Source: Deferribacterales bacterium (GTDB lineage: Bacteria; Chrysiogenota; Deferribacteres; Deferribacterales; Geovibrionaceae). From it: a DNA stretch of 64,000 nucleotides. Shown here piece after piece: positions 1-64,000 of the stretch. Position 1 is the stretch's first letter, and each line of letters begins with the position of its first letter. Made by a program: the position numbers and the translations under genes. The notes beneath the pieces are model-generated. The model was not told the origin of the DNA. It saw nothing but the letters and a program-made list of their open reading frames with translations, and did no database searches. The stretch spans positions 32,001 to 96,000 of the forward strand of contig JBFWLW010000003.1 of the NCBI GenBank assembly GCA_050251945.1, written 5' to 3'.

Positions 1-3000
1 GGTACAAGCACTGTAGCAATAGACCCTGTACCCGTTGCAAATCAGGCGGCTGACAAAACGGTCACCGAGGCAGATGAAGGCTCGCCCGCCCCGCAGGCAG
101 AGGGCAACCTTTTTACAGACGGTACGGAATATGAAGACGGAAAAGATTACATACCGGAGAACGGAACCCCCGTTGTTTACGAAGTGCGTTACTATGACGA
201 TCTCGGACAGCTTCAGACGACGGAGCTTACCGATACTGTTACTGTCATCGATACTCTTTACGGCGAACTGACAATAAACAGGGAAACGGGTGATTATACT
301 TTCAAACCCGACGACGTTCTCAACCATCCGTCGGGCAACACACTCACAGAAACTTTCAGCTACAGCATAAAAGACACATCTGACGGCGACGTTTCAAACT
401 TTGCCGACCAGAACATCGTGATATACGACGGCACAGACCCTATTCTGAATCCGGAAGGCACCGGGGTCAGCGAGATGAATCTCCCTGACGGTCTGATTCC
501 CAATCCGGCGGCTCTCATAAAATCCGGCACTCTCGGCGTGGAAGGCGGAAGCGATACTTTCAGCGTCCGTTTCGATAGCGACGCAGTGGATAATCTTACC
601 TCTATGGGACTGACATCAGGCGGATACAGCATAACATATGAAATGTCTTCCGACGGACTCGCCATCGTTGCAAAAGCCAACGGCGCAGAGGTATTTACGG
701 TAACAATCACGGATCCGGCCTCCGAATCCGCAGGTTATACGTTCGAGCTGAAACAGCCTCTGGATTCGGGCGAGGATGTAACGTACACCTTCCCTGTCAC
801 AGTCACCGATTCCGACGGCGACAGCGCAGGTGCGCAATTCGACGTTGTAGTAACCGACGTTAAACCCATGGCAAATCAGGCAGCGGATATCAACCTTACG
901 GAAAAAAGCTATGACGGCGCAAGCGTAACGGCAACGGGCAACCTGCTTACAGACGGCACAGGCTATTCCGACGGACAGGACTATGTTCCTTCCGGCGGCA
1001 CTGCATACATAAACGAAATCAAATACTACGACGGGAACGGCGACCTTCAGACAGTCACACTGACACAGACAGTGACAACGCTGAACACCCAATACGGCGA
1101 ACTTACCATAAACAGAGAAACTGGCGAATACAGCTATACGCTGACAGAGCCTTCCGACCACACCGATTCCGACACACTTACGGAAAGTTTCAAATATAAC
1201 ATCATCGACATAAGCGACGGTCAGGTCTCAAACTTTGCAGACCAGATCATAACAATCAGTGACGGTGCAGACCCCGTATTCGTATCCGCAACCGGCGTTA
1301 CTGTCGAGGAAACGGATTTCACAGGCGGGCTTGCCGGCGAGACCAACGCGGAGCTTTCCGAAACGGGCATCATCAATGTCACAGGCGGAAGCGATACCTT
1401 TGACGTGACGATAAATGACAGTATCGTGAGCCAGCTTGAAGCGCTTAACATCACTGCGGGCGGAAAAGAGGTGACATACACACTGTCCGAAGACGGACAC
1501 ACGCTCACTGCCACAGCAGACGGCGCTGAAGTGTTCGTTCTGTCGCTTACAGATACAAACACGGAAACAGCCGGTTACAGCTTCGCGCTTAAATCCCCCA
1601 TTAACTATGTTAACGATCTCACTATTTCCATACCCTTGGACGTGGCAGATGCGGACGGAGATACCGTATCAGGTTCCTTCGATATAACCATAGCGGACGA
1701 TTATCCGGTTGCGAATTCTGCTGCGGATGTAACACTGGCGGAAAAATCATACGACGGCACGGAAAACAGCGTTGACGGCAACCTGTTCACCGACGGCGCA
1801 GACCATGCGTCAGGCGAGGATTTCATACCCGTCAACGGAACAGGTCAGATATATCAGGTGAAATATTATGATCCGGCAGGTGTTTTGCAGACCGCAACCC
1901 TGACCCAGACAGTGACCACTCTTGATACTGAATACGGCGAACTGACCATCAACCGTGATACGGGCGCATACATCTTCACAGCCGACCAAACCATCGACCA
2001 CCCCATCGGCAACAGCGTTACGGAAACCTTCCAGTACAACTTTAAAGACACGTCTGACGGCGACGTTTCAAACTTCGCAACTCAGAACGTGATAATCACC
2101 GACGGCGCAAACCCCACCATCGGAACGCCCGATGCGTCCACAGTATACGAAGCATCCCTCACAGGCGGGTCAGACCCCGATGCGGCGGAGCTTACGCAGA
2201 CAGGAACACTCGGCGTGACAGGCGGAAGCGACACTTTCGATACGGTTTTCAACCAGAGCACCATCGACTACATGAACTCTCTGACACTCAGAACACCCAG
2301 CAATACGCTCATAACCTACAGTGTTACAAACAACGGTCATACCCTGACAGCGTCCGCAGGCGGAGCCACCGTGTTCACGGTGGATATCAGCGACCCGGCG
2401 GAGGATACTGCAGCATACAGCTTTAACCTCTCAGGCTCCATAAAGAACGCAAACGACGTCACCCTCGCGATACCATTCACGGTTACAGACAGCGACGGCG
2501 ACAGCGTTTCATCTTCCATAAATGTTACGGTGGTGGACGACAATCCAGTGGCATATGCCGCGCCTGACACCGTAGTTTACGAAAAATCCGTAAGCGGGGC
2601 GGGCAATCTGGTCGTAACAGCCAATCTGTTCACCGACGGAACCACGTCGGATTTTATCCCTGCGGGCGGTGTTAAGCAGATAAATCAGGTAACGTATGTC
2701 AACGCTTCGGGAGTGGAGACAACCGCAACCCTTGCCGCCGGAAACAATACGCTTACCACGCAATACGGCACTCTGGTGATAAACAGCACCACAGGCGCAT
2801 ACACCTTCACATCCGCCGACAATATTGACCACACAGGAACAACTGACGATCAGGTCGCAGTGACCTTCAGCTACAACTTTAAGGACACCACCGACGGCGA
2901 CGTTTCCAACACGGTTTCACAGACCATCATAATTAAAGACGGACAGGTTCCCGACGCAGGCGCAGACGTTTATGTGACCATGGACGAAAAATATCTCATA

Positions 3001-6000
3001 AAAGGTTCCGAACCTGACAGCACAATGACCGTTGAAACGGGAGAGCTGAACATAACCCGCGGAAGCGACGAAATAACAACTAAATTCGCCGTAACCGAAG
3101 CGGATATGCTGGCTCTCGGTCTGGAATCAAACGGAGTGGCGCTTACATACACAGTCACGGATACCGTGATAACAGGTATGGCAGGTTCCGACACCGTTTT
3201 CATAATAACGATAGTCAACAGTACAGGGCTTAACCCCGAATATAAGGTTGAGCTGATAAGCAACCTCGACAACCCGCCGGAATCATCAGGCGACACGGAC
3301 ATAACTTTTGTCCTTCCCGTCGTAGTGACGGACATCGACGGTGATACCGATACAAACAATATACACATCACAGTTGTGGACGATTCTGCAAAAGAGGTTC
3401 AGAACATCACCGTTATTGAAGATATTGCAAAGACGTTCACCACAAACGCGGACGTTAACCCCGAATCCACAACGGCATCAGTCGCAACATACGGTGACAT
3501 AACCATCAATACGGACGGGACCATAACTTATACGCTGAAACCTGAATATCAGCATTACAGCGGCGGAGACCAGTTCACCTATACAACAGTGTCTTCGGAC
3601 GGCGGCTCCAAGACGACTACAGTGAACATAACTGTAACCCCTGTTGATGACGCACCTGCATGGGCGGGCGATACGGACTACGGCGCACCGTACGGAACAC
3701 TTATTGAGGACGCAGGCAACATCACACTGACAAACCTGACGCTGCCCGTTATAACTGACAACACGGATAAAAACGGTGCCGATGCCGGAGACCATCCCGA
3801 AAGGCTCGGATATATCACATTTGAGAACGTTCCGGCTGGAACAGTCTTCGGATATGTTCATGACTCCGTAGGCGGTTCCGTAACGGTGGATTCTTCCAAA
3901 ACCGTCACCATAGTGATAGTAAATGATGACGGTTCGCTCAACACGGACTACCACTACACAGGGCTTTCCACATCAGGTGCAGGAGTGATCGCACTCACCG
4001 AGGCGGAATATCAGGCACTGACATACAAACCCGCCCCCGACAGCGCGAAGGACGTAACCTTTGAGGTTCATTCCACCAGCTATGAGGTCGACGACAGCGG
4101 CGTTCCCCTCGACATGACCGGAGCCGAAAGCTACGACGAAGTCACTGTCGTGGTTAAGGCAGTAACAGACGATGTGAGCCTTGCGCTCACTGATTCCGGC
4201 ACAGACACCGCAACAGGGGACGAAGACGGCTGGATAAACGTCAGCAGTCTGTTCGACGGAGTTACCGGCGACTACACTGACGGTTCCGAAACCCAGACAT
4301 TTACAATTTCGGGACTCCCCGCCGGATGGACGTTCTACGTAACGACATCGGACACGGTTCCCGCAGATTCCGCAAGCGGAACGGCTGTTGGCGACGACGG
4401 CGAATTCACCGTCACGTTGGCGCAGGGCAAAACCTTTGAAGACTACTATATCTATGTCAAACCGCCTAAGGATTATTCAGGCACAGTCACAGGGCTGACA
4501 GCCACTCTGGAATCCACCGACCACGAATCGGCAGGCGACTATAACGCAGGAACGGCAGTCGATCCCGAAAGCGCGCAGGTGACAGGCATCAGCATAACCG
4601 TGAACCCCGTGACAGACACACCCACCATAGCGGTGCGCGAACTTGTCACATCGGAAGATACGGCTGTGACCATGGATATCCGCCCCATAATGACCGACAG
4701 CAGCGAACAGGCGCTCTCTGTTTCAATAGCGGACATCCCCGAAGGCGCTAAAATAACAAAAGCCGACGGAACAGTGCTTTATGACGGCACACTCCCCGAC
4801 CCCACAGGAAGCGTTACTCTGGTCATCGGCGTGGATGTCACATACGAGGAGCTGAAAGATATCAAATTCGTTCCTCCGGCGAACTCAAACGTTAACGACA
4901 TAGTTCTTAAAATAACCCCGGCCATACAGGATCCCGGCGCGGATGCTTTCGGAGTGGAATACGAAGTTCCGGTACATATCAAGGGCGTTGCGGATTCGCT
5001 TTCAGTTAACGCTCCTTCTTCCTACACAGGACTTGAGAACGGAAAAGTACAGTTTAACGCGCACGCATCAACAGCGGACACCGACGGTTCGGAAACGATC
5101 TCCTATCTTGTGGAGGTTCCCGCAGGCGTAAAATTTGTAGACGCTTCCGGAAATCCGGCGGGTTCGTACATGGGCAACAACATGTGGGCTGTTTCTCAGG
5201 CAGAGGTCGACGCGGGCGTTTATTTTGAAGCAGCGCAAGACTGGTCGGGAGTTATATCCGGTCTGAAACTGGTTACAACCGTAACAGAAAACGACGGTCA
5301 CTCGCTCTCAACCGAATCGGCATTCGACATAACTGTCAACCCCGTAGTAACAGCCGACAACAGCATAATAGGCAGTGCATCGGGCAATGAGGACGATTAC
5401 ATAACGCTCAGCATCGGAAGTGCAGGGGACGGTTCCGAAACCGTTGCGCAGGTATCCATTCCGATGGCAAGCATACCCGCAGGACTGGAGCTTGTCGTAT
5501 GGAACGGTTCCACATGGGTAACTCCTGCCAACGACGGCACGAACTACATAGTGAACCCCTCGGATGTGGACGGCGGAACTTTCAGCGGAAACATTGCTCT
5601 GCACGTTACCGACAGCGGCGCATTCTCCCAGCTTAACGGAGATGGCGTTGCAACTATACAGAACGTAACTGTCACCGTGCAGGATAAATACGACGGTACC
5701 GCGGGCGGAACGGAAGTTATAACTTCAACGTTTACCAACGACGCATCCGTCAGCATCGAAGCGGTGGCAGACGCACCGGTTTTAAGCTATACCTCCGGCG
5801 GCGTGATAAGCGGAACATGTTCGGGTCCGGACATTGACCTCGGCGTGGACAAAACGTACACGGACAACGACGGTTCAGAAATACATTATTATATAATCAG
5901 CGGCGTCCCCACAGGTGTAAACCTTATTAACGCCACATATAACGGCGACGGAACATGGTACGCCGAGGACATAGCGAACGTTCAGGCGGACATCACCCCC

Positions 6001-8385
6001 GCGGCATCGGACGGAAGCTATACCTTAACAGTCGTTGGCTATTCGGTTGAACAGTCGAACGGAGACACCGCGACATCGTCCGAAATGTCCGTCACAATGA
6101 ACATCAGCATAGGCTGTACCGGTCCCGGCGAGCCTGCATATGTGGTTGAAGCGCCTACCCTCACTCTTCAGAAAAATCCCGTGGCGGAAGATTCGGGAAG
6201 CGTGACACTGCGCACATACATAACGGCTCTCAGCCTCAGCACACCGCAGGACAGCTCAACGGAAACGTTAAGTCTGGTCATCAAGGATATCCCCGCAGGT
6301 ATCACGCTGGAATCGACAGATGAATCCATAGTGTCACTGCGCTACTACACGGATACCGACGGAAATCAGGCTATCAGGGTCATAATCAGCGATTCAAACA
6401 ACGCCCTTGAAGCGATGAACTATGTCAGTGTGACGCTCCCCGCGAACTACAGCGGAGACCTGCCTGCGTTTGACATAATCGCCGTTGCAACCGAAACAGG
6501 AAACGGATATCCCATAACAGCGAACACAGAGGGCGAGCTTGTTATAAACATCAACCCCGTGGCGGACAGCCTCACCGCATCCGCAAACCCGACAGTGGAC
6601 GAAGATAAGATAACAAAACTTTCACTCACCCTCGGCACAGGCGACGATGTGACATCAGCCGACGACAGCACGGAAGTTATCAGCGGCGTCAGGATACAGA
6701 TAACGTACGGAACATTCGTGGATGAAGACGGCAACGGACTGGGCAACAATATAAGCGTCACCGTCGACCCCGACGGCACAGTGAAAACACTTGGCGGAAC
6801 GATTGTCTATTTTCTTTCAGACGGTCAGGATGCAACGAAAACAGTGGACATTGTTGTAAGCGGCACAGTCACCGACACATCAATAGTGGACGGTTCCGTG
6901 ATAACAAGCACTCCTCTGAACGACAGCCAGACAATACATATAAGCGTTAATCCCATACCCGACCCGGCAGGTTCGTCTGACGACGACCCCGACAGCACGT
7001 CCGCTCTGGCAGCGAACGACGTGACCGGAGACGAGGACACTCCAATACAGCTCGACCTTACGATATCATTCCCCGACGGCGACAGCTCCGAGCTTCAGTC
7101 ACTTAAGATAACGGGAGTTCCGGCGGGAGCCATGATAACGGATTCCACAGGAACCATCGTAGGTCAGAACAACGGCGACGGTTCATGGATGATAACTTCC
7201 ATACCCGCAGGCGGTCTGTTCTTCGTCGGCTCTCAGAACGCCAGCGGAGAAGTAGCTCTCAGTGTCGTTGCATACGCCATTGAAAAAGATACCATGCAGA
7301 TAGACGAACACTCCGCAAGCTTTACTGTAACTGTTAACGGCGTTGCGGACGGCGTCATAATCACTCCCCATGACGGAACGGGCGATCAGGGCGATTTTAT
7401 CGAATCAAGCGACCCAAGAGGATTTCTTGAGGGTGCGCTCATCGAAACCGAATCGTTCCTCGTCTCACCTTATAACGGAACTTCCGACACCTATAACGAT
7501 TCCAGACAGGACGAGCTTTATAAGGTGGTGTTCACCGGCGTGGACAGCGGAATGGACTTCTATTACAAAGACGGCTCCGGCTATGTTCATCTCACGGACA
7601 CCGACACAAGCGACGGCACCTATACCATTGAAAAGCTTACACAGGAACAGCTCGACAACCTGATATTCGTAAGTAACGACACATCAGGCACCGTACAGCT
7701 TGACGTTTCAGTTTATTCGCAGGAGGTAAACAGCGACGGAGACGTGATAAGTACGTCAGAAGACCATGCGGACGGCTCCATCAAAATTGATGTGGCATCC
7801 ACAGCGGTAAGCGACAGCAATGTCGAATCCATGAGCTTTGCCGGCGGTGTTCTGCAAGTCGATCTTGCGGATTCGCTCTCCGGCGTTACGGTTCACTCCG
7901 ATAACGCTTCCGTAGGCGGCACGATACCCAACGACATACAGATAACAGCCCATGCAACAGAGACCGCCAGCGTGGTGGTTTCGGACGGCGACACACACGT
8001 TGCAACCATTGAAGTAGGATCCGTCGGCGACGACGTGTTCAGCTTTGACCCCGACAACTATTTTGCGGGAATGGGCGGCGAGGATACTGTCAAACTTTCG
8101 GACAGCATAGATCTGGATTCTGCAAAATCCCATATGTCGTCCATTGAAAAGATAGATATGACCGGAAACGGTGCGCAGAGCATCGACCATCTCTCCGTGG
8201 AGAATGTCAGCGACATTCTGGACGGTTCCACAACACTCACCATTGACGGCGACACCGACGACAGCGTGTCTCTGGACAGCGGATGGGGAACTGCATCCAC
8301 GGACGGGGATTATAACGTATATACCGCAAATTACGGCGGCGTTGATTACTCGATCAAAATTCATAATGACGTAAATGTTGGATAG
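1..8385 (+). CDS. Giant repetitive T1SS-secreted adhesin (LapA/BapA-like), 5' end outside the window
   Basis: Frame 1 is open from base 1 (GTSTVAIDPVPVANQAAD...) and continuous with the 2733-aa ORF. It has D/T/G-rich Ig/cadherin-like repeats, RTX-like GxxGDD motifs near the C-terminus, a typical T1SS C-terminal signal region, and is followed by T1SS genes. Confidence 0.92.
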   Translation, partial: GTSTVAIDPVPVANQAADKTVTEADEGSPAPQAEGNLFTDGTEYEDGKDYIPENGTPVVYEVRYYDDLGQLQTTELTDTVTVIDTLYGELTINRETGDYTFKPDDVLNHPSGNTLTETFSYSIKDTSDGDVSNFADQNIVIYDGTDPILNPEGTGVSEMNLPDGLIPNPAALIKSGTLGVEGGSDTFSVRFDSDAVDNLTSMGLTSGGYSITYEMSSDGLAIVAKANGAEVFTVTITDPASESAGYTFELKQPLDSGEDVTYTFPVTVTDSDGDSAGAQFDVVVTDVKPMANQAADINLTEKSYDGASVTATGNLLTDGTGYSDGQDYVPSGGTAYINEIKYYDGNGDLQTVTLTQTVTTLNTQYGELTINRETGEYSYTLTEPSDHTDSDTLTESFKYNIIDISDGQVSNFADQIITISDGADPVFVSATGVTVEETDFTGGLAGETNAELSETGIINVTGGSDTFDVTINDSIVSQLEALNITAGGKEVTYTLSEDGHTLTATADGAEVFVLSLTDTNTETAGYSFALKSPINYVNDLTISIPLDVADADGDTVSGSFDITIADDYPVANSAADVTLAEKSYDGTENSVDGNLFTDGADHASGEDFIPVNGTGQIYQVKYYDPAGVLQTATLTQTVTTLDTEYGELTINRDTGAYIFTADQTIDHPIGNSVTETFQYNFKDTSDGDVSNFATQNVIITDGANPTIGTPDASTVYEASLTGGSDPDAAELTQTGTLGVTGGSDTFDTVFNQSTIDYMNSLTLRTPSNTLITYSVTNNGHTLTASAGGATVFTVDISDPAEDTAAYSFNLSGSIKNANDVTLAIPFTVTDSDGDSVSSSINVTVVDDNPVAYAAPDTVVYEKSVSGAGNLVVTANLFTDGTTSDFIPAGGVKQINQVTYVNASGVETTATLAAGNNTLTTQYGTLVINSTTGAYTFTSADNIDHTGTTDDQVAVTFSYNFKDTTDGDVSNTVSQTIIIKDGQVPDAGADVYVTMDEKYLIKGSEPDSTMTVETGELNITRGSDEITTKFAVTEADMLALGLESNGVALTYTVTDTVITGMAGSDTVFIITIVNSTGLNPEYKVELISNLDNPPESSGDTDITFVLPVVVTDIDGDTDTNNIHITVVDDSAKEVQNITVIEDIAKTFTTNADVNPESTTASVATYGDITINTDGTITYTLKPEYQHYSGGDQFTYTTVSSDGGSKTTTVNITVTPVDDAPAWAGDTDYGAPYGTLIEDAGNITLTNLTLPVITDNTDKNGADAGDHPERLGYITFENVPAGTVFGYVHDSVGGSVTVDSSKTVTIVIVNDDGSLNTDYHYTGLSTSGAGVIALTEAEYQALTYKPAPDSAKDVTFEVHSTSYEVDDSGVPLDMTGAESYDEVTVVVKAVTDDVSLALTDSGTDTATGDEDGWINVSSLFDGVTGDYTDGSETQTFTISGLPAGWTFYVTTSDTVPADSASGTAVGDDGEFTVTLAQGKTFEDYYIYVKPPKDYSGTVTGLTATLESTDHESAGDYNAGTAVDPESAQVTGISITVNPVTDTPTIAVRELVTSEDTAVTMDIRPIMTDSSEQALSVSIADIPEGAKITKADGTVLYDGTLPDPTGSVTLVIGVDVTYEELKDIKFVPPANSNVNDIVLKITPAIQDPGADAFGVEYEVPVHIKGVADSLSVNAPSSYTGLENGKVQFNAHASTADTDGSETISYLVEVPAGVKFVDASGNPAGSYMGNNMWAVSQAEVDAGVYFEAAQDWSGVISGLKLVTTVTENDGHSLSTESAFDITVNPVVTADNSIIGSASGNEDDYITLSIGSAGDGSETVAQVSIPMASIPAGLELVVWNGSTWVTPANDGTNYIVNPSDVDGGTFSGNIALHVTDSGAFSQLNGDGVATIQNVTVTVQDKYDGTAGGTEVITSTFTNDASVSIEAVADAPVLSYTSGGVISGTCSGPDIDLGVDKTYTDNDGSEIHYYIISGVPTGVNLINATYNGDGTWYAEDIANVQADITPAASDGSYTLTVVGYSVEQSNGDTATSSEMSVTMNISIGCTGPGEPAYVVEAPTLTLQKNPVAEDSGSVTLRTYITALSLSTPQDSSTETLSLVIKDIPAGITLESTDESIVSLRYYTDTDGNQAIRVIISDSNNALEAMNYVSVTLPANYSGDLPAFDIIAVATETGNGYPITANTEGELVININPVADSLTASANPTVDEDKITKLSLTLGTGDDVTSADDSTEVISGVRIQITYGTFVDEDGNGLGNNISVTVDPDGTVKTLGGTIVYFLSDGQDATKTVDIVVSGTVTDTSIVDGSVITSTPLNDSQTIHISVNPIPDPAGSSDDDPDSTSALAANDVTGDEDTPIQLDLTISFPDGDSSELQSLKITGVPAGAMITDSTGTIVGQNNGDGSWMITSIPAGGLFFVGSQNASGEVALSVVAYAIEKDTMQIDEHSASFTVTVNGVADGVIITPHDGTGDQGDFIESSDPRGFLEGALIETESFLVSPYNGTSDTYNDSRQDELYKVVFTGVDSGMDFYYKDGSGYVHLTDTDTSDGTYTIEKLTQEQLDNLIFVSNDTSGTVQLDVSVYSQEVNSDGDVISTSEDHADGSIKIDVASTAVSDSNVESMSFAGGVLQVDLADSLSGVTVHSDNASVGGTIPNDIQITAHATETASVVVSDGDTHVATIEVGSVGDDVFSFDPDNYFAGMGGEDTVKLSDSIDLDSAKSHMSSIEKIDMTGNGAQSIDHLSVENVSDILDGSTTLTIDGDTDDSVSLDSGWGTASTDGDYNVYTANYGGVDYSIKIHNDVNVG
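34..3380 (+). repeat. Four diverged ~278-aa tandem repeat units within the adhesin
   Basis: The segment (V/I)xYxxxxG...YGxLxINxxTGxYxF/Y recurs at about nt 184, 1018, 1858 and 2689 (periods 834, 840, 831 nt). Each unit also carries DG(D/Q)VSN and GSD motifs. Confidence 0.85.
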
Positions 8386-8393
8386 GAGGATTG

Positions 8394-10631
8394 ATGAAAA
8401 GGGTTATTGCAGGCATAGTGGGGCTGCTTTGTGCCACTGCACACGGAATGACATTACAGGAAATGGCGACAGAGGTTGTTAAAAGCAACCCCGCCGCACA
8501 GGAACAGGTGAAAAGCTACAACTCGCTGTATCAGGAGTACAGAAAGGCTAAGGGCGGTTATCTGCCACGTCTGGACATCTACGGCGGCATAGGTCACGAG
8601 TGGGTAAACAACTCGAACACAAACTGGGAGGACTGGGACACAGACTTCTATTCAGGTAAGGTTGTTCTCCGACAGGATCTTTTTAAAGGGTTCGGCGTAC
8701 AGAACGAGGTGAAAAAACAGCTCTCAAAAATACGCTCCACCCAGTACCTTTACTATAATGAGGTGAACACCCTCTGCTTTGAATCGTCACAGCAGTATCT
8801 TAACGCGCTTAAGACCATGACGATAATGGATATTTCCAATCAGAACATCAAAAAGCAGGAAGAGTATCAGAAGCTTATAAAGGAAAGGGTCGATTCGGGA
8901 GTTGACAACGGTTATGACCTTGAAAGAGCGAATGCAAAACTTGCGACACTCCAGACAGACAACCTTGTTAAGCTGAACGACTATAAAGAGGCTGTGATCC
9001 GCACCCAGAAACTGCTCGGCAGATTTCTCGACGGACTGGAAATGACCAAGCCGGAACTGGATGACGTCTTTCTGCCGTATTCGCTTCAGGAAAGCATAGA
9101 AACGCTGAATAAGAACAACCCAATGCTCATTTCGTCCATATATGACATTGAGTATTACAAAAACAGCCACAAAGAGAGCAAGAAAGACTACTGGCCTGAA
9201 ATATACGCAGAACTGAGCCATGACCTTTCAAACGACATGGGCGGTACGGACGGTCTCGAAAGGGAGACAAAAGCGTCCATCAACCTGCACTATAACCTCT
9301 TTAACGGTACGAAGGACTACAGAGAGGTTCAGAAGAACATCAGTCTCGTGCATAAAGCTGTGGAAACAAGAAACCGCGTGTCCAGAGATCTTAATAACGA
9401 TCTCCAGCTCACATGGTCGGCACACAGACTGCTCGCACAGCAGCTCACTCTTCTGCAAAAAAACAGAAACGCCCTTTTGAAAGTGCTGAAAGCTTACAAA
9501 TCAGAGTTCAATATAGGCAAGAGAAAGGTAGTGGACATCATGGATCTTGAAAACGAGATATACAATATCGACGTGAAGATAGCCTCCACAAACTACGAGC
9601 TTCTCCTGTTCAAATACAAACTGCTCTACACCGTCGGCAAACTTCCCGATGTTATGGGTGTCAAGCCCGCCATTACGGAAAGAGAGGGCGACAAGCTCAC
9701 CGTGATTAAAGATGTACTTCCCGTAAGCGACGATAAGGACGCGGACAAGGTCAACGACGCAAAGGACTTCTGCCAGAACTCCGAAGGCGATACCGAGCTG
9801 AGCGGATGCGATGCGAAATCCACCGCAGGTTTTCTCAGCGACAGGTTTGAAGAACCAAAAGCGGTAATAAAGTCTAATATCGTAACAAACGTTGATCAGC
9901 TTAAACAGAATAAAATGACCAAAAATACTCTTACAACCGTTGCTGTGAAGTTCTTCAACTCCAAAGAAAACGAGTTTACCCCTGAAGCTATCGAGCTTAT
10001 GAGGGAAATAGTTACCCAGCTTAAGGACGCCGCAAACGACAACACCATAAACTTCTATGTCTACTCCAAAGACAGCGATGTTAAAAACGAAGATTACGTT
10101 CTTTCATCCAAACGCGCATACAATCTGTTCCGCGTGATGCTGAAAAACAACATAGTGATGTCCAGCCTTACGGCATACGGCAAAAACTACCCTGCAAATA
10201 CGGCCGACATGCCCGAAAACTACATTCAGATAGCCGTCACCGACCATAACGATGTTCAGGAGGACGTCTATGAAGTGTTCTCAACATCAGCACTCTCTTT
10301 TAAAGGAGCAAAGGCGGAAAGATCTGACGACCTCGGCAGACTGGATGAAGTGGCGCTTGACACCATGAGACATTTCGCCGCGATGGCAAGAACCCAGACG
10401 GCGAACCTTAAAGTCGACGTGATAAATTTCAGCTATGACAAGCGCAACACCGCCGCAAACAAAAGCATCAGTGACGCACGCGCAGGCGCCGCCGCGAAAG
10501 AGCTTGAAAAAATGGGAATGGATAACGTTATCGTCACCAGTTTCGGCATAGACCACGAACTGAACGAAGACGACATCACGGCGGACAAAAACTCGCCAAA
10601 GAACAGAACATATTTAATAATGCACAAATAA
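8394..10631 (+). CDS. TolC-family T1SS outer-membrane protein (LapE/AggA-like) with C-terminal OmpA-like extension
   Basis: Signal peptide, OEP motifs (GGYLPRLD, YNLFNG, FNIGKRKVVDIMD), then a DxDxDxVxD..C..C segment and two degenerate OmpA_C-like stretches. RBS AGGAGG lies before ATG 8394. Confidence 0.88.
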   Translation: MKRVIAGIVGLLCATAHGMTLQEMATEVVKSNPAAQEQVKSYNSLYQEYRKAKGGYLPRLDIYGGIGHEWVNNSNTNWEDWDTDFYSGKVVLRQDLFKGFGVQNEVKKQLSKIRSTQYLYYNEVNTLCFESSQQYLNALKTMTIMDISNQNIKKQEEYQKLIKERVDSGVDNGYDLERANAKLATLQTDNLVKLNDYKEAVIRTQKLLGRFLDGLEMTKPELDDVFLPYSLQESIETLNKNNPMLISSIYDIEYYKNSHKESKKDYWPEIYAELSHDLSNDMGGTDGLERETKASINLHYNLFNGTKDYREVQKNISLVHKAVETRNRVSRDLNNDLQLTWSAHRLLAQQLTLLQKNRNALLKVLKAYKSEFNIGKRKVVDIMDLENEIYNIDVKIASTNYELLLFKYKLLYTVGKLPDVMGVKPAITEREGDKLTVIKDVLPVSDDKDADKVNDAKDFCQNSEGDTELSGCDAKSTAGFLSDRFEEPKAVIKSNIVTNVDQLKQNKMTKNTLTTVAVKFFNSKENEFTPEAIELMREIVTQLKDAANDNTINFYVYSKDSDVKNEDYVLSSKRAYNLFRVMLKNNIVMSSLTAYGKNYPANTADMPENYIQIAVTDHNDVQEDVYEVFSTSALSFKGAKAERSDDLGRLDEVALDTMRHFAAMARTQTANLKVDVINFSYDKRNTAANKSISDARAGAAAKELEKMGMDNVIVTSFGIDHELNEDDITADKNSPKNRTYLIMHK

Positions 10632-10641
10632 CTTAAATTGC

Positions 10642-10682
10642 CGGAGGGCGCTCTCTGCAAAGTGCGCCTTCCGTTTTTTTTT
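10642..10682 (+). terminator. Intrinsic terminator between tolC and the ABC gene
   Basis: CGGAGGGCGC...GCGCCTTCCG stem followed by T9. Confidence 0.75.
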
Positions 10683-10696
10683 CGGACTGGAACAAG

Positions 10697-12817
10697 ATGG
10701 AAACAACTGCATCTAAAATAGATAACGTGTCGTTTTTCGACGCTCTGCACCTCTTCATCTGCAAATACGAAAGGCAGATAACCCCCTCAGTGCTTCTTTC
10801 GGATATACCTATGGAAGAAGGCAAAAGCATACCCGACATGATGGGAATCAGCGGAAAGAAATTCACCGCCCAGCTGATAGCAGAAAGGTTCGGGCTCAAC
10901 TCAAAATTCATCAGAAAAAATATTACGGATATCCATCCCGACACGGCTCCTTTCATCTTTTTCATGAAAGACGGAACTGCAGCCGTTGCGGATTCTTTCG
11001 ATAAAGAAACAGGAACAGTAAGGGTGCTAACAAAAGACGGGTCATCCGAAAGGATTCCTTCGGAGCTGGACTGTGCGGATGCCGCATTTCTCATTAAGCG
11101 CGAAACGGTGTTCAACGATTCCAAAGCCACGGATAAAAAAAACGCATGGTTTTTCGACGCAGTCAGGCTTTCCGGCGGTATCTATGCCAACGTTCTGCTT
11201 GCATCTCTGTTTATAAACATCTTCGCAGTGGTAACTCCGCTGTTCACTATGAACGTGTACGACAGAATAGTGCCCAACAACGCGGTTGAATCCCTCTGGG
11301 CTCTTTCAATCGGCGTCGTTATCGTTTTCGTGTTCGATTCGGTACTGAAATACCTGCGCCACCATTTTCTTGAAATTTCAGCGAAAAAGACAGAGATGAT
11401 GCTTTCAAGCAGACTTTTCGGGAAAGTCATGGACTACAGACTGTCCGACAGACCGAAAATAGTCGGTTCTTTCGCATCAAATATTAAAGATTTCGATATG
11501 ATACGGAACTTCCTCTCATCCTCAAGCCTTGCGGTGTTCGTGGACTTCCCTTTCATGATCATTTTCTTCGCGGTGATAGCCTGCATAGGGGGAACGCTTA
11601 TGTTCTTCATTCCGCTTATCATCTGCATACTGATACTCGCGTATGCCTTCGCTATCCGCAAGCCCCTGCAAACACTCATTCAGGACAGCTACACTGTGTC
11701 CGCAAGAAAGAACGGTCTGCTGATAGAATCCCTCAAATGTCTCGAAACAATCAAGTCGTTCAACTTCCACAAGTTCCGTCTATGGGAATGGGACAGCATA
11801 GTTGCTAAGGCGGCTAACCAGTCAAAGGCTGTCAAAAGCTATTCATACACGATGAACACCTTTTTCGGTGCAATGGTGTCCTTTAACACCGTCTGCATCA
11901 TAATCGCGGGCACATATCTAATAGGCAGCAATGAGCTGACCACAGGCGGGCTTATCGCCACTGTAATGCTCTCGTCCCGAGCGCTTTCACCCGTCGGTCA
12001 GGCGATATCGCTGATAACCACGTACGATCAGGCGAAGGTCGCTTATAAGGGTATCAACGAAATAATGCAGAAGAATACCGAATCGGAAAACAGGAAAGAC
12101 CTTGTGGCACCCGCAGAATTCAAAGGCGAAATAGAGTTCCGCAACGTTTCATTCAAATATCTTGAAGACGGCGTAAGCGTCCTTAAGAACATCAGCTTCT
12201 CCATACGTCAGGGTGAAAAAGTTGCGATACTCGGCAAGATGGGTTCCGGCAAAACCACCATAATGAAGATGCTGATGGGATTTTATAAACCGTCCGACGG
12301 CGAAGTAACAGTTGACGGCATCTCCGTAAGCCAGATAAATCCCGCGTCACTGCGCGAAAATATCGCATACGTTTCCCAGAAGATAGAGATATTCAGAGGC
12401 ACGCTCCGCCAGAATATCACCATACGCAGAACAGACGCTGACGACGATTCCGTTTTGAGAGCTATAGAAACGGCAAGCCTGCAGAATATGGTTAACAGGC
12501 ACCCGAAAGGTCTGGCGGGCGAGATTGAAGAAGACGGAAACAACCTTTCCGGCGGACAGAAACAGGCGGTCGGCATCGCCCGCGCATTTGCCGCACCGTT
12601 TTGTATGGCATTTCTGGATGAACCCACGGACGGCATAGACCACAACGCCGAAACGCGCATCATAGAAAATCTGAAAAATATGCTTAAAGATTCCACCGTG
12701 GTGCTGATAACCCACAAGAACAATCTGCTGGCGCTGGTTGACAGGGTGATAGTCCTTGAAGACGGACAGATCATTTTTGACGGTCCGAAAGAAAAAATGT
12801 TTAAAAACAACGGATAA
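10697..12817 (+). CDS. Type I secretion permease/ATPase (LapB/HlyB family)
   Basis: MNVYDRIVPN transmembrane-domain motif, Walker A GKMGSGKT, LSGGQKQ, Walker B FLDEPT. Confidence 0.95.
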   Translation: METTASKIDNVSFFDALHLFICKYERQITPSVLLSDIPMEEGKSIPDMMGISGKKFTAQLIAERFGLNSKFIRKNITDIHPDTAPFIFFMKDGTAAVADSFDKETGTVRVLTKDGSSERIPSELDCADAAFLIKRETVFNDSKATDKKNAWFFDAVRLSGGIYANVLLASLFINIFAVVTPLFTMNVYDRIVPNNAVESLWALSIGVVIVFVFDSVLKYLRHHFLEISAKKTEMMLSSRLFGKVMDYRLSDRPKIVGSFASNIKDFDMIRNFLSSSSLAVFVDFPFMIIFFAVIACIGGTLMFFIPLIICILILAYAFAIRKPLQTLIQDSYTVSARKNGLLIESLKCLETIKSFNFHKFRLWEWDSIVAKAANQSKAVKSYSYTMNTFFGAMVSFNTVCIIIAGTYLIGSNELTTGGLIATVMLSSRALSPVGQAISLITTYDQAKVAYKGINEIMQKNTESENRKDLVAPAEFKGEIEFRNVSFKYLEDGVSVLKNISFSIRQGEKVAILGKMGSGKTTIMKMLMGFYKPSDGEVTVDGISVSQINPASLRENIAYVSQKIEIFRGTLRQNITIRRTDADDDSVLRAIETASLQNMVNRHPKGLAGEIEEDGNNLSGGQKQAVGIARAFAAPFCMAFLDEPTDGIDHNAETRIIENLKNMLKDSTVVLITHKNNLLALVDRVIVLEDGQIIFDGPKEKMFKNNG

Positions 12818-12821
12818 CAAT

Positions 12822-14159
12822 ATGTTTTTCAAAAAAGACAGGAACAGGGAAGAACTGGACTTCCTACCCATAGAGACCGCATCATCAGTTGAAGGTACTT
12901 CATACAAATCCAGAATGATACTTTTCGCCATCGTTCTGTTCTCATTCTGCGCCATTGTATGGGCTTCATTCGCAGAGGTTCAGGAGGTTGTGCGCGGGTT
13001 CGGAAAGATAATCCCATCACGTCACGTTCAGGTGATACAGAGCCTTGAAGGCGGCATCGTCGCAGAAATACCCGTTAAGGCGGGCGACATAGTGGATGTC
13101 GGACAGCTTCTCATCCGGATAGACAACAAAAGGTTTGTCAGCAATCTGGGCGAAAACACAGTCAGCCTCGGTCGCATGAAAGCGAAGGCGATAAGACTTT
13201 ATGCCGAAAGCTACGGGGTAGGCTTTGACGAAGCACATAAAAAGCTGAACTTCAAAGACATCCCTGAAGATGCTCTGCAGGAGGAACGCAGTCTGTTCGG
13301 GAAAAACGCCGCATACACCTCAAACGACGCAAGCATAATACGCGAACAGATAAATCAGGTGCATATAAGAAGCAAGGAACTGCAGGAGCGCATCGCAAAC
13401 CTGAACTCCGCCCTCGCTATGACCCGCAAAGAGATTGCAATGACCGAACCGCTCATCTACAGCGGCGCGGCATCACAGGTTGACCTTCTGAAACTGAAAA
13501 AAGAGGTGAACAGCACCCAGTCGGAAATTGACTCCGCACGCACCAGAATTCAGGAGAACAGCGCCAGCATCGCCGAATATTCGCGCAAGCTGGCAGAGGT
13601 ATCCATGAACAGCAGAAGCACCGCCCAGAAGGACTTCAACGAAATCATGACCGAAATAGGCAAAACGAGGGAAACCATAACCGGCGTTAAGGATCAGGTG
13701 GACAGAAGCAAAATAATGTCACCTGTCAAAGGCGTCGTAAAACAGATATTCACCAATACTATCGGCGGCGTTATAACTCCCGGAATGGACATCATGGAAG
13801 TCGTACCCATTGAAGACAAGCTAGTTGTTGAAGCTAAAGTAAAACCTTCGGACATAGCATTTATAAAAGAGGGTGACAGAGCGCTGATAAAGCTCACCGC
13901 ATATGACTACAGCATATACGGAGGACTGCACGCCACCGTTACACATATCAGCCCCGACACCACCGTGCAGGAGAAAGAAGTCTTTTACAGCGTGCAGCTC
14001 ACCACGGACAAAAACCATATAGAGAAGAACGGTAAGTCCAATAAGATAATCCCCGGCATGGTCGTTCAGGCAGACATAATCACCGGCAAAAAGACCGTTA
14101 TGCAGTATATCCTGAAACCTATAATCAAAACTAAGCAGAGCGCTCTGACCGAGAGATAA
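12822..14159 (+). CDS. HlyD-family T1SS periplasmic adaptor (LapC-like)
   Basis: N-terminal TM, IQSLEGGIV, coiled coil, SPVKGVV, IIPGMVVQADIITGKKTVMQYILKP. Start placed at ATG 12822 (MFFKK). Confidence 0.93.
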   Translation: MFFKKDRNREELDFLPIETASSVEGTSYKSRMILFAIVLFSFCAIVWASFAEVQEVVRGFGKIIPSRHVQVIQSLEGGIVAEIPVKAGDIVDVGQLLIRIDNKRFVSNLGENTVSLGRMKAKAIRLYAESYGVGFDEAHKKLNFKDIPEDALQEERSLFGKNAAYTSNDASIIREQINQVHIRSKELQERIANLNSALAMTRKEIAMTEPLIYSGAASQVDLLKLKKEVNSTQSEIDSARTRIQENSASIAEYSRKLAEVSMNSRSTAQKDFNEIMTEIGKTRETITGVKDQVDRSKIMSPVKGVVKQIFTNTIGGVITPGMDIMEVVPIEDKLVVEAKVKPSDIAFIKEGDRALIKLTAYDYSIYGGLHATVTHISPDTTVQEKEVFYSVQLTTDKNHIEKNGKSNKIIPGMVVQADIITGKKTVMQYILKPIIKTKQSALTER

Positions 14160-14196
14160 TTTTGATTTTACAGAAGCTCCGTGCTATATTTCTTTT

Positions 14197-14856
14197 ATGA
14201 AAATGAAATATCTTTTTCTGATGCTTTTCGTTTTTTTAAGCGAGACCGGATGTTTTTCCGGCAGACAGACCGTTCTTATCCCCACTCCGGAGAACGGATT
14301 CACCATTGCGCCTGTTCAGGAAAAATTCATAGACTATTATCTGCGCGAACTGGACGACAGCGAAAAGACAAAGCTTGTGGAAACAGTTAAATCAGCCGCG
14401 GGCACAAAATATATCTGGGGCGGCAATGCTCCGGAAGATGGCATCGACTGTTCCGGTCTGCTTGTCTGGGCATACTCACAGCTGGGCTACAAAGGCTTCC
14501 GCAACGACGGCGATATAGTTGACGACATAACGTCAAACGATATGTACACCTACGATGTCGCAGCGGCGGAACCCGTAACGCAGATGGATCAATTTCTTGA
14601 ATACAATCCCGGCGACCTGCTGTTTCTGGATGTAAACCACGACGACAAAATAGACCACGTTGCCTTTTTCATGCATTACGACATGGAAACCGGAACCGTC
14701 TGGGTGTGGGATGCATCAATAAACACAAAAATGGTAGCTTACAGACCCGTAACAGCCATACTTCAAAAAAATCCTTACATGGGAAGACCGATGCTTCTGG
14801 TAAAAAAACAGGATGAAGCACCTGCCGACGACCTGATCGCAGGAGCGCAGAAATGA
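14197..14856 (+). CDS. NlpC/P60-family cysteine peptidase, possible lipoprotein
   Basis: KYIWGG...GIDCSGL catalytic Cys, PGDLLF, DHVAF His. The hydrophobic N-terminus ends in TGC. Confidence 0.85.
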   Translation: MKMKYLFLMLFVFLSETGCFSGRQTVLIPTPENGFTIAPVQEKFIDYYLRELDDSEKTKLVETVKSAAGTKYIWGGNAPEDGIDCSGLLVWAYSQLGYKGFRNDGDIVDDITSNDMYTYDVAAAEPVTQMDQFLEYNPGDLLFLDVNHDDKIDHVAFFMHYDMETGTVWVWDASINTKMVAYRPVTAILQKNPYMGRPMLLVKKQDEAPADDLIAGAQK

Positions 14857-15212
14857 GACCGAAAGAAGTAATAGAGCTTTTTGTAAAACACTTTAACGAC
14901 AAAGATCATAACGCGCTGGCAGAACTGTACGCCGAAAACGCTGTTAACCATCAGATAGCCGAAGAACCGGTGCAGGGCAAAGAGAACATCAGAGAAATGT
15001 TCAGAAGCTCCTTTGAACACGCGGAAATGGTCTGCATCGTCGAAAACATCTTTGAAGACGGTGAGTGGGGCATCCTTGAATGGCGCGATCCGCTCGGTCT
15101 GCGCGGATGCGGTTTTTTCCATATATCTGACGGTAAAATAGTTTTTCAGCGCGGCTACTGGGACAAACTCTCTTTCCTCAGACAGCACAATCTGCCTCTG
15201 CCTTTAAAATAA
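14853..15212 (+). CDS. SnoaL/NTF2-like protein
   Basis: FNxxDxxALAELYAENAV and GKIVFQRGYWD pattern. ATGA overlap with the upstream gene. Confidence 0.8.
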   Translation: MRPKEVIELFVKHFNDKDHNALAELYAENAVNHQIAEEPVQGKENIREMFRSSFEHAEMVCIVENIFEDGEWGILEWRDPLGLRGCGFFHISDGKIVFQRGYWDKLSFLRQHNLPLPLK

Positions 15213-15324
15213 TATCTTTTTTGTATTATTTTCAAATCTCTCACGATTAAACCATTGTTAAAGATTTTAATCAGGTGTAATATTGGCATAAGCCCAAATT
15301 AATCTGGCAACAGGAGGCAGTCTT

Positions 15325-16638
15325 ATGGACGCAATAGCATTGTCCAGACTCCAGTTTGCACTCACGGCCGGTTTTCACTGGCTTTTTGTGCCGCTTACAC
15401 TGGGTCTGATAATTCTGGTCGCCATAATGGAGACCATGTATGTCCGCACAGGAGACAGGGTTTATCTGAACATGACCAAGTTCTGGGGGAAGCTTTTCCT
15501 GATAAATTTTGCCGTCGGTGTTGTAACGGGCATTACGCTGGAATTCCAGTTCGGCATGAACTGGGCGGAATATTCAAAATACGTCGGCGATATCTTCGGT
15601 GCGCCGCTCGCCATAGAGGCAACGGTGGCATTCTTTCTTGAATCAACATTTCTGGGCATCTGGATATTCGGATGGAAAAAAATAGGTAAAAAAACCCACC
15701 TCTTCGCCGTTTGGATGGTGGCTCTTGGTTCAAACCTCTCCGCACTCTGGATTCTCATAGCGAACGCATGGATGCAGCATCCTGTCGGCTACGTTCTGAG
15801 AAACGGCAGAGCAGAGATGGTGGATTTCGCCGCACTGATTTTCAGCCCCCATGCATGGGCAAAATTCTTCCATGCGGTATCTTCCGGCTGGGTAGTGGCT
15901 GCATTCTTCGTGATGGGCGTTTCCGCATACCATCTTCTCAGGAAAAACGAAACGGACTTTTTCAAAAGATCGCTCAAATTCGGAGCTGTTTTCGGATTGG
16001 CGGCCTCGCTGTTTCTGGCGCTCATAGGCGATACAAGCGGCGTTCAGGTTGCAGAAACACAGCCTTCAAAATTCGCCGCGATGGAATCGCTCTGGGAGAC
16101 CCAATCGGGTGCGCCTGAATACATGCTCGCAATTCCCGACAGCAAAAACGAACGCAACACAATAGAGATACTGCCTATCCCTAAACTGGCAAGCTTCCTT
16201 GCATTCCACGACTGGAATGCCGAAGTGAAGGGACTTAAAGAATTCGCCCCTGATATGCGCCCGCCCGTGGGGCTGACGTTCTTCAGTTTCAGGGCTATGG
16301 TGGGGCTTGGCACCTACTTCATTCTGGCGGCGGCTCTGGCGCTGTTTTTCATCCGCAAAGGAACGATTCAGGACAAATCATGGTTCCTGAAAGTTCTGCT
16401 GTTTTCAATCCCGCTTCCGTATATTGCGGGCGAGGTGGGCTGGATAGTGGCGGAGGTCGGCAGACAGCCCTGGATAGTATACGGGTTGATGAAAACTTCG
16501 GACGCTGTTTCAAAAAACCTCACAGTGGCGCACGTAGTGCTTTCACTGGTGGGTTTTGTGGCGTTCTACGGTTTGCTGGGCATAATAGATTTCATGCTTC
16601 TGGCAAAATATGCAAAAAAAGGACCTGAAAAGGCATAA
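15325..16638 (+). CDS. cydA: Cytochrome bd quinol oxidase subunit I
   Basis: LSRLQFA..FHWLFVP, QPSKFAAME and EVGRQPW motifs. RBS AGGAGG. Confidence 0.97.
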   Translation: MDAIALSRLQFALTAGFHWLFVPLTLGLIILVAIMETMYVRTGDRVYLNMTKFWGKLFLINFAVGVVTGITLEFQFGMNWAEYSKYVGDIFGAPLAIEATVAFFLESTFLGIWIFGWKKIGKKTHLFAVWMVALGSNLSALWILIANAWMQHPVGYVLRNGRAEMVDFAALIFSPHAWAKFFHAVSSGWVVAAFFVMGVSAYHLLRKNETDFFKRSLKFGAVFGLAASLFLALIGDTSGVQVAETQPSKFAAMESLWETQSGAPEYMLAIPDSKNERNTIEILPIPKLASFLAFHDWNAEVKGLKEFAPDMRPPVGLTFFSFRAMVGLGTYFILAAALALFFIRKGTIQDKSWFLKVLLFSIPLPYIAGEVGWIVAEVGRQPWIVYGLMKTSDAVSKNLTVAHVVLSLVGFVAFYGLLGIIDFMLLAKYAKKGPEKA

Positions 16639-16650
16639 GGAGGTGCAAAG

Positions 16651-17691
16651 ATGGAACTTTCTACTTTACAAATCATCTGGTTTGCCCTCTGGGGGCTTTT
16701 GTGGGCGGTTTATTTCATGCTGGACGGTTTCGACTTCGGCGCGGGTATGCTTATGCCCGTTCTGGCTGAGTCCGACACCGACAGAAGGGTTATTATAAAC
16801 ACTCTTGGTCCCGTATGGGACGGAAACGAGGTATGGCTTATCACTGCGGGCGGCGCAACCTTTGCGGCGTTCCCCACGACATATGCGTATATGTTCAGCT
16901 GGCTCTATCTGCCGCTTCTGGCTATACTTTTCTGTCTGATATTCAGAGGGGTTGCTTTTGAGTTCCGCGGCAAAAAAGACAGCGACGGATGGCGCAAGAC
17001 ATGGGACAGGGTCATAGTAACGTGCAGTTTCCTCGCCTCGCTGCTTTTCGGCGTGGCGTTCGGGAACATTTTCCGCGGTATCCCCATCAACATGGTCAAC
17101 GGCGAGTTCGTATACGAGGGCAATTTCTTTCTGCTGCTCAATCCTTACGCGCTCCTCACAGGTATCATGTTCGTGCTGATATTCGCATTCCACGGCGCAT
17201 TATGGGTATCCTGCAAAACGACGGGTGATTTACAGAAGAGAGCGGAAGAAACACACAAAAAGCTGTTTCTGCTTACGCTGGCTGTAATCCTGCTTTTCCT
17301 CATCTACACATGGTTTGACACATACCTGTTTGTAAACTATATGGAACTGCCCGCATGGTTCGCAGTTGTGGTTCTCTGTGTGGCGGCGTTCATAGCGGCG
17401 GGATTCATGAAAGGGGTGAAGGCATTTCTGCTGTCCTGTGCAGCCATAGTTCTGACAGTGTTCACAGGCATCATCGGGCTTTTCCCGAACCTGATACCTT
17501 CAAACATTGCGCCGGAGTTCTCGCTCACGGCATTCAACACATCTTCCAGCCAGTACACCCTGACCGTAATGACCTTTGTGGTACTTATTTTCGTACCCAT
17601 AGTTATCATATATCAGGTGTGGACATATTACATATTCAGGCATCCCGTGCGTCCGGAGGACGTTGCGGATCCTGATGTCGAAACCTACTGA
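16651..17691 (+). CDS. cydB: Cytochrome bd quinol oxidase subunit II
   Basis: LDGFDFG, PVWDGNEVWL and RGVAFEFR motifs. Directly follows cydA. Confidence 0.97.
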   Translation: MELSTLQIIWFALWGLLWAVYFMLDGFDFGAGMLMPVLAESDTDRRVIINTLGPVWDGNEVWLITAGGATFAAFPTTYAYMFSWLYLPLLAILFCLIFRGVAFEFRGKKDSDGWRKTWDRVIVTCSFLASLLFGVAFGNIFRGIPINMVNGEFVYEGNFFLLLNPYALLTGIMFVLIFAFHGALWVSCKTTGDLQKRAEETHKKLFLLTLAVILLFLIYTWFDTYLFVNYMELPAWFAVVVLCVAAFIAAGFMKGVKAFLLSCAAIVLTVFTGIIGLFPNLIPSNIAPEFSLTAFNTSSSQYTLTVMTFVVLIFVPIVIIYQVWTYYIFRHPVRPEDVADPDVETY

Positions 17692-17722
17692 TAAATTTAA
17701 AGCCCGCTTTCAGCAAGCGGGC

Positions 17723-17866
17723 TCAGTTTGTTGACAAACTTAATTTTGATGAAATCAAATGAGACTGCTTCGTCGCAATGCTCCTCGCAGAGACAGTTTT
17801 TTGTCTTCGCGAGGAGCGCATGCGACGACGCGATCTCGCATTTTCCTGACTTTGTCATCAGTCTAA
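17723..17866 (+). mobile_element. ~143-bp MITE-like element, copy 1
   Basis: Imperfect terminal inverted repeats TCAGTTTGTTGACAAA / TTTGTCATCAGTCTA around a palindromic core. Closely similar to 59844-59986 and, reversed, to 45453-45594. Confidence 0.75.
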
Positions 17867-17928
17867 AGCCCGCTTGCTAAAGGCGGGCTTTTTTCTGCCG
17901 TGTTTCAGACAGAACAGAAGGATGATGA
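17865..17928. repeat. ~65-bp direct repeat, copy A, containing a terminator-like hairpin
   Basis: AAAGCCCGCTTGCTAAAGGCGGGCTTTTTT...GGATGATGA matches 19967-20031 with 3 substitutions and 1 indel. Confidence 0.85.
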
Positions 17929-17968
17929 AAAGTTGTCAAACATCATTTAGATCTGAGTTTACAACACT

Positions 17969-19855
17969 TTATGTAAGTTTAAACACTCCTGCGGTCTCCT
18001 TAAGGTCATCCGAAAGAGTATTGAGTTCGTTCGCAATATCCACAAGTCCGTTGAGCTGTTCAGCAGCCTTTGCCGATGCCGCTGATACGTCGGATATATT
18101 GGCGCTGATCTCCGATGTCGCCGCCGCCTGTTCCTCTGACGCGGCAGCCATCTGCGTTACCATGTCAAGGGTTACTGAAGCCGCAGAGATTATCTCATCC
18201 AATTTTCCGTTTGCCTTCTGCGCGACCCCTTTTCCCTCGACCACCATCTGAACACCCTGACGGATGCTCTCTGTGACCACTTTCGATTCGCCGTGTATCT
18301 CCGATATCATCCGGGATATCTCCCCTGTGGCGGTCTGTGTTCTCTCCGCAAGCTTACGCACCTCATCGGCGACAACCGCAAAACCTCTTCCGTGTTCTCC
18401 CGCCCGTGCCGCCTCTATCGCCGCGTTCAGCGCCAGCAGATTCGTCTGGTCTGCGATATCGTTAATGACGGTGGTTATCTCGTCTATCTGACCGACAGAA
18501 GCCGCCATCTTTTCAATCACCTGTGCCGAGCGGCTCACGGATTCGTTTATTTTATTCATCATTTCAACGGTATCAACAACTGAATGTTGTCCCTCCCTTG
18601 CACTGTTTTTGGTTATCTGCGCCTGAGAGGCAGCAGTGTTGGCGTTCTCCGCCACCTGCATCACAGTTGTGTTCATCTCCTCAATGGCACCCGCAAGGCT
18701 CAGAACGTCCGCCGACTGTTTGTTCAGCTCGCCGGATATGATATTTATATTCTTAGTTATCTCCGTACTCTGAACGGCAGCACCGTTTGAAAGCCCGTTT
18801 ATTTTTTTAAGTATCAGAGTAAGTTTTTCTATAAATCTGTTAAAGAACAATCCCGCTTCACTAAGTTCGTCTTTGCCTTTGTCGTCCAGCCTTTTCGTAA
18901 GATCGCCCTCGCCCTGTGCGATGTCCCTGAACATGCTTACCAGTCTGTTCAGCGGTTTAAAACCGTAAACCAGAACACCTGTCAGCACAGCCGCACTTAA
19001 CAGCAGCATGAAGATGCCTATCGAAACCGCCGCAAGAGTCTGCTGTTTAAGAGGTTCCAGAATTTCATCCTTATCTATCGTAAAAGCGCAGACCCAGCCG
19101 TTCTCCGGAACCACGGAATAGTAGAGCACCTTCTCTATTCCATCGAAGGTATATTCGTATTTGCCACTGGGAGAGCTTGACACAAGTTCTCTGAAACCTG
19201 GCATCTTGTCAAATGCGTTCGCCTTGAGGATAAGTTCCTTATTCGGGTTGGCGACCATTATCCCGTCCTTGTCTATGATAAAACTGTAACCGGATTTTCC
19301 GTATTTCTTCTGTACGCGTTCCATGAGCGAATCAATATTCATGGAACTGCTGATTGCACCTGCAAAAGAGCCGTTCACCTTTACGGGAGCATATATGACC
19401 ACCGTGGGAACCTTGTACTGTTTATGGATGAAAGGGGATGAAATGCTTGTCCGTTCAGTTTTCTTGACATCCAGATACCATTCCAGAGAATAGGGATCCC
19501 AGTCTGCGGGAGCAATCCAGCCTTCCGATTGAACATATCTGCCGCCGGTATCGAAAAGAACAAAAAACGAACGGAAATCATCCCTGCCGTTAAAAGGCTT
19601 AAGAGCTTTCATCACCCCTTCGTCCGTAATTCCTTCAAACCCAACACTCGCCGCGATTCCTTCCATAACGCTCTTATGCTCTTGTACCCACATGTTTATA
19701 GTGTGCGACAGGATATCGGTCTCTTTTTTAAGCCCGTCCTCCGTCATGTTTACCTGTATGTTGTAGGTTTTTCTTCCGGTCTGTAAAATGATAATAAAAA
19801 CAGTCAGCACCATCACGGACAGCGCCGCAAAGATTATCTTGGACTTAAGCTTCAC
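17969..19855 (-). CDS. Methyl-accepting chemotaxis protein (dCache-HAMP-MA)
   Basis: [38 protein letters not shown] signalling motif and two TMs. GTG start at 19855 after GGGAGGG. Confidence 0.95.
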   Translation of the reverse strand: MKLKSKIIFAALSVMVLTVFIIILQTGRKTYNIQVNMTEDGLKKETDILSHTINMWVQEHKSVMEGIAASVGFEGITDEGVMKALKPFNGRDDFRSFFVLFDTGGRYVQSEGWIAPADWDPYSLEWYLDVKKTERTSISSPFIHKQYKVPTVVIYAPVKVNGSFAGAISSSMNIDSLMERVQKKYGKSGYSFIIDKDGIMVANPNKELILKANAFDKMPGFRELVSSSPSGKYEYTFDGIEKVLYYSVVPENGWVCAFTIDKDEILEPLKQQTLAAVSIGIFMLLLSAAVLTGVLVYGFKPLNRLVSMFRDIAQGEGDLTKRLDDKGKDELSEAGLFFNRFIEKLTLILKKINGLSNGAAVQSTEITKNINIISGELNKQSADVLSLAGAIEEMNTTVMQVAENANTAASQAQITKNSAREGQHSVVDTVEMMNKINESVSRSAQVIEKMAASVGQIDEITTVINDIADQTNLLALNAAIEAARAGEHGRGFAVVADEVRKLAERTQTATGEISRMISEIHGESKVVTESIRQGVQMVVEGKGVAQKANGKLDEIISAASVTLDMVTQMAAASEEQAAATSEISANISDVSAASAKAAEQLNGLVDIANELNTLSDDLKETAGVFKLT

Positions 19856-19966
19856 CGTTTCCCTCCCGAACAATCAATAATTGTTGCATATCTGTGAACA
19901 GTATAGAAAAAAGCAGATGTAAAAAAAGTCCCAGACAGGCAAAATTCATAGAGCCCAGATATCAAA

Positions 19967-20031
19967 AAAGCCCGCTTGCTAAAGGCGGGCTTTTTTTCTG
20001 CCGTGTTTCAGGCAAAACAAAAGGATGATGA
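19967..20031. repeat. ~65-bp direct repeat, copy B, including the terminator of the cytochrome b gene
   Basis: Matches copy A. The hairpin AAAGCCCGC..GCGGGCTTT is flanked by A and T tracts. Confidence 0.85.
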
Positions 20032-20036
20032 GATGT

Positions 20037-20708
20037 TTATTGCTGCTCTTCCGGAAGTCCTGTATTTTCCCGCTTAACTCCCGAAAACATAGAGCCGACC
20101 ATACCGAATATCCATGACGCGTAAGCATGGATTATCGCAAAAATTACCATAAAGACCGATACGAAAATATGCACCAGTCTTGTTGCCGCCGCCTGCGCAC
20201 CGAGGCTGGGAACTATTGCATGGCAGAATCTGTTCACGATGTCGAATGTTGAAGGAAACACCAGAGCAAGTCCGGTCAGCACCATCACTATCCACAGCAC
20301 AAACCAGCCCCACCATGCAACCACCTCTGTAGGGACTATCTTTTCAACGTATCTCTTTTTCTGAGCGTCATATTTTACGGGGCTATGCACCTTTTCGCCC
20401 GCAACGAAGGTTTTTATCTCGTGCATGAAAAAGTCGATGGCATACCCTATCCTTGAAACCCCGAACCATTTGTATTCACCGCTGACGATGAAGTAGTAAA
20501 GAAAGAAAGTAATGGTTCCAATCCATGCAAAACCTAGCACAAGGTGCAGACTGCGTCCGGCACTTCTTGTAAAAAGGGACAGATGCAGGTATTCGCTGAC
20601 GCCGAAACCGGAAAGAAGAAGCAGAAGCACCTCAAGAACTATCGCCCAGTGCAGAAGCCTGTAAAGAACGCTGTGTCTTTTGACCTCGACAGTATTATTC
20701 TTCGTCAT
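20037..20708 (-). CDS. Di-haem cytochrome b membrane subunit (HyaC/FdnI/PhsC-like)
   Basis: Four TM helices with four His (RLLHW, RSLHL, RLVHI, IIHAY). Overlaps the upstream gene. Confidence 0.8.
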   Translation of the reverse strand: MTKNNTVEVKRHSVLYRLLHWAIVLEVLLLLLSGFGVSEYLHLSLFTRSAGRSLHLVLGFAWIGTITFFLYYFIVSGEYKWFGVSRIGYAIDFFMHEIKTFVAGEKVHSPVKYDAQKKRYVEKIVPTEVVAWWGWFVLWIVMVLTGLALVFPSTFDIVNRFCHAIVPSLGAQAAATRLVHIFVSVFMVIFAIIHAYASWIFGMVGSMFSGVKRENTGLPEEQQ

Positions 20709-21771
20709 CGTTTTTCCCCTTAGTTATGCGTTTGTTGACGGCGTGTGCGCCTATACCCGCGATGGTTCCGATAACAGCTGCGCCTGCAAATGTCGTAACA
20801 TCAGTGCCGTATGCTGTTTTAAGGGTGTTGGGACCTCTGTGGGGTTCCATTTTCTCGTCGTGGCAGTCGCCGCAATCCATTTTGCCTCTGGTGAACTGAC
20901 CTGTTTCAAATTTTTCACCCTTGTCGTGGCATGTCATACAACCCACCGTGTCGTGTGAAAGCTTCATTGGGAAAACAGCGTCCAGTTCGCCTTTCATATG
21001 CGCGTTCAGCATTTTTACAGCCATAGCCGCAATATCCCCTGTGATACGTCCGCATCTTTCTGCACGTTCCTTTGATCCGCTGGCATAGCCGGATTTTTCG
21101 CACCATTTGCCCACGCTGACGTGGCAGAGAACGGAATCGCTGGCGGAGCGAAGAAGCGCTTTATCGGATTTCATCTTTTTAGGATAAAATTCGTGATGCA
21201 CTGCCATATCGTTTGATTCCTTCGTTGGAAACTCTTCAACTTCATAGTATCTGAGCAGTCTCTGGATCAGCTTTTCCGCCTGTTCCATAGGGAGTATGTA
21301 TGTGATGGCGCAGGCGGCTCCGTTTGGCGCACCGCAGAGAGTACCGAATCCGGCAACACCGCCGGCACCGTATGACATGGGAACCTGAAGCCCGTGTTTT
21401 TTGTTATCAATGTTTGCCATGAAATCATCCATGGTGGGCAGGGGGATGGTGGTGTAGGGATATCCGGCTTTTTCCTTAAGTGCAGTCATGATCCCCCAGA
21501 ATGCACCGCCTGCGCACTCCTGAAGGTAATAGCCGAGGTGTCCGAGCTTGCGCACATATTCAGGATCCAACTCCTGATATTTGCCCCATGGCAGCTTAGG
21601 CGTCTGACCGGGTTCTGTGGGAGTCGCAGGCTCCACAGCGTCCGGCTGGACTGCCGTTTCGGCAGGTTTTTCCTCATCCGCAAATGCATTGCCCGCTGCC
21701 ACACTGCAGACGGCGGCAGTTGACAAAGCAGCCACCCCCTTAATAAAATCCCTTCTGTTCAAAGTCTTCAT
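20695..21771 (-). CDS. Tat-exported C-GCAxxG-C-C family, split-Soret cytochrome c-like protein with C-terminal membrane anchor
   Basis: NRRDFIK Tat motif, Cys pattern ECAGG / LCGA / LCH / ERC, two CxxCH (CMTCH, CGDCH) and a C-terminal hydrophobic helix. Confidence 0.8.
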   Translation of the reverse strand: MKTLNRRDFIKGVAALSTAAVCSVAAGNAFADEEKPAETAVQPDAVEPATPTEPGQTPKLPWGKYQELDPEYVRKLGHLGYYLQECAGGAFWGIMTALKEKAGYPYTTIPLPTMDDFMANIDNKKHGLQVPMSYGAGGVAGFGTLCGAPNGAACAITYILPMEQAEKLIQRLLRYYEVEEFPTKESNDMAVHHEFYPKKMKSDKALLRSASDSVLCHVSVGKWCEKSGYASGSKERAERCGRITGDIAAMAVKMLNAHMKGELDAVFPMKLSHDTVGCMTCHDKGEKFETGQFTRGKMDCGDCHDEKMEPHRGPNTLKTAYGTDVTTFAGAAVIGTIAGIGAHAVNKRITKGKNDDEE

Positions 21772-22067
21772 GTGTTACCTCTCAGAAAAAAAGTATTAAA
21801 AGTACATATTGATATTCATGCGATTATCTCATCGCCTACCAACCACGCAAAAATACTGTCTGCGCAGAACTATAGTTAAGCGCACTAATTAAATGAACAT
21901 TGGTGAATTACAGATATTTGAACACAGTGCGACCGTTGCCGCAAATTGCGAATAATGAAGGATAAAATTAATTATAATTTAAAACTGTCTTGCTTTTACT
22001 AAACAATAGCACTATAAATATTATTATCCAATCAATAATACTTGATTCGCATATAAGGGAATCTTAT

Positions 22068-22952
22068 ATGAACATTACGATCAGACAGATTGAAACATTT
22101 TACTACACTGCAAAACTGGGCAGTCTTTCGCTTGCGGCGGATAAACTCTGCATTACGCAGGCGGCAGCCAGCATGGCTTTGAAAGAATTTGAACATCAGA
22201 TGGGCGAACAGCTCTTCGAGCGTGCCGGCAAAAAGCTGATACTCAACGGCAAGGGCAGCGCCATACTCGAAACCACGGCTGAAATACTATCGAAATCCTG
22301 CGAACTTGCCACTTTCTTCTCTGAAAAACCCTGCCTCTGCGGTAACGTCATTCTTGGTACCATCCCGTCCATAGCAAACTATGTAATGCCGGAGTACATC
22401 ACCAGCTTCATAGAAAAGAACAGAATGGGCAGCATCAACATACACATCGGCAACAGTCAGACTATCATCGACAGGGTTCTGCGGTTTGAGGACGACGCAG
22501 GCATCATCGACAAATGCTGCTGTCAGCCCACACTGCGCGCCCTTCCATGGCTTAAGGACGAACTTGCCATCTGCGTGTCCCCAAACCATCCGCTGGCGGA
22601 TAAAGAAGAGGTTACTAAAGACGATCTGCAAAACTGCAAATGGATAATGAGGGAATACGGCGCAGGTTCCAGAAGGGTTCTGGAGGCTCAGATAAAGACG
22701 CACGACATAAAACTGGACGTACTCTGCGAGATGGAGCACAACGAGGCTATAATGACCGCCGTTGCGGGCGGCGATGCGTTGAGCTGTCTTTCAAAGAACG
22801 TGCTTGCGGATATGATACGGCTGAACAGGATAAAGACTTTGAACACCCCGTTCATGAACATGCACAGGCAGTTTTATTTCATCATACATCAGGACAAGTA
22901 CCGCCCGAGGCTCCTGCGGGAGTTCATGAAACATATGGGACTGGAAAACTAA
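22068..22952 (+). CDS. LysR-family regulator (YeiE/CysL-like)
   Basis: MNITIRQI..HTH TQAAASMALKEFE..LFER and WIMREYGAGSR. Start placed at ATG 22068. Confidence 0.9.
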   Translation: MNITIRQIETFYYTAKLGSLSLAADKLCITQAAASMALKEFEHQMGEQLFERAGKKLILNGKGSAILETTAEILSKSCELATFFSEKPCLCGNVILGTIPSIANYVMPEYITSFIEKNRMGSINIHIGNSQTIIDRVLRFEDDAGIIDKCCCQPTLRALPWLKDELAICVSPNHPLADKEEVTKDDLQNCKWIMREYGAGSRRVLEAQIKTHDIKLDVLCEMEHNEAIMTAVAGGDALSCLSKNVLADMIRLNRIKTLNTPFMNMHRQFYFIIHQDKYRPRLLREFMKHMGLEN

Positions 22953-23635
22953 AGAGCCATATCAGCCGCCGTCTGCGCATGTATAACAGTTGTGTCGAAA
23001 ACAGCTATGGAGCTGTCCTGCGGTTTTATAAGCAGTCCTATCTCCGTGCAGCCGAGGATAACACCCTCCGCGCCGCGTTTCTCGAGACAATTTATGATAA
23101 GCTGATAGCGCAGTTTTGATTCGTGCTTTACTAAGCCCTGAACCAGCTCTTCGTAGATTATATTGTGAACCGTGTCTCTGTCCGCCTTTTCAGGCACTAT
23201 AACTTCCAGTCCGCTGTCGATAAGCCTCTGTTTATAAAAATCCTGCTCCATAGTGTAACGCGTGCCGAGCAGCGCAACTTTTTTCAAGCCCTGCGCCTTT
23301 ACGGCTGTGCAGGTTGCGTCGGCTATGTGGACGAAGGGTATCTTCACGCTGTTCTGTATTTTGTCCGCAACTTTGTGCATCGTGTTTGTGCAGAGCAGAA
23401 TGAAATCCGCGCCGCCCGCCTCAAGACGTTTTGCGGCATCGGCAAGAATCTCCCCCGCCTCGTCCCATCGGTTCTGCACCTGAAGAGTTTCTATCTCCGC
23501 AAAATCGACGGAATATATCAGACATTTTGCCGAGCTGAACCCGCCCAGCTTTTCTTTTATCCGCTGATTTATAAGTTTGTAATATTCTGCCGACGACTCC
23601 CAGCTCATGCCGCCGATAAGCCCTATAACCTTCAT
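22949..23635 (-). CDS. Aspartate/glutamate racemase family (YgeA/RacX-like)
   Basis: MKVIGLIGGMSWES, with catalytic cysteines in LCTNTMH and LGCTEI. Confidence 0.93.
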   Translation of the reverse strand: MKVIGLIGGMSWESSAEYYKLINQRIKEKLGGFSSAKCLIYSVDFAEIETLQVQNRWDEAGEILADAAKRLEAGGADFILLCTNTMHKVADKIQNSVKIPFVHIADATCTAVKAQGLKKVALLGTRYTMEQDFYKQRLIDSGLEVIVPEKADRDTVHNIIYEELVQGLVKHESKLRYQLIINCLEKRGAEGVILGCTEIGLLIKPQDSSIAVFDTTVIHAQTAADMAL

Positions 23636-23708
23636 GATAGCGCCTCCTGTCACTCTAAGATTGTCAAGATAAAGCCTGTGTGTCAATATGTATGGTGAAA
23701 GGTGGTAC

Positions 23709-25292
23709 ATGAAAAAGAAATTTTACTCCCTGCCGATCCGTATGCAGATGCTTATTATGATCTCCTTCGTTGTTCTTCTTCAATTATTTTTCAGCGGAAT
23801 ACTTTTTTCCGGCATGGTTGCGGACTTCCTCAAGATACAGATAGGCGACAAAGCACTCCGCATAGCGGAAACAATCGCTTCGCTGCCGGAAGTTCAGGAA
23901 GCGGCTGCTCTTGGAGACCGGGACGGTGCCATGCAGGAACTTGCCGAAAATATCCGCAAATCCACAGACGCGCGCTACATTGTTATAGCCAACAGAGACG
24001 GAATACGTCTTTCTCATCCAAATCCGGAAAACATCGGAAAAAAATTCAGCGGAGTGGACTATTATGACGCTCTTCTCAACGGCAAATCATACGTTTCAGA
24101 ATCGGTTGGAACTCTGGGTCCATCCATCAGAGGTATAACGCCGATATTCTGCTATGGGGAAACAGTCGGGTTCGTCGCAGTCGGCTACCTTAAAAGCAGT
24201 GTACAGGCAACCATTTTTGAACATCAGAAAAAACCGCTGGTCTTCGTATTTATGATGCTCGTAACAGGGTTGACAGCCGCTGTTCTCATCGCAAATTACC
24301 AGAAAAAAGTCACTCTGGGGCTTGAACCGGCAGAGATAGCCGATCTTTTCATAGAGCGGACTGCGGTCATAGAATCTGTCCGTCCGGGAGTCATAGCGGT
24401 CAATGCAGATAAAAAAATACGCCTGATAAACAAGTCCGCCGTGAGGGCGCTTAATATAAACGACGATGTCACCGACCGGAACCTCAGTGAAATATTCCCA
24501 TCCGAACAGGTGGACAGGGTTCTCTTTTCAGGCGGAAACGCGGAGGACAGCGAAATATTCATCAGCGGAGTTTCAGTTCTCTGCAATATTATGCCTGTAA
24601 TGTATATGGACAGGATACAGGGTGCCGTTATAACATTCAGACGCAAAGATGAACTTGAAGTTCTGTCACAGGAGCTTAACCGAGTAAAAAGCCTGTCCGA
24701 TATGCTGCGCGTGCAGTCTCACGAATATTCCAATAAGCTCCACACGATAGCGGGACTTATCCAGCTGGGTGCATATCAGGAAGCGCAGGAGCTTATTCTT
24801 GCCGAAACCGCGGAATATCATGATATGATGTCCGCCGTGAACACTGCGATACCAGACCCGGTGGTGTCCGCCGTTGTCATGGGAAAATACAACAGGGCAA
24901 GGGAACTTAAAATTGATTTTGTGATATCAAAGGAAAGCAGCATGGCGGACATACCGCCCCGCATCGACAGGAAAAAAATTGTGACCATCCTCGGCAATCT
25001 GCTGGACAACGCTTTCGATGCCGTGCAGGATGCCCCGGAAAAACGTGTTGTCATGTCCATGCAGGATACCGGTTCATCCCTTATTTTCACAGTTGAGGAT
25101 TCAGGCACAGGAATGGACGGCGGGCTTTCTGAAGACATTTTCAACAAAGGGGTCAGCACAAAAGGCGAAGGCAGAGGGATTGGTCTTTATCTGGTGAGCC
25201 GCGCGCTCACAGAGCTTAAAGGTTCTGTCGGCATAGCCAAAAGCAGGCTCGGCGGTGTAAAATTCCGTATAAGCATCCCGAAAGAGGTGTGA
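23709..25292 (+). CDS. CitA/DcuS-family sensor histidine kinase
   Basis: Periplasmic RLSHP..IGK sensor motif, PAS domain, LRVQSHEYSNKLH H-box, LGNLLDNA and a G-box. Confidence 0.93.
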   Translation: MKKKFYSLPIRMQMLIMISFVVLLQLFFSGILFSGMVADFLKIQIGDKALRIAETIASLPEVQEAAALGDRDGAMQELAENIRKSTDARYIVIANRDGIRLSHPNPENIGKKFSGVDYYDALLNGKSYVSESVGTLGPSIRGITPIFCYGETVGFVAVGYLKSSVQATIFEHQKKPLVFVFMMLVTGLTAAVLIANYQKKVTLGLEPAEIADLFIERTAVIESVRPGVIAVNADKKIRLINKSAVRALNINDDVTDRNLSEIFPSEQVDRVLFSGGNAEDSEIFISGVSVLCNIMPVMYMDRIQGAVITFRRKDELEVLSQELNRVKSLSDMLRVQSHEYSNKLHTIAGLIQLGAYQEAQELILAETAEYHDMMSAVNTAIPDPVVSAVVMGKYNRARELKIDFVISKESSMADIPPRIDRKKIVTILGNLLDNAFDAVQDAPEKRVVMSMQDTGSSLIFTVEDSGTGMDGGLSEDIFNKGVSTKGEGRGIGLYLVSRALTELKGSVGIAKSRLGGVKFRISIPKEV

Positions 25293-25293
25293 A

Positions 25294-25974
25294 ATGAATA
25301 CGATAAGAACACTCATTATCGAAGACGATATAAAAATATCTGAACTGCATCGGCGGTTTCTGGAAAAAGTCGGCGGGTTTGAAATCATAGGTATAGCCAA
25401 CAGCCTTGCCGACGGCGAATACATGATAGAAAACCTTGACCCTGAACTTGTTCTTCTCGATCTGTTCTTTCCCGACGGGAACGGGATAGATTTTCTGAAA
25501 AAGACCCGACAGCAGGGCAAAAGCGTTGATTTTATCCTCATTACGGCGGCGAAAGAGGCACATCTGCTGCAGGACGCTCTGAGAGGCGGAATATTTGACT
25601 ACATCGTCAAGCCTGTGATATTCGACCGCTTCAAAGCATCGCTTGAGAAATTCCGCAACTTCCGCCATGAGCTTACAAGATGCACCATTCTGGAACAGCA
25701 GGCCATAGACAACATAATTCACCCGGCGGCAGAAGCCGCAGAAGCAGCCGACAGCCCAAAGGGAATAGACCCCATAACCCTGAAAAAAGTGTGCGGAGTT
25801 TTTGAAAACACCGACGGAAAAGGATTCTCCGCGGAAGAGGTCGGGAAGATAATAGGGGCGAGCCGCAATACGGCAAGACGATATCTGGAATATCTGCTGT
25901 CGTCAGGCTTTCTGTATGCTGACATAGATTACGGAACAGTGGGCAGACCGGAACGCATATTTTACAGAAACTGA
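25294..25974 (+). CDS. CitB/DcuR-family response regulator
   Basis: Receiver domain (EDD, LLD, KP) plus C-terminal SRNTARRYLEYL..YGTVGRP. Confidence 0.93.
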   Translation: MNTIRTLIIEDDIKISELHRRFLEKVGGFEIIGIANSLADGEYMIENLDPELVLLDLFFPDGNGIDFLKKTRQQGKSVDFILITAAKEAHLLQDALRGGIFDYIVKPVIFDRFKASLEKFRNFRHELTRCTILEQQAIDNIIHPAAEAAEAADSPKGIDPITLKKVCGVFENTDGKGFSAEEVGKIIGASRNTARRYLEYLLSSGFLYADIDYGTVGRPERIFYRN

Positions 25975-25979
25975 CCCCG

Positions 25980-26024
25980 TGAGCAATATGAGCAAAATCA
26001 CCGGAAATAACAAAATCAACAGTA
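25980..26024 (+). promoter_or_regulatory. Five phased 9-bp imperfect direct repeats, candidate CitB-family operator
   Basis: TGAGCAATA TGAGCAAAA TCACCGGAA ATAACAAAA TCAACAGTA upstream of the flavocytochrome gene. Confidence 0.4.
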
Positions 26025-26103
26025 TTTTGGCAATATTGAACTAATGTAATTTTTAAGTCATTTTAATGTCACAAAGTCTTAACTGCTACTATGGAGGACG
26101 AAG

Positions 26104-27588
26104 ATGAGTGATATTAAAAGACGTGACTTTATCAAAGGCGCAGTGGCATCAGTTGTCACAGCCGGAATATTCTCGGCTCCCAACGCATCCGCACAGGTTT
26201 TCTGTAACGCGGACAAGATAAAATGGGACGAAACACTCGACACGGTTATCATAGGCTCAGGCTTCGCAGGTCTGACAGCCGCATGCCATTCCAAACTGAA
26301 CGGGACTGATCCCGTTATCTTTGAAAAACGCGCACTGGTGGGCGGAAACTCCGTTCTTTCAACGGCATGGCTGAACGCCGCAGAAACAACAATCCAGCGG
26401 GACAAATTCGGTATCATGGACGACAGCCACGAACTGCACTATCAGGATACCATGAAAGGCGGCGACTTCAAAAACGACCCCGCAATGGTGAAAAAACTTA
26501 CCGACGAGGTTACAAACTCCGTCGAATGGCTCAAATCAATAGGCGCCCCCTTCCCGAAAGTAATCTTCATGGGCGGAGCCGTTAAAAAGAGAGCCCACGC
26601 CGTTTCAAACGAATACGGCGGCGGACTTGTCAAACTGCTCTACAACAAAACAAAAGAACTCAAAATACCGCTTCGCAAGAAAACAAACGTTCTTGACTTC
26701 GTGATTGTCGAAGACAAAAACGGCGTAAAAGAGATGCAGGGGCTTTACGTCGATCAGAACGGCAAGAAAAAATATGTTCGTGTAAAACGTGCGGTTATCG
26801 TTGCCACAGGGGGATTCGGAGGCAGTGCCGAGATGGTTGAAAGATATGACCCTTCACTGAAAGGTTATGCGACAACCAACTTCAGAGACGCCTCCACGGG
26901 AGAGGCAATGGTAGCCGCCATGGACAAAGGCGCTGACACAGCCGGAATTAACTATATCCAGATTCACCCCACCCTCTCGCGCACTGAAAGCGGAAAGGGT
27001 AATATCCTCATCACCGAGGGGCTGCGGGGAACAGGATTCATACTGATAAATAACCAGTGTAAAAGATTCGTAATGGATCTTGACAGAAGGGACGTGGTCT
27101 CCGCAGCCATCCTCCAGCAGCCGCAAAAGTATGCGATACTTATCGGCAGTCAGGAAACATACGAAGGCAAAGTGGCTGACTATATCAAACTCGGTCTTGC
27201 GTTTGAGGCAAACACTCTGCAGGAACTCGCGCAAAAGGTCAAACTTGACCCCGCCGCTCTTGCTGATGTCATCAGCGAATACAACGGCTACGTTAAAGCA
27301 GGCAAAGACCCGCAGTTCAACAGACGCGACCTCACAAAACCGATACTCACGGCACCTTTTTATGCCATACCCGTTCAGCCCGCAATTCACCACACAATGG
27401 GCGGTCTGCGCATAAACACCGAAGGTCAGGTGGTTGACGTTCACGGAAACATCATCAGGCGCATGTATGCCGCAGGCGAAGTTACCGGCGGTATCCATGG
27501 AACAAACAGACTCGGCGGCAATGCAGTCGCAGACTGTCTCACATTCGGAAGACTTGCGGCACAAAGAGCCGCACAGGAAAATGCTTAA
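26104..27588 (+). CDS. Tat-exported flavocytochrome c flavin subunit (soluble fumarate-reductase family)
   Basis: KRRDFIK Tat signal, GSGFAG FAD motif, and QIHPT, ITEGLRG, HHTMGG, NRLGGNA. Confidence 0.92.
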   Translation: MSDIKRRDFIKGAVASVVTAGIFSAPNASAQVFCNADKIKWDETLDTVIIGSGFAGLTAACHSKLNGTDPVIFEKRALVGGNSVLSTAWLNAAETTIQRDKFGIMDDSHELHYQDTMKGGDFKNDPAMVKKLTDEVTNSVEWLKSIGAPFPKVIFMGGAVKKRAHAVSNEYGGGLVKLLYNKTKELKIPLRKKTNVLDFVIVEDKNGVKEMQGLYVDQNGKKKYVRVKRAVIVATGGFGGSAEMVERYDPSLKGYATTNFRDASTGEAMVAAMDKGADTAGINYIQIHPTLSRTESGKGNILITEGLRGTGFILINNQCKRFVMDLDRRDVVSAAILQQPQKYAILIGSQETYEGKVADYIKLGLAFEANTLQELAQKVKLDPAALADVISEYNGYVKAGKDPQFNRRDLTKPILTAPFYAIPVQPAIHHTMGGLRINTEGQVVDVHGNIIRRMYAAGEVTGGIHGTNRLGGNAVADCLTFGRLAAQRAAQENA

Positions 27589-27636
27589 TTTTTGCGGGGG
27601 AGCGACGTCTCCCCCTTTTTTACCGATGAGGATATT

Positions 27637-27975
27637 ATGAAACTTAAAGCTATAATAATACTTACAGTTCTGGCTTTCATCGCCGTTGTTGTTTCAGGTG
27701 CTGTCGCTCAGGAGCTTAAGGGCAAACACAAAGAGAACAGCATAGCCTGCGTTGACTGTCACAAAACGGAAACGCCGGATTCACCCGCAGACGTTGAAGC
27801 GTGTGTGGAGTGTCACGGCACACAAGAGGATATGGCAAAGGTTACCGAAAAACTGCCAATCAATCCTCACGATTCGCATTTAGGCGAAATAGACTGCACC
27901 GAATGTCATAAAATACATGAACCTTCGGTGATCTTCTGCAATCAGTGCCATAACTATAAAATGAATCTGAAATAA
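27637..27975 (+). CDS. Small tetrahaem cytochrome c partner subunit
   Basis: Sec signal and four CxxCH (CVDCH, CVECH, CTECH, CNQCH). RBS GAGGA before ATG 27637. Confidence 0.93.
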   Translation: MKLKAIIILTVLAFIAVVVSGAVAQELKGKHKENSIACVDCHKTETPDSPADVEACVECHGTQEDMAKVTEKLPINPHDSHLGEIDCTECHKIHEPSVIFCNQCHNYKMNLK

Positions 27976-27999
27976 CCTCCTTTTACACGTCACATTCTT

Positions 28000-28024
28000 A
28001 AGGGCGGAAATTCTCCGCCCTTTC
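28000..28024 (+). terminator. Intrinsic terminator
   Basis: AAGGGCGGA-AATTC-TCCGCCCTT followed by Ts. Confidence 0.7.
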
Positions 28025-28038
28025 TTATTTCCGCAATA

Positions 28039-28111
28039 AGACTGCTTCGGGCTAAAACCCTCGCAGAGACGGTTTTCGTCTTCGCGAGGAGCGTCAGCGA
28101 CGCGGCGATCT
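28039..28111 (+). repeat. Palindromic core of the MITE family, without terminal inverted repeats
   Basis: AGACTGCTTCG..CCTCGCAGAGAC..GTCTTCGCGAGGAGCG..GCGATCT is shared with the three full elements. Confidence 0.75.
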
Positions 28112-28154
28112 GAATCCTTCTTTTTTTAATCGTTCCGAAGAGCTGAATTTTTCC

Positions 28155-28173
28155 GCAAGAATCGGGTGGAAAC
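28155..28173 (+). promoter_or_regulatory. 19-bp box GCAAGAATCGGGTGGAAAC, copy 1, candidate Cada2/Ada site
   Basis: Exact match to 30879-30897. A -10-like TGTAAT starts 33 bp after the box start. Confidence 0.6.
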
Positions 28174-28217
28174 ATCTCTTATTTAGCTGTAATCTGTATC
28201 CTCATCAGGAGAATAAT

Positions 28218-28877
28218 ATGAAAACAGTTTTCGCGCCCGGCTGTGCGCTTTTCATCCATAACATAGAACTTGCAGAGAAAATATCCGCATATCTGAGAGC
28301 CAGATACAACATAGGCGAGGTACATGAAACCTGCTGCCATCATGACCCGAATGTCACCGAGGAAACAAAACTGGTCTGCGTCTGTTCGGGATGCATACGC
28401 CGTTACGACACTCTGTACTATGACGTGAGCGCCATCTCCCTTTGGGAGCTTATCGACCGCGATCCCGACTTTAACTTTCCGGACTATGGCGGCATGACCA
28501 TGACTGTGCTTGACGCCTGCCCGACAAGACTCTATCCGCAAATGCACGATGCCGTGCGCTCCATAATGGAAAAGATGAATATAAAAATCGTCGAACCGGC
28601 GCGGACAGGAAGCGAAGGAAAATGCTGCGGAGACAGTTTTTACGGTGTTCTGCCGAAAGAACAGGTTATTGGAAAGATGTGCGAGCGCGGAAACGAGATG
28701 CCCGCGGAAGACGTCGCAGTGTACTGCGTATCCTGCGTTAAGGCGATGAAGAACGGCGGAAAAACTCCGCGTTATCTGCCAGACCTGCTGTTCGGCACTG
28801 ACACGCCAGCTGGTGAGTGCGACCCAGACGCATGGCACGCACAGGTTGACGATTTCATTGAGAAACACCAGACCTAA
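28218..28877 (+). CDS. Cys-rich CCG-domain (Fe-S)-binding protein
   Basis: APGC, TCC, CSGC, DACP, KCCG and YCVSC motifs. RBS AGGAG. Confidence 0.75.
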   Translation: MKTVFAPGCALFIHNIELAEKISAYLRARYNIGEVHETCCHHDPNVTEETKLVCVCSGCIRRYDTLYYDVSAISLWELIDRDPDFNFPDYGGMTMTVLDACPTRLYPQMHDAVRSIMEKMNIKIVEPARTGSEGKCCGDSFYGVLPKEQVIGKMCERGNEMPAEDVAVYCVSCVKAMKNGGKTPRYLPDLLFGTDTPAGECDPDAWHAQVDDFIEKHQT

Positions 28878-29652
28878 GATATTTGGCGGGCGGACTGCCC
28901 GTCTCCTTGCGGAATGATTCTATGAATGCACTAATACTCTGGTAACCGAGATCGTAAGCCGCCTCGGTAACGGACATGCCGCTGTCCATCATCTGCACCG
29001 CCTTGATCATCTTAAGCCTCTTCCGCCATACGCCAAACGTCATACCCGTCTCTTTCAGAAAAATTCTGGCGAAATTGCGCGGACTCGTGTTCGCTTCTAC
29101 AGCCCATTCATCAAGGGTTTTCCGGCATGACGGATTCTCGTCAAGATACTGCATTATGCGAACCAGAAGAGGGCTGGAAGCAGCAGGCAAACAAAAAGGT
29201 TCCTCCTTCGCTTCCGCTATTTCATCAACTAAAACAGCAGACAAGTTAGCCAGCTTACTGATATCCGCAGTTTGACAGAATTTCGCTATCAGCTCCCGAA
29301 GGAAAGGGCTTACAGACATAACAAAGCATCTGTCCGGCAGTCTGTGGGTGCACGACGGGTCGAAGAAAAGATTTTTCACCAGTGTTCTGCCTGAAAATTC
29401 AGCTCTGTGGGAAACACCGCCCGGAATCCAAACCGCCTGCAGAGGGGGAACCACCCACATACCTTTCTCAGTTATAACTTTCTTCACCCCTGCACTGGCA
29501 TACATAAGCTGTCCTCTGGGATGCTCATGGAAATCAGGACATATCTGACCGTGTATCTCTGCAACATAGGTCATTACAGGTCTTGAGCCATCGATTACAT
29601 AGCCGGTTTCGACAGGTTTAAAATTTGTCTGTTTTACGATATTCATAGTCAT
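28855..29652 (-). CDS. AraC-family regulator with cupin sensor domain (NimR-like); start uncertain
   Basis: FHEHPRGQL, WVVPP..AVWIP and C-terminal double HTH (LGYQSISAFIESFRK). Confidence 0.9.
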   Translation of the reverse strand: MTMNIVKQTNFKPVETGYVIDGSRPVMTYVAEIHGQICPDFHEHPRGQLMYASAGVKKVITEKGMWVVPPLQAVWIPGGVSHRAEFSGRTLVKNLFFDPSCTHRLPDRCFVMSVSPFLRELIAKFCQTADISKLANLSAVLVDEIAEAKEEPFCLPAASSPLLVRIMQYLDENPSCRKTLDEWAVEANTSPRNFARIFLKETGMTFGVWRKRLKMIKAVQMMDSGMSVTEAAYDLGYQSISAFIESFRKETGSPPAKYLRSGVSQ

Positions 29653-29690
29653 ATTATCGTTAGATTTTCAGCTACTGCAAGGTTTATAAT
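29627..29690 (+). promoter_or_regulatory. Tandem AraC-type sites and -10 element of the leuA-like gene
   Basis: GTC-N7-CG is repeated at 21-bp spacing (29627, 29648). TATAAT at 29685-29690. Confidence 0.45.
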
Positions 29691-29710
29691 CTTTCCCACA
29701 GGAGGATGAC

Positions 29711-30877
29711 ATGAAAAAAGCACCTGTCTTTCACGACACGACACTCAGAGACGGCAATCAATCACTCGCGAAACCTTGGAATCTTGAAGAGAAACTGGAA
29801 GTGTTCGGGCTATTGTGCGGGCTGGGTGTTGAAAAGATAGAAGCCGGGTTTCCATCTGCATCGGCTATGGACTTTGAAACATGCAGGACAATAGCCGAGG
29901 TGGCGGACGGAAACATCACAGTCGGGGCGCTCACAAGAGCCGTACAAAAGGACATAAAGACCACATACGAGAGCATAGCTCATGCGGCAACTCCGCGCAT
30001 ACACATAGTTCTGGCGCTCAGCCCGTTCACAATGGAACACGTACTCAGGATGCCTCCCCAAAAGGTTAAACAGCTTGCGGTGGAATCAGTTGCATACGCC
30101 CGCTCACTCATAAAGAACAGAGGCGAGGTGCAGTTCACCGCTGAACATTTCGGCGACTGCATGGAAAATCTCGATTTCGTCACAGAAACATTTCTCGCAT
30201 GTGCCGATGCCGGCGCGGACATAATAAATATGCCTAACACAGTTGAGCGCTACCGTCCGTATCTGTTCACAAACATGGTGGAAAAAGTTGTAACGGCACT
30301 TCCGAAGCATATTCTGGCTTCCGTCCACTGCCACAACGACCTCGGCATGGCGACCGCAACTTCCGTGGAATCATATTTCGCAGGTGCAGTGCAGATTGAG
30401 ACCTGTATGAACGGCATAGGCGAACGTGCGGGCAACGCGAACCTGTTCGAGATAGCGGCGGTATTGAACAACTGCGGCGTGGACACGGGGCTTAACATGA
30501 AACTGTTTGCTCAGACAGCAAAACACATGGCAGAGCTTTCAACAACACCTATACACCAAAAGGCGCCTCTTTTCGGGGAAGAGGTTGTCATGCACAGAAG
30601 CGGCATACATCAGGACGGGGCTGTTAAGACAAAGCATATGGCAAAAGGGGCATACCGTCCCATGGATTTCAGTGCCATCGGCAGAGCGGATAACGACAGA
30701 ATGGGGTTCACCAGCCAGTCTGGGCGCTCCGCACTCTTAGAGGTACTGGCTCAGGCGGGTATAACCATTTCCCAGCAACAGGCGGCGGCGCTGATAAAGA
30801 TATGCAAAAAAACATCCGAATCTGAAGGGGAGCTTTCACCCGACAGGATACTGGAACTCTACACAAAAGTCAGATAG
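29711..30877 (+). CDS. Short-form LeuA-family (DRE-TIM) acetyl-CoA condensing enzyme lacking the regulatory domain
   Basis: DTTLRDGNQ, HCHNDLG, GIGERAGN and HRSGIHQDG motifs in only 388 aa. Confidence 0.85.
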   Translation: MKKAPVFHDTTLRDGNQSLAKPWNLEEKLEVFGLLCGLGVEKIEAGFPSASAMDFETCRTIAEVADGNITVGALTRAVQKDIKTTYESIAHAATPRIHIVLALSPFTMEHVLRMPPQKVKQLAVESVAYARSLIKNRGEVQFTAEHFGDCMENLDFVTETFLACADAGADIINMPNTVERYRPYLFTNMVEKVVTALPKHILASVHCHNDLGMATATSVESYFAGAVQIETCMNGIGERAGNANLFEIAAVLNNCGVDTGLNMKLFAQTAKHMAELSTTPIHQKAPLFGEEVVMHRSGIHQDGAVKTKHMAKGAYRPMDFSAIGRADNDRMGFTSQSGRSALLEVLAQAGITISQQQAAALIKICKKTSESEGELSPDRILELYTKVR

Positions 30878-30878
30878 A

Positions 30879-30917
30879 GCAAGAATCGGGTGGAAACCTG
30901 TACAGCAATGATATAAT
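30879..30917 (+). promoter_or_regulatory. 19-bp box copy 2 plus extended -10 (TGaTATAAT)
   Basis: Box at 30879-30897, TATAAT at 30912-30917, ATG at 30926 with no SD sequence. Confidence 0.65.
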
Positions 30918-30925
30918 TTAAACCC

Positions 30926-31750
30926 ATGAGAGATTATGAACGCATTGAGCGGGCAATAAGATATATTGAGGCGCACGCACAGAACCAACCGACGCTGGAC
31001 GAAGTGGCGGCTCATATTGATTTAAGCCCGTATCACTTTCAGAGACTTTTCACGGACTGGGCGGGGATAAGCCCGAAGAGGTTCATGCAGTGCCTGACCA
31101 TTCAGGCGGCAAAAAAACTTCTGGACGAATCCCGCCCTGTTCTGGATGCCGCATTTGACGTAGGCTTGAGAAGTCCGTCACGCCTGCACGACTTGTTCGT
31201 CAGCGTTGACGCCGTCACCCCCGGCGAATACAAATCCATGGGCGGCGGGCTTACCATACGCTACGGTTTTCAGCCTACACCCTTCGGAACATGTCTCACG
31301 GCAATAACGGAAAGAGGCATATGCGGACTATCATTTATTCACAATACGAACGAAACGGAAGAATTTGAAACACTGCGGTCGAACTGGCAGAACGCAGAAT
31401 TCGTTCATGACGACAGCGCCGTAAAAGAAGTAACTGAAAAGATATTCTCTAACGACAAAAGCGACATAAAAATATTCATGAAAGGAACAAACTTTCAGAT
31501 AAAGGTCTGGACGGCAGTGCTGAACCTCCCTGTTGGTGTGTTCGCCAGCTACAGCTACATAGCCCGCATGATAAGCATGCCGAAAGCTTCCCGCGCGGTG
31601 GGCAGTGCGCTGGGGCGCAACAACATCGGCTATCTGATACCCTGCCACAGAGTTCTTCGCGAAACCGGAGCCGTAACGGGCTACCGGTGGGGAACGGAGC
31701 GCAAAAAAGCAATGATGGCATACGAATCAGCCTCATCTGAAACGTTCTAA
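30926..31750 (+). CDS. Cada2-like AraC-HTH / O6-methylguanine-DNA methyltransferase fusion
   Basis: AraC HTH with SRLHDLF and C-terminal IPCHRV. No N-terminal Zn-binding N-Ada domain. Confidence 0.9.
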   Translation: MRDYERIERAIRYIEAHAQNQPTLDEVAAHIDLSPYHFQRLFTDWAGISPKRFMQCLTIQAAKKLLDESRPVLDAAFDVGLRSPSRLHDLFVSVDAVTPGEYKSMGGGLTIRYGFQPTPFGTCLTAITERGICGLSFIHNTNETEEFETLRSNWQNAEFVHDDSAVKEVTEKIFSNDKSDIKIFMKGTNFQIKVWTAVLNLPVGVFASYSYIARMISMPKASRAVGSALGRNNIGYLIPCHRVLRETGAVTGYRWGTERKKAMMAYESASSETF

Positions 31751-32665
31751 TCTCTTTTTATCTCTGGCATAAGCCTTTTCTCCCGACTTCTGTGTCATGT
31801 TCCAGATAAAAGCATACCATGGCATCCTGTCCACCCATTTGCCCCTGCGTTTTGGCAACGCGACAGCATTTTCAGCACCACCAGTTGAAACATCCGCAAT
31901 TATTAAGCCTTCCTGCTGGTCAAGTCTCTCAATCACATTTCCGCCGCAGTCAGCGATGGCAGTCTGTCCGGCAAAAAAAGTATCCTGCAAAGGAAACCCG
32001 CTCGGCAGTTCCGTAACAAGCCTTCCGCACCTGTTCGCCATTACCGCAGGCACGCCAAGTACACGCGAATATAATGGAACAAGCCTTTTCAGCATATCGC
32101 AAAAAACTCTTATATCTCTTTTGGTGAAAGGGAACTTCGCCTGACTGTATGCGGCGGCGCTTGGCTGCAGAACGATATCCACCCCATTGTCATAAAAATC
32201 TTTCAGGCGGTCATAAAAAAGATTTTCGCCGCAAATGCCGATGCCGATACGACCTAAAGGCGTGTCTATTATGTGGGAGTTATCTTCATTTTTAAAAAGA
32301 TATGCCTCAACAGAGATCGGCGGACTCTTCTTAACTGTTCCGGCGATGTTTCCGTCCGGCTGAAACAGGTAAAACTTATTAAAGATGTCGCATCCTGAAA
32401 GTTCTATTATTGTCGTTCCGAGGTACACCCCGTACCTTTTTGCCATAGCTCCAAGTTTCGACACGGTTTCCCCGTTTTCCTTCTCTGCAAAATCCCATAT
32501 CTTTTCCGTAAGGTTATAACCGGAGACCGCAAGTTCCGGAAAAAGTATCAGCTGTGCGCCACTTTCGGACGCCTTGACAGCAAAAGATTCCATCTTCGCA
32601 AGATTACCGCTGACATCGCCGAAAACACTGTCCGTCTGAACAGCACAAACCTTTATCTGTTTCAT
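31733..32665 (-). CDS. Carbon-nitrogen hydrolase (nitrilase superfamily)
   Basis: Putative triad LFPE / K / GICGE and the N-terminal CAVQ strand. Confidence 0.85.
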   Translation of the reverse strand: MKQIKVCAVQTDSVFGDVSGNLAKMESFAVKASESGAQLILFPELAVSGYNLTEKIWDFAEKENGETVSKLGAMAKRYGVYLGTTIIELSGCDIFNKFYLFQPDGNIAGTVKKSPPISVEAYLFKNEDNSHIIDTPLGRIGIGICGENLFYDRLKDFYDNGVDIVLQPSAAAYSQAKFPFTKRDIRVFCDMLKRLVPLYSRVLGVPAVMANRCGRLVTELPSGFPLQDTFFAGQTAIADCGGNVIERLDQQEGLIIADVSTGGAENAVALPKRRGKWVDRMPWYAFIWNMTQKSGEKAYARDKKRLERFR

Positions 32666-35130
32666 ATTATCCTCTTAACTGTTCCGTTCCAGCCGTCAAC
32701 GAACAGTATTTCGCCGCTCTTTATTATATCTGTAGCCCTTTTTATGTTCATAATCGCCGGAATACCGTATTCTCGAGCCACGATAGCGCCGTGGGAAATG
32801 AATCCGCCCGTTTCAAGCACCAAAGCCGCTGCATCCACAAACAAAGGTGTCCATGAAGGGTCTGTGGACGGCGCAACAAGCACTCCGCCGCTCTTCATAG
32901 AGCCGCCCTCTGCCGGATGGAGGATCACACACGCCTCGCCTGTGGCTCTGCCGCAGGAAACGCTCATCCCATTCATTTCACTGCCGTCTGTCTCTGTCTC
33001 AGGCACATCGTACCCGCCCTCAACATAAACATCATCCGTCTGTAGCGTTTTCTGGTATTCGTAAAGCGTCCGTCTGTCCGCTGTAAGATTTTTCACCCAC
33101 TCTCTGCCGCCATTTAAGAGGATATCCGACATCTCTTCAAACGTGAGAAACCAGACATCATCGGCATCCGCAAGAACGCCATCCGCCGCAAGTCTTCTGC
33201 CGGATTCGAGCACCACACGCCTCATAACAGCGCTGAAACGGGCAAATACCGACTTCGCCATCTCTCTGTTTGCGCCGTCTTCGCCAGCCTGTTTCACCAT
33301 CTTCTTTATGATACCGTGCAGATAAAAAGGCACTTTTTCCCTGACAATCGCCCATGCCTCTTCCGAATTATTCTTCATGGGTTTTGGCGGGTTCTTTGCA
33401 TACTGCTGAACCATGTCCATAATGAACGATGCGTCTTCTGAAAATCTGGGGTTATACATATCAACTTCATAAACCCCTCTGTGTCCGTAATCCCGGAGCA
33501 TCTCAGCGAATTTCTGATCGAACTCCGTGGTTTCAAATACCTCCGCCAGCTCTTTTATACGCTGACCGAACTCAGCCGAAGTGATTCCGCCCAGACCCGC
33601 CAGAAGCGCCGATGTGAGCTGAAGTCCCTGACCTTTGCAGAATTTCTCCAGCATCGGAACAAGTGTAACAAAAACAGAACCGCTGGATGTGAGAAGCACA
33701 GTAATTTCGTTGTGCTTTTCCAGCATCACGCCAATCTCCCATGCCGTATCCACAAGTTTCCGCTTAACCATTCCGCTGAAATCCAAGTTTATTAGTCTGT
33801 CCGCATCCGCAACCGCCGAGGCGAATATCTCTTTAGAATTCTTCCGAGCTTTTTTCAGTGTGTTATAAAATTTCAGATTCCTTTTGAAACGGAGTAATTT
33901 TTTACCGAAACCTTCGTTTACAGGCAGTTTTATCTGCCCGTGGTGTCCGCCTATGAAAATATTATACATTTCCGGCTTAAACCCGAACGAGTCATAGCAC
34001 TCCCACTGGAGCACCGACACGTCAAAGTATGCTCTGCCGTTGATAAGCTTTGTCTTTCGCGTACTTTTATCCGGCTTATATCCTGTACATTCAATCTGCG
34101 CGTTAAGTATCGTATCTATGCTGGTACTGCATGTGCTCCAGTTCATCGGCGTCTGCACCATAGGGAGCGAATCGCGAAGATTGGCGTTACTCCACATGGC
34201 AGGCTGTGCAGTAATCTCCGGATAGCTGTATCTGTTCATCGCCGTCACCGGACGCGTCTGCACTATGTAAAACCTGCCGACGGAAAGCACCCACTCTATA
34301 TCCTGATGGACTGCCGAACCGCCGATGCGGCTGAAAATCTTTGAAACGATGCCGGAAAGTTCCAGCACCTGTTCCCTGTTCAGCACAAAGCTGTCAGAGG
34401 CTGACTCTTCCGATACCGTCCCGCCATCAGGATTAAAAACCGTCCTGACACCTTTTGAACCTTTGATGAATTCCACATCTCTTCCGCCGGTAACGATGTA
34501 TTCGTCCGGCTCGCAAACGCCAGAAACAACTGATTCGCCCAGCCCGAAGTTGGCGGAGATTATCTGCCTGTCCTCTCTGCCCGTGACAGGGTCACAGGAA
34601 AAGACAACACCTGCCGCATCTGCCGCAACAGTCTTCATCACAACAACAGCGATACCTATGTCAAAATCGGAAAAACCCATTTTATCTCTGTAGGTCACTG
34701 CTCTTCTGCTCCAAACGGACGCATAGCACATTTTGACTGCTGAAAGCACGTTTTCAATACCGGAAACATTCAGAAATGAATCGTGTATGCCGGCAAACGA
34801 TGCTCCGGCGGAATCCTCTGCGCTGACAGACGACCTCACGGCAAGGCTGACCATGCCGCCTGTATATTTTTCAGATGCGGCGGCAAGCGTCTCTTTGAAA
34901 CTATCAGGAAAATCTCCTGCGGTTATAAGCTTCTGAGCCGTATCTCTGTCCATTTTATCCCGCAATCCGTTGTGGTCGATGAACATTTCATATGCAGCAG
35001 CGGATATGACAAATCCGTCCGGAATATCTATGCCATATCTGCGAAGTCTGCCCAGATTAAAGCCCTTACCACCCGAAAATTCCGCTCCGGCGGTATATGC
35101 CTCTTCATATGAAAGAATAAATTCAGACAT
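32662..35130 (-). CDS. PEP-utilising family phosphotransferase with RPH/PigC-like domain order
   Basis: N-terminal ATP-grasp (GGKG, AVRSS..ED..SFAG, DIEW, QTRPVT), large central domain, C-terminal His swivel (TDPSWTP, SHGAIVAREYGIPA). Confidence 0.85.
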   Translation of the reverse strand: MSEFILSYEEAYTAGAEFSGGKGFNLGRLRRYGIDIPDGFVISAAAYEMFIDHNGLRDKMDRDTAQKLITAGDFPDSFKETLAAASEKYTGGMVSLAVRSSVSAEDSAGASFAGIHDSFLNVSGIENVLSAVKMCYASVWSRRAVTYRDKMGFSDFDIGIAVVVMKTVAADAAGVVFSCDPVTGREDRQIISANFGLGESVVSGVCEPDEYIVTGGRDVEFIKGSKGVRTVFNPDGGTVSEESASDSFVLNREQVLELSGIVSKIFSRIGGSAVHQDIEWVLSVGRFYIVQTRPVTAMNRYSYPEITAQPAMWSNANLRDSLPMVQTPMNWSTCSTSIDTILNAQIECTGYKPDKSTRKTKLINGRAYFDVSVLQWECYDSFGFKPEMYNIFIGGHHGQIKLPVNEGFGKKLLRFKRNLKFYNTLKKARKNSKEIFASAVADADRLINLDFSGMVKRKLVDTAWEIGVMLEKHNEITVLLTSSGSVFVTLVPMLEKFCKGQGLQLTSALLAGLGGITSAEFGQRIKELAEVFETTEFDQKFAEMLRDYGHRGVYEVDMYNPRFSEDASFIMDMVQQYAKNPPKPMKNNSEEAWAIVREKVPFYLHGIIKKMVKQAGEDGANREMAKSVFARFSAVMRRVVLESGRRLAADGVLADADDVWFLTFEEMSDILLNGGREWVKNLTADRRTLYEYQKTLQTDDVYVEGGYDVPETETDGSEMNGMSVSCGRATGEACVILHPAEGGSMKSGGVLVAPSTDPSWTPLFVDAAALVLETGGFISHGAIVAREYGIPAIMNIKRATDIIKSGEILFVDGWNGTVKRII

Positions 35131-35716
35131 CCGACGCCCCCGAAAGAAACAGCTCTATCATCCTGTCCAGCTCTGCGTAAAGGTCGTCACCATCGTTTTT
35201 CAGCCAGCGCATGATGACGTTACGATAGAACGATTCCATATAGTCCACCAGCTCCTCTGAGCTGAAATCGCCTCTCAGTTCGCCATTTTCTATCCCTGCC
35301 TGCATTACCTTCTGAAGGTTCTGATGAAACCCGCTGCGATTTTCAGGCTCCATGCTGCCGTTCGTAATGTTTTGAAGCCTGTATGAAAGATAGATGGCAA
35401 GAATGTCTTTGTGCGAAACCTGCCAGTCAGCAACCACATAATAAAGTTTTTTTAGTTTTTCCTTAACGGGCATTTCACCCACAGCAAGTTCTTCCACATG
35501 TGCCCGCATGTCAACAGAGCACTGACGGAAATATCCTGCAACAACCGCCTCTTTAACGGGAAAATAGTTATACAATGTGCCCTTTGCCACGTCCGCCGTG
35601 CTGGCTATCTGCTCCATTGACACACTGTCAAAGCCATACTCATAAATAAGCTTCATACCTACGCTGATTATGTGCCTTCTGGTCTCTTCTTTTTTTCTTT
35701 CGCGTCTTCCTTCCAT
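35123..35716 (-). CDS. TetR-family regulator
   Basis: RRERKK..GFDSVSMEQIA..ADVAKGTLYNYF HTH. Confidence 0.92.
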   Translation of the reverse strand: MEGRRERKKEETRRHIISVGMKLIYEYGFDSVSMEQIASTADVAKGTLYNYFPVKEAVVAGYFRQCSVDMRAHVEELAVGEMPVKEKLKKLYYVVADWQVSHKDILAIYLSYRLQNITNGSMEPENRSGFHQNLQKVMQAGIENGELRGDFSSEELVDYMESFYRNVIMRWLKNDGDDLYAELDRMIELFLSGASDV

Positions 35717-35946
35717 TTTTATTCCTATACGATGAATAATTTTATACGACGTTCAATATTATTATAATTCAGAACCTATGTCAATCATCTCTTTTCGGTG
35801 TTAAATAGTGCTATACATGTTTTAAGCTCTCCATACTTAACGTGCAGAATCAGCTACATTTGTCATAAATATCCGTATCTTTTAATGTATTGAGATTTTC
35901 AATGATTAATGTTAAGTTTAACGCAGTCAAATGAAGGAGGTTTTAT

Positions 35947-37287
35947 TTGGAACAGTTTGAGAACATCCTAAATATCATCGGAGGCTTTATCTGGGGCGTT
36001 CCGCTCCTTGTGCTTCTGGTTGGAACAGGCATCTACCTTACATTAAATCTTCGTTTTCTTCAGTTTACTAAACTTTTCTATGCTCTTTGGCTTGCACTTG
36101 TTAAACGTAAAGAGTACGACGACGAACCCGGCGACATCACGCACTTTCAGGCACTCATGACGGCAATGTCCGCAACTGTCGGCACAGGCAACATCGCAGG
36201 TGTTGCCACGGCGATAGCTTTGGGCGGTCCCGGCGCAATGTTCTGGATGTGGGTGACAGGTCTTGTGGGCATGGCGACAAAATACGCGGAAGCGGTTCTT
36301 GCCGTTAAATACCGCGAAGTTGACGAAAACGGCAATATGAGCGGCGGTCCCATGTATTACATTTCAAACGGTCTCGGCTGGAAATGGATGGGCGCGCTGT
36401 TCGCAGTGTTCGCTGTTGTAGCCTCTTTCGGGATAGGAAACATGGTTCAGGCAAACTCCGTTGCCGACGCTCTTCGCTCAACATTCAACGTCCCGACCTA
36501 TGCAACGGGTCTTGTGCTGATGGCATTCACCGCTCTGGTTGTCCTTGGCGGTATCAAATCCATCGGCAGGGTCACAAGTATTCTCGTACCTATCATGATA
36601 ATCTTTTATGTAATAAGCGCACTTATCATACTTGTTATGTTCGCGGACAAGATACCCGCGGCATTCGCACTTATTTTTGCAGAGGCGTTCACCCCCACGG
36701 CGGCATCAGGCGGCTTCGCTGGGGCAAGCGTTATGATGGCTATCCGTATGGGTGTTGCCAGAGGAGTGTTCTCCAACGAATCCGGTCTGGGCAGTGCGCC
36801 CATCGCGGCGGCGGCAGCTCAGACAAAGCACCCCGTTTCGCAGGCGCTGGTCTCCATGACTCAAACGTTCATCGACACACTGATAGTCTGTACAATGACA
36901 GGTCTTGTGCTTATCTGCACAGGCGCATGGGATATAGGCAAAAACGGAGCTGATCTTACAAACCACGCTTTCTCACTCGGATTTTCCGCGGGTCCGGTAG
37001 TGGTTGCCATAAGCCTTGCACTGTTCGCATATTCCACCATACTCGGCTGGTGCTATTACGGTGAAAAGTCCATGGAATATCTGTTCGGCGTGAAATCCAT
37101 TACACCTTACAGAATAATTTTCATCCTCTTCATCGGCGTCGGCGCCATGGCAAAACTGAACATCGTCTGGCTGCTTTCGGACATTTTCAACGGGCTGATG
37201 GCTCTGCCCAACCTTATAGGTCTTCTGGGTCTCTCTTCCGTTGTCTTTGCGGAAACGAAAGACTATTTTGCCAATTTAAAAAAATAA
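35947..37287 (+). CDS. Alanine/glycine:cation symporter (AGCS family)
   Basis: [26 protein letters not shown] and [14 protein letters not shown] start after AAGGAGG. Confidence 0.95.
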
Positions 37288-37302
37288 TTTACTGATAAAT
37301 AT

Positions 37303-37331
37303 GGCGGTCAGCCTTTCTGACCGCCTTTTTT
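37303..37331 (+). terminator. Intrinsic terminator
   Basis: GGCGGTCAG-CCTTT-CTGACCGCC followed by T6. Confidence 0.85.
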
Positions 37332-37342
37332 CGTTCTAAATC

Positions 37343-37406
37343 ATTACTGATATTCAATTTCAGCTTAGAAAAAACGTTGACTTTTTGTGTTCGCAGTGCT
37401 TAACAT
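37343..37406 (+). promoter_or_regulatory. Fur-like box and sigma70 promoter of the fez-like operon
   Basis: ATTACTGATATTCAATTTC matches the Fur consensus at 13/19 (37343-37361). TTGACT (37377) and TAACAT (37401) are 18 bp apart. Confidence 0.5.
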
Positions 37407-37478
37407 TGAATAAGCGTTCGGGTTGACACATTAACAAATCTGCTCCCTTTCGGGCTTAGGGCGCACAGGACGGTTAGT

Positions 37479-39626
37479 GTGTTAAAGATTGCTCATTCCG
37501 CCCCCGACAGGGTAAGGCTTAAATATCCCATTCTCAGACAAGAGCAAAGTCTTTGCTCATCCATAATCAGCGTCCTTTCATCGAAACAGGGCATATCATC
37601 AGTGCGGTGCAACAGAAAATGCGCAAGCCTTATCGTTGCGTACGATGCTTCTGTCCTCTCCGTTTCGGATATCGTCAACGCAGTTTCAGGCATAAAACCC
37701 GTTAAACTGGTACCGGCCGAATCCGTAAAGGCAGACTGTGCGTGTTCCGATGCGAAGGACGGGCTGGCTCTTCTCAACAAAAAAACCGAGTTTGCCGCGC
37801 TCACCGCGATGACAGGCGCTTCGTTCATTTCAAAGCGGTTGTTCGGACGCGTCCTTTCTCAGGCTGTGTTCAGCCCCATGTGGTTCTTTACGGCATTCTT
37901 CGCGGCACCCCTTGTTTACACCGCCGTATCGAAAACACTGAAAGACAAAAAGATCGGACTGGACGCGTTTCTCGGAGCCGGCGTCGGCGCGGCACTTCTG
38001 ACAGGCGAAACCATGACAGCCCTTGAAATCCTCTGGGTGAACAGCGGCGCGGAACTCATGCAGGAACACATCACCGAAAAATCCCGCGCATCCATAAAAA
38101 ATATTCTGGACGTGACCGCAAAAACAGCCTTCGTTCTTATCAACGGGCGGGAGCTTGAGGTTCCCGTGGAAAAGGTTGAACAGGGCGCAACGGTAATTGT
38201 CCGCACCGGAGAAAAGATATCGGTGGACGGTGAGATTATCCGCGGCGAGGCGATGGTGAACGAAGCTCCCATAAACGGGCGTCAGGAACTGATCCACAAA
38301 ATAAAATCCGAAGGGGTTTATGCCGGAACTTACGTTCAGGACGGACTCATATACATCCGCGCGGACAGAGTCGGCGACAGCACATATCTTGCGCGCATAC
38401 TGCAGGCGGTGGAAACATCACTGGAGAACAAAGCGCCTATTGAGCTTGAAGCGGATAAACTCGCCAAAAAACTGGTGGGACTTGGATTCATCATGACCGC
38501 CGGAACCTTCCTGCTGACACGCAGTCTGTCCAGAACACTTTCGGTCATGCTCGTTATGACCTGTCCCTGTGCGACTGCACTGGCGGCATCGTCCGCAGTG
38601 AGCGCATCCATAGGCAATGCGGCTTCCAAGGGAGTTCTCATCAAAGGCGGCCGCTATCTTGAGGACGCTGGCGAACAGGAATCATTCTGTTTTGACAAAA
38701 CTGGAACCATAACCACAGACATGCCTGAGGTCATAGACATCTATCCGCTGAAAGGCTGGTCGGAACAGGATCTTCTCATGAGGGCATACGCTGCGGAACT
38801 GCACAACCGTCACCCCATGGCGGCGGCAATACGCAAAAAGGCGGAACAGCTCTGTCTGGAAAAACCCGACCACGCGGTATGCGAAACCATTCTGGGCATG
38901 GGCGTTGCGGCGGACACCGCAGAAGGCACCGTGTGCGTGGGCAACAGAAAACTTATGGACAGGTTCAGCATAAAAACAGGCACAGTGAAAAAACGTGCCG
39001 AAAAATGGGCGGAAGAGGGCAAAAGCGTCCTTTATGTTGCGGAAGACAGCAGACTGCTGGGGATAATCTCCATCCGCACCAGAGACAAAGAGGGCGTTGC
39101 AGAAATGATACAGACACTGCGCAAAGACGGCGTAAAAAATCTCATAATGGTAACGGGCGACGAAAGGCAGTCTGCGGAACCGCTGGCACTGCGTCTGGGT
39201 TTTGACGAATGTCACTATTCCGTTCTGCCGCAGGACAAGGCGGACATCATCCGCAATATACAAAAGGATCACAAGGTCGCAATGATAGGCGACGGCATCA
39301 ACGACGTTCTGGCGCTGGCACAGTCAGATCTGGGCATCGCCATGGGCGTGGCAGGTTCCGACGTTGCCGTTGAAGCGGCAGACATAGCTCTGGTGGACGA
39401 CGATCTGAACAAGATAATCTTCCTGCGTCAGCTCAGTAAAAAAACAAAAACGATAATACATCAGAATTTTTCCCTGGCAACATCAACCAACATCGCAGGC
39501 GCCATCCTCGGCGCTGTGGGCATACTGAACCCGGTTATGGCGGGGCTTCTGCACATAGCCCACACAGGCGGCATTATGGCGAACTCATCCCGGCTTATGA
39601 ACTATGACGGAGAAACAAATGATTGA
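37479..39626 (+). CDS. fezH: P1B-type ATPase, FezH-like (second ATPase of large fez clusters)
   Basis: N-terminal R-rich HSAPDRVRL, TCPC, DKTGT, GDGIND and C-terminal HIAHT. It leads an operon containing a P1B-6 ATPase. The symbol rests on context. Confidence 0.7.
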   Translation: MLKIAHSAPDRVRLKYPILRQEQSLCSSIISVLSSKQGISSVRCNRKCASLIVAYDASVLSVSDIVNAVSGIKPVKLVPAESVKADCACSDAKDGLALLNKKTEFAALTAMTGASFISKRLFGRVLSQAVFSPMWFFTAFFAAPLVYTAVSKTLKDKKIGLDAFLGAGVGAALLTGETMTALEILWVNSGAELMQEHITEKSRASIKNILDVTAKTAFVLINGRELEVPVEKVEQGATVIVRTGEKISVDGEIIRGEAMVNEAPINGRQELIHKIKSEGVYAGTYVQDGLIYIRADRVGDSTYLARILQAVETSLENKAPIELEADKLAKKLVGLGFIMTAGTFLLTRSLSRTLSVMLVMTCPCATALAASSAVSASIGNAASKGVLIKGGRYLEDAGEQESFCFDKTGTITTDMPEVIDIYPLKGWSEQDLLMRAYAAELHNRHPMAAAIRKKAEQLCLEKPDHAVCETILGMGVAADTAEGTVCVGNRKLMDRFSIKTGTVKKRAEKWAEEGKSVLYVAEDSRLLGIISIRTRDKEGVAEMIQTLRKDGVKNLIMVTGDERQSAEPLALRLGFDECHYSVLPQDKADIIRNIQKDHKVAMIGDGINDVLALAQSDLGIAMGVAGSDVAVEAADIALVDDDLNKIIFLRQLSKKTKTIIHQNFSLATSTNIAGAILGAVGILNPVMAGLLHIAHTGGIMANSSRLMNYDGETND

Positions 39627-39915
39627 GGAACTTCTTGCAGTAAAAAAATATGTCTCGGTGGTACATCACGTCGAAGGGCGAATCAGACTTAAGATCGACC
39701 CCGCAATTATGAAAGACCCGGTCAGCAAGAGACTGGAAGAGATAAGCGCGTCCATACCGGGCGTGCTGGATAAGCGTATCAACATGCTGGCGCGTTCCGT
39801 TGTTCTGCGGTACGACCCCGCGGTTATACATCCGGTGGACATGGCGGCGCTTTTCGGGACATCCGACAGCGAAAGTCTGGCAATACTTAAAAAGTACGAA
39901 GATTTTATAAGTTAA
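39619..39915 (+). CDS. Stand-alone HMA-like (R-rich) domain protein of the fez cluster
   Basis: VVHHVEGRIRLK..N..ARSVVLRYD matches the N-terminal motif of both ATPases. GGAG RBS before ATG 39619. Confidence 0.75.
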   Translation: MIEELLAVKKYVSVVHHVEGRIRLKIDPAIMKDPVSKRLEEISASIPGVLDKRINMLARSVVLRYDPAVIHPVDMAALFGTSDSESLAILKKYEDFIS

Positions 39916-40004
39916 TGAGATAGCTTCGTTGCTTACACTCCTCGCGAAGACCGTAATTTATCCGTCTCTGCGAGGAAGCGTTCAGGCTGACGCGGCAGTC
40001 TCAT
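39915..40004 (-). repeat. Palindromic MITE-core copy inside the fez-like operon
   Basis: ATGAGATAGCTTCG..CCTCGCGAAGAC..GTCTCTGCGAGG..GCAGTCTCAT. Confidence 0.7.
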
Positions 40005-40044
40005 CTCACTGATCAGAATCAAAAAAATATAAAAGGAGGGTTTT

Positions 40045-40620
40045 GTGGAAAACAAAGAAACAAACGAAACACAGTCCGGAAACCCTGAACAGGAAACGCC
40101 TGAACAGGCACAACAGGGCTTCGGACAGGAAGCTCAGGGACAGTATATGGGTGGACCGGAAATGCAGAACCCATATATGGCAGGTCCTCAGATGCAGCAG
40201 CCGTTCATGGGCAATCCATACATGTATAACCCGTATATGTATCCGCCCCCCGGTTATCCGCCGATGCAGGGCTATGCACCCTATCCGCCGTTCCCGCCGT
40301 ATATGCCGCCTTATCCGCCGCAATACGGTTTTCAGCCTGCACCGCCCCAGCCTCTCAATGAGGAACATTGCGGACACCATCAGCAGGAAGACCCGATGAA
40401 CGGCATAATGGGCATGTTCGGACAGATGATAGAGGGCAACCCCCAGCTTTCTGAGGTCAGCAGGATGGTTAACGCCACAGGCAGCGACTTCATCAAGGGT
40501 CTGGTGATGGGCGCAGGACTGGCGATGCTTTTAAGCAGTGAATCGGTGCGTTCGGCACTGAGCGATATTCTCGGCAAAACAGTAAGCATGTTCACAGAGG
40601 ATTCGGAGGAACAGATATGA
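40045..40620 (+). CDS. Small membrane protein with Q/P/Y/M-rich low-complexity N-terminus and GxxxG helix
   Basis: GTG start after AGGAGG, PY-rich tract, EEHCGHH, FIKGLVMGAGLAMLL. Confidence 0.75.
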   Translation: MENKETNETQSGNPEQETPEQAQQGFGQEAQGQYMGGPEMQNPYMAGPQMQQPFMGNPYMYNPYMYPPPGYPPMQGYAPYPPFPPYMPPYPPQYGFQPAPPQPLNEEHCGHHQQEDPMNGIMGMFGQMIEGNPQLSEVSRMVNATGSDFIKGLVMGAGLAMLLSSESVRSALSDILGKTVSMFTEDSEEQI

Positions 40621-40943
40621 GTAAACATATAGGATCATCAATCGGCAGGGCAACGGTATCCGGCGCTCTGGCAGGCGCGGTCATCGGCGGCGCGGTGTCT
40701 GCGGCAAAGCAGACGAAAGATTACAAAGCGGGCAGGATAACAAAAGAAGAAGCAGCAGAAAACGTGGTTAAAGAAGCTGCCGGAACAGGTATCGCCACAG
40801 CGGCGGGCGTTGCCGCGGCAAGCATGTTCGGCTTCGGGATATTCATGTCCCTCATAGCCTTCACCGCAGCGTCCGCAGGCGCGAAATATCTTTGGGATTC
40901 ATCAGTTAAACCGTCAAATACAGCAACAGTTAAGGAGAGCTAA
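40617..40943 (+). CDS. Gly/Ala-rich GxxxG small membrane protein (MamC-like, fez accessory type)
   Basis: SGALAGAVIGG, AGTGIATAAG, AKYLWD. ATGA-coupled to the upstream gene. Confidence 0.75.
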   Translation: MSKHIGSSIGRATVSGALAGAVIGGAVSAAKQTKDYKAGRITKEEAAENVVKEAAGTGIATAAGVAAASMFGFGIFMSLIAFTAASAGAKYLWDSSVKPSNTATVKES

Positions 40944-40945
40944 TC

Positions 40946-41263
40946 ATGGAACAGCAAAAAGCACCCGAAGCAGGACAGGGACAACAGCAGCAGCATTACT
41001 ACGCACCCCAGTATGCACAGCAGGCATACTATCCCCAGCAGCACACAGCCGCAAGCCATCTTAAAGAGTGGTTCAACTTCCGCGAGCCGTCATATGTCAA
41101 AGGTTTTGTTATCGGCGCAGGCGTTGCACTTGTTCTCACAAACCCCGCAGTTAAAAAAGCCATCGTAAAAGGCGTTGTAAAACTCTGGGGCGGTCTGCAG
41201 GGCGGAGTTGAAGAGCTGAAAGAGCAGATAAGAGACGTTCAGGCGGAGATGGGCGGAGAGTAA
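40946..41263 (+). CDS. YtxH-like small membrane protein with Q/Y-rich N-terminus and GxxxG
   Basis: YVKGFVIGAGVALVLTNP plus a C-terminal coiled coil. Its core resembles the 40045 protein. Confidence 0.75.
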   Translation: MEQQKAPEAGQGQQQQHYYAPQYAQQAYYPQQHTAASHLKEWFNFREPSYVKGFVIGAGVALVLTNPAVKKAIVKGVVKLWGGLQGGVEELKEQIRDVQAEMGGE

Positions 41264-41264
41264 T

Positions 41265-41462
41265 ATGCCGGAGGAAAAAAGAATAAGCCCCATGCAGAAA
41301 AAACGCAGATACGCCAAGTATGCCATGACGGCGGCACTGGGAGTTCTCGTTGTGTCGGGGTTTCAGAAGGGTAAATCTGCAAGACAGCTCCACGTTGCCA
41401 CAGGCGCGGCGCTGGTTGGTCTGGCGATATACCATACATCCCTCTACAAAAACAGGTCATGA
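41265..41462 (+). CDS. Small 2-TM protein with intramembrane His residues
   Basis: RQLHVATG..AIYH. It overlaps the next ATPase by ATGA and has RBS GGAG. Confidence 0.65.
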   Translation: MPEEKRISPMQKKRRYAKYAMTAALGVLVVSGFQKGKSARQLHVATGAALVGLAIYHTSLYKNRS

Positions 41463-43561
41463 CGAAGAAAAAACACTATCCTACGGGATTTGAAAGCGTG
41501 AGCATAGCTCACAAAACTGACAGCAGAATTCGTCTTAAGGCGGGGGTGCTCGGCAACCCCGCCCTTGACTGTACACTTCTGGAATCCACTCTGGAGTGTA
41601 TAAACGGCGTAACAGCAGTCCGCGTCAATCAGCGCGCCAATACCCTTGTGGTGGAACACGAAAAGGGCAGAGAAATAACCGAACCGCTCCTTTCCACACT
41701 GCAGACCTTTTCCCATGCCGTCTTTCAGGCGGAAGAGGAACTTGTGGACTCCCCCGACCTGATAAACGTCTATTGGGCGGGTTCCATGTGGCTTTCAAAG
41801 CTGGTTCTGCCGCAGTGGTTCCGTACGCCGCTGACATTTGCGGGCGCGGCTCCCGTTCTTCTGAAAGGGATAGACACCCTTGTAAACGACGGTCTGAAGG
41901 TTGAAGTTCTTGATGCGGCAGTTGTGTCCATGCTCCTTATGCGCAGGGATTACTTCACAGCCGGTTCCATCACTTTTCTGCTGAACCTCGGACATTATCT
42001 TGAGGCATCAACCCAGTACAAATCCGACAGAATGCTGAAAAGCCTCATAAAACCGGACGTCGAGTACGTCTGGATTCTGGACGGACAAACCGAAAAAAAG
42101 GTACCCATCGGCGAAGTGCTTGTTGGAAGCCACGTCATCATAGGCGCAGGGGAGATGATACCCGTAGACGGTATCGTAAAAGGCGGCGAAGGGCTTATCA
42201 ATCAGGCATCCGTAACAGGCGAAAGCCTCCCCGTTACAGCGGGATACAACAGTGAGGTGTATGCCGGAACTGTTGTTGCGGAAGGGAAACTCATAATCGA
42301 AGCGCGGAAGGTGGGCGCTGAAACCACCACCGCCAGAATCGCAAAATTCATCAGTAATTCACTTAAAAACCGTTCCAACACAGAGGTGCAGGCTTTTAAA
42401 ATTGCCGACAGGATGGTTCCTGTCACCTTCGGCATAGGGCTTGGCACTCTCCTGCTCACGCGGGATTTCCGCAGGGCATCGTCGGTGCTTTCAGTTGACT
42501 ACTCATGTGCGCTGAAACTGGTCACACCCACAGCAATAAAATCCAGCATGTACTGCGCCGCATCCGAAGGCATCTTCATAAAGGGCGCGCAGTCTCTTGA
42601 AAACATGGCGAAGATCGACACTATAATATTCGACAAGACAGGAACGCTGACTAAAGGAACCCTTGAGGTGTCGGATATCTTAAGTTTTTCGGATATGGAT
42701 GAGCGGGAAATCCTGAGAACCGCCGCCAGTGCCGAAGAACATTACAGTCACCCCATTGCGGCGGCTGTCGTTAAAGAAGCTGAAAAAAAGAACATTTCCC
42801 TTGAGGAAACAGGGGAAGTGGACTTCATCATAGCCCACGGCGTTTCGGCGTACGTCGGCAAAAAACACGTTCTGGCAGGAAGCAGACACTTCATCCATGA
42901 AGATGAACACATCGACTGCTCTCTTGCGGACGACACAGCGGATAAACTGCGTAAAACGGGCAAAAGTATCCTGTATGTGGCATGCGACGGCGTGCTTGCA
43001 GGCATCATAGCCCTTAAAGACGTACCGAGAAACGAATCAGCACAGGTCATCAAAGACCTGAAAAAGCGGGGCATAGACCGCGTTGTCATGCTGACAGGCG
43101 ACCACAGGGATACGGCGAATCACATAGCCAAAGAACTGGGCATCAAAGAAGTATATTTTGAGATGAAGCCTGAAGACAAACTGGACGTTGTGAACAAATT
43201 TAAATCGGAAGGGCGCAGGATAGCCTTTGTAGGCGACGGGGTGAACGACGCTCCGGCTCTGCTCTCCGCTCACGTCGGCATCAGCATGCCCGAAGGCGCA
43301 GACCTTGCGCGGGAAACATCCGACGTTATCCTTCTGCGCAACGACCTGCGGGGTATACTCACAGCGCGCATCACCGCGGAACGCACCATGAAGGTCATAA
43401 AAAGGGTATCCGTTGCAAACATCGGCATCAACACAGTTACGGTGCTTCTGTCCGTTATGGGACGCATCAGCCCGCTGCAATCCGCCGTTATGCACAACGG
43501 AACAACCCTTGGAACACTGCTTTATGCTCTGAGCCTTTCCCAGAGCGGGAGAACACAATGA
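41459..43561 (+). CDS. fezB: P1B-6-type ATPase (FezB-like ferrosome iron transporter)
   Basis: R-rich HKTDSRIRL, TGES, DYSCA, DKTGT, GDGVND and HNGTT (HNxxT). Confidence 0.85.
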   Translation: MTKKKHYPTGFESVSIAHKTDSRIRLKAGVLGNPALDCTLLESTLECINGVTAVRVNQRANTLVVEHEKGREITEPLLSTLQTFSHAVFQAEEELVDSPDLINVYWAGSMWLSKLVLPQWFRTPLTFAGAAPVLLKGIDTLVNDGLKVEVLDAAVVSMLLMRRDYFTAGSITFLLNLGHYLEASTQYKSDRMLKSLIKPDVEYVWILDGQTEKKVPIGEVLVGSHVIIGAGEMIPVDGIVKGGEGLINQASVTGESLPVTAGYNSEVYAGTVVAEGKLIIEARKVGAETTTARIAKFISNSLKNRSNTEVQAFKIADRMVPVTFGIGLGTLLLTRDFRRASSVLSVDYSCALKLVTPTAIKSSMYCAASEGIFIKGAQSLENMAKIDTIIFDKTGTLTKGTLEVSDILSFSDMDEREILRTAASAEEHYSHPIAAAVVKEAEKKNISLEETGEVDFIIAHGVSAYVGKKHVLAGSRHFIHEDEHIDCSLADDTADKLRKTGKSILYVACDGVLAGIIALKDVPRNESAQVIKDLKKRGIDRVVMLTGDHRDTANHIAKELGIKEVYFEMKPEDKLDVVNKFKSEGRRIAFVGDGVNDAPALLSAHVGISMPEGADLARETSDVILLRNDLRGILTARITAERTMKVIKRVSVANIGINTVTVLLSVMGRISPLQSAVMHNGTTLGTLLYALSLSQSGRTQ

Positions 43562-44244
43562 AACTGTCCGATGCAAAAAGCGGAGGCTTTTATAAAGTTA
43601 TGTCCGTGAAAGACGCCGAACTCGCCCGCAGGCTGGGTGCATACGGCATATTTGCGGGAACCATCGTTTCAAAGGTTGGCAGAGGCGACATAGAACTGGC
43701 AACGCTGAAAATATCCGTGAACGAAGTTACGAAGGCACTCAGCGGATCGCTGGCGAGGCATCTCTTCTATAAATCGCCATCTGGCGAAAAACGCAGCATC
43801 TATGAACATGAAACAGGTCTGGATTTCACCGTGGTTGTCCCGAAAACCGCGGCTAGTGATATGACAAAACTCGGTATAAAAGGCGGGGACACTATACAGG
43901 TTATAAAGAAGCTTCCGCATATGGAATACATCACCCTCGTCGGACACAAAACAAGATGCCGTCTTTCGGAAGCACACGCAGCATGTATTCTGGGCGACGG
44001 AAAACAGTTCTCTTTCGCATCAAAAAACAAGGATTTCATAGTCGACGAACTTTTGAGTCAGGAGACCTATGGTCAGGTCATGTCCGTTAACGGCATACAG
44101 AAAGGCACGCAGCTGACCCTTGAGGGTATCGAAACGGGGAAATCCGTCCATCTGGACGACTATCCCGACATGGTCATATGCACGGCGCAGGGGCTTAGGG
44201 TGTTCATATCCGAAAGCACTGCTGAAAAAATAAACGCCGAATAA
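43558..44244 (+). CDS. FeoA-domain (SH3-like) repeat protein
   Basis: MKLSD..G..KV...RRLGAYGIFAG, with the pattern repeated in MTKLGIKGGDTIQV and NGIQKGTQL. Confidence 0.65.
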   Translation: MKLSDAKSGGFYKVMSVKDAELARRLGAYGIFAGTIVSKVGRGDIELATLKISVNEVTKALSGSLARHLFYKSPSGEKRSIYEHETGLDFTVVVPKTAASDMTKLGIKGGDTIQVIKKLPHMEYITLVGHKTRCRLSEAHAACILGDGKQFSFASKNKDFIVDELLSQETYGQVMSVNGIQKGTQLTLEGIETGKSVHLDDYPDMVICTAQGLRVFISESTAEKINAE

Positions 44245-44268
44245 ATTTTTCCCTTGAAATCAATGCGG

Positions 44269-44287
44269 GATAATGATATTCATTATC
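44269..44287. promoter_or_regulatory. Near-consensus Fur box
   Basis: GATAATGATATTCATTATC is 18/19 to GATAATGATAATCATTATC. TTGAAA at 44254 could serve as -35. Confidence 0.85.
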
Positions 44288-44346
44288 AACATTGCCCGTT
44301 TGGCATTTTAACGGGGTGCCCGAGCGGGCTTTCGGCACTATTTTCC
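44288..44346 (+). ncRNA. Candidate Fur-repressed small RNA
   Basis: Lies directly after the Fur box and ends in a GTGCC..GGCAC hairpin plus TATTTT. No convincing ORF. Confidence 0.3.
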
Positions 44347-44534
44347 ACGATTGTCAACCCAACGCTAACTGGACGAAATCTCCGATTTCAGACCATCGCA
44401 GAATGCCTTAAGCCCGTACCCCGACCACAATGTAATTATATGATTTTCTAAATATATCTCAAACGTTTTCTTTGAACTTGCGGTCACATCACTTCACACC
44501 GATATTAGTTAAACCAGCCGTACGGAGGTTAACT

Positions 44535-44969
44535 ATGAAAGATACTATCAAAGCCGGAACAACTGCAGAAATTGAATTAACCGTGAATGAAAATAAGACG
44601 GTTCCGAATCTCTATCCGGAATCAAATCTTTTCTCAACCATGCCAAGGGTTTTTGCGACCGGCTATATGGTGGGCTTTCTGGAATGGGCATGTATGGAAG
44701 CGCTGGCGCCCCATCTGGACGTGGGTGAACAGAGCGTCGGCACCAATGTGAACGTGACCCACTGCGCCGCGACTCCCGTGGGCATGAAGGTTCGCGCAAA
44801 AGCCGTATGCACCGGAGTGGACGGACAGAAGACGTCGTGGGAAGTGGAAGCATGGGACGAAAAGGAACTGATCGGAAAAGGAACCCACGAGCGCTTCACC
44901 ATAAATACAGACAGATTCAACATCAAGATGGCAAAAAAGTCCAACCCGCTGCTCAGGCTTAACTGCTGA
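44535..44969 (+). CDS. Hot-dog thioesterase (fluoroacetyl-CoA thioesterase FlK-like)
   Basis: VFATG..E..C, SVGT..THCAATPVG, GTHER. RBS GGAGG. Confidence 0.85.
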   Translation: MKDTIKAGTTAEIELTVNENKTVPNLYPESNLFSTMPRVFATGYMVGFLEWACMEALAPHLDVGEQSVGTNVNVTHCAATPVGMKVRAKAVCTGVDGQKTSWEVEAWDEKELIGKGTHERFTINTDRFNIKMAKKSNPLLRLNC

Positions 44970-45051
44970 GATTCGCTGTTGACTATGGCGGCTTTTTTCA
45001 TTATCTTAATCACAGATAACGCATGTCTCTAATATCTTAAAGGGTGAAAAC

Positions 45052-45423
45052 ATGATAAACGACACATTTAAAGAGGTTTTAAAGAACGAAGGAGTGGTTT
45101 CCATAGTAACATGGGGAAAGGGCGAAGCAAACGTTGTAAACACATGGAACTCATACGTTGTACTTACGGGCGACAACAGACTTCTTATACCGGCGGCGGG
45201 AATGACAAGCACAGAGGGAGACCTTGCCGTTAACGGCAGAGTAAAACTCACACTGGGCAGCAAAAACGTTCAGGGGCTTTTCGGCATGGGTACGGGATTC
45301 AGAGTGGAAGGAACAGCGAAGCTGGTTTCGGAAGGTGCCGAATACGAAATGATGCAGGCGAAATATCCGTTTCAAAGGAAGATGCTGGAAATAACACCTG
45401 AACTGGTTAAACAGACGGTATAG
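45052..45423 (+). CDS. FMN-binding split-barrel protein (pyridoxamine 5'-phosphate oxidase-like)
   Basis: EGVVSIVTW, NTWNSY, LIPAAGM and GTGF motifs. Confidence 0.8.
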   Translation: MINDTFKEVLKNEGVVSIVTWGKGEANVVNTWNSYVVLTGDNRLLIPAAGMTSTEGDLAVNGRVKLTLGSKNVQGLFGMGTGFRVEGTAKLVSEGAEYEMMQAKYPFQRKMLEITPELVKQTV

Positions 45424-45452
45424 AAAAAGGTACCTTGCGGCAGTGAGAATTC

Positions 45453-45594
45453 TCGAACTGATGACAACGTCAGGAAAATGCGAGATCGCGTCGTCGCGTG
45501 CGCTCCTCGCGAAGATAAAAACCTTCTCTGCGAGGGTTTGAACCCGAAGCAGTCTTAATGCGAGCTGTGTAAATTTAGTTTGTCAACAACCTGA
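45453..45594 (-). mobile_element. ~142-bp MITE-like element, copy 2 (reverse orientation)
   Basis: Close reverse complement of copies 1 and 3. Abuts the hairpin AGACCTCCCG-TCAG-CGGGAGGTCT. Confidence 0.75.
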
Positions 45595-45603
45595 GACCTC
45601 CCG

Positions 45604-46101
45604 TCAGCGGGAGGTCTTTCTATGCTTAAACCATTCCTCGGTATCTTTTATCTGCTGCGGATCAAGCTTTTTATGCCGTTCATCATTCAGCCATCCTATT
45701 GTTTTTGAGCGCAGATGATCGCGCATCTTCTCTTCCGCCTCAAGCATTACCGTTTTTATGATACATGGTTTTTTGCAGTAAGCATCCGGAAGATTGTTTT
45801 TGTCTACAATGGCGCTGTGCTGGCGTATCTCACAGCACTGAAACAGCGGTGTTTCGCCCTCTATCGCCTGCACAACGTCCCAGAATGTTATTTCTTCCGG
45901 AGCGCGGGTAAGCTCATAGCCGCCGTTTACCCCCGGAATTGACCGCACAATCCCTGATTTACGCAATTTTGTAAGCATTTTTGAAAGATAGGTCTCTGAA
46001 ACACCCTGATATGCGGCAAGTTCCCTCACCCCGACAGGTCTGTCGCGCCCTATGAAGCAGAGACAGTGTAAAGCGTATTCAACTCCCACGGAAAACTGCA
46101 T
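45604..46101 (-). CDS. Rrf2-family transcriptional regulator
   Basis: VEYALH, YLSKML..L, S..GVNGGYEL, with C-terminal Cys residues. Confidence 0.9.
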   Translation of the reverse strand: MQFSVGVEYALHCLCFIGRDRPVGVRELAAYQGVSETYLSKMLTKLRKSGIVRSIPGVNGGYELTRAPEEITFWDVVQAIEGETPLFQCCEIRQHSAIVDKNNLPDAYCKKPCIIKTVMLEAEEKMRDHLRSKTIGWLNDERHKKLDPQQIKDTEEWFKHRKTSR

Positions 46102-46110
46102 AACACTACC

Positions 46111-46542
46111 TCAGTCGGCCTTCTGCCATACCTGAGTACGGTAAAAAGGTCCGAGATATCCCCTCAGCTCCAGTTTTTTCCCGCTCTCAATCACTTTTAT
46201 GCGCGCCTTGTACACTTTCCCGTTTTTGGGATCCAGTATATTTCCACCTTCCCAGACATCGCTTTCGCTGCCGTTTTGTTTAAGTCCGCGTATGATATTT
46301 AGTCCGGCAATGGGTTTGCCTTTTCTGTCATCGCTGCAAGCCCCGCAGAGGGCGTCTTTCTTAACATTGGGGTCGAGCAATTTTTCTATGCTGCCGCTGA
46401 GAATCCCGCTGTTTTCAGTTATTCTTACAAGGGACTTCTCTTTGCCTGTTTTATCGTCGATCGTCTTCCAGAGACCGACAGGTGTCGCTGCAAATGACAG
46501 AGCGGGAAGCAGCATCAGAGCAAAAACTTTTTTTCTTATCAT
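46111..46542 (-). CDS. DUF2147-like exported protein
   Basis: Signal peptide, GLWKTIDD, CxxC, WEGGNILDPKNGKVY, RTQVW. Confidence 0.8.
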   Translation of the reverse strand: MIRKKVFALMLLPALSFAATPVGLWKTIDDKTGKEKSLVRITENSGILSGSIEKLLDPNVKKDALCGACSDDRKGKPIAGLNIIRGLKQNGSESDVWEGGNILDPKNGKVYKARIKVIESGKKLELRGYLGPFYRTQVWQKAD

Positions 46543-46583
46543 AAACTACCTTCATTGATCGCTCCGCCATATTAACCCCGCTC

Positions 46584-48932
46584 TCAGGTTTCGTCAATCT
46601 GGCTTTTGCTGAGGAACTTCTCCGCATATCGCATGTATACTTTTTCTCTGATGAAGATTTCGTACACATCTTTATCAATATGCCCGTCTTTTTTCATAGA
46701 TTCCATTATCTTCAGCGACTCTGAAAGTGTTTTCGCTTTTTTGTACGGTCTGTCGGAAGCTGTCAGAGCTTCAAAAATATCAGCAACTGCAATTATTTTC
46801 GCAGGAATCGGAATCTCATCCGATTTAAGCCCTCTCGGATACCCGTTTCCTGTCATCGTTTCGTGGTGTCCGCCCGCATATTCCGGCACACGATCAAGCT
46901 CGCTCGGCAGTTTTATTCCGGTAAGCATCTTTATGGTCATTATAATATGTTCGTTTATCTTATAGCGTTCCTCTTCCGTGAGAGTCCCCCGCCTTACGGA
47001 CAGGTTATAAAGCTCTCCTATGTTGTATGCATATTCCGGTACTGTCACATTGAACCCGAAACTCTCGTATTCATCTTTGTCAATGGCGCTTTCTCTGGGT
47101 ATCAGATGGTCTTTTCTATCACTCAGCAATTTCTCTTCTGCCGGAACGGGAACCTGTTCAATATCTTTCAGTCTCAGCTCTTCTGCAATGCTGAGTCCTT
47201 TTCTGTCGCAAAAATATCTCGTCCATGTTCTCTGAGCAATTGCGTTAAGCCTGAGGATATCTTCATCACTCATAAACTCCCCGCCTATATTGCATTTTGC
47301 TATAAAATCAAAATCATCGTAAAGCTGTTTCCGACGCTCAGTAAGTTCAGTTTCAAGTTCCTGCCTCTTTTCAGGATACTCTGTCAGCTTTTCGTAATAT
47401 TCTATTATGTCATCTCTGTATAACACCTCAAAACGGGTGCGTATCTCGTGTATTCTGTTATAAATTGTTTCCAGCTTCGTAGCTTTATCAACGACATATT
47501 CCGGAGTTGTCACCTTTCCGCAATCGTGCAGCCACGAGGCTATCTTAAATTCGCGCCAGTCCGATTCCGTACGCAGATTGAGCTGCCCGGCAAGACCGCC
47601 GCCTTTTTCATCAATGGTTTCAGCGAGCATAACGGCAAGTTGCGGCACTCTCTCACAGTGTTCGCCGGTATATCTGGATTTGGCATCAATAGCTCCTGCC
47701 ATTATCTTTATGAACGAGTCGATAAGATCCCTTTCCGCCTTTTCATGTCTTTTTATAGAAACCGACATATTGACCATAGAATCTGAAAGACTGTAAAATT
47801 CGCTGACAACGGTCGCAATATGCTTAACACTATCATATTTGTTCTCCGCAACAGCATCTGTCATAAGCTTTAACCTGTTTATCGGGTTAATGAACAGCTT
47901 TTTAAGTATATAAAGAACGGGGAAATATGTTATCCCGATGATAAGAAGTGAAATCAGCAGAGTCGTTAACATCGTTGCCTTTATCTCGTCAAGGATGACG
48001 CTCCTTTTAACAAAAGATGCGATATACCAATCCTTCCCGATATACGACGGAAGTTTTTCCACGAAATATTCATAGGTCTGACCGCCGCCTTTTTCGCTTC
48101 CGGCGAGTCTGCCGACGGCAACTGAGTCAAACGCAGCGGAATATACCGGATTTTTCAGGCTCTTCAGCTTGATTATCTCTTTTCTGTCGTTCATTCCGGC
48201 AATATCAAAAGAGGCTGCTATGACATCAGTATCTTTTGAGAAAAGAATGATATCTCCATTGATACTGCCTGCCTTCTCTTTAAGCAGCGACGAAAGGGAA
48301 CCCAGAGAAAAATCTGCCGCCGCGACCCTTGTCTTTTTTCCGTCTTCACTGTATGAGGCGACAGAGAGCGTTATCCCCAGTTTACTTGTGGAAGCGAACA
48401 CATACGGGTCTGACCAGCTTATTGTTTTTCCGGCATCTTCGTACCACTGCCTCGTTCTGGGGTCATATTCTGCAGCAACCGCCTCTTCCGAGACAGTTGC
48501 ATATCCGGAGTCCTTATAATAATAGACATCCTGAGGTTTTTCTTCGGTGCGGTCAATTATGCGCACGGCGAGCTTCGGCGAGCGTCTTGCCTGCAAAAAA
48601 GTACCTTCATCATCAGTAATAAAGATACTTGATATATGGCTGCCGTCCATCATCTGTTCCCATAGAATTTTAAGCAGAATATCCCTGTTCTCTGTAAAAG
48701 GTTTTTCCGAGCCGACTGTCAGCAATATTGAAAGGTCGGTGGAAACTGACTGCAAACTTTCCGCCATTGCCAGAGTAATGTTTCTGTTTGACTCGTTGAT
48801 CTTGTCTTCGGTTATCTCGTACGCCTGCTTCATCCCTCTGAGAAAAAAGTTGCCCATAAGAAACAGCGAAAGAATAAGGGTAAGCCCGGCGAAAAGAGAG
48901 AGGATACTGAATGTGAAGGTATATTTTTTCAT
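46584..48932 (-). CDS. Membrane-bound Cache/HAMP HD-GYP phosphodiesterase
   Basis: WLHDCGK, HHE..GNGYP and ADIFEALT..RPYK, plus periplasmic YDPRTRQWY. Confidence 0.9.
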   Translation of the reverse strand: MKKYTFTFSILSLFAGLTLILSLFLMGNFFLRGMKQAYEITEDKINESNRNITLAMAESLQSVSTDLSILLTVGSEKPFTENRDILLKILWEQMMDGSHISSIFITDDEGTFLQARRSPKLAVRIIDRTEEKPQDVYYYKDSGYATVSEEAVAAEYDPRTRQWYEDAGKTISWSDPYVFASTSKLGITLSVASYSEDGKKTRVAAADFSLGSLSSLLKEKAGSINGDIILFSKDTDVIAASFDIAGMNDRKEIIKLKSLKNPVYSAAFDSVAVGRLAGSEKGGGQTYEYFVEKLPSYIGKDWYIASFVKRSVILDEIKATMLTTLLISLLIIGITYFPVLYILKKLFINPINRLKLMTDAVAENKYDSVKHIATVVSEFYSLSDSMVNMSVSIKRHEKAERDLIDSFIKIMAGAIDAKSRYTGEHCERVPQLAVMLAETIDEKGGGLAGQLNLRTESDWREFKIASWLHDCGKVTTPEYVVDKATKLETIYNRIHEIRTRFEVLYRDDIIEYYEKLTEYPEKRQELETELTERRKQLYDDFDFIAKCNIGGEFMSDEDILRLNAIAQRTWTRYFCDRKGLSIAEELRLKDIEQVPVPAEEKLLSDRKDHLIPRESAIDKDEYESFGFNVTVPEYAYNIGELYNLSVRRGTLTEEERYKINEHIIMTIKMLTGIKLPSELDRVPEYAGGHHETMTGNGYPRGLKSDEIPIPAKIIAVADIFEALTASDRPYKKAKTLSESLKIMESMKKDGHIDKDVYEIFIREKVYMRYAEKFLSKSQIDET

Positions 48933-48999
48933 ACTTCTAAACCTTCACATATTTTAGCATAATATTTTCAGAAACATAATAAATAAACATAATTAACGG

Positions 49000-49145
49000 A
49001 AAAGGGAGTTCGCCATGCAAATGTACCCCATACACTGCATGGAAAACTCCCGTATCCAACGATAACCAAGAGGTCCCTGATCTTTGGTATTTATGTCGGC
49101 TGTCTGCAAGCGTTATATCGTTGCATATATAACGCTTTCTAATAA
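49000..49145 (-). ncRNA. Candidate three-hairpin structured RNA or leader ending in a terminator
   Basis: Stems at 49108-49137, 49056-49099 and 49004-49051. G-U pairs and a U-tract favour the minus strand. Confidence 0.4.
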
Positions 49146-49317
49146 TCTTCTAATTTACAATAAGTAAAGGGTCAAGAAGTATTTTTGGTCAAAAAACGAA
49201 AAAACAGCGGTTACGTTTAAAACATGCTGGAAATAAAATAAAAAAATTTATTATGCAATCACGGGCAAATAACATGAGCGGACAGAGGCAACAGAACCTC
49301 TGTCCGTTTTATTACAA

Positions 49318-49719
49318 TTAATGCGTATGAACTCCTGCAATTATCTCCGTGAGTGCGTCGGCTGTTATAACCCCGTAATTCTGTGCGCCGACCTTTCCGT
49401 CGGCATCGACAATAACATATCCCGCTGATGCAGCCATATTATAAGCTTCAGCGGATTTGATATTTTCGTTGAGGTCAAAGGTCTTAAGCACAACCTTTGT
49501 AGGAGCTTTAACGTTAAATATACCTGCCGCTTCCTCTGCGGATTTCGCCTGAGATCCGTCTGTCACAAACTGCACGACCGGTATCATACCAGACTTTTTC
49601 TGTTCGGATATGAAGCGGTTCACGGGCATTCTGGATTCAACAACGTAAGGCCATGTGCTGACAAGAACCATGGCGACGATAAACACAATAAACACCGGAA
49701 TCATCTTTTTGTTCATCAT
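49318..49719 (-). CDS. Hypothetical membrane-anchored protein (possible thioredoxin-like fold without CxxC)
   Basis: N-terminal TM and YVIVDADGKV motif. RBS GGAG before ATG 49719/49716. Confidence 0.55.
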   Translation of the reverse strand: MMNKKMIPVFIVFIVAMVLVSTWPYVVESRMPVNRFISEQKKSGMIPVVQFVTDGSQAKSAEEAAGIFNVKAPTKVVLKTFDLNENIKSAEAYNMAASAGYVIVDADGKVGAQNYGVITADALTEIIAGVHTH

Positions 49720-49852
49720 AACTCTCCGAATAAATTGATTGGCAGGCGGAATACAAAAGTATCCGCAACCCTGCGGTCTGTAAAAAACGACCTCTTTATG
49801 CCATGAAAAGTTCATAATAACATGAAAATGCTGTAAAGCGCCACATTATCGG

Positions 49853-49881
49853 TTGAAGCCTCAATCAAACAATGCTAGCAT
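49853..49881 (+). promoter_or_regulatory. sigma70 promoter of the cit operon
   Basis: TTGAAG-17 bp-TAGCAT with an extended TG. Confidence 0.5.
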
Positions 49882-49992
49882 TTGTCTCTACTGTGCATAT
49901 ATTGGAGGCATAAAATCCGAAAAACACGGATTTTATGAAATACGCATAGGCAGGCACGGGATTTCGTGTCTTCCGCAATAATCTGGTGAAAA

Positions 49993-51003
49993 ATGATTAG
50001 TTATCTGCTGACAGACAGCCGGATAAAAGAAGCCAGAGAACTGCTGATTGATTCAGGTCTTGAATTTGACCCTAATTTCGACATCTTTCTCGGATATTTT
50101 GAGGCAGGAAAGCTTATCGCCGTGGGAGCGAGGCACAGGAATGTCCTGAAAATGGTAGCTGTCGTTTCAGAACACAGAGACACCGGAATTTTTGCCGAGA
50201 TGATCAGCGCTCTGGTCAAAGACGCATATCAGGCTGGATACGAACACACCTTTGTATTCACAAAGCCTGAGTATTCGCAAAGCTTCCAATATCTGAACTT
50301 CAGGTCGCTGGCGCAAACCGATGACGTCGCCGTTCTGGAATACGGATACAGTATTCAGGATTATCTGAACAAATGGAAAAGCATCGTCCGAACAGGGGAA
50401 AACAGCGGGATAGTGATGAACTGCAACCCGTTCACCTTCGGACACCGCTATCTTATAGAAACCGCAGCCGCACAATCGGAAAACGTTTATGTCTTCGTTG
50501 TGGAAGAGGATTCATCTCTCATTCCGTTCAGGGTGCGCCTCGAACTCGTCAAAAAAGGCACCGAAGACCTCGGAAACGTCCATGTGCTTTCAACAGGACC
50601 CTACGCTGTGAGCCGTATAACATTTCCGTCCTACTTCCTTAAAGATGCCGAAAAGGTTACACAGCAGCAGCTTAAGCTTGATCTGTCCATTTTCTGCGGA
50701 CACATTGCCCCTGCGTTCGGCATCAAAAAGCGCTTCGCCGGACAGGAACCTGTGTGCAGACTGACGGCGATGTACAACGACGCGATGAGAAAAACTCTGC
50801 CCGGATACGGCATTGAATTCGTCGAAATTGAACGCAAGACCGCCGGAGGGCGCATCATAAGCGCATCGTCGGTGCGGGAGATGCTTCTCGGCGGAGATAC
50901 TGAAAAATTGCGGGAAATGGTTCCCGAGGCTACATATAAATATCTGACAGAAAACACGGGCGTGCTTGCCAGCAAGAACGCGACCCCTGTTCTCAACTCA
51001 TAG
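49993..51003 (+). CDS. citC: [Citrate (pro-3S)-lyase] ligase
   Basis: VMNCNPFTFGHRYL, FPSYFLK, ISASSVR. Confidence 0.95.
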   Translation: MISYLLTDSRIKEARELLIDSGLEFDPNFDIFLGYFEAGKLIAVGARHRNVLKMVAVVSEHRDTGIFAEMISALVKDAYQAGYEHTFVFTKPEYSQSFQYLNFRSLAQTDDVAVLEYGYSIQDYLNKWKSIVRTGENSGIVMNCNPFTFGHRYLIETAAAQSENVYVFVVEEDSSLIPFRVRLELVKKGTEDLGNVHVLSTGPYAVSRITFPSYFLKDAEKVTQQQLKLDLSIFCGHIAPAFGIKKRFAGQEPVCRLTAMYNDAMRKTLPGYGIEFVEIERKTAGGRIISASSVREMLLGGDTEKLREMVPEATYKYLTENTGVLASKNATPVLNS

Positions 51004-51010
51004 GTGCTTT

Positions 51011-51274
51011 ATGAAGATAATTAAAAAGGCGCAGGCAGGGACAATGCAGTCCAGCGACCTGATGGTGTTCACGGAGCCTTCGGACGGTCTTGAGATCGTC
51101 ATAGACTCAACAGTTGCAAAGCAGTACGGACACCTTATCCGCGCAAAGGTGGAAGAGGTGCTTGATCGTATGGAGGTCACACACGGAACCATACGTATAA
51201 AAGACAGAGGCGCTCTGGACTACGCCATCGACGCAAGGGTGCAGACGGCGGTTCTGCGCTCGCAGGAGGCATGA
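51011..51274 (+). CDS. citD: Citrate lyase acyl carrier protein (gamma subunit)
   Basis: AQAGTMQSSD, KQYG, DRGALD. Confidence 0.93.
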   Translation: MKIIKKAQAGTMQSSDLMVFTEPSDGLEIVIDSTVAKQYGHLIRAKVEEVLDRMEVTHGTIRIKDRGALDYAIDARVQTAVLRSQEA

Positions 51275-51275
51275 C

Positions 51276-51743
51276 ATGCAGGGATTGTGGTACAAAGAGG
51301 CAAAGACCGACCGCAGTTTCATGGTTAAGATACTGCCCGGCGAATCCATCGTCGAAAAACTCACAGACGCTGTCAAAGAACTGGATATACAGCACTGCGT
51401 GATAGTTTCGGCCGTGGGTTCCGTGACAGACGTTAAGTTCCGCGGCATAAAAACCGGCGCAAAACTGCCAATCACAAAACCCAGAATGACCATCCACGAA
51501 ATAGAGTATCCCATGGAGCTTCTTGGACTGAACGGAAATATCTTTCCCGATGAGAACGGCGAACCCGACTGCCACCTTCACATACAGATGTCCCGCTCGT
51601 CCGGAGAGGTTCTCGGCGGTCACCTTTTCAACGCAAAGGTGTTCGCTTCATGCGAGATAATGATAACCGAGCTTTCCGCAATGGGCATTGAGCGCCACGT
51701 TTCAAAATCTGCGGGAACACCCACCATCTTCATAGAGGAATGA
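51276..51743 (+). CDS. PPC/DUF296 domain protein
   Basis: SAVGSV, ELLGLNGNI, HLHI..GEVLGGHL. Confidence 0.85.
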   Translation: MQGLWYKEAKTDRSFMVKILPGESIVEKLTDAVKELDIQHCVIVSAVGSVTDVKFRGIKTGAKLPITKPRMTIHEIEYPMELLGLNGNIFPDENGEPDCHLHIQMSRSSGEVLGGHLFNAKVFASCEIMITELSAMGIERHVSKSAGTPTIFIEE

Positions 51744-51744
51744 C

Positions 51745-52668
51745 ATGGAAGAAACATTATCAATAAGAAGGTCTCTGCTGTATGTACCGGGCAACATGCC
51801 CTCCATGCTCCAGAACATACCGATATTCAACTGCGACGCCGTTTTCATAGACCTTGAGGACGCAGTTCCCATGAACGAAAAAGACGCAGCGCGTCTGCTT
51901 GTGACTTCATTTATCCAGTCATATAAGAATCGTAACAAAGAGGTGTTCTTCCGTATGAACGCGTTGGACACAGAGTGGGGATACGACGACCTTCTCGCCG
52001 TGCTTCCGGCATTGCCCGACGGCGTGCGTCTGCCCAAAGCGGACACACCGGAGATCGTCGAAAGGCTTGACACCTTTCTTACAGAATGTGAGGAGAATCT
52101 GGGACTTGAGATAGGCAGATTCAAAATAATCCCCTCAATAGAAAGCGCGCTGGGAGTTATAAACTGTATCAAAACTGCAAGATGCTCCTCACGGGTCATA
52201 GCTCTTGCATTCGGAGCGGAGGATTACACCACCAGCATGGGCATCGAACGTACGAAAACCGGCGAAGAGCTGTTTCAGGCGCGCAACCGCGTCGTATGGG
52301 CGGCAAAAGCGGCGGGAATACAGGCTATTGACACCATATTCGCCGACGTTTCCGATGAGGAGAGCTTCACGCGCGAGGTCAGGCTTATAAAGGGTCTGGG
52401 CTTCACGGGCAAATCACTCATCAACCCCAGACAGATAGATATAGTCCATAAAATATTTGCACCCAGCAAAGACGAAATAGACTACGCGCTTGAGATAATC
52501 GAAGCCATAAAACTTGCACGCGGGATGGGTACCGGCGTTATCTCTCTCCGAGGCAAAATGATAGACGCGCCCATTGTTAAGCGTGCCGCAAGGGTGATAC
52601 GCACCGCGTCTTCCCTTGGACTTATAGACATAGAGATCAGCGACGAGGTGATACATGGTACAAAATAG
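51745..52668 (+). CDS. citE: Citrate lyase beta subunit (citryl-ACP lyase)
   Basis: RRSLLYVPG, DLEDAV..EK, IES, GAEDY, GKSLINPRQI. Confidence 0.95.
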   Translation: MEETLSIRRSLLYVPGNMPSMLQNIPIFNCDAVFIDLEDAVPMNEKDAARLLVTSFIQSYKNRNKEVFFRMNALDTEWGYDDLLAVLPALPDGVRLPKADTPEIVERLDTFLTECEENLGLEIGRFKIIPSIESALGVINCIKTARCSSRVIALAFGAEDYTTSMGIERTKTGEELFQARNRVVWAAKAAGIQAIDTIFADVSDEESFTREVRLIKGLGFTGKSLINPRQIDIVHKIFAPSKDEIDYALEIIEAIKLARGMGTGVISLRGKMIDAPIVKRAARVIRTASSLGLIDIEISDEVIHGTK

Positions 52669-54193
52669 TCTGGGACGTTTTATTCCCGAAATATACAACG
52701 GCAAAAAACGCATCCCGTATAAATCACCAAATACCATAATACCCGTCGGGCGGGAATATGCGCGCCCTGTTAAGTCTTTCCGCCCGGGCGATAAAAAACT
52801 CCTCGGCTCACTGCGCGAGGCTATAATCGCTTCCGGTTTGAAAGACGGAATGACAATATCCACCCACCACCACCTCCGCAACGGCGATTTTCTTCTGAAC
52901 GCCATCGTAAAGGAACTGGACGAACTGGGCATCGGAAATATCACCATCGCGTCAAGCTCAATCCACCCCGTACATGCGGAACTGATTCCCTATATCCGCA
53001 AAGGGGTGATAACCAGTTTTGAATGCGGCGTAAACGGTCTCATCGGAGAACTTGCCACCAAAGGAGAACTGGACATCCCCATCATCGTGCGCAGCCACGG
53101 CGGACGCGCCCGCTCCATGATGACAGGCGAGGTACAGGTGGACGTGGCGTTCATAGCGGCACCATGCTGCGACGAATACGGAAACATGAACGGATATTAC
53201 GGAAAATCAGCATGCGGAAGCCTCGGCTATTCCCATGTGGATGCGCGCTACGCCGACAAGGTTGTGGCAGTGACCGATAACCTCGTTCAGCACCCCGTCA
53301 GCCCCATTGCAATAGCTCAGACATGTGTGGACTACGTCGTTGCCGTTGAATCACTCGGCGATCCCGCAAAGATAGTCTCCACCACCACAAAAGTAACAAA
53401 AGACCCCATCGGGCTTATGATAGCTAAGAATACCGCGGACGTCATAGACGCTTCCGGACTTCTGAGAGACGGATTTTCATTCCAGACTGGTGCAGGCGGA
53501 ACGTCACTCGCAGTGGCAGAGAATGTCAGACGCAAGATGCTTGAGAAAAATATCAAAGGCTCTTTCGGATCCGGCGGCATAACGGGATATTTTGTCGAGA
53601 TGCTTAAAGAGGGGCTTTTCCACACCCTTATGGACGTGCAGTGTTTCGATCTGAACGCGGTGCAGTCCATCGGCGAAAACTTCAACCATCAGGAAATAAG
53701 CGCCGACCTCTATGCAAATCCATTCAACATGGGCTCCATAGTGAATATGCTTGACGTGGTGATACTTGGCGCAACAGAAATAGACGTTAATTTCAACGTG
53801 AACGTAAACACCGAATCCAACGGATACCTCCTCCACAACACAGGCGGACACACAGACACCGCGGCGGGTGCGAAGCTCTCCATTATAGTGGCGCCCTCCA
53901 TACGCGGCAGGCTGCCCATAATCATGGACGACGTTATAACAGTTACAACACCCGGCGAAAACATCGACATAATCGTCACTGAGCGGGGCATTGCCGTTAA
54001 CGAGAAGCACCCCGAACTTAAAAAAGAACTTCTGAAAGCGAAGCTGCCTGTCAAGAACATACAAGACATCAAAAAGGAGATAACCGACATAACCGGAATC
54101 CCCAGACCCGTGCAGTTCACCGACGAGATAGCGGCACTTATCGAATACAGGGACGGAAGCATTATAGATGCAGTACACAGAGTTAAAGAATAG
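52655..54193 (+). CDS. citF: Citrate lyase alpha subunit
   Basis: GMTISTHHHLRNGD, RSHGGR, CGSLGY, QTGAGG, EYRDG. Confidence 0.96.
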   Translation: MVQNSLGRFIPEIYNGKKRIPYKSPNTIIPVGREYARPVKSFRPGDKKLLGSLREAIIASGLKDGMTISTHHHLRNGDFLLNAIVKELDELGIGNITIASSSIHPVHAELIPYIRKGVITSFECGVNGLIGELATKGELDIPIIVRSHGGRARSMMTGEVQVDVAFIAAPCCDEYGNMNGYYGKSACGSLGYSHVDARYADKVVAVTDNLVQHPVSPIAIAQTCVDYVVAVESLGDPAKIVSTTTKVTKDPIGLMIAKNTADVIDASGLLRDGFSFQTGAGGTSLAVAENVRRKMLEKNIKGSFGSGGITGYFVEMLKEGLFHTLMDVQCFDLNAVQSIGENFNHQEISADLYANPFNMGSIVNMLDVVILGATEIDVNFNVNVNTESNGYLLHNTGGHTDTAAGAKLSIIVAPSIRGRLPIIMDDVITVTTPGENIDIIVTERGIAVNEKHPELKKELLKAKLPVKNIQDIKKEITDITGIPRPVQFTDEIAALIEYRDGSIIDAVHRVKE

Positions 54194-54689
54194 CATACTT
54201 AAAGCACGCCAGCAGAGGTGGGACAATCTAATGCATCTCACCCACACCTGCAAAAGCGGGTGTATAGTCACAATCGCAGGCAACGCCCCCGGCGCAATGA
54301 AAGATTCGCCTGCACTGCGCAAGCTGATAGCATACGCGGAAAAGGCTATGGTCAACAATGCGAAGGCGCTGACAATCGGTTCATACGGTGACGCGGCTGG
54401 CTATATAGTTTTCATGCGCACACAGATGAAAATGCAGGATGCAAAAACAACGGCGGTCTCCATCGAATCGAAACACGAATGGAACAGACTGCTGGACATA
54501 GATATTTACGGCAAAGGCGGCTCATCCGCAGACAGAAGGTCAATGGGGCTTGCGCCCCGCAGGTGCCTTCTGTGCGGCGAACCTGCCGCCGATTGCATAA
54601 GGACGCAAAGACATGATTATTGCGACATTTTCGCAGAAACGGAACGTCTTCTTAAAGGATTTCACAGGTTTTGCTCAGGCACTGACTGA
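54168..54689 (+). CDS. citX: Citrate lyase holo-ACP synthase
   Basis: NAPGAMK, RLLDIDI, RRCLLC..C.R..H. Confidence 0.85.
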   Translation: MQYTELKNSILKARQQRWDNLMHLTHTCKSGCIVTIAGNAPGAMKDSPALRKLIAYAEKAMVNNAKALTIGSYGDAAGYIVFMRTQMKMQDAKTTAVSIESKHEWNRLLDIDIYGKGGSSADRRSMGLAPRRCLLCGEPAADCIRTQRHDYCDIFAETERLLKGFHRFCSGTD

Positions 54690-55395
54690 CGGCGCCATAC
54701 AGGAACTTCTGCTCACGCCGAAACCCGGACTGGTGGACAGAGCCGACAGCGGTTCACACCCCGACCTGAGCTTTGAGATAATGGAGAAATCCGTGAACCT
54801 TCTGCCTGCCTATTATCAGGAACTCGGCGACTGCTGCCTGTCTGGCGGGCAGACATCACAACTGCGCACGGTGGCGCTTGCCGCAGAAAAGAGGATGCTC
54901 GACGCATGCGGAAGCAACACCCACAAGGGCTACATATTTCTGAGCGGGCTTGCACTCCTTGCGCATATCATGTACGAAGACGTGCGCACAGGCATAAAAG
55001 AGCTTTCTGCGGAATTCTTCAAAGGATATCTGCCTGATTCAAACGGATCTGAAGCGCGCAGGATGTACGGCACAGGCGGCATCATTAAAGAATGTATGAA
55101 CGGTCTTCCATCGGTGTTTGAAGCTGGCATACCGGCTCTCTCCGTTAGTCCCCATTACGCTCTCGCCTGCATCATGGAGCGTTCCGAGGATTCCACAAGC
55201 CTGCACAGATGCGGTCAGAGCGGACTGGAAACAGTGCATCGTGACGGAAAAACTCTCAAATCCCTCATTGAAAACGGGCAAAAAACAGAACAATGGCTCG
55301 ATTCCCGCAACGAATACTATAAAAGAATGAATCTCACTATGGGCGGATGCGCTGATCTTCTCGCGCTCTCCTTCGCTTTAATAAAAATTATCTGA
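54613..55395 (+). CDS. citG: Triphosphoribosyl-dephospho-CoA synthase; start uncertain
   Basis: TPKPGLVD..GSH.D, NTHKG, GGCADLLA. Confidence 0.9.
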   Translation: MIIATFSQKRNVFLKDFTGFAQALTDGAIQELLLTPKPGLVDRADSGSHPDLSFEIMEKSVNLLPAYYQELGDCCLSGGQTSQLRTVALAAEKRMLDACGSNTHKGYIFLSGLALLAHIMYEDVRTGIKELSAEFFKGYLPDSNGSEARRMYGTGGIIKECMNGLPSVFEAGIPALSVSPHYALACIMERSEDSTSLHRCGQSGLETVHRDGKTLKSLIENGQKTEQWLDSRNEYYKRMNLTMGGCADLLALSFALIKII

Positions 55396-55453
55396 TAATA
55401 TCTCTATTCCGCTATGTTTTCCTTTTTTTCCGCACCGGCATGACCTATACTAT

Positions 55454-55472
55454 GATTATGATAATAATTACA
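55454..55472 (+). promoter_or_regulatory. Fur/PerR-like box just downstream of a -10 element (TATACT)
   Basis: GATTATGATAATAATTACA is 15/19 to the Fur consensus. Its central 15-mer also resembles TTATAATnATTATAA. Confidence 0.5.
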
Positions 55473-55482
55473 GGAGGTACAT

Positions 55483-55836
55483 ATGCCTGATTTCGGGAAT
55501 TCGTTCAGCGGACTGCAAAACGACAGAAAACTGACAGACAAAGAACTTATCAGAGCGATAAGGTTCATGGTTGCCGCAGAGTATGAGGCTATCCAGCTTT
55601 ACGAGCAGCTTGCGGAATCCACAGACAACAAGCTGGCTCAGCAGGTACTCTTGGACATTGCGGATGAGGAAAAAGTGCATGCAGGTGAATTTCTGAGGCT
55701 GCTTAAAGCTTTGGCACCGGATGAAGAAGGCTTTTATCAGCAGGGTTATGCAGAGGTTGAAGAAGAATTTTTATCAGGTTCTGCGGAAACAGACCCTAAA
55801 GACGGCGGTCTGGGAATCGGAAGCCTGAAGAAATAA
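55483..55836 (+). CDS. Encapsulin cargo ferritin-like protein with C-terminal targeting peptide
   Basis: EYEAIQLY / DEEKVH di-iron motifs and C-terminal GGLGIGSLKK. Confidence 0.9.
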   Translation: MPDFGNSFSGLQNDRKLTDKELIRAIRFMVAAEYEAIQLYEQLAESTDNKLAQQVLLDIADEEKVHAGEFLRLLKALAPDEEGFYQQGYAEVEEEFLSGSAETDPKDGGLGIGSLKK

Positions 55837-55846
55837 GGAGAGATTT

Positions 55847-56641
55847 ATGAATTTCTTAAGAAAGGAATTCGCTCCTATAAGCGAAGAAGCATGGAAAGAG
55901 ATAAACAGACAGGCAAAAGACACTCTTATGGCTAACCTGTCTTCAAGAAAATTTGTAGATGTTGACGGACCCAAAGGGCTGGATTTTTCAGCAGTAAGCC
56001 TTGGAAGGCTGTTCCTGCCGAAAGCGCAGAAAGGAGCCGTTAAATACGGCATCAGCACTATCCTGCCGTTGATTGAGATAAGAACCCCGTTTTCCCTCGG
56101 GCTTTGGGAACTGGACAACATAGAGAGAGGCGCAAAGGACATTAACCTCGACCCGCTGACAGAAGCCGCAAAACAGACGGCGACTTTTGAAGAAACGGCT
56201 GTTTATCACGGATTCAAAGAGGGCGGGATATCAGGGATTAACCAACTTAATGTTCAGAAGGTTGCAATCTCACTTGATAAGGACAGCGTTACAGACGCGG
56301 TTACGGAAGCTTTGGCGATGATGCGCAAAGAAGGCGTGGCAGGCGGCGCAAACCTTGTGGTCAATCAGGAACTCTGGAAGTTCCTTGCGCACGTGTTTCC
56401 CGGCGGCACGCTGGGCGATACAATTAAAAACCAGATAGGCGGTTCCATTATCTATTCCGGTTTCGTTGACGGAGCGGTGCTCGTTTCCGCACGCGGAGGC
56501 GATGCAGAGCTTACGGTGGGACAGGATTTTGCCATCGGGTACACAAGCCACGATTCAGATAACATCAATCTGTTCGTGACCGAATCTTTCACTTTCAGGG
56601 TAGTCAACCCTGAAGGTTTTATCAGATTTGCAATTCAATAG
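55847..56641 (+). CDS. Family 1 encapsulin shell protein (linocin M18 / HK97 fold)
   Basis: LRKEFAPIS..AW..I, RKFVDVDGP.G, ELTVGQDFAIGY, ESFTFRV. 264 aa, following a cargo gene. Confidence 0.95.
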   Translation: MNFLRKEFAPISEEAWKEINRQAKDTLMANLSSRKFVDVDGPKGLDFSAVSLGRLFLPKAQKGAVKYGISTILPLIEIRTPFSLGLWELDNIERGAKDINLDPLTEAAKQTATFEETAVYHGFKEGGISGINQLNVQKVAISLDKDSVTDAVTEALAMMRKEGVAGGANLVVNQELWKFLAHVFPGGTLGDTIKNQIGGSIIYSGFVDGAVLVSARGGDAELTVGQDFAIGYTSHDSDNINLFVTESFTFRVVNPEGFIRFAIQ

Positions 56642-56647
56642 AAAAAT

Positions 56648-56685
56648 AAGACTGCCGCGCCGCAATGACGCGGCGGTCTTTTTTT
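56648..56685. terminator. Terminator between convergent genes
   Basis: AAGACTGCCGCG..CGCGGCGGTCTT followed by a T tract. Confidence 0.8.
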
Positions 56686-56696
56686 AATTCTGAAAC

Positions 56697-58607
56697 TTAT
56701 CTTATCTTAAATTGATTTATCGTACTTAAAAGCTCTTCCGCACTGTTATGCACCTGCCTTGCGAAGTCGGACACCTCGGCAAGTTCCGTGCTGTTCTCTT
56801 CGGCAATGCGGTTTATCTTCTCAACGTTTCTGGCTATCTCCGTTGTGGTGGCAGCCTGTTCTTCCGCTGCGGAAGCTATCTGGTTTATCATGTCTGTGGT
56901 GACGGACGTCTGCTCCATGATAAGCACGATGGATTTGCCGGCGGAATCGGCGGATTTCGTTCCTTCCTCAACCTGACCCACGCCGCTTTCAACCTTAACA
57001 ACCGCGCTTTTGGATTCGTTCTGGAGCATGGTTATCATATCGGATATCTCTTTTGTGGCGGACTGTGTGCGCTCGGCAAGCTTACGCACCTCGTCGGCAA
57101 CAACCGCGAAACCGCGTCCCGCCTCTCCGGCTCTCGCCGCTTCTATCGCCGCGTTGAGCGCCAGCAGGTTGGTCTGATCCGCAATATCGTTGATAACGTT
57201 TATGATATCCCCTATCTGAGAGGAAGATGCACCCAGTCTGGATATAACTTCCGAGGATTCCCTGACGTTCTTCGCTATCTGCTGCATCTTGGTAACCGTA
57301 TCCATAACGGAAGTTTTGCTGACCTGTGCGCTTGAAATTGTGGCGTTCGCCTGAACGGAAGTTTCGTTTGCGCTTTCGGCTATCTGACCGATGGTCTGGT
57401 TCATCTCTTCAACAGCCGTTGCAAGGCTGTTGGTCTCGTCTGTCTGGCTGCGCATACCGCCCGATATCTTGCCCACTGTGGTGGACAGTTCGGAGATATT
57501 CCCCGTCATATCGTTGGCAAGCTGAGCCACGGATTCCACTATGTTTTTCATGCGTCCGATGAATTTATTGAAAAGTTTTGCAACCTCTCCAAGCTCGTCG
57601 CTTCGGGACTGATCCAGCGTTTTCGTGAGATCCGCCTCGCCCTCCGCAATATGCCTGAGTCTGTCGATGAGATTGTCGATGGGTTTGAGCTGTCTTGTGA
57701 CAAGGATATAGAACAGGATGATACCTATAATCACAGGGATCAGCGATATCATTATCAGACTGTAGGCCTGCTTCCTTATCGGTGCGAATACAGTATCCTT
57801 GTCAACCATCATATAAGAAACCCAATTGAGTGATGGTATCTTTGTAAATGCAAGAAGCATATCCTTTCCGTCAACGGAACATTGTATTATGCCGCTCTCC
57901 TCGGATGCTATCCCGGTCATTACACCGGAAAGGGAGGGATCAAGCTCCGATATGTTCTTTTTAAGAACAAGTCCGCTGTCATCGTGAATGAGTATCTTTC
58001 CGTTGTTGTCTGTAACGAAAGGTCTGCCCGCCGTTCCCGCGCCGATATTCATAACTTTCTCTATTATGGATTTAAGAGGGATATCGGAACCAAGAACGCC
58101 GGAAAATCCGCCGTCTGCGTTGACCTGCTGAACTATCGAAACAACAAGCCCTCCGGTGATCATGTCTATATAGGGTTCGGTGAACTGAACGCCTCTGTTG
58201 TCTCTGGCAAGCTGATACCATGGTCTGGCTCTGGGGTCATAGTCGTCCGGAAGCTGAACCGGTTTCGACGGCCAGAATTTTCCGTCAACGTCCCCTCCGA
58301 AGTAAACAAGGTCGAATGCATTTGCATCCGCCACAAGTGCATAGTCCACTGTGTTCGCATCTGGATCGTCGTTGAAAGCGGCTCCTTTGGATTCAAGCCT
58401 TCTTGTTTCCGCCGAGATCGCATTCTTCTTTGCATCAGCCCAAAGGTCGATGAGAGAGGAGATCTCTCTGCTGGTATCCACCTGCTGATTTTCAATCATA
58501 TGGGTGGCGATGGTCTGGGTGTAGAAATAGGAACGGGCAACAAGGGTCGTCACGATGGCGAGAAACACAGCCAGTGCCGTGACAATAATTTTAAATTTCA
58601 AGCTCAT
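56697..58607 (-). CDS. Methyl-accepting chemotaxis protein (dCache-HAMP-MA)
   Basis: [12 protein letters not shown] dCache motif and the conserved MA signalling hairpin. Start placed at ATG 58607. Confidence 0.95.
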
Positions 58608-58816
58608 AAATCTCTCCGGTGCGCGCGGCAAAAGATGCCGTATGCTTATAAGTCATTCCGCATTAAAAAGAAGACATTCTGTTGGTAAAAAAATAATAAT
58701 TAAATAAACAACCATGTATTACAATATTTTGATAAATATCATATCTAGCAGAGGGTTATAATAACATAGCCTATTTTGGATGTCAAACGGACATAATTAA
58801 TAATCATACGTTTAAA

Positions 58817-59386
58817 TCAGGAAAGTTCCGTGTATCTGAAACAGTCCTCCAAATGGTCGTTAACAAGACCTGTCGCCTGCATATGCGCATATATTATAGT
58901 GGTTCCGACGAAAGTCATTCCGCGTTTTTTCAGATCTTTTGCAAGGGCGTCGGATTCGGGTGTGGAAGCAGGAATTTCGGAAAGGCTTTTCCATCTGTTC
59001 TGTTTCGGCTTTCCGTCTACAAACCGCCAGACGTAAGCATCAAAACTCCCGAACTCCTCCTGTATCTTAAGGAATGCCAGCGCATTTTTCCTTGCGGCGA
59101 AAACTTTGAGTCTGTTGCGGATAATATCCGGATTCAGCAGAAGCGCCTCAAGTTCATCATCGGTCATGGCGGCAACCGCCTTCGGATCAAAGTTTTTGAA
59201 CGCTTTGCGGTATCCGTCGCGTTTTTTGAGAATGGTCTCCCAGCTAAGCCCCGCCTGTGCGCCTTCCAGTATCAGAAACTCAAAATGCGTCCTGTCGTCG
59301 CGAACAGGTACGCCCCACTCCTCGTCATGATACTTTTCGTAAAAATCCTTTCCTTTGCACCAGCCACAGCGAATCTTGTCAGACAT
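58817..59386 (-). CDS. tag: DNA-3-methyladenine glycosylase I
   Basis: RCGW, YHDEEWG, EGAQAGLSW, IIRNRLK, NDHLEDC. Confidence 0.95.
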   Translation of the reverse strand: MSDKIRCGWCKGKDFYEKYHDEEWGVPVRDDRTHFEFLILEGAQAGLSWETILKKRDGYRKAFKNFDPKAVAAMTDDELEALLLNPDIIRNRLKVFAARKNALAFLKIQEEFGSFDAYVWRFVDGKPKQNRWKSLSEIPASTPESDALAKDLKKRGMTFVGTTIIYAHMQATGLVNDHLEDCFRYTELS

Positions 59387-59399
59387 ACTGTTCTCCTTA

Positions 59400-59798
59400 T
59401 TATTCTGCCCCGGCAGCCGCCGACCGTTCTTCCATCTCCGCCGTCATGGTCTTAAGCGAAACGATATACGCCGTGACGCCTATGCCAACAACAAGCAGCA
59501 TCGCCGCCACATGCACGTTTCGCACAACAAGTGCGGAAAGGGTCAGTGAACCCCAGAGAAAGAGCACGGCACGAATCTTCATATCTTTTCGCACAGCGCG
59601 GTATTTCATATACGAACCGATATAGGCACCGAATATTTTATGATTTATCAGCCAGTTGTTCAATCTTCCGGAGCTTCTGACATAGCAGAACGAAGCGAGA
59701 AGAAGGAAAGGAGTGGTGGGCAGAACAGGTACGAATACCCCGACAAGACCCAAAACCGTGAAAACTGAGCCGAAAAAGACAAGAAAACCTTTTTTCAA
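59400..59798 (-). CDS. ybaN: YbaN/DUF454 inner-membrane protein
   Basis: GVFVPVLPTTPFLLLA..RSS signature. Confidence 0.88.
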   Translation of the reverse strand: MKKGFLVFFGSVFTVLGLVGVFVPVLPTTPFLLLASFCYVRSSGRLNNWLINHKIFGAYIGSYMKYRAVRKDMKIRAVLFLWGSLTLSALVVRNVHVAAMLLVVGIGVTAYIVSLKTMTAEMEERSAAAGAE

Positions 59799-59843
59799 AC
59801 GAAAACTCCCGAAAACAAATAAAAGGGGCGGGCAAACCGCCCC

Positions 59844-59986
59844 TCAGGTTGTTGACAAACTAAATTTGCACAGACTCACATTAGACTGCTTCGGGTTAAA
59901 ACCCTCGCAGAGAAGTTTTTTTGTCTTCGCGAGGAGCGCATGCAACGACGCGATCCCGCATTTTCCTGACTTTGTCATCAGTCTGA
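59844..59986 (+). mobile_element. ~143-bp MITE-like element, copy 3, with duplicated target hairpin
   Basis: Terminal inverted repeats TCAGGTTGTTGACAAA / TTTGTCATCAGTCTGA. GGGCGGGCAAACCGCCCCT occurs at both 59826-59844 and 59988-60006. Confidence 0.85.
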
Positions 59987-60027
59987 AGGGCGGGCAAACC
60001 GCCCCTGAAAATTATATCATAGGAACA

Positions 60028-61491
60028 TCACTTCACTTTATCAAGTGAAATCCCCATTGCTTCTGCAACACCTTTGCCGTATGCAGGGTCGGCCTTGAGA
60101 CAGTTGCCGATATGTCTTATTTTCACCATTTCCGGCGCATCGCCCATGGCGCGCGCGGTGTTCCAGAAAAGCACCTTCTGCTGTGCAGGGGACATCAGAC
60201 GGAAGAGCATACCCGGCTGGGTGTAGTAATCGTCGTCGTCCTCGCGGAAGTCATACTGGAAAGCTGCACCGTCAAGCTCAAGCGGCGGCTCTTTTATCTG
60301 CCACTGATCCTTCCATTCGCCATAGCTGTTTGGTTCGTATGCCAGAGTTGAACCCTGATTTCCGTCAACACGCATCTGCCCGTCCCTGTGGTAGCTGTGG
60401 AAGGGACAGCGCGGCTTATTTACAGGAATCTGATGATGGTTCACGCCAAGTCTGTAGCGCTGTGTATCCCCGTATGAAAACAGCCTTCCCTGAAGCATCC
60501 TGTCAGGTGAAAAGCTTATGCCCGGCACGATATTGGCAGGGTTGAAAGCTGCCTGTTCCACATCCTGAAAGTAGTTCTCAGGATTCTGGTTCAGCTCGAA
60601 ATAACCTACTTCCATAAGCGGAAAATCTTTTTTATACCATACTTTTGTAAGATCGAACGGATTATAGGGCATCTTCTGCGCCTGTTCCTCTGTCATAAGC
60701 TGAACGTACATCTTCCATCTGGGATAGTCACCCTTGTCAATGCTTTCCAGCAGGTCGCGCTGGTTGCTCTCGCGGCATTTGCCTATGACCTTTTCCGCCT
60801 CTTCATCCGTTAGATTTTCAATGCCCTGCTGTGAAACGAAATGAAATTTAACCCACGTACGCACGTTGTCCGCGCTGATAAAGCTGAAAGTGTGGCTTCC
60901 GAAACCGTGCATATGTCTGTATGAGCGCGGTATCCCCCTTTCGCTCATGGTTATAGTAACCTGATGGAGCGCTTCGGGGAGAGATGTCCAAAAGTCCCAG
61001 TTGTTCTTTGCACTGCGAAGGTTTGTTCTCGGGTCACGCTTTACGGCATGATTAAGGTCGGGAAATTTCAACGGATCGCGCAGAAAGAAAACGGGGGTAT
61101 TGTTGCCGACAAGGTCCCAGTTGCCCTCCTCGGTATAAAATTTCATGGCGAAACCGCGTATGTCTCTCTCCGCATCCGCAGCACCCCGCTCGCCTGCTAC
61201 TGTTGAAAAGCGGACGAACATGTCCGTTTTCTTACCTATGTCGGAAAACATCTTCGCCTTTGTATATTTCGTTATGTCGTTTGTGACCGTGAAAGTTCCG
61301 AAGGCGCCGGAACCCTTTGCGTGCATCCTCCTTTCGGGGATGACCTCTCTGTCGAAATGCGCCAGCTTTTCAAGAAACCATATGTCCTGAAGAAGCATGG
61401 GACCTCTTTTTCCTGCCTGCACAACGTTCTGATTATCCGCAACGGGAACACCCGCCGCGGTGGTCAGATGTTTTTCATTCTTCTTATCCAT
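60028..61491 (-). CDS. katA: Monofunctional small-subunit haem catalase
   Basis: [39 protein letters not shown]. Confidence 0.97.
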
Positions 61492-61552
61492 AGTTTTTGC
61501 CTCCTGCCTGCCGGTTTTCCTGAACGTTCATAAAAAACCTGCATCTCCTATT

Positions 61553-61567
61553 TTATAATAATTATTT
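61553..61567 (-). promoter_or_regulatory. PerR-like box upstream of catalase
   Basis: TTATAATAATTATTT compared with TTATAATnATTATAA, about 60 bp upstream of the katA start. Confidence 0.55.
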
Positions 61568-61771
61568 TCCACTTGCAAATTATAACAACAAACTTCTTGA
61601 GAAAATTTTTATTAAAAAACTCTTTATATTTTTTACAAATATTACATTCAGTTAACGGAAATGGTAAAAAGACCTTTTTTATATGTATTTCCGTGTTAAA
61701 AAGGCTTTATTCAAATGACAGGCGCAACTTTTTTTGATATATTGGAGCATCCTCATTATCGGAGTTCAAAC

Positions 61772-62131
61772 GTGAAAATACTTGTCGTAGACGATTCAGG
61801 CTTTGCCCGCAGAGCGCTCATAAAACTACTCAACGAACAGCTTGAAGGCTGGCAGATAATTGACACCGGCGACGGGAAGCAGGCTGTTCCGCTTTTTAAA
61901 CAGCATAAACCTGATCTTGTATTTCTCGACCTGACAATGCCGGAGGTACGCGGCGAAGAGATACTTGAAGAAATACGCTCATTTGATAAAGAATCAAAAA
62001 TAATAGTGGTTTCCGCCGATATTCAGCTTAAAACCCGTGCAAACGTTATTGCCCTCGGCGCAAACTATATGGTGAACAAACCCATAAACGCCGAAAAGAT
62101 TGCACAGGCATTGACAACCGTCATGTGCTGA
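61772..62131 (+). CDS. Single-domain CheY-like response regulator
   Basis: KILVVDD, FLDLTMP, VSA, NKP. GTG start at 61772. Confidence 0.9.
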   Translation: MKILVVDDSGFARRALIKLLNEQLEGWQIIDTGDGKQAVPLFKQHKPDLVFLDLTMPEVRGEEILEEIRSFDKESKIIVVSADIQLKTRANVIALGANYMVNKPINAEKIAQALTTVMC

Positions 62132-62150
62132 TGCAAACCGAGGTCATAAA

Positions 62151-62774
62151 ATGAACCACCTGACGGAAATTCAAACGGAAGCGATGATAGAGCTTTTCAA
62201 CATAGCGTACGGAATGGCAACATCGCTGATTTCAGACTCCATCGGAATGCATTCGACCATGTACGTTCCTGAAATGGAGATAGTCAGCATTGACGAATTT
62301 ACTAACGTCGCCTATAACTCCATCGACAAGGGAAAAGGCTATTTTATAGTGTCACAGGTGTTTCTGAACTACCTTGAAGGCGAATCCGTAATGCTGATGA
62401 GCACGCGCTCCGCAAAGGCGCTTACCGAGTGCTACGCAAAAATGGACGACAGTCTTAATCCGGAAGACCCTGACGATGTGAAAAGCTGTACCCTTGAAAT
62501 AACCAACATAGTGTCGTCTGCTCTCCTTGGCAGGATAGCCGATCTGACAAACACCGAAATATATTTCCAGCCGCCGGAGATCCGTATTTTCGACCATACG
62601 AAGCTGGCGGAAATGAACCGGAATCAGGAATTCACACAGGTTATCGTTATTAAGATAATCATTGACGTGGATTCCACAGAGATTAAAGGAAACATGTATA
62701 TTCTGCTGAAAGAGGACTCTTTCGGCAAATTTAAACAGGCGCTCGACTACTTTATAGAGAGCTACTCCGGATAA
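62151..62774 (+). CDS. CheC-like phosphatase
   Basis: Two ExxN motifs (ELFNI, EITNI). Confidence 0.82.
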   Translation: MNHLTEIQTEAMIELFNIAYGMATSLISDSIGMHSTMYVPEMEIVSIDEFTNVAYNSIDKGKGYFIVSQVFLNYLEGESVMLMSTRSAKALTECYAKMDDSLNPEDPDDVKSCTLEITNIVSSALLGRIADLTNTEIYFQPPEIRIFDHTKLAEMNRNQEFTQVIVIKIIIDVDSTEIKGNMYILLKEDSFGKFKQALDYFIESYSG

Positions 62775-62780
62775 TTTTTG

Positions 62781-64000
62781 ATGATATCCCTCAACTACCT
62801 CGATCACATCCTGAACGGCGCAATGGTTCTGGATGAAAATTTGATCGTCCACTATTTCAATCATTGGCTCGAAATCCAGACCGGTATAAAAAAAAGCGAA
62901 GTCGAAGGAAAACCCATTACAGATAACTTCCCTGACGTTAACGCAAACATGCTGAAACGAAAAATGCGTCAGGTGTTCACGCTTAACACTCCGGCATTTA
63001 TAAACGCAGAAGCTGAAAAATATATCATAAAGATACCTAACAGAAAACTCACCGGAAGCCTGTTTCCCTATATGTTACAGGATGGCGTTATAACATCCTA
63101 TGACAAGGAGAAAAAACAGGTTCTCTGTATGGTCTACGACCAGACGTCCCTGTTTGAGACCAGAGCAAACCTTGAGATAAGCGCTGCAAAACTGGCAGAA
63201 CAGCACGTTCTGCTGCAGAACACCATGGACTTTCAGACGAATATAATATTCGTTATGAACGAAAAACGGGTAATCAACTGGAACTACAGCTTTCTCGAAC
63301 TTTTCGGCTATGACATTGTGGACAGGATAAATTCAGGTTCAGCAGACCTTATGAGCTTCATAACCCACGACAGCTATCTGACGACTAAGGAAACGAGCTT
63401 CTACAGCTTTATCCGCACAAGTCTCGAATCTGACATAACCAACAGAATAACCGTGTTCGACCGCAGCGGAAAAGAGCGCACGTTTATTTTCAGCGCAAGA
63501 AAAATGCCTGAGCGCGAGAACTATATAATAGTCTCCATGACGGACATCACCCGCATAAAAAACAAGGAAAGGCTGCTTCAGGACATAAACAATGAACTGA
63601 GCCGCAAATATGACGAAAAGAACCTTGAGCTTAAAAAACTGAACTTTGAACTGAGCAGAAGCCGCGACCAGCTACAGCTTGCTCAGGAGGTCGCCAGATC
63701 AGGCAGTTTTGAATATTTCTGCTCAGACGGCAGCATAATAGTCAGTCAAGGCATGAAAACCATACTCGGCGACCCTGACTTTAAACCTGATACGGTTGAC
63801 GATATCCACAGATTCTTCCACGGATCACATGCAGAGGGCATAAAACAGCTCTGCAAAAAAACTATCGACATGGATGCAGGCAACTTCTCCGTCTTTTCAG
63901 AGATTGTGAGCATAAACGGGCGCAAAAAACCCGTAGGGATATATGGCAAGGTATTCGGCAACGACAAGGAGGGCAAGCGCCTTCTGGTCACCATGCAGGA
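62781..64000 (+). CDS. Multi-PAS sensor protein, truncated by the window end (output domain not visible)
   Basis: Not in the ORF track because no stop falls in the window. Manual translation gives MISLNYLDHILNGAMVLDENLIVHYFNHWLE..., a PAS start, following cheY/cheC-like genes. Confidence 0.75.
   Translation, partial: MISLNYLDHILNGAMVLDENLIVHYFNHWLEIQTGIKKSEVEGKPITDNFPDVNANMLKRKMRQVFTLNTPAFINAEAEKYIIKIPNRKLTGSLFPYMLQDGVITSYDKEKKQVLCMVYDQTSLFETRANLEISAAKLAEQHVLLQNTMDFQTNIIFVMNEKRVINWNYSFLELFGYDIVDRINSGSADLMSFITHDSYLTTKETSFYSFIRTSLESDITNRITVFDRSGKERTFIFSARKMPERENYIIVSMTDITRIKNKERLLQDINNELSRKYDEKNLELKKLNFELSRSRDQLQLAQEVARSGSFEYFCSDGSIIVSQGMKTILGDPDFKPDTVDDIHRFFHGSHAEGIKQLCKKTIDMDAGNFSVFSEIVSINGRKKPVGIYGKVFGNDKEGKRLLVTMQ

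Follow-up and report, generated by a model that had tools for sequence, protein, structure and literature searches.

The window, a stretch of 64,000 nucleotides from a Seleniivibrio (Deferribacterota) genome, contains eight ORFs on one strand, together with promoter-like sites, Fur-like boxes and two structured non-coding segments (Table 1). The gaps between consecutive ORFs are −23, 129, −4, 2, 1, −4 and −4, so six of the seven junctions are tight, and the tightly coupled eight-gene operon proposed in the first-pass annotation is borne out. All eight genes were found in the same order in each of the 10 distinct family relatives carrying FezB, and the first six were also present on a distant contig (L075). 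Of the 15 family relatives, the 10 that carry FezH are also the 10 that carry FezB. As in other fez clusters, GxxxG and R-rich accessory proteins adjoin fezB, and the comparison proposed for the small proteins revealed homologues of the accessory genes in other fezB clusters.

Table 1. Features of the fez locus and its flanks (positions within the window).
Feature	Position	Strand	Remarks
Weak Fur-like 7-1-7 box	37348..37362	+	15 bp 5′ of predicted −35; 3 mismatches
Predicted sigma-70 operon promoter	37377..37406	+	TTGACT-18-TAACAT; 9/12 match; start near 37412-37413
fezH leader	37412..37485	+	Free 5′ toehold, 13-bp stem, inner hairpin with UUCG loop
FezH-type P1B-ATPase, 715 aa	37479..39626	+	R-rich HMA_2 head, CPC, DKTGT, HxxHT; NGR for TGE (Arg268)
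Stand-alone R-rich HMA_2 protein, 103 aa	39604..39915	+	Pfam HMA_2; homologues in other fezB clusters, E 1e-16 to 1e-5
Pro/Tyr/Gln-rich protein, 191 aa	40045..40620	+	C-terminal KGLxxGAG anchor; matches in L075, L060
MamC-family GxxxG membrane protein, 108 aa	40617..40943	+	NCBIfam MamC E 6e-17; homologues in L075, L062, L060
GxxxG membrane protein, 105 aa	40946..41263	+	Homologues labelled 'YtxH domain' immediately 5′ of fezB elsewhere
Hairpin protein, 65 aa	41265..41462	+	Invariant His43, His57
FezB-type P1B-6 ATPase, 700 aa	41459..43561	+	R-rich head, TGES, DYSCA, DKTGT, HNGTT
FeoA-fold protein, 228 aa	43558..44244	+	Pfam domain and structure model
Candidate promoter	44254..44287	+	TTGAAA-17-TATTCA, TG extension, weak −10; overlapped by Fur box 44269-44287
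Conserved structured non-coding element, ~115 nt, candidate antisense activator RNA	44312..44426	+	Fold z −4.17
Convergent promoter-like site	44435..44462	-	TTGAGA-16-TATAAT; 11/12; would transcribe the element's opposite strand

Two motifs define the published FezB/P1B-6 group: the metal-site helix carries D[Y/F]SCA, and the last helix carries HNxxT. Both, already read in the first pass, were confirmed in the ATPase encoded at 41459 (DYSCA at residue 347, HNGTT at residue 679). Its N-terminal R-rich motif is HKTDSRIRL, and the catalytic TGES, DKTGT, HP, TGD and GDGVND motifs are intact. In the phylogeny suggested as a check, this protein fell within a FezB-type clade of 17 D[YF]SCA/HNxxT proteins (support 100/100), apart from E. 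coli ZntA, S. aureus CadA and CopA, so the grouping with metal exporters named beforehand as a refutation did not appear. The FezB references in this tree were all defined by motif rather than drawn from the experimentally proven FezB proteins of D. magneticus, S. putrefaciens, R. palustris and C. difficile. It is quite improbable that the operon encodes a plasma-membrane metal-efflux platform, with no organelle, like the CtpC-PacL effluxosome of M. tuberculosis. The two systems do share an R-rich P1B-ATPase superclade, which unites FezB, FezH and a CtpC-like pump adjoining a DUF1490 gene (96/100), as well as small membrane partners, and CtpC has been termed P1B-6-like (PMC13460109). However, the effluxosome combines a CPC+HN pump, a DUF1490 partner and zinc efflux at the cell membrane (PMC13460109), a combination not found here. 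The 41459 ATPase has D[YF]SCA where that pump has CPC, and its clade (100/100) is a separate one; none of the small operon proteins matches DUF1490 in Pfam or the DUF1490 gene of L165, and Fur control points to low iron rather than metal excess.

The second ATPase carries CPC and HxxHT, as the first reading had it (TCPCA at residue 361, HIAHT at residue 692), and groups with CPC and HxxH[TS] proteins in its own 11-member clade (100/100). Being the other R-rich P1B-ATPase of a large fez cluster, and having membrane metal sites of its own, it is of FezH type. Its actuator motif reads NGRQE, with Arg268 in place of the catalytic Glu of TGE; the actuator Glu of a canonical cycling P-type ATPase is absent. 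Among 120 close FezH homologues this position is Arg in 103 and Glu in 2, and among 31 diverse FezH proteins it is Arg in 29, Asn in one, Gln in one and Glu in none. The Glu is retained in the sister groups of FezH (20/20 and 30/30) and in 120 of 120 FezB homologues. DKTGT, HP and GDGxND are present in all 120 FezH homologues, and an acidic residue two positions past the Arg, found in 114 of them, might stand in for the Glu. In SERCA, the E183R substitution left the enzyme stalled at E1P and uncoupled (PMC2268108). Since Arg occupies the position of the catalytic Glu, FezH is probably no normal pump, and its sequence leads us to favour a non-cycling partner or sensor over a second pump. With this conserved change from Glu to Arg, FezH lends itself to testing whether P1B-ATPases can act as partners that do not pump. 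Six matches of 1600–1700 aa, considered as FezH-FezB fusions, were rejected, each consisting of a P1B-like half and a P2-type pump (AIPEG/AVPEG). The patterns used in a metagenome scan for FezH were too generic, FezH making up only 2 of the 80 loci.

The R-rich motif HxxxxR(I/V)RL occurs in both ATPases and in the stand-alone 103-aa protein, in agreement with the first-pass annotation, and the three Pfam HMA_2 matches of the genome all lie within this operon. The 103-aa protein is likely a soluble, chaperone-like protein of FezD-like type, a label taken from the description given in the preprint of Grant and Komeili (bioRxiv 10.1101/2020.01.10.902569). The expectation of small GxxxG membrane proteins held for those encoded at 40617 and 40946, where GxxxG lies inside a hydrophobic segment (hydropathy >1.5). 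In the 40045 protein, a paralogue of 40946 according to cross-matches with the 40946 family, GxxxG lies in the homologous segment, whose hydropathy is below the 1.5 cut-off, and the 65-aa protein is a hairpin instead. The 40617 protein scored 61.7 bits against NCBIfam MamC (NF038051), under the 100-bit cut-off, and is thus a homologue and not an equivalog; its Atlas neighbours bear PF26373 MamC. It resembles magnetosome MamC at the family level but is encoded by a single genomic copy within a fez cluster.

His43 and His57 of the 65-aa protein were kept in 13 of 13 aligned homologues. Like FezC, whose dimers bind haem, and the DUF4405 cytochromes b (PMC10979944), this protein is a membrane hairpin with two conserved His residues that could bind haem as a dimer, and by analogy it likely provides a haem b site of the FezF/FezC-membrane type. 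Unlike them, it is a stand-alone protein of 65 aa with no HMA domain and no DUF4405 match in the Pfam search. A magnetochrome search returned no match, and its controls gave none either. The last gene had been described as encoding a FeoA-repeat protein. The FeoA part stood: the protein has a single Pfam FeoA domain (aa 1–70), and its model gave the FeoA fold by VIA-align (Z 10.4, rmsd 1.8–2.6 over about 70 aa), while Foldseek returned no match at E 0.001 or better. As to the repeat, BLAST of the first third against the remainder detected none, and the three SH3-like modules that the protein probably holds come from the model.

The eight genes constitute a ferrosome-type cluster, likely for an iron-storage organelle, and the operon probably makes iron-phosphate ferrosomes. 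By analogy with published clusters, the GxxxG and MamC-family proteins likely shape vesicles into which FezB pumps Fe(II), the R-rich HMA and FeoA-fold proteins may serve as adaptors, and the two-His protein may act as a haem redox element. The layout of FezB, FezH, GxxxG proteins, FezC-like hairpin and FeoA protein has already been described by Grant and Komeili. Their large fez clusters, as presented in the preprint, likewise combine FezB bearing D[Y/F]SCA and HNxxT, a second R-rich ATPase, R-rich soluble, GxxxG, FezC-membrane-like and FeoA-domain proteins and an anaerobic host; unlike them, the present operon has no DUF2202 ferritin-like gene. The main text of the preprint contains no mention of an sRNA, an antisense element or the TGE change, and reports no tested FezH-containing cluster. 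The present locus would extend ferrosomes to Seleniivibrio in a compact FezH-containing operon.

Fur-like boxes had been noted at both ends of the operon. The downstream box (44269-44287) matches at 18 of 19 positions, and only 3 sites with one mismatch or fewer occur in 3.07 Mb; it lies 23–25 bp past the feoA stop, with TTG at a constant distance, in 7/7 genomes. The upstream box is not above chance by itself, its quality (3 mismatches to 7-1-7) being equalled or bettered at 404 genomic sites; it was found with 1–3 mismatches in five of the six relatives having the leader and was not found in L038. The operon promoter, at 9/12, is also at chance level alone, and its −35 TTGAC is invariant in 7/7 aligned sequences. 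That the downstream box serves the thioesterase gene that follows, as its promoter, was rejected, because a different gene follows in L004 and L038 while the box and the element stay; the two accompany fez in three different downstream contexts. This box more likely controls a separate candidate RNA than marks the operon end, as had been assumed.

Among 61 genomes of the phylum, none beyond the seven aligned here yielded the element; the five family members without fez were among those searched. Neither the element nor the leader motif was found in four fez-bearing genomes of genus g3, and an RNA model of the element retrieved nothing from 16 other fez loci. Rfam models run over 36500-45600 gave eight weak matches far below the gathering scores, none of them over the element. 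A small ORF across it (44254-44451) was discarded, its frame being broken in relatives by indels of 1, 2 and 5 bases. In the leader, which has the same fold in 7/7 genomes (z −3.16), a stem of 37423-37435 with 37473-37485 is predicted to bury the GTG start of fezH.

The element is complementary to this leader at two sites. Its loop UGUCAACCCAACGCU (44352-44366) is complementary to the first 16 bases of the leader (site A, 37413-37428), and its bulge GCCCGAG (44318-44324) to the leader loop UUCGGGC (site B, 37449-37455). Each site shows one compensatory change: in L004 an A:U pair of site A has become G:C, and in L038 a C:G pair of site B has become U:A. The seven element and leader sequences represent about three independent lineages, so two such changes are thin support. 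The best compact element-leader helix is site A in 7/7 genomes (−23.3 to −24.5 kcal/mol), matched by 0, 0, 6, 7, 4, 0 and 1 of 100 shuffles per genome. In a seed-free target screen of 2602 gene starts, fezH came second with the plus strand and 531st with the minus strand. The top competitor, C4:155522, is a G.U-rich match within a tandem repeat array, at an upstream start that was probably miscalled, and was treated as chance. With site B alone, fezH ranked 595 of 2605. Site B in the leader is open (0.0–2.3 kcal/mol). With binding modelled, the ribosome site opened at a cost of 5.6 instead of 14.3 kcal/mol, and occupation of site A made opening cheaper by 3.2–8.7 kcal/mol in 7/7 genomes. Conserved, under a Fur box and complementary to the operon leader, the element is likely a small RNA that would switch on translation when iron is scarce; activation of fezH translation by the element RNA seems fairly likely.

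The two complementary stretches, one on either side of the operon, also form an imperfect 15-bp inverted repeat, as would be expected of an invertible cassette or paired protein sites in the DNA. The complementarity test was weak in wide windows that included AT-rich promoter DNA: shuffles were clearly beaten in only three of the seven genomes (0, 0 and 1 of 60), 6, 6, 13 and 50 of 60 being as good in the other four, with the L038 match off site A. Nevertheless, such repeats, or a chance match, are very unlikely: the orientation is identical in all seven assemblies, both stretches lie in folded elements and are single-stranded there, and an unpaired leader base is variable (C or A).

Another candidate is the minus strand, transcribed from the 44462-44435 promoter, as the working RNA. 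It would carry same-sense copies of both leader motifs and act as a decoy for a factor that binds the leader, or as a sponge setting a threshold for the plus-strand RNA. The promoter, better than that of the plus strand, scores 11/12 in five genomes, where the start would fall at the element edge; the minus-strand consensus fold is the more stable (−32.5 vs −26.3 for plus), and one U.G pair at the 5′ end of the minus RNA is allowed on that strand only. In whole-molecule co-folding, which cannot model kissing pairs, the plus strand gained only 0 to −3.0 kcal/mol and did not outdo the minus strand, whose gain was −1.0 to −5.7. We nonetheless consider a minus-strand decoy unlikely, as the promoter drops to 9 and 8 of 12 in the two most distant genomes (L004 and L038), the Fur box would sit at the far end of the minus RNA, no preferred helix forms between this strand and the leader, and the matched leader and element changes are expected from pairing and not from protein binding.

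The element could also be the 3′ tail of the fez mRNA, read through past a Fur roadblock and acting in cis or after processing, which would give positive feedback with no independent sRNA. The stretch separating the feoA stop from the element showed no terminator-like site, and the promoter scan found no consensus plus-strand promoter. Against this, TTG(A/C)(A/T)A keeps a constant 17-bp spacing from a TG-extended hexamer in 7/7 genomes, and a tail 7 kb away would be unable to open the first gene during transcription; we give this origin little credence. For the separate plus-strand RNA, the −10 is weak and no terminator closing the element was found.

As one explanation of these observations, we somewhat favour a fez operon accompanied by a Fur-repressed small RNA that unlocks translation of the first gene at low iron. 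With iron present, Fur likely occupies the downstream box, keeping the RNA off, and the leader hairpin would hide the fezH start codon. When iron is scarce, the element RNA would be made and its bulge and loop would pair with the leader, peeling off the anti-start stem, so that fezH and the coupled downstream genes could be translated. FezH would act as a non-cycling partner or sensor. A more elaborate reading, tentative and on balance doubtful, gives the operon an iron switch of its own. In it, an inverted copy of the leader would have become an antisense activator with two sites and under Fur repression, and the convergent counter-transcript would set a threshold. The folded RNA, which could persist beyond starvation, would serve as a memory licensing organelle assembly just as iron returns, when the ferrosomes of D. 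magneticus appear. The first gene unlocked would encode a pseudo-pump, with TGE changed to TGR throughout its family, by which FezB may be gated or scaffolded.

According to the review PMC13501541, RyhB activates shiA, and DsrA and RprA activate rpoS by the anti-antisense mechanism. The fezH leader has the properties of such a target, a stem hiding the initiation region and an element complementary to the blocking strand. By analogy, the element RNA likely works as RyhB does on shiA, where an sRNA of iron limitation unfolds an inhibitory 5′ leader, thereby making the ribosome site accessible. Unlike RyhB, DsrA and RprA as described there, the candidate has no Rfam or sequence match, lies directly behind its target operon, is highly folded, and resembles a degenerate inverted leader copy with two pairing sites and apparently one dedicated target. 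If true, this would be, in the literature searched, the first ferrosome operon known to be controlled post-transcriptionally, and the element would be a candidate iron-responsive sRNA in Deferribacterota, for which the searches found none. It also bears on how lack of iron induces an iron-storage organelle. In C. difficile, fur mutants form ferrosomes constitutively (PMC13307979). The present genome has four Fur-family genes and Hfq, and weaker Fur boxes precede feoB-like and flavodoxin-like genes, identified by their N-terminal sequences.

The eight ORFs, their spacing and the motifs named in the first-pass annotation were all present in the sequence. The genome (3.07 Mb, 99.97% complete) carried three matches to the R-rich domain (Pfam HMA_2), every one inside the fez operon, and the closest named record for the 41459 protein came from a Seleniivibrio MAG (98% identity). 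According to Grant and Komeili (bioRxiv 10.1101/2020.01.10.902569), FezB is defined by D[Y/F]SCA and HNxxT, and larger fez clusters add FezH (a second R-rich ATPase), GxxxG proteins, a FezC-membrane-like protein and a FeoA-domain protein. The gene content here is that published layout, and the cluster is of a known kind; the Fez letters of the small proteins were chosen to fit the preprint's account of such proteins rather than by comparing sequences with the named ones. As for the question of whether 41459 groups with other P1B pumps, a maximum-likelihood tree of 45 rows, with ZntA, CadA and CopA and no experimentally proven FezB among them, placed it in a 17-row FezB-type clade and 37479 in a separate 11-row clade (support 100/100 for each), leaving the three reference pumps outside both.

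Coordinates of the features discussed (window positions unless prefixed by G000, the own genome, or by L046, a compared locus)
Position	Strand	Feature
32662-35716	-	PEP-utilising phosphotransferase, PRK06241/rifamycin-phosphotransferase superfamily (all scores below cut-off), with TetR regulator
37412-37485		predicted fezH leader
37413-37428 / 44352-44366		site A, leader / element
37449-37455 / 44318-44324		site B, leader / element
37479 (start)		fezH, FezH-type ATPase, first gene
39604 (start)		stand-alone HMA_2 protein
39916-40044		sole loose junction of the operon, 129 bp
40045 (start)		Pro-rich protein
40617 (start)		MamC-like protein
40946 (start)		GxxxG protein
41265 (start)		65-aa two-His protein
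41459 (start)		FezB-type ATPase
43558-44244		FeoA-fold protein, last gene
44312-44426		conserved element
55483-56641	+	encapsulin shell gene (NF041155, 248 bits) and EncB-family ferritin-like cargo gene (NF058679, 102 bits)
G000:C16:55518		Fur box, 0 mismatches
G000:C14:11099		Fur box, 1 mismatch
G000:C4:147471-157413		tandem gene array
L046 6090-12575		FezB-only cluster with ferritin-like GxxxG gene; also in L045 and L047 (family f10)

Among the small proteins, 40617 was a homologue in the MamC family, scoring under the equivalog cut-off. The two His of 41265, kept in 13/13 homologues, match what is expected of the FezC type, which is described as haem-binding (PMC10979944); 41265 itself is a putative haem binder. 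The 43558 protein had a FeoA fold (structure model comparison, Z 10.4). About 70 residues aligned in its FeoA match, which extended over residues 1-228, and other SH3-like matches lay at 46-120 and 121-195; this pattern suggests three modules, nested or circularly permuted. The length of the loose junction varies, at about 130 bp in the relatives L001 and L003 against 10-12 bp in L002 and L004. A small repeat may have been inserted there.

Of the 68 phylum genomes, counting the own genome, 29 carried FezB-type genes and 11 carried FezH-type genes. The FezH carriers were the same 10/15 family relatives that have a close FezB, and all ten keep the eight genes in the same order (11 loci were compared, two of them with identical genes). 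In a distant cluster (L075), the first six operon genes were in the same order, and in a Vibrio locus (L060), homologues of the HMA, Pro-rich, MamC-like and 40946 genes precede fezB. A minimal arrangement of fezB and an HMA gene occurred in families f6 and f7 (L048-L056, L023), and in L046 feoAB directly follows the FezB-only cluster. The fezB match was interrupted by in-frame stops in 4/29 genomes. In six records of 1600-1700 aa (P0264, P0266, P0289, P0292, P0304, P0309), a degenerate R-rich P1B half was fused to a P2-type pump.

Compared with the known cluster, what is new here is a putative FezH pseudo-pump and a candidate RNA switch, both open to direct, cheap tests. The FezH actuator loop reads NGRQE and lacks the catalytic Glu. 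In the query and 119 homologues, the column of the TGE Glu held Arg in 103/120 and Glu in 2/120, and in FezB it held Glu in 120/120 (the fused record P0029 was excluded from both sets). From 150 diverse representatives, 34 were recognized as FezH-type by membrane motifs alone; the 31 covering this column had 29 Arg, 1 Asn and 1 Gln, while the sister groups had Glu in 20/20 and 30/30. The TGES loop is described as the built-in phosphatase (PMC10654040, PMC8880997), and SERCA E183R is reported to accumulate E1P, to form no E2P and to be uncoupled (PMC2268108). FezH retains intact phosphorylation and nucleotide motifs, and its predicted structure has the P1B fold; we therefore infer a partner that can be phosphorylated but cycles poorly. 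An acidic residue two places after the Arg, conserved in 114/120 FezH, could partially compensate for the Glu. The main text of the Grant and Komeili preprint does not mention this change; its tables or later ferrosome papers may list it.

Fur-like boxes had been proposed at both ends of the operon. Scored against what we take to be the Fur consensus, the downstream box was strong (18/19; one of 3 genomic sites with no more than one mismatch), whereas the upstream one was weak, having 3 mismatches to the 7-1-7 pattern, a score that 404 genomic sites equal or better. Because weaker boxes precede feoB-like and flavodoxin-like genes, the sequence suggests that the consensus holds in this genome, which encodes both Fur and Hfq. 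Of the other two near-perfect boxes, the one without mismatches precedes a dehydrogenase-like gene and the one with a single mismatch falls between regulator-like and hydrolase-like genes; both could be heads of further small RNAs.

In the window and six relatives, the Fur box stands 23-25 bp past the feoA stop and is followed by the conserved element, which is constant while the gene downstream differs. The element's fold beat 200/200 shuffles (z -4.17), with compensatory changes in its closing stem. No Rfam family matched. A covariance model recovered it only from its seven training genomes among the 68, and a search of 16 other fez loci with that model was negative. The operon also occurs in the four genus-g3 genomes, which lack both element and leader motif.

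Folding of the predicted fezH leader gave a stem of 13 bp that covers the GTG start (z -3.16). The fold was shared by 7/7 genomes, a sample equal to about three independent lineages. The most conserved stretch of the element complements the leader with one bulge (site A), and a bulge of the element complements the leader loop (site B); each site showed one compensatory change, in different lineages. Site A was the best compact helix in 7/7 genomes (0-7 of 100 shuffles as good). When 2602 gene starts were screened without a seed, counting the opening cost of the element only, fezH ranked second (-18.5 vs mean -4.6, sd 2.3), and 531st for the minus strand; with hand-picked seeds (2605 starts), it ranked 3rd for site A and 595th for site B. 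In the modelling, occupancy of site A lowered the ribosome-site opening cost from 14.3 to 5.6 kcal/mol in the window, and by 3.2-8.7 kcal/mol across all seven genomes. The element is a candidate RNA switch on the fezH leader, as modelled. Against such a switch, the wide-window complementarity test was clear in just 3/7 genomes and co-folding of whole molecules gained little. Against a plus-strand RNA, the opposite strand folds more stably and the plus-strand -10 is poor; an opposite-strand promoter (11/12, with lower scores in the two most distant genomes) is directed at the element's edge.

The leader opening modelled for the candidate RNA would follow the same anti-antisense logic as that described for RyhB-shiA (PMC13501541), and the proposed switch is in keeping with C. 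difficile, where Fur is reported to repress ferrosomes (PMC13307979). The preprint's main text mentions no sRNA or antisense RNA, though its tables or later ferrosome papers may list this family; among the titles retrieved on ferrosome/sRNA/Fur, Seleniivibrio/Denitrovibrio or Deferribacterales non-coding RNA, none describes such an RNA.

The encapsulin/cargo pair, 11 kb from the fez operon, is a second, protein-shelled iron store, and the genome has 3 ferritin-family matches besides. Elsewhere, about ten near-identical 115-190-aa proteins, presumably of Nif11-like leader look, are encoded in tandem around a 496-aa gene; the array may encode RiPP precursors.
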